Of a stretch of 18,927 nucleotides of DNA, positions 1 to 18,927 are shown in pieces. Origin of the DNA: a virus (taxonomy: Duplodnaviria > Heunggongvirae > Uroviricota > Caudoviricetes); IMG/VR virus record IMGVR_UViG_2872152978_000012. One strand, 5' to 3'. Numbering within the stretch: the first letter of the stretch is position 1; each line of letters opens with the position of its first letter. The position numbers were made by a program, and so were the translations under genes. A model generated the notes under the pieces. The model worked only from the letters and a program-made list of their open reading frames with translations, did no database searches and was not told the DNA's origin.

Positions 1-9516: not shown

Positions 9517-9914
9517 CGCTTCAGTTCCTGTATCAGCAGAGTCAGGAGCTTTTCGCTGACATTGCCATTGAAGCGGAGCGTCCCGTGCCGGAACGTTACC
9601 TCACAGCTGATACTGAGGGTTTCCGGATCCTCTGCGAGCGATTCTGGCTGTTCGGCAGCTGCATCGAGAGTCACAGGAAGTAGCTGGGGGCTCTCTGAAG
9701 AAGGTAATAGCAGCTTTCCCTCGCGCCATTGTTGTCGCCATTTGAACAACAGATTGGCGCTAATGCCATTTTCAAGAGCAAGTTTTGAGATGGATATCCC
9801 GGGTTCACAGGAGGCAGCAACGAGCTGCTGTTTAAATTCGGGAGGATAATTAGGGCAGCCTTTTCGCCTGCCGGGATTCACATTTTTCTGCATATCTGAC
9901 ACTTTGGTTCCCAC
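9513..9914 (-). CDS. IS66-family OrfA (TnpA), copy 2
   Basis: 133 aa, one substitution relative to copy 1 (N to S). Confidence 0.8.
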   Translation of the reverse strand: MGTKVSDMQKNVNPGRRKGCPNYPPEFKQQLVAASCEPGISISKLALENGISANLLFKWRQQWREGKLLLPSSESPQLLPVTLDAAAEQPESLAEDPETLSISCEVTFRHGTLRFNGNVSEKLLTLLIQELKR

Positions 9915-10043
9915 TACTTATTTGGTGGACACCACTTTGTCTAATTCGTCAGATTCTGACCAGACGGTTCAGGCTGTACGCTGATATGACTTTCCGTGTC
10001 AAACCGGAATCTCTAATTTTGACGATTTTCTTTTTAGGTTTAA

Positions 10044-10230
10044 TTCCCTGAGGGCGACGTAGCAGTAAATCCGACGGTGAATCACGCTGATATTCGCGGG
10101 TTGGATACCGCATTACAGAGGTCCGTCATATGAGCCTGCCACTTTCTTACGTCGCGAATCAGCTTTGTTCCGCCGTCGCCAAGCGCTAACGTGGGTTACT
10201 CTTGTACCGGGCTACGTCGCCTTCAGGGAA
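10044..10230. repeat. 20-bp near-perfect inverted repeat flanking a 147-bp segment, in the 3' flank of the IS110-family transposase
   Basis: ttccctgagggcgacgtagc at 10044-10063 matches the reverse complement of 10211-10230 (gctacgtcgccttcagggaa) at 19 of 20 positions. Confidence 0.6.
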
Positions 10231-10247
10231 CTGGTTATTCTCATTTT

Positions 10248-11375
10248 TTATTTGTGATATTGTGGTTGTTGTGCGACAGACATTGCTATTCGGCCCATAT
10301 CCCAGATAAAACCCGCCAGCTCACGTGCAACAGCAACAATTGTAATATTGACATTCTTTCCTTTGGCCTGAAGTTTTCGATACCTCTTACAAAGCCTGAG
10401 TTGAGCATCCCATGCTCTGTCAATGACGGGGCGGGGTAAATTTTCCTGCCTTTTTTGTATTGCCGGACTGATGCGTGCCGGATGACGGTAACTCCACGCT
10501 GCCTCGACCAATAGCTTTCTGGCATAGCTGTTTCCGGCTTTGGTAATGCTGCCCTGATGTCTGCTTCCACCCGATGAATATTCTGATGGCGTGATACCAA
10601 ACCATGACATCAGTTGTCGTGGATGTTCAAAACGGGTCAGATCACCCAGTTCAGAAATTAATCCAACCGCAGTAATAAACTGAATCCCTCGCATGGCTTG
10701 CAGCGCCTCTACTACCGGATACAGCCTCCATTCGGTAACGGCCTCCTTCAGGGCGGATTCCAGCCGTTCACATTGTGCCTGCCGGTCTTCTATTGTACGA
10801 CGGTGTTCGTCAAAAGCTAATTGTCGCCAGGGACTTTCGAATGAGTATTTGCTGAGCCAGCGTCGGTGTGCAGGGCCCCAATCTGCTCGCCCGACATAAT
10901 GGACCCCATGAACCAGAAGAAACGATTTCAGACGTTGCCTTGCATGCCGTAAATCATCGCGGGCAGATGCCCATGCCCGGGCCAAATCCCGGAATGCCTC
11001 ATCTTCAATGCCGGGTACGTAGACAGCAGAAAGATCTCCTGCACGCAGTGAACGCACAAGTCTGATGGCATCACGGCGATCGGTTTTAACCCGCTCCCCC
11101 GGTTTTTTCGGGATAAGTGAGGGGGCGCAGACCATGCAGTCAAAACCGGATTTCACCAGCCGACGATAAAGTCCATAACCACAGGGCCCCGCTTCATAAA
11201 CGATACTGACCTGCGATGACTTTGACCTGAGACGTTTACAAAGATTCTGAATATCAGTAGGTGATGTGCCAATTTTACCCATCAGTTCAACAGGTTCTGA
11301 ATTGATAGCATAAGCGACAGTAATCGATTCTTTGTGAACATCTAACCCGACGTACAATGTGTTATTGTTGTTCAT
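10248..11375 (-). CDS. IS110-family transposase (DEDD RuvC-like domain plus C-terminal Tnp domain), 375 aa
   Basis: MNNNNTLYVGLDVHKESITVAY... is a typical DEDD N-terminus. The C-terminal region has the family pattern ...SGGSRHQGSITKAGNSYARKLLVEAAWSY.... The start is taken at ATG 11375, which has a GGAGG ribosome-binding site; the longer ORF-track start at 11423 is probably not used. Confidence 0.85.
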   Translation of the reverse strand: MNNNNTLYVGLDVHKESITVAYAINSEPVELMGKIGTSPTDIQNLCKRLRSKSSQVSIVYEAGPCGYGLYRRLVKSGFDCMVCAPSLIPKKPGERVKTDRRDAIRLVRSLRAGDLSAVYVPGIEDEAFRDLARAWASARDDLRHARQRLKSFLLVHGVHYVGRADWGPAHRRWLSKYSFESPWRQLAFDEHRRTIEDRQAQCERLESALKEAVTEWRLYPVVEALQAMRGIQFITAVGLISELGDLTRFEHPRQLMSWFGITPSEYSSGGSRHQGSITKAGNSYARKLLVEAAWSYRHPARISPAIQKRQENLPRPVIDRAWDAQLRLCKRYRKLQAKGKNVNITIVAVARELAGFIWDMGRIAMSVAQQPQYHK

Positions 11376-11649
11376 GCTGGCCTCCGTGGTGGAAATACCG
11401 GGGTGTAGCAACAGCTCACCCATGCGGCTCTGACAACGATGTTAACCCGCGTTAAATATCCCACGTTGGCCAGCATCTGTCTCACGGAAAGTCATACTGC
11501 CTTACTGTTATCCGGTCGATAAAGTTATTCACCATGATAATAACGAAATCCCGGCAGGTCTTTAAAACAGTTCCGTAATAAATATCCGGTTTCATTCTTA
11601 TATGCCAGCAATGGCAGGGGTTCGCTCAACCTTAATTAAGGAGAAAAAC

Positions 11650-11847
11650 ATGATTACCAGTTATGAAGCCACTGTTGTAACTACTGATGACATTGTTCAC
11701 GAGGTTAATCTGGAAGGAAAGCGTATTGGCTACGTGATTAAGACAGAAAATAAAGAAACCCCATTCACTGTGGTTGATATCGACGGTCCATCAGGCAACG
11801 TTAAAACACTTAACGATGGTGTAAAAAAATGTGTCTGGTGCACATAG
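11650..11847 (+). CDS. small hypothetical protein (65 aa) with C-terminal CxxC, first gene of the phage early-region remnant
   Basis: Strong ribosome-binding site (AAGGAG, 7 nt before ATG 11650). Product MITSYEATVVTTDDIVHEVNLEGKRIGYVIKTENKETPFTVVDIDGPSGNVKTLNDGVKKCVWCT. The upstream Met at 11602 is probably not used. Function unknown. Confidence 0.5.
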   Translation: MITSYEATVVTTDDIVHEVNLEGKRIGYVIKTENKETPFTVVDIDGPSGNVKTLNDGVKKCVWCT

Positions 11848-11923
11848 GAAAGAATCTGCCCGCAGAAAAAAAAGCCGAATTTCTGGCAACTCTGATTGCA
11901 ATGAAATTAAAAGGTGAAATCTG

Positions 11924-11953
11924 AAAAAAAGAAAGCCTGCACACTGTGCAGGC
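11924..11953 (-). terminator. palindromic hairpin (gcctgcaca-c-tgtgcaggc) followed by a T-run on the minus strand
   Basis: 19-bp perfect palindrome at 11935-11953. The plus-strand A-run 11924-11934 gives TTTCTTTTTTT after the stem on the minus strand. There is no U-run after the stem on the plus strand. Confidence 0.4.
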
Positions 11954-12023
11954 CTGAGTGAAGAACCTGGGACATTTATTCATCACTCGCAGTAATTTTA
12001 ATCTGAGTTGAGGTTAAAAAACA

Positions 12024-13964
12024 ATGAACACCGATAAACAAGTTTACCCACTGTATTACGAAGCAAAAAATGACAAAGTAAGAAAACGTCTCGGTATTAA
12101 AGGCGGTTTTTACTGGGCTGAAGCGAAAAAATTATCCATTGCCATCTCCCGTGGTGCTGTTGCGATTGACGATGCTGGATACGATGAAGATGACTTCAAA
12201 AAACCTGTTCGCGTCAATTTGCCCGTTGTTGATGACCTCCCACCAGAAGGCGTGTTTGATACGGAATTCTGCAACCGTTACGAAAAAGGCGGGGAAGATG
12301 GCATCACAATGGTATTTATCGCGCCCTCACCCTCTGCGCAGGACAAACCAGCCAGCACTGACAATACCAATGTTAATGGCGAAGACATGACGGAGATTGA
12401 GGAGAATATGCTACTCCCGATTTCTGGTCAGGAGCTGCCCATTCGCTGGCTTGCTCAACACGGCAGCGAAAAACCGGTAACGCACGTTTCACGCGACGAA
12501 CTCCAGGCATTACACATTGCACGGGCTGAGGAACTACCAGCTGTTACTGCCCTGGCTGTTTCGCATAAAACCAGCCTGCTCGACCCGCTGGAAATTCGCG
12601 ATCTCCACAAACTCGTGCGTGATACTGACAAAGTTTTCCCTAATCCTGGCAATTCAAATCTGGGACTGATGACTGCTTTTTTCGAAGCATATCTGGATGC
12701 CAACTACACCGATCGCGGTCTGCTGACAAAAGAGTGGATGAAAGGAAATCGTGTTTCACGCATCACGCGCACGGCTTCCGGTGCGAATGCTGGCGGCGGG
12801 AACCTCACCGATCGCGGCGAAGGTTTCGTCCACGATCTGACGTCGCTGGCGCGCGACGTAGCCACTGGCGTACTGGCCCGTTCAATGGACGTGGATATTT
12901 ATAACCTTCATCCGGCACACGCTAAACGCATTGAGGAAATTATCGCTGAAAATAAACCACCCTTTTCTGTTTTCCGCGACAAATTCATCACCATGCCTGG
13001 CGGGATGGATTATTCCCGCGCCATCGTGGTTGCGTCAGTGAAAGAAGCACCGATTGGTATCGAGGTCATCCCCGCGCACGTCACTGAATATCTGAACAAG
13101 GTACTGACTGAAACCGATCATGCCAACCCTGATCCGGAAATCGTGGATATTGCCTGCGGTCGCTCCTCTGCCCCGATGCCGCAACGTGTAACAGAAGAAG
13201 GAAAACAGGATGATGAAGAAAAACCGCAACCATCTTGCGCAATGGCAGATGAACAGGCAACGGCTGAAACAGTGGAACCGGATGCAACTGAACATCATCA
13301 GGACACGCAGCCGCTGGATGCTCAGTCACAGGTAAATGCTGTTGATGCGAAATATCAGAAACTGCGGACAGAACTCCATGAAGCCCGGAAAAACATTCCG
13401 CCCAAAAATCCTGTCGATGCAGACAAATTACTGGCTGCCTCTCGCGGAGAATTTGTTGAAGGGATTAGCGACCCGAATGATTCGAAATGGATTCCCGGTC
13501 ATCATATCTCCTCAAATGAAGTCAAAAAAACGGAAAATGAAGTGCGACAGACTGAAGATAAACAGCACCAGAACAGCGAACCGGAGGAGGGAACACCCTG
13601 CAATCAGACTGGCGAGGATAACTGCCCTGACTGTGGCGCGGTGATGGGAGACGCAACTTATCAGGAAACTTTTGACGAAAAAAAACCAGATGAAGCACAG
13701 GAAGAAGAGCCGAAGAAAACGGAAAAAGCTGATGATTTGTTGCCGGAGAACGCTGGCAGCGATCAGCATAATGATAGCAATAATGAAACTGGCGAAGATG
13801 AACTCAACTGGAAAAAACAGGTGTTGATTGCGGCGGTTTACGGTTTATGTGCGAATCCTGCGTGCATAGCCTATGCGCCTGCAATCCCTGGCATCGCAAT
13901 GATGATTGCCAACAAGCTTGAAAATTTTGGAGTGACCAGTGATGAGCGCTTACCCGATTTTTGA
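12024..13964 (+). CDS. RecE (exodeoxyribonuclease VIII)-like protein, N-terminal region and acidic linker only; no recognisable C-terminal nuclease domain; hydrophobic C-terminal tail
   Basis: Ribosome-binding site GAGGT about 8 nt upstream. From about residue 60, long stretches match my recollection of the Rac RecE N-terminal region (for example [69 protein letters not shown]). It diverges after ...SNNETGED, where RecE would continue into its nuclease domain; here it ends in a 45-aa hydrophobic segment. Similarity is from memory, not from a search. Confidence 0.5.
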
Positions 13965-14238
13965 TCGTATTGAAGAAATGGCATGGGCTCGTCACTACCA
14001 GCAGATCGTTCGTGAAGAAAAAGAAACGGAACTGGCGGACGACCTGGAAAAAGGTCTGCCTCAGCACCTGTTTGAATCGCTCTGCATCGACCATTTGCAA
14101 CGCCACGGTGCCAATAAACAGGCAATCAGCCACGCATTTGATGATGATGTTGAGTTTCAGGAGCGCATGGCAGAACACATCCGGTACATGGCTGAAACCA
14201 TTGCCCACCACCAGGTTGATATTGATTTGGAGGACTAA
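13942..14238 (+). CDS. gam: Gam host-nuclease (RecBCD) inhibitor, short GamS-like form (98 aa)
   Basis: [98 protein letters not shown] aligns closely with lambda GamS (...[43 protein letters not shown]...[29 protein letters not shown]). Ribosome-binding site GGAG. The start overlaps the upstream stop by 23 bp. Upstream in-frame stops rule out a long GamL form. Confidence 0.8.
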
Positions 14239-14288
14239 AATCTATGGCGCTTTTTCAACGAGCAATAAACACACAGGCCTATCTAAAA

Positions 14289-14712
14289 GCAGGAATTATG
14301 AGGTAGCCTGAGTTTAACAGACACTCCTTCCTGAAATAGAATGGCATCAGAAGGAGCTAATAATGAGCAGAAAAAACCAACGTTACTCTAAAGAGTTCAA
14401 AGCCGAAGCTGTCAGAACGGTTCTTGAAAATCAACTTTCGATCAGTGAAGGCGCTTCCCGATTATCCCTTCCTGAAGGCACTTTAGGACAATGGGTTACC
14501 GCCGCCAGAAAAGGGCTCGGTACTCCTGGTTCCCGCACGGTGGCTGAACTGGAATCTGAAATTCTGCAACTGCGTAAGGCGTTAAATGAAGCTCGCCTTG
14601 AGCGAGATATATTAAAAAAAGCAACAGCGTATTTTGCACAGGAGTCGCTGAAAAATACGCGTTAATCGAACAATGGCGACAACAATTTCCCATTGAAGCG
14701 ATGTGTCAGGTA
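14289..14712 (+). mobile_element. IS600 (IS3 family), copy 1, 5' fragment (left end, orfA, first 4 codons of orfB)
   Basis: Left inverted repeat TGAGGTAGCCTGAGTTTAAC... at 14289. Sequence is identical to copy 2 up to atgtgtcaggta, then replaced at 14713 by the IS911 right end. Confidence 0.8.
14363..14665 (+). CDS. IS600 OrfA (IS3-family transposase N-terminal HTH protein)
   Basis: 100 aa, MSRKNQRYSKEFKAEAVRTVLENQLSISEGASRLSL...; identical to the second copy at 17299-17601. Confidence 0.85.
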   Translation: MSRKNQRYSKEFKAEAVRTVLENQLSISEGASRLSLPEGTLGQWVTAARKGLGTPGSRTVAELESEILQLRKALNEARLERDILKKATAYFAQESLKNTR

Positions 14713-14720
14713 TGAAGTGG

Positions 14721-15889
<1,169 letters not shown>

Positions 15890-15991
15890 TGGAGCACCTG
15901 TGTTGTTCTGAGGTGAGCATATCACCTCTGTTCAGGTGGCCAAATTCAGTGTGCCACTTCATTTCAAGAAGAGATGCAGTAGCGCAGGCAA

Positions 15992-16410
15992 TTGAAGCAA
16001 ATCATTATATATACAAAAACTACTCTCCTGCTGCCTTCCTTAATTGAAAAACTTAAAGGGTTCGACTCATTTACTATGGCAAACTGGATTGAACGTTACA
16101 AAACGATTCTTATAAGGAGAAAAGTGTCCAGAAATACTTATAAAATTCGGGCAAATCAACTGAAGACAATAAAAGAAAAATTGGGAGAGATTTTACTGAC
16201 AGAAATAACCACTCGCCATATTGCCGAGTTTCTTGATTTGTGGATTGAAGGAGGGAAAAACACAATGGCAGGATCAATGCGTTCTGTGTTGTCTGATATG
16301 TTTCGCGAGGCCATTGTTGAAGGACGTATATCTCAAAATCCAGTCACGCCAACAAGAGCACCGAAAATAGTAGTTACAAGAGAACGACTGAAACTAAAGA
16401 CTGAGGTGTA
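15992..16410 (+). pseudogene. int: lambda-type tyrosine integrase, N-terminal/core-binding fragment (arm-binding domain missing; interrupted by IS600 at 16410/16411)
   Basis: ...ANWIERYKTILIRRKVSRNTYKIRANQLKTIKEKLG...SMRSVLSDMFREAIVEGRISQNPV... parallels lambda Int residues of about 60-175. The frame is closed upstream next to the IS911 end, so the roughly 35-60 N-terminal arm-binding codons are absent. Confidence 0.7.
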
Positions 16411-16444
16411 CTGGCAATAGCGGACACTACCATTTGTTCTTTTT

Positions 16445-17263
16445 TTAAGCAGCCATCTGATGATATTTTTCCCTGAAGGCTGCCGGGGAGATATTCCCCA
16501 GACGAGAGTGACGACGCTGACGATTGTAGAAAATCTCAATGTATTCCCGTATTACTGAGATGGCTTCATCCCGGTTATTAAAACGATAGTGGCTCAGGCT
16601 CTCATTTTTCAGCGTTCCCCAGAAGCTTTCCATCGGAGCGTTGTCGTAACAGTTACCTTTACGCGACATTGATGTTTTCAGACCAGACTGCTCCTGTATG
16701 ACCCGGTAATCGTATGCGCAGTACTGTGAACCTCGATCAGAGTGGTGGATTAGCCCGGCAGGTGGGCGCTGGCTCCTGAGCGCCATAAACAGGGCTTTAC
16801 CTGTCAGCTCTTTTGTCATGCGCTCTCCCATGGCGTAGCCGACAATTTCGCACGTATAAACATCTTTGATGCCAGCGAGGTACAACCATCCCTCCTGTGT
16901 GGCAACATACGTCAGGTCCGCCACCCAGACCTGATTTGGTGCTGTAGGAGCGAACGTCTGGTTCAGCAGATTTGGCGCAACTGGCAGATTGTGGTTCGGG
17001 TTCGTAGTCGCTCTGAACTTGCGTTTCTGCTTACAGCGTAGCCTTAGCTCCTTACGAAGACATGCCAGTCGGTCACGACCAACGATGATGCCATTCTCTG
17101 CCAGCTCCGTCTGGAGCCGCCGGGTTCCATATGTTTCGCGAGTGCGGATATGTGCCACCTTAATCTCCAGTTTTAGCCGCTCATCACTTTGTTTTCTGTC
17201 TGAGGGTTCATGCTGTACCCAGTTGTAATAACCGCTCCTGGATACACCAAATACCTGACACAT
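16445..17263 (-). CDS. IS600 OrfB (DDE integrase-core transposase domain)
   Basis: ...HHSDRGSQYCAYDYRV...MSRKGNCYDNAPMESFWGTLKNE... is a DDE core with the IS3-family C-terminal motif. Confidence 0.85.
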   Translation of the reverse strand: MCQVFGVSRSGYYNWVQHEPSDRKQSDERLKLEIKVAHIRTRETYGTRRLQTELAENGIIVGRDRLACLRKELRLRCKQKRKFRATTNPNHNLPVAPNLLNQTFAPTAPNQVWVADLTYVATQEGWLYLAGIKDVYTCEIVGYAMGERMTKELTGKALFMALRSQRPPAGLIHHSDRGSQYCAYDYRVIQEQSGLKTSMSRKGNCYDNAPMESFWGTLKNESLSHYRFNNRDEAISVIREYIEIFYNRQRRHSRLGNISPAAFREKYHQMAA

Positions 17264-17298
17264 CGCTTCAATGGGAAATTGTTGTCGCCATTGTTCGA

Positions 17299-17601
17299 TT
17301 AACGCGTATTTTTCAGCGACTCCTGTGCAAAATACGCTGTTGCTTTTTTTAATATATCTCGCTCAAGGCGAGCTTCATTTAACGCCTTACGCAGTTGCAG
17401 AATTTCAGATTCCAGTTCAGCTACCGTGCGGGAACCAGGAGTACCGAGCCCTTTTCTGGCGGCGGTAACCCATTGTCCTAAAGTGCCTTCAGGAAGGGAT
17501 AATCGGGAAGCGCCTTCACTGATCGAAAGTTGATTTTCAAGAACCGTTCTGACAGCTTCGGCTTTGAACTCTTTAGAGTAACGTTGGTTTTTTCTGCTCA
17601 T
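17299..17601 (-). CDS. IS600 OrfA
   Basis: Identical to the 100-aa product at 14363-14665. Confidence 0.85.
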   Translation of the reverse strand: MSRKNQRYSKEFKAEAVRTVLENQLSISEGASRLSLPEGTLGQWVTAARKGLGTPGSRTVAELESEILQLRKALNEARLERDILKKATAYFAQESLKNTR

Positions 17602-17664
17602 TATTAGCTCCTTCTGATGCCATTCTATTTCAGGAAGGAGTGTCCGTTAAACTCAGGCTACCTC

Positions 17665-18194
17665 AGACATACAACTGCATCAGGGAGGCAGCAGATCAAC
17701 TTCCGGCATGGTTCCCATTAGCTATGGATTTAGCCCTTGTAACAGGACAACGTCGCGAAGACATAACGAATATGCGGTTCAGTGATATTTATGATGATCG
17801 TCTCCACATCAGGCAAATTAAGACAGGAATGATGATTGCTATCCCCCTGTCACTCAGCCTTCCTGTCGCTGGTTTACGACTTGGTGCAGTAGTTGAACAG
17901 TGCCGCATGGTAAGTAGGGGGGATTATCTAATCAGTGCCGGGATTAGAAAAAACAGCCCTGACGGCAGCATTCACCCGGACGGCCTGACAAAGAAATTTG
18001 TCGCAGCCAGAAAATTAACAGGTATCCAGTTCAGTGAAAACCCACCAACTTTTCACGAAGTCAGAAGCCTGGCTGGACGATTGTACAAAGAAACATGTGG
18101 AGAAGAATTTGCTCAGCGTCTACTTGGCCACACATCGGAGAAGACAACAAAAATGTATCTTGATGAGAGAGAAAAAACGTACTTACTGCTCTGA
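17665..18194 (+). pseudogene. int: lambda-type tyrosine integrase, C-terminal catalytic fragment
   Basis: LAMDLALVTGQRREDI (catalytic Arg), PPTFHEVRSLAGRLY (H-x-x-R), LLGHTSEKTTKMYLDE (His and Tyr nucleophile) closely parallel lambda Int. After removing IS600 and one copy of the GAC repeat the reading frame is continuous with the N-terminal fragment. Confidence 0.8.
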
Positions 18195-18241
18195 TTTTAA
18201 CGTAAATGGATTGTTAAATGTATTTTGGTTGTGATATAACC

Positions 18242-18291
18242 AAAAAAGACCGGAATACAGAAATTCGAGTAAATTTCGGGGAATTTCGGGG
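18242..18291. repeat. integrase-proximal repeats: core-like half-site plus tandem AATTTCGGGG repeats; putative arm-type Int/accessory-factor sites
   Basis: aaaaaagaccggaatacag (18242-18260) resembles the att core. aaattcgag, aaatttcgggg and aatttcgggg occur in tandem at 18261-18291. Confidence 0.4.
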
Positions 18292-18325
18292 AGACATTTG
18301 CAACTAATTGATTTCAAATGCAATT

Positions 18326-18359
18326 AAAAAAAGACCGAATACGATTCCTGTATTCGGTC
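18326..18359. repeat. attR: right copy of the 34-bp imperfect direct repeat; overlaps the SdsR terminator
   Basis: See attL. The right arm (tacgattcctgtattcggtcc) matches the bacterial SdsR 3' hairpin. Confidence 0.6.
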
Positions 18360-18427
18360 CAGAGAAATGGCTCTTGGAGAGAGCCGTGCGCTAAAAGTTG
18401 GCATTAATGCAGGCTTAGTTGCCTTGC
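18326..18427 (-). ncRNA. sdsR: SdsR (RyeB) small regulatory RNA, about 102 nt
   Basis: The minus strand reads gcaaggcaactaagcctgcattaatgccaacttttagcgcacggctctctccaagagccatttctctggaccgaatacaggaatcgtattcggtc plus a U-run, which matches my recollection of enterobacterial SdsR, including the 3' terminator hairpin. It lies between pphA and yebY as in E. coli. Confidence 0.75.
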
Positions 18428-18515
18428 CCTTTAAGAATAGATGACGACGCCAAGTTTTCCAGTTTGCGTGCAAAATGGTCAATAAAAAGCGTGGTGGTCA
18501 TCAGCTGAAATGTTA

Positions 18516-18557
18516 AAAACCGCCCGTTCTGGTGAAAGAACTGAGGCGGTTTTTTTA
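18516..18557. terminator. bidirectional intrinsic terminator between yebY and sdsR/ryeA
   Basis: aaaaaccgcc-cgttctggtgaaagaactga-ggcggttttttt: a GC stem flanked by an A-run on one side and a T-run on the other, 30 bp past the yebY stop. Confidence 0.55.

Positions 18558-18927: not shown

What the first reader, a model, noticed from the sequence alone, without database searches (positions are those of the whole stretch)
9984..11640. IS110-family element with structured non-coding flanks: candidate bridge/seek RNA, apparently inserted in the terminal repeat of an IS66 copy
IS110-family recombinases are guided by a non-coding RNA encoded in the element's non-coding end. Here both flanks of the transposase gene are long (about 264 bp on the 3' side, about 250 bp on the 5' side). 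The 3' flank contains a 20-bp near-perfect inverted repeat (10044-10063 and 10211-10230) enclosing 147 bp, which could form a long closing stem of a structured RNA. The adjacent IS66 copy ends 3 bp short of its terminal GTAAGCG, consistent with sequence-specific insertion into an IS end, a behaviour known for some IS110/IS1111 members.
Basis: inference. Interest (0 to 1): 0.6.

Follow-up and report, generated by a model that had tools for sequence, protein, structure and literature searches.

The report
ISSso6 guide RNA targeting IS66 ends
This is a copy of the known insertion sequence ISSso6, whose 3' non-coding end encodes a folded guide ("bridge" or "seek") RNA whose loops spell out GTAAGCG, the tip of IS66-family elements. 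That explains why it sits inside the end of an IS66-family copy here; it is a well-supported but ordinary example of a mechanism described in 2024.

Summary
The element is ISSso6 (IS110 family, IS1111 group). Empty-site comparison bounds it by a shared CT dinucleotide at 9981-82 and 11501-02.

- **Non-coding ends:** the 3' end is 265 nt. The 5' end is 125 nt, not about 250; 11503-11640 lies outside the element.
- **Inverted repeat:** The fold is conserved in 35 distinct relatives: 96.9% of cells paired, 10 pairs with compensatory changes.
- **Target guides:** two segments of its first internal loop covary with the insertion sites of 18 independent guide families (0 of 5000 permutations for each). 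In ISSso6 they read UUAGCGCU and CGUAAG, which specify GTA-AG-CG(Y), i.e. GTAAGCG.
- **Insertion sites:** all 11 distinct sites with both flanks recovered have this motif, and 8 lie in IS66-family terminal repeats. In the window ISSso6 splits the ISEc22 left repeat; its last 3 bp (TAC) sit at 11503-05.
- **Donor guides:** AUAUCAG matches the element's right end plus the core. The right-donor guide is unresolved.

Durrant et al. 2024 (Supplementary Table 5) already list ISSso6 with a bridge RNA in its right end. The decoded guides and the IS66-end preference are the only increments I found.

The parts
9983..11500 (-). ISSso6 proper (1518 bp between the two copies of the core dinucleotide). The right end (RE) is at 9983 and the left end (LE) at 11500, in the orientation of the transposase gene.
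   Evidence: 99.7-100% identical copies in E. coli and Shigella. Borders come from empty-site comparison and from 11 sites with both flanks.
9981..9982 (.). Core dinucleotide CT (AG in IS orientation) at the RE junction. It is shared by target and element.
   Evidence: Empty sopA site ...CCCAGCG-CT-TACATG versus occupied ...GCG-CT-GATATG... / ...CTGC-CT-TACATG.
11501..11502 (.). Second copy of the core CT, at the LE junction.
10248..11375 (-). Transposase/recombinase gene (375 aa; DEDD RuvC-like domain plus Transposase_20 domain with the motif GITPSEYSSG).
   Evidence: Pfam hits; RefSeq annotation of identical copies; distant match to the IS621 and ISCro4 recombinase structures, E about 2e-5.
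9985..9998 (.). Subterminal inverted repeat, RE arm (TATGACTTTCCGTG on the + strand).
   Evidence: 14 nt, 100% complementary to 11483-11496. The two arms change together in relatives.
11483..11496 (.). Subterminal inverted repeat, LE arm.
10040..10232 (-). Bridge/seek RNA domain (about 190 nt): basal stem P1 plus two stem-loops, each with an internal loop.
   Evidence: z = -5.54. RNAalifold consensus over 35 relatives. 96.9% of cells paired against 35-46% when partners are slid, and 10 pairs with compensatory change. Own covariance model scores 199 bits on this strand and 33 on the opposite strand.
10211..10229 (-).
   Evidence: compensatory changes at alignment pairs 13-185, 16-182, 19-179
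10045..10063 (-). P1 basal stem, 3' strand.
10132..10201 (-). First stem-loop, the target-binding domain: outer stems, an internal loop carrying both target guides, and an apical hairpin.
   Evidence: guide positions
10182..10189 (-). Right target guide, RNA 5'-UUAGCGCU-3'. It is complementary to the top strand of core plus right target (AG-CGCTAA).
   Evidence: Positions pairing with core and RT1-RT5 are complementary to the element's own target in 68-90% of cases, against 21-51% for other elements' targets. Permutation 0/5000. Top mutual-information diagonal RT1-5 with alignment columns 51-47.
10146..10151 (-). Left target guide, RNA 5'-CGUAAG-3'. It has the same sense as left target plus core (GTA-AG), so it would pair with the bottom strand.
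   Evidence: LT-1 to LT-3 identical to the element's own target in 90-100% of cases, against 31-47% for other targets. Permutation 0/5000. Mutual-information diagonal LT-1..-3 with columns 89-87.
10073..10127 (-). Second stem-loop, the donor-binding domain (candidate).
   Evidence: Both stems are almost invariant, so support is by conservation only.
10084..10093 (-). Left donor guide AUAUCAG (same sense as the RE tip ATATC plus core AG), followed by CGU, which equals the first 3 nt of the right target (handshake-like).
   Evidence: Exact 10-bp copy of the RE/target junction 9978-9987. AUAUCAG is present in every relative. The next nucleotide equals RT1 in 14 of 19 distinct combinations.
10062..10067 (-). 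Candidate right donor guide UACUGC (reverse complement of LE positions 1-6, GCAGTA), in the multiloop at the top of P1. Unresolved.
   Evidence: It is the only conserved antisense match to the LE. There is no covariation, because the LE is nearly invariant. Two of its bases are paired in P1.
9997..10002 (-). TTGACA in the RE, 14 nt from the tip. Candidate -35 box of a promoter formed at the circle junction (TTGACA, 17 nt, CAGTAT).
   Evidence: Conserved in nearly all relatives. The junction-promoter idea comes from ISEc11 in PMC11187229 and is inference here.
11376..11474 (-). Conserved 5' leader fold. GCUGGCC (11468-11474) pairs with GGCCAGC (11376-11382), which abuts the AUG and overlaps the GGAGG Shine-Dalgarno sequence. 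Probably translational control, not a guide.
   Evidence: RNAalifold over 34 relatives: 25 pairs, 7 with compensatory change. Single-sequence z = -2.24. No diagonal covariation with targets.
9940..9980 (-). Inner part of the left terminal repeat of the ISEc22-like (IS66-family) copy, i.e. the right half of the ISSso6 target.
   Evidence: Intact ISEc22 ends in L005 and L006.
11503..11505 (-). Outermost 3 bp (GTA, read as TAC on the + strand) of the same ISEc22 terminal repeat, displaced by the ISSso6 insertion.

Best explanation
The window holds a complete copy of ISSso6, an IS1111-group member of the IS110 family. Its 265-nt 3' non-coding end is transcribed with, or after, the transposase gene into a bridge/seek RNA of about 190 nt.

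**Target reading.** The internal loop of the first stem-loop holds two guides.
[quoted passage not shown] - Together they read 5'-GTA-AG-CG(Y)-3', the conserved tip of IS66-family terminal repeats.

**Donor reading.** The second stem-loop carries AUAUCAG, which matches the element's own right tip plus the core. It would hold the excised circular element.

**Reaction.** The DEDD recombinase then exchanges strands at the AG/CT core. This inserts the element without a target duplication and leaves one core copy at each junction.

In this window the reaction split the left terminal repeat of an ISEc22-like element 3 bp from its tip.

**Shown here:** the borders, the fold, guide-target covariation, and the target motif.
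**Inferred from the family:** that the guide acts as RNA, that it is bound by the transposase, that there is a circular intermediate, and the chemistry of strand exchange.
For: - **Borders and core:** from empty sites and from 11 distinct insertion sites with both flanks, all reading GTAAG|...|AGCG(T/C).
- **Fold:** z = -5.54. The consensus fold in 35 distinct relatives has 96.9% of cells paired, against 35-46% when partners are slid. Ten pairs show changes on both sides.
- **Strand:** the covariance model scores 199 bits on the transposase-sense strand and 33 on the other. Many G-U pairs exist only on this strand.
- **Guide-target covariation over 18 independent guide families:**
  - Sum of longest matches is 102, against 55.1 +/- 5.1 when targets are permuted (right guide).
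  - It is 93 against 59.1 +/- 3.9 (left guide). Both are 0/5000.
  - An unbiased mutual-information scan puts the two expected diagonals on top: LT-1..-3 with columns 89-87, and RT1-5 with columns 51-47.
  - Core variants are tracked: AA in the target goes with UU in the guide, and GG with CC.
- **Guide order:** the top-strand-pairing guide lies 5' of the bottom-strand-pairing guide, the order reported for IS1111-type seekRNAs (PMC11187229).
- **Donor match:** AUAUCAG equals the RE tip plus core in all relatives.
- **Prior report:** Durrant et al. 2024, Supplementary Table 5, list ISSso6 as 'Detected Bridge RNA End: RE; group IS1111'.
Against: - No expression data exist. No sigma-70-like promoter was found just upstream of the RNA, so its 5' end and any processing are unknown.
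- Rfam 15 gives no hit in either flank.
- The model built here does not hit the 3' end of ISEc11, which has an experimentally proven seekRNA. Similarity to proven seekRNAs is therefore architectural, not sequence-level.
- Donor recognition is only half explained. The right-donor guide could not be identified by covariation, and the best candidate (UACUGC) partly overlaps the P1 stem.
- Most stems are supported by conservation rather than by many compensatory changes.
- ISSso6's own guides match natural sites beyond GTAAGCG(Y) only partly.
Confidence: 0.88

Rival explanations
1. The same conserved sequence acts as DNA, not RNA. Single-stranded element-end DNA would fold, and its loop bases would pair with the target, as the guide sequences in the ends of IS200/IS605 elements do.
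For: Covariation between loop bases and targets cannot by itself tell U from T. G-T pairs are also tolerated in folded DNA. In L001 the guide-encoding DNA itself appears to have acted as a recombination site.
Against: For this transposase family the guide was shown experimentally to be an RNA that co-purifies with the protein and works in trans (PMC11187229; PMC11208160). IS110-family elements move through double-stranded circles rather than single-stranded intermediates (established knowledge). The transposase here has the DEDD and Transposase_20 domains, not an HUH nuclease.
Confidence: 0.04
2. The 3' structure is only a regulatory or stabilising 3' UTR element or terminator for the transposase mRNA. 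Target choice (GTAAGCG) would be read by the protein.
For: A long GC-rich stem sits directly after the stop codon. The P1 stem and both stems of the second stem-loop are conserved with little variation.
Against: There is no U-run after the stem: the following sequence is AAUUAAACCUAAAAAG, and the terminator scan found no terminator there on the minus strand. Transposases 71-81% identical insert at quite different sequences that match their own loop sequences. A protein-read target does not explain this.
Confidence: 0.05
3. The non-coding end encodes a small protein (for example the 54-aa ORF at 9949-10113 on the minus strand).
For: ORFs of 54 and 82 aa overlap the region.
Against: The 54-aa ORF runs out of the element into ISEc22 DNA, so it cannot be a conserved element gene. 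Relatives differ by indels that are not multiples of three, and they vary in a pattern of paired stems and hypervariable loops.
Confidence: 0.01

Closest known systems
IS1111-group bridge RNAs predicted by Durrant et al. 2024 (Nature 630:984; PMC11208160)
   Same: The RNA is encoded in the long right end. The element has long subterminal inverted repeats and a short left end. Internal-loop guides pair with opposite strands of the target and overlap at a 2-nt core. The paper notes that in many IS1111 orthologues the donor-binding nucleotides sit in a multi-loop, which fits the only conserved antisense match to the left end found here. ISSso6 itself is listed in Supplementary Table 5 (bridge RNA end RE, group IS1111).
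   Different: The held text and supplements give no guide assignment, structure or target for ISSso6. Those were derived here.
seekRNA of ISEc11, ISKpn4, ISPa11 and ISPst6 (Siddiquee et al. 2024, Nat Commun 15:5235; PMC11187229)
   Same: The non-coding region lies downstream. The top-strand-pairing segment lies 5' of the bottom-strand-pairing segment, and the two matches overlap in the target. Close relatives are naturally retargeted by replacing the loop segments while the stems stay the same. The RE carries a conserved TTGACA that could form the -35 of a promoter at the circle junction. The first stem-loop here (about 70 nt) and the whole fold (about 190 nt) parallel their 'peak' (about 82 nt) and 'long' (about 150 nt) RNAs.
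   Different: No detectable sequence or structure homology to the ISEc11 3' end with the model built here. The transposase is longer (375 aa, against 330-350 for typical IS1111 members) and only about 20-24% identical to the listed ones. The seekRNA paper does not assign donor guides, whereas here AUAUCAG matches the right tip plus core.
IS621 bridge RNA (IS110 group; structures 8WT6-8WT9)
   Same: Two-loop logic (target loop and donor loop). A CT/AG core dinucleotide is included in the guide pairings. The left guides have the same sense as the top strand and the right guides are complementary to it. The recombinase C-terminal domains are distantly related (E = 2e-5).
   Different: [quoted passage not shown] In ISSso6 the RNA is in the right end and the order is reversed. 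IS621 has only 2-3 bp subterminal repeats.
IS4321/IS5075 (IS1111 group; Partridge & Hall 2003, cited in PMC11208160)
   Same: An IS1111-type element that specifically targets the terminal inverted repeat of another mobile element family, in one orientation.
   Different: Their target is the 38-bp repeat of Tn21-family transposons. Here it is the GTAAGCG tip of IS66-family insertion sequences.

Membership tests
IS110 family, IS1111 group insertion sequence | DEDD (RuvC-like) N-terminal domain plus C-terminal Transposase_20 domain with the G-x-x-P-x4-S/T-G motif | tested here: met
   PF01548 (E = 2.6e-11) and PF02371 (E = 8.2e-24). The motif GITPSEYSSG is in the translation and aligns with PRRYESGSS of IS621.
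IS110 family, IS1111 group insertion sequence | Subterminal inverted repeats of 7-17 bp with short terminal extensions | tested here: met
   14-bp perfect repeat at 9985-9998 / 11483-11496. The extensions are 2 nt (RE) and 4 nt (LE) relative to the borders. The arms covary in relatives.
IS110 family, IS1111 group insertion sequence | The longer non-coding region lies downstream of the transposase gene | tested here: met
   265 nt downstream against 125 nt upstream (borders; gene).
IS110 family, IS1111 group insertion sequence | Sequence-specific, orientation-specific insertion without a target duplication beyond the shared core | tested here: met
   The empty and filled sopA sites differ by the element plus one CT. 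All 11 sites with both flanks carry GTAAG...AGCG in the same orientation.
IS110 family, IS1111 group insertion sequence | Circular intermediate with abutted ends forming a promoter | not testable with these tools
   Only a conserved TTGACA 14 nt from the RE tip and CAGTAT in the LE at a spacing of 17 nt (read from the sequence).
Bridge RNA / seekRNA, IS1111 type | Conserved structured non-coding RNA in the right end | tested here: met
Bridge RNA / seekRNA, IS1111 type | Two loop segments that pair with opposite strands of the target, overlap at the core, and covary with the target across relatives | tested here: met
   0/5000 permutations for each guide; top mutual-information diagonals
Bridge RNA / seekRNA, IS1111 type | The top-strand-pairing segment lies 5' of the bottom-strand-pairing segment | tested here: met
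   Right guide at RNA positions 44-51 and left guide at 82-87. The rule is from PMC11187229.
Bridge RNA / seekRNA, IS1111 type | Donor-binding segments matching both element ends | tested here: inconclusive
   The left donor guide AUAUCAG matches the RE tip plus core in all relatives, but neither side varies. The right donor guide is not identified; the candidates are UACUGC and CUGU.
Bridge RNA / seekRNA, IS1111 type | The RNA is expressed, binds the transposase and is required for transposition | not testable with these tools
   No RNA data. No own promoter was predicted.
Bridge RNA / seekRNA, IS1111 type | Match to a curated covariance model | tested here: inconclusive
   Rfam 15 gives no hit at gathering or E <= 10 thresholds. 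I saw no bridge or seek RNA family among the results. Durrant et al. report detection with their own models.
Bridge RNA, IS110 group (IS621 type) | [quoted passage not shown] | tested here: not met
   The LE leader shows no guide-like covariation. The guides are in the RE and their order is reversed.

The most novel reading that the evidence does not exclude
ISSso6-type elements may use a variant of the bridge-RNA scheme.
- Only three of the four half-sites (left target, right target, left donor) would be read by internal-loop guides.
- The right donor end would be recognised through the subterminal repeat, or through multiloop nucleotides.
- A 1-3 nt handshake-like extension of the left donor guide would read the first bases of the right target.
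- As a side effect, the DNA that encodes the left donor guide would itself be a pseudo-end at which the element recombines, giving tandem right-end duplications (seen once, in L001).

Biologically, the element would be a specialised parasite of IS66-family termini, separating the outer 3 bp of the terminal repeat from the rest of the element.
Probability: 0.3. Interest if true: 0.45.

Novelty: already known. Interest (0 to 1): 0.27.

Why it matters
- It explains a local oddity of the window: an IS nested 3 bp from the tip of another IS follows from a guide RNA that reads GTAAGCG.
- ISSso6 and its Burkholderiaceae relatives form a natural series of at least 18 retargeted guide pairs on one nearly constant scaffold. 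That series could help define guide rules for IS1111-type systems, which are less studied than IS621.
- It predicts that ISSso6 preferentially splits the terminal repeats of IS66-family elements in Shigella and E. coli. Whether that inactivates those ends is untested.
- For the field it is confirmation, not discovery. The mechanism was published in 2024, and ISSso6 is already listed as carrying a right-end bridge RNA.

Tried and rejected
- **Rfam 15:** scanned the whole window at gathering thresholds and 9900-11700 at E <= 10. Nothing relevant was found; the only hit was a chance miRNA match.
- **Own covariance model (R1):** searched the window and 150 kb of a Shigella plasmid that also carries ISEc11. 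It hit only ISSso6 copies, so there is no detectable homology to the proven ISEc11 seekRNA region.
- **Right donor guide:** exhaustive 5-mer or longer matching of the RNA to both strands of the circle junction in 8 relatives, plus a mutual-information scan. The only conserved match is UACUG(C). There is no covariation, so this is left open.
- **Variable linker between the two stem-loops** (AUAUGA, 10123-10128): looked for a partner in the flanks, the ends and within the RNA. None was convincing.
- **Guide in the 5' flank:** the left-end leader is conserved and folded, but its mutual information with targets is low and scattered. Rejected as a guide.
- **Terminator reading of the stem:** no U-run follows it. 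Rejected.
- **Small-ORF reading:** rejected, because the ORF leaves the element.
- **Literature:** no paper in the held library links ISSso6 or GTAAGCG with IS110-type targeting.
Full report
**1. What is there**

The minus-strand ORF at 10248-11423 carries the two Pfam domains of IS110-family transposases: DEDD_Tnp_IS110 (E = 2.6e-11) and Transposase_20 (E = 8.2e-24). Megablast against complete E. coli genomes and against plasmids finds 99.7-100% identical copies. These are annotated 'IS110-like element ISSso6 family transposase' and are common on Shigella virulence plasmids. RefSeq calls a 375-aa protein starting MNNNN, which here is 10248-11375. The protein is distantly related to the solved IS621 and ISCro4 recombinases (E about 2e-5) over the C-terminal domain that carries the serine motif. 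Upstream lie the tnpA, tnpB and a truncated tnpC of an IS66-family element. Intact copies of that element are annotated ISEc22.

**2. Borders**

Copies in different contexts share sequence from 9978 to about 11505, but part of that shared stretch is target.
- An E. coli sopA gene interrupted by ISSso6 (L002) reads ...CCCAGCG-CT-GATATGAC...CATACTGC-CT-TACATGATATG...
- The uninterrupted gene (L004) reads ...CCCAGCGCTTACATGATATG....

The element is therefore 1518 bp (9983-11500) plus one extra copy of a CT dinucleotide (AG in the element's own orientation). That dinucleotide is shared by target and element, like the core of IS621.

Intact ISEc22 left ends read ...GGCTGTACGCTTAC followed by unrelated DNA (L005, L006). 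In the window the same repeat reads ...GGCTGTACG-CT-[ISSso6]-CT-TAC-TGTTATCC. ISSso6 therefore sits inside the terminal repeat, 3 bp from its tip, and the missing TAC is at 11503-11505.

The end coordinate (11640) is about 140 bp too far. The 5' non-coding end is 125 nt and the 3' end is 265 nt. A perfect 14-bp subterminal inverted repeat (9985-9998 / 11483-11496) lies 2 and 4 nt from the borders, as in IS1111-group elements.

**3. The inverted repeat and the fold**

The 20-nt repeat 10044-10063 / 10211-10230 is confirmed (95% complementary). The 193-nt transposase-sense RNA from 10232 down to 10040 folds at -79 kcal/mol, with z = -5.54 against dinucleotide shuffles.

A protein-guided scan of one genome per species returned 80 loci encoding transposases 71-81% identical, all in Burkholderiaceae. 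Their 3' non-coding ends share a block of about 190 nt that begins AGTTTCCTGAAGGCGGCGTAGCCCGG and ends CCCTCAGGAAATTC. A variable spacer and the conserved right tip TTGACACGGAAAGTCATATC follow.

RNAalifold on 35 distinct sequences gives the following fold:
- a first stem-loop with a large internal loop and an apical hairpin;
- a second stem-loop with an internal loop.

With the apical hairpin completed by hand, 96.9% of cells form standard pairs, against 35-46% when the partners are slid by 1-3 columns. Ten pairs show changes on both sides. The covariation score exceeds all 500 shuffles. Much of the support is conservation rather than covariation, and both stems of the second stem-loop hardly vary. 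A covariance model built from this alignment scores 199 bits on the transposase-sense strand and 33 bits on the opposite strand. Together with the many G-U pairs, this points to a transcript of that strand.

**4. Guides**

In the element's orientation every copy reads LT-AG-[xCAGTATGAC ... GTCATATC]-AG-RT, where LT and RT are the left and right target halves. Two hypervariable segments sit on the two sides of the first internal loop.

*The 5' segment* (ISSso6 UUAGCGCU, 10182-10189) is the reverse complement of core plus RT.
- Across relatives, the positions opposite the core and RT1-RT5 are complementary to the element's own target in 68-90% of cases, against 21-51% for other elements' targets.
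- It tracks core variants: AA goes with UU, and GG with CC.

*The 3' segment* (ISSso6 CGUAAG, 10146-10151) has the same sense as LT plus core.
- LT-1 to LT-3 match in 90-100% of cases, against 31-47% for other elements' targets.

I took one representative for each of 18 distinct guide pairs and permuted the targets among them.
- Right guide: summed longest match 102, against 55.1 +/- 5.1.
- Left guide: 93, against 59.1 +/- 3.9.
- No permutation out of 5000 reached either observed value.

An unbiased mutual-information scan of all RNA columns against all flank and end positions puts exactly these two diagonals on top.

[quoted passage not shown] Their order, right guide 5' of left guide, is the reverse of IS621. 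It is the order reported for IS1111-type seekRNAs.

**5. The target of ISSso6**

The two guides specify 5'-(C)GTA-AG-CG(C)TAA-3'. Twelve left junctions were collected from the window, three E. coli loci and 146 kb of a Shigella dysenteriae plasmid. Eleven of them have both flanks. All carry GTAAG on the left and AGCG(T/C) on the right, in one orientation. The frequent T at RT3 would still pair with the guide G as a wobble.

GTAAGCG is the conserved tip of IS66-family terminal repeats. Eight of the 11 sites lie in such repeats: ISEc22-type GTAAGCGTACAGCC, GTAAGCGTCAACGGAGCACC, and GTAAGCGCCCCATCAGCG in a copy annotated ISSfl3-family. In every case the ISSso6 right end faces the inside of the IS66-family element. 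The other sites (sopA, a site next to IS91, and one more) simply contain the motif.

**6. Donor side**

On the 3' side of the second internal loop every relative has AUAUCAG, which has the same sense as the right tip ATATC plus core. That is the expected form of a left donor guide, but both partners are invariant, so it cannot be tested by covariation.

In ISSso6 the match extends to 10 nt (ATATCAGCGT, 10084-10093, equal to 9978-9987), because the next three bases equal RT1-3. Across 19 distinct combinations the first of these bases equals RT1 in 14. This resembles the handshake extension, as I recall it being described for IS621 (my own knowledge; the Durrant paper I searched does not contain the term). 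The same column also correlates with the first base of the left end in a non-pairing pattern, so shared ancestry may explain part of the signal.

I could not identify a right donor guide. The only conserved antisense match to the left end is UACUG(C) (10062-10067). It lies in the multiloop and partly inside P1. [quoted passage not shown] The subterminal repeat arms covary with each other.

**7. The 5' flank**

The 125-nt left-end leader is also conserved and folded: 25 consensus pairs, 7 with compensatory changes. Its closing stem pairs GCUGGCC (11468-11474) with GGCCAGC (11376-11382). That second strand abuts the AUG and overlaps the GGAGG Shine-Dalgarno sequence. Mutual information with the targets is low and scattered. 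I read it as a translational control leader (inference), not a guide. Bases 11506-11640 are host DNA.

**8. Comparison with what is known, and novelty**

The anatomy matches IS1111-type bridge/seek RNAs (PMC11208160, PMC11187229). ISSso6 is explicitly listed in Supplementary Table 5 of Durrant et al. 2024 with 'Detected Bridge RNA End: RE; IS110 Group: IS1111', and its transposase is in the data set of Siddiquee et al.. Neither paper gives its guides or target in the text and supplements I could search. No paper in the held library links ISSso6 or GTAAGCG to such targeting.

Rfam 15 has no matching family, and my model does not hit the ISEc11 3' end. It is not an IS621-type RNA: the end and the guide order are both wrong for that.

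Targeting of another mobile element's terminal repeat has a precedent in IS4321/IS5075 and the Tn21-family repeats.

**9. Verdict**

The increments are the exact borders and core, the decoded guides, the GTAAGCG / IS66-end preference, and a set of naturally retargeted relatives.

Not shown here: expression and processing of the RNA, its binding to the transposase, the circular intermediate, and how the left end is recognised.

Noticed in passing
L001 (E. coli FDAARGOS_943 chromosome, NZ_CP065615.1 501140-503582); corresponds to window 9978-10093: This ISSso6 copy carries a tandem duplication of the last 106 bp of its right end. The joint is exactly the 10-bp ATATCAGCGT that occurs both at the right-end/target junction and inside the RNA gene (left donor guide plus 3 nt). 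It looks like recombination at the guide-encoding DNA acting as a pseudo-end, or slippage on the 10-bp repeat.
   Followed up: partly
L089 (S. dysenteriae plasmid NZ_CP026809.1), model hits at 31368, 34358, 37348: Three ISSso6 copies are spaced exactly 2990 bp apart, i.e. a tandem array of [ISSso6 plus a fragment bounded by IS66-family ends]. At least 8 full ISSso6 copies lie in 146 kb of this plasmid.
   Followed up: no
window 5419-9980: A nest of IS66-family pieces. An ISEc22-like tnpA/tnpB/tnpC set lies on the + strand (5419-7750, with tnpC apparently split into two ORFs). Another IS66-family TnpA is at 7860-8279 (-). The copy hit by ISSso6 follows, with its tnpC truncated at about 8362.
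   Followed up: no
window 11376-11474 (minus strand): Conserved 5' leader structure of the transposase mRNA. Its closing stem covers the Shine-Dalgarno/start region (GCUGGCC with GGCCAGC, with a compensatory G-C to A-U change in 2 relatives).
   Followed up: partly
alignment A1 column 152 (window 10086) versus the first base of the left end (window 11500): The nucleotide after AUAUCAG has high mutual information (1.13 bits) with left-end position 1, in a pattern that is neither pairing nor identity (U with G, C with T, G with A). It is also identical to RT1 in 14 of 19 combinations. Unexplained; it may be shared ancestry.
   Followed up: partly
window 10123-10128 (minus strand; RNA linker AUAUGA between the two stem-loops): This linker is hypervariable among relatives, with no pairing partner found in the RNA, the ends or the flanks.
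   Followed up: partly
L007-L086: All 80 closest relatives of the ISSso6 transposase (71-81% aa identity) found in the one-genome-per-species collection are in Burkholderiaceae (Paraburkholderia, Caballeronia, Cupriavidus, Mycetohabitans), plus one Variovorax. This suggests the enterobacterial element came from that lineage.
   Followed up: no
window 11537-11566 (minus strand): A sigma-70-like site (TTTAAA, 18 nt, TATTAT) lies in host DNA just outside the left end and points into the element. It could drive read-through transcription of the transposase gene.
   Followed up: no
window 1365-1547 (-) and 18322-18465: Rfam hits at gathering threshold: CssrB (a Shigella chromosomal sRNA), and the overlapping SraC/RyeA (+) and SdsR/RyeB (-) pair. 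They place the window in a Shigella/E. coli chromosome.
   Followed up: no
L089 11773-12792: An ISEc11 copy (the IS1111 member with an experimentally proven seekRNA) lies between a gene annotated IS66-like TnpA and one annotated ISSfl3-family transposase, next to an ISSso6 copy. It may be a second IS1111-type element inserted in an IS66-family element.
   Followed up: no

Follow-up and report, generated by a model that had tools for sequence, protein, structure and literature searches.

A nuclease-less RecE relative with a conserved C-terminal segment lies upstream of gam in a decayed Shigella-type prophage

The window analyzed in this study (the whole stretch of DNA, 18,927 nucleotides) covers an IS-riddled remnant of a Rac-like prophage at yebY in a Shigella-type genome, in which racC, an ORF of 646 amino acids, gam and int have been kept. 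The 646-aa ORF is located on the + strand (12024..13964), starts with the ATG at 12024 (GAGG 10 nt upstream) and is intact. Pfam, NCBIfam, PHROG and homologue searches place it among nuclease-less relatives of RecE of the 'RecE-2' type. Upstream of this ORF, we found on the - strand the transposase ORF of an IS110-family element (10248-11423, Pfam transposase matches). This element has cut the upstream part of a DUF1482 gene, and only the last 19 codons of this gene (11506..11562, +) are left, which are 100% identical in tblastn to residues 45-63 of the DUF1482 protein of the related locus L001. The following racC-like gene (11602..11921, +) is frameshifted. It involves an 81-aa ORF (11602-11847) and continues in another frame to 11921, so that tblastn with RacC yielded two pieces in different frames. 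The gene matches phrog_4778, and the racC of L001 is likewise marked as frameshifted.

On the other side of the gene pair, an AAA_24 (Sak4-like) ATPase gene has kept its first 19 codons (14244..14300, +), which are 100% identical in tblastn to the start of a 365-aa protein of L001. An IS begins at about 14304 and there the homology to L001 stops. The intact L001 homologue matches AAA_24 (PF13479, E 7.5e-14), phrog_1366 and, weakly, phrog_124 (Sak4-like). According to the original prediction, IS elements had removed bet/exo or recT together with xis from this region. Comparison with L001 confirmed removal by IS and the loss of xis, but the other lost genes are the AAA_24 ATPase, of which the 19-codon remnant is left, and DUF1187, and not bet/exo or recT. 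Farther downstream lies an IS-split prophage integrase (pieces at 15961-16401 and 17665-18194), and beyond it comes the yebY side of the attachment site, which belongs to the chromosome. This region (15961..18927, +) aligns in blastn with int-yebY of the prophage L004 (96-98%) and gives Pfam integrase matches.

The relatedness of the 646-aa ORF to the N-terminal region and acidic linker of RecE, which had been predicted from the letters, was confirmed by database searches. Residues 1-591 align to positions 1-596 (of 877) of the NCBIfam RecE model NF007259 with a score of 1064 bits, which is below the curated cut-off of 1269 bits. Pfam detected Exonuc_VIII (PF06630) at residues 52-189 (E 1.3e-37), and residues 1-641 align to positions 1-621 (of 883) of phrog_607 ('exonuclease VII'). 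Direct comparison with RecE showed that the match is confined to the N-terminal ~590 residues. The predicted lack of the exonuclease domain was also corroborated. A full-length RecE control carries the PD-(D/E)xK-like domain PF12684 at 626-861 (the domain corresponds to RecE residues of about 606-866), whereas no nuclease domain was found when the 646-aa ORF was scanned with Pfam. At E <= 0.01, tblastn queries with RecT, Bet, Exo and the nuclease domain of RecE matched none of the reading frames of the window. A frameshifted nuclease in another reading frame, which would have indicated a simple frameshift pseudogene, is thereby ruled out.

The AF2 model of the window protein consists of the N-region domains and a two-helix tail only. 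The N-terminal alpha/beta domain (aa 1-100, 12024..12323, +) was modeled with pLDDT values of about 71-90, and its dN/dS was 0.05-0.16 when the divergent L008 was left out. Helical domain 2 (aa 130-245, 12411..12758, +, pLDDT about 75-90) differs among lineages, with high dN between them. It is followed by a conserved helical core (aa 265-388, 12816..13187, +, pLDDT 74-94, dN/dS about 0.03-0.14), which is preceded by a Gly-rich loop, and the alignments indicate near-invariant polar residues in this part of the protein (D263, R264, Y293, Y330, S331, R332, E363, T364, D365, H366). Next comes an acidic linker predicted to be disordered (aa 389-440, 13188..13343, +), for which pLDDT was below 50 and the net charge over residues 396-440 was -11. 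A second acidic linker, which is disordered in the AF2 model (aa 491-595, 13494..13808, +, net charge -21), contains a degenerate zinc ribbon (13599-13634, +). Alignment with L004 and L005 showed that a deletion of ~15 aa has removed one Cys of the first CxxC from the window copy. Foldseek comparison of the AF2 model with the PDB gave no match at E <= 1, and a fold search against BFVD gave no match either.

The C-terminal tail (aa 596-637, 13809..13934, +) follows the sequence pattern W-K-[KR]-Q-x-x-[IL]-AA-x-x-GLCANPA...IP-x-IA-x-MIAN-x-LENFG. AF2 predicts two helices for the window protein (596-610 and 612-633) and two helices for a remote homologue as well. In comparisons between lineages at dS 0.5-2.8, the tail, one of the best-conserved parts of the protein, had a dN/dS of 0.03-0.11. 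The last 9 codons of the ORF, which overlap gam, are not conserved. In relatives that are only about 30% identical, members from other genera included, the tail is the best-conserved segment. On the evidence of these alignments, the tail is a conserved domain of ~42 aa under purifying selection. Such conservation, both across lineages and in remote relatives, argues against the suggestion that the tail might be plain out-of-context sequence. We defined a tail-bearing subfamily by the motif L-x-[WFY]-x-Q-x-L-x-x-AA-x-x-GLCANPA-(7)-I-(3)-A-(3)-A, located no more than ~55 residues from the C-terminus, and the alignments show that the window protein carries this motif.

When a tail profile was compared with 1.84 billion proteins, only 12 matches were obtained, nearly all of them at protein C-termini, and the tail alone as protein query matched only six short fragments. 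A tblastn search of phages with the tail alone returned nothing, for which low-complexity masking is the probable cause. Nothing significant was found in Pfam and among PDB sequences, and in PHROGs the tail hit only the small proteins phrog_2728 and phrog_24397 at non-significant E-values (0.06-0.3). The 633-position family phrog_26058 ends in the tail motif; remote tails match this end at E 4e-8, and the tail type of the window (L004 sequence) does so weakly (E 0.15).

The predicted hydrophobic character of the C-terminal ~45 residues holds true. In Kyte-Doolittle analysis with 19-residue windows, the peak was located at 600-618 (mean 1.72), and this was the sole window of the protein above 1.6. 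The tail might serve as a membrane anchor at the C-terminus (tail-anchored or re-entrant hairpin) and thereby hold the RecE N-region at the inner membrane. Peak values of 1.6-1.75 in E. coli-type tails, the basic residues ahead of the segment (WKKQ/WKRQ), the short stretch of only 10-25 residues after it and a small-xxx-small spacing (A-x3-G, A-x3-A), which is typical of packed helices, are all compatible with this function. However, an invariant Asn-Pro breaks the hydrophobic stretch, the second half of remote tails contains acidic pairs (DE, EE, DD), these tails peak at only 1.05-1.5, and the sequence conservation is far stricter than anchors usually show. We therefore regard a membrane anchor as unlikely, even if it is the alternative that fares best.

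Structures of lambda GamS have established that Gam occupies the DNA-binding site of RecBCD and thereby blocks the enzyme. The gam gene of the window (13942..14238, +) encodes 98 aa and is by homology an intact RecBCD inhibitor of the GamS type. Its ORF extends from 13939 to 14238, but the likely start is the ATG at 13942, and the ribosome-binding site GGAG (13929..13932, +), nine nt upstream, is located inside the 646-aa ORF. The two genes overlap by 23 nt (13942-13964). The gene product matched Pfam Gam (PF06064) at positions 1-97 of 98 with E 8e-56 and shared about 80% identity over its whole length with lambda GamS (PDB 5MBV/2UUZ; E 2.5e-50 to 5MBV). Thus, the expectation of an intact, Gam-like gene with its own ribosome-binding site and a 23-bp overlap proved correct.

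It had further been proposed that gam was selectively retained in an otherwise dead prophage. In this scenario gam, with or without the upstream ORF, would have been domesticated in Shigella for an anti-RecBCD or another host-beneficial function while the prophage decayed. Among the IMG/VR loci of the sequence class of the window, which come from Shigella and E. coli, gam is intact in all eight and the upstream ORF is disrupted in five. Moreover, S. sonnei, S. flexneri, S. boydii, S. dysenteriae and EIEC all have the 646-aa protein (97-100% identity). However, at the disruption rate of its 1.9-kb neighbor only ~0.8 disruptions are expected in eight copies of the 297-bp gam, and observing none is therefore unremarkable; intactness by chance is expected for a target of 300 bp. 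No recognizable promoter was found on the + strand upstream of the 646-aa ORF, the pL/N control region is gone from the window, and the promoter region and both flanking genes have been destroyed. Constitutive inhibition of RecBCD is expected to be costly, and the amino acid variation among 35 Shigella/E. coli variants of the 646-aa protein, which involves too few changes to be informative, followed no clear pattern. Selective retention was thus not borne out, and we consider it improbable. The gene pair has survived here in a decayed Shigella prophage, which is nothing unusual, and the degenerate zinc ribbon, the lack of a recognizable promoter and the frequent disruption of the sister ORFs suggest that the window copy, though intact, may be silent or decaying.

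The same architecture is found outside decayed prophages. Phage 75/02 Stx carries a 682-aa relative followed by gam-bet-exo, and the arrangement is the same in phiPOC-J13, which forms plaques and lysogenises (PMC4193171). Intact Rac-like prophages also carry the nuclease-less ORF and gam, and the junction between tail and gam is present in 106 of 5426 complete E. coli genomes. When we inspected the E. coli-type loci of IMG/VR, a gam ORF directly followed the tail ORF in 64 of 66; one of the other two loci was not assessable and the second has a gam-length N-terminal extension on bet. The gene order kilR-ydaE-racC-[ORF]-gam-...-xis-int (early-left, Rec module) is shared by L004, L008, L002 and L007, and downstream of the RecE-2/gam unit come bet-exo in some cases and an AAA_24 (Sak4-like) ATPase in the others. 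Tail-bearing proteins without gam were found in phages of Cedecea, Buttiauxella and Lelliottia. The operons of remote members and of a DnaQ-type fusion lack annealase and gam, and hence a role tied specifically to Red/Gam would not be general. For remote relatives, Pfam PF27430/PF27432 were recorded.

The RecE N-region is combined with different C-terminal partners, which are the PF12684 nuclease, a PF16473 DnaQ-like exonuclease, another C-terminal domain, or the tail. For the C-terminal domain of P0148, a Rad52/Sak-type annealase was considered because of the motif KALSKLGFSADVY, but Pfam gave no match and PHROGs only the label 'exonuclease', so that this assignment is tentative. The otherwise co-linear prophages L004 and L005 differ by a clean cassette swap, in which [tail+gam+bet+exo] stands against [nuclease domain+recT]. 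Judged by these arrangements, the RecE N-region is a mobile module. The original prediction had offered a recombination junction between a RecE/RecT and a kil-gam module as one explanation of the locus. The evolutionary cassette difference behind this idea is real, but it is not a local accident; the architecture is old and selected and occurs in a plaque-forming phage.

These data also bear on the possibility that the ORF is a RecE pseudogene or an accidental junction, in which the nuclease was lost and translation enters meaningless sequence ahead of gam. PGAP calls the orthologue of E. coli O121 'incomplete; missing C-terminus', the NCBIfam score lies under the RecE cut-off and the prophage of the window is heavily degraded. 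On the other hand, PGAP gives intact CDSs for the same architecture elsewhere, no frame of the window holds a nuclease remnant, and strong purifying selection acts on the tail, which an infectious phage has retained and which ~30%-identical relatives from other genera conserve more than any other segment. This makes a pseudogene very improbable. The idea that the tail represents a fused peptide of the Kil/KilR type, which inhibits cell division, is refuted at the level of sequence. Only the position upstream of gam, where lambda has kil, speaks for it; the tail resembled neither lambda Kil (best pairwise E 3.4) nor Rac KilR (no match at E < 100), and in related prophages kilR is found as a gene of its own ahead of this ORF.

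Taken together, the 646-aa ORF, rather than being a damaged RecE, likely represents an intact member of a conserved protein family encoded in the early-left operon of lambdoid phages. In this family, the RecE N-region carries an end of ~42 aa, predicted as two helices, in place of the nuclease, and in phages of E. coli and Shigella gam comes next, overlapping the stop codon, and then bet-exo or the AAA_24 ATPase. For annotation, this means that nuclease-less ORFs of the RecE-2 kind are not exonucleases and not necessarily pseudogenes.

RecE is a workhorse of recombineering. Two thirds of it are without known function, and its nuclease-less relatives show that selection keeps this region on its own. 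The statement of the original prediction that the function of this region is unknown agrees with what PMC11611040 and PMC11610958 say about it, according to which the N-region has no known function yet boosts linear-linear recombination; both cite Fu et al. 2012 for the need of full-length RecE for efficient linear-linear recombination. A possible scenario is that the RecE N-region takes part, without catalysis, in phage DNA-end metabolism as an accessory factor or scaffold and that the C-terminal hairpin provides self-association or partner docking. The nuclease domain of RecE is a toroidal tetramer, and in RecE this oligomeric domain could fill the role of the hairpin. Along the same lines, the N-region may be an autonomous phage module, of which the nuclease-less form would be a natural separation-of-function version. 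The strictly conserved GLCANPA hairpin would then dock or oligomerise and might enable the module to work in trans, together with Gam/Red in the phages of E. coli and with host enzymes elsewhere, for instance by holding DNA ends together. If this reading was true, plaque-forming phages of the phiPOC-J13 type would offer a direct genetic handle on the first 600 residues of RecE. A region that joins different C-terminal domains and carries a small, very conserved C-terminal element provides a testable entry point.

When compared with known systems, the gam product resembles lambda Gam (GamS) in its length of 98 aa, and lambda gam has the same place ahead of the annealase gene. The window gam lacks a GamL-type N-terminal extension, and its first 14 codons, which overlap the upstream ORF, are unrelated to lambda DNA (homology from 13984). 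The family phrog_607 has members both with and without a nuclease, and its 'exonuclease VII' label is a transferred annotation. P0122, a DnaQ-like 3'-5' exonuclease fusion of 814 aa, has the same N-region (86% identity, 91% of query) and the same operon place. However, it bears a DEDD exonuclease (PF16473) instead of the tail, no further gene lies between it and xis-int, and neither gam nor an annealase is present. The 'RecE-2' of lambdoid Rec modules has been described as a group of Rac/Gifsy-1 RecE relatives of unknown role in the early-left operon, which are nuclease-less by structure prediction (Genome Res 2025, PMC12315714). The window ORF fits this description, as it is RecE-related, nuclease-less and located in the early-left region; this likeness is one of description only, and neither the conserved motif at the C-terminus nor the linkage with gam is mentioned in the main text of PMC12315714. 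Rac RecE itself (exodeoxyribonuclease VIII; NF007259, PF06630 + PF12684) has recT as partner, which is absent next to the window ORF, where gam is found instead. Unlike RecE, the window ORF carries the conserved 42-aa two-helix domain and no PD-(D/E)xK nuclease, and it scores under the NF007259 cut-off. Nevertheless, E. coli RecE proteins, M19 included, share ~87% identity with it over the first ~590 residues, acidic linkers and a zinc-ribbon region are common to both, and both occupy the same place in Rac-like prophages, after kilR-ydaE-racC.

The RecE-like ORF of the window (646 aa) extends on the + strand from an ATG, preceded by GAGG ten bases 5', at 12024 to 13964, and gam follows on the same strand from a likely ATG start at 13942 to 14238 (GGAG at 13929-13932, nine bases before the ATG), so that the two reading frames overlap by 23 nt. 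A Pfam search located Exonuc_VIII, the RecE N-terminal family, at residues 52-189 (E 1.3e-37) and found no other noteworthy domain in the window protein. When we aligned the protein to the NCBI RecE model, residues 1-591 matched positions 1-596 of 877 with 1064 bits, which is under the model cut-off of 1269 bits. The gam product yielded a full-length Gam match (E 8e-56) and shares about 80% identity with lambda GamS (PDB 5MBV/2UUZ) across all 97 aligned residues. The peak 19-residue hydropathy (1.72) was reached at residues 600-618, and the C-terminal tail is the sole region of the protein above 1.6. Thus, the nuclease-less RecE-like ORF, its hydrophobic C-terminal tail and its end 23 bp inside an intact gam were all described correctly by the original prediction. 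A nuclease domain in another frame had been named there as the sign of a simple frameshift pseudogene, but tblastn searches with the RecE nuclease domain, RecT, Bet and Exo gave no match in any window frame and this explanation is therefore excluded.

Among database homologues, the RecE N-terminal region (the first ~590 residues) was found fused to the PD-(D/E)xK nuclease (RecE proper, ~884 aa), to a DnaQ-like 3'-5' exonuclease (PF16473, 814 aa) and to a further C-terminal domain (phrog_7838, 793 aa). The DnaQ-type protein lacks an annealase partner, and its gene directly precedes xis-int. A clean cassette difference separates two prophages that share an attachment site and are co-linear elsewhere: tail, gam, bet and exo stand in one where the other has the nuclease domain and recT, with homology lost directly behind 'SDETGE' (the RecE domain boundary) and regained at ralR. 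The N-terminal region is a module with swapped C-termini. The recombination junction that had been proposed is real in evolutionary terms, as this cassette difference indicates, but both alternatives are old and complete gene forms. The phrog_7838 domain, labelled 'exonuclease', occupies residues 515-763 of its homologue; it has no Pfam match, and its motif …KALSKLGFSADVY reminded us of Rad52/Sak-type annealases. Precomputed PF27430 and PF27432 domains cover remote RecE-N/tail proteins (P0142-P0151). Other members show a zinc ribbon pattern (C-x-x-C ... C-P-D-C), which is wholly absent in some (P0129, remote clades). The window copy and its closest relatives miss about 15 residues at 13599-13634, including one zinc-ribbon Cys.

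To define the selective constraint on the tail (residues 596-637), we aligned the codons of six copies that represent three lineages. Here, dN/dS was 0.03-0.11 at between-lineage dS values of 0.5-2.8, as low as in the conserved core, whereas the adjacent linker gave far higher values (0.2-0.56); the nine codons overlapping gam are unconserved (~0.5-0.9). In one copy (L008), the N-terminal half is very divergent but the tail is the same, and the tail therefore travels across mosaic backgrounds. A tail profile matched only 12 of 1.84 billion representative proteins, among them relatives of only ~30% identity, and the matches were C-terminal in all but a repetitive protein and a gam fragment. Searches with the remote relatives led to named homologues from Cedecea and Buttiauxella, and a scan of species-representative genomes added Lelliottia. 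The invariant positions read L-x-[WFY]-x-Q-x-L-x-x-AA-x-x-GLCANPA-(7)-I-(3)-A-(3)-A, and when eight remote proteins are aligned, no other segment is conserved as well as the tail. Taken together, these data indicate that the tail is a conserved domain and not out-of-context sequence, one of the two origins first considered for it. The other, a fused Kil-like peptide, was dropped, since the tail resembles neither lambda Kil nor Rac KilR, nor any Pfam family or PDB sequence.

AlphaFold2 predicted the tail of the window protein as two helices (596-610 and 612-633, pLDDT 62-77) that meet at Asn-Pro and follow a long disordered acidic linker; a two-helix tail after an acidic linker was also predicted for one remote homologue. 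The tail may serve self-association or docking to a partner. This is suggested by the position it holds, which in RecE is occupied by the nuclease domain, a toroidal tetramer, and by the small-xxx-small spacing and strict conservation, which would fit a tightly packed helical interface. A membrane anchor, as the hydrophobic run might imply, is a weaker alternative because the invariant Asn-Pro breaks this run and because remote tails show lower hydropathy and contain acidic pairs. The extreme C-terminus of the ORF (13935-13964; in a sister clade it reads DDEYMPNF) is similar to DDDIPF, the tip of the SSB C-terminus. This likeness may be due to chance, since the segment is missing in the 75/02-type clade (ending GGDKS), overlaps the start of gam and is unconserved (dN/dS ~0.9).

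The architecture is not peculiar to the window. Its closest relatives are E. coli chromosomes (98-98.6% DNA identity over 11550-14300) that also carry this 646-codon ORF and gam and, behind them, a 365-aa AAA_24 ATPase, DUF1187, xisR and intR. More distant copies reside in intact Rac-like prophages of the order kilR-ydaE-racC-[ORF 653-690 aa]-gam-bet-exo-(ralR)-xis-int. Phage 75/02 Stx shares this order, and its 682-aa protein (56% identity to the window protein) has the same tail and a 4-nt overlap with gam. The region is also present in phiPOC-J13, an inducible, plaque-forming phage that lysogenises E. coli and S. flexneri (PMC4193171). Of 5426 complete E. coli genomes, 106 have a detectable tail-gam junction, which falls into three sequence classes, and four distinct sequenced phages have it as well; the 646-aa form at 97-100% identity is widespread in all four Shigella 'species' and EIEC.

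In IMG/VR, we sampled 80 tail-holding loci (66 E. coli/Shigella-type, 14 remote). A gam ORF directly follows the tail ORF in 64 of the 66; of the remaining two, one ends too early to tell, and the bet ORF of the other is N-terminally extended by the length of gam. Next comes bet-exo or, in the window's own class, the AAA_24 ATPase. In contrast, gam, bet and exo are absent from all 14 remote loci; coupling to gam is thus fixed within the E. coli clade but does not extend to the whole family. In the remote loci examined, the tail protein is the last large early-left-operon gene, followed by small ORFs, xis and int. A conserved 59-70-aa ORF (MYRITATIQKPGG.PVEW…, phrog_5753) abuts or overlaps the stop codon of the tail protein in remote phages (L078:5135-5338; L082:5135-5314; L075:5135-5347), where it holds the position that gam has in E. 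coli phages. The AAA_24 ATPase (phrog_1366; weak Sak4-like match), which replaces bet-exo in the window's lineage, is intact in an E. coli locus (L001:11697-12794), giving an arrangement of gam and a Sak4-like ATPase without any exonuclease.

The window itself represents what is left of a Rac-like prophage at yebY, its attachment site in a Shigella-type genome. Upstream of the gene pair are tail-fibre fragments, several IS elements and an ipaH gene. The ipaH gene (1676-3391, + strand; LRR_TTSS and NEL E3 ligase, E 7e-77) marks the window as Shigella/EIEC-like. Two partial IS66-family copies in opposite orientation (5419-9914) contain, on both strands, accessory ORFs and split transposase ORFs. 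Of a DUF1482 gene, truncated by an adjoining IS110-family element, only the final 19 codons (11506-11562) remain; a racC-like gene (11602-11921) follows, frameshifted as in E. coli O121. Between racC and the ORF, we found a GC-rich hairpin (11933-11955, 10-bp stem) with a T-run on the - strand, terminator-like for that strand, and no promoter-like site before the ORF on the + strand. Downstream, the AAA_24 gene is truncated after codon 19 (14244-14300) and the integrase is split by another IS. Among eight sister loci of this sequence class, the ORF is disrupted in five and gam is intact in all. Selective retention of gam, which had been considered, is not supported by this count because the difference in gene size leads one to expect only ~0.8 disruptions.

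Three parts of the window protein were confidently predicted as folded by AlphaFold2 (1-100, alpha/beta; 130-245 and 265-388, helical), with disordered acidic linkers between them. The conserved core (aa 253-366; 12780-13130) combines a Gly-rich loop with residues near-invariant among relatives of ~25% identity (D263, R264, Y293, Y330, S331, R332, E363, T364, D365, H366), and this polar set looks like a putative binding or catalytic site. Since at least two kinds of exonuclease are joined to the N-terminal region, which is located in a recombination module, this region may act as a non-catalytic accessory in phage DNA-end metabolism. Two reports (PMC11611040, PMC11610958) give no known function for it and state that linear-linear recombination works much better with full-length RecE.

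In summary, the observation behind the original prediction is confirmed and its interpretation is partly supported: the window gene is not a pseudogene or a Kil fusion but a well-preserved member of a noticed, uncharacterised family inside a dead prophage. This kind of protein was already noticed in a 2025 survey of lambdoid Rec modules (PMC12315714), which notes nuclease-less 'RecE-2' proteins with unknown roles and likewise DnaQ-like nucleases. The present analysis adds the conserved motif of the predicted C-terminal hairpin, its strict coupling to gam among phages of E. coli and Shigella, and the exchange of C-terminal domains as modules. Bona fide RecE of E. coli M19 (877 aa) differs from the window protein in carrying a PD-(D/E)xK-like domain (PF12684) at residues 626-861.
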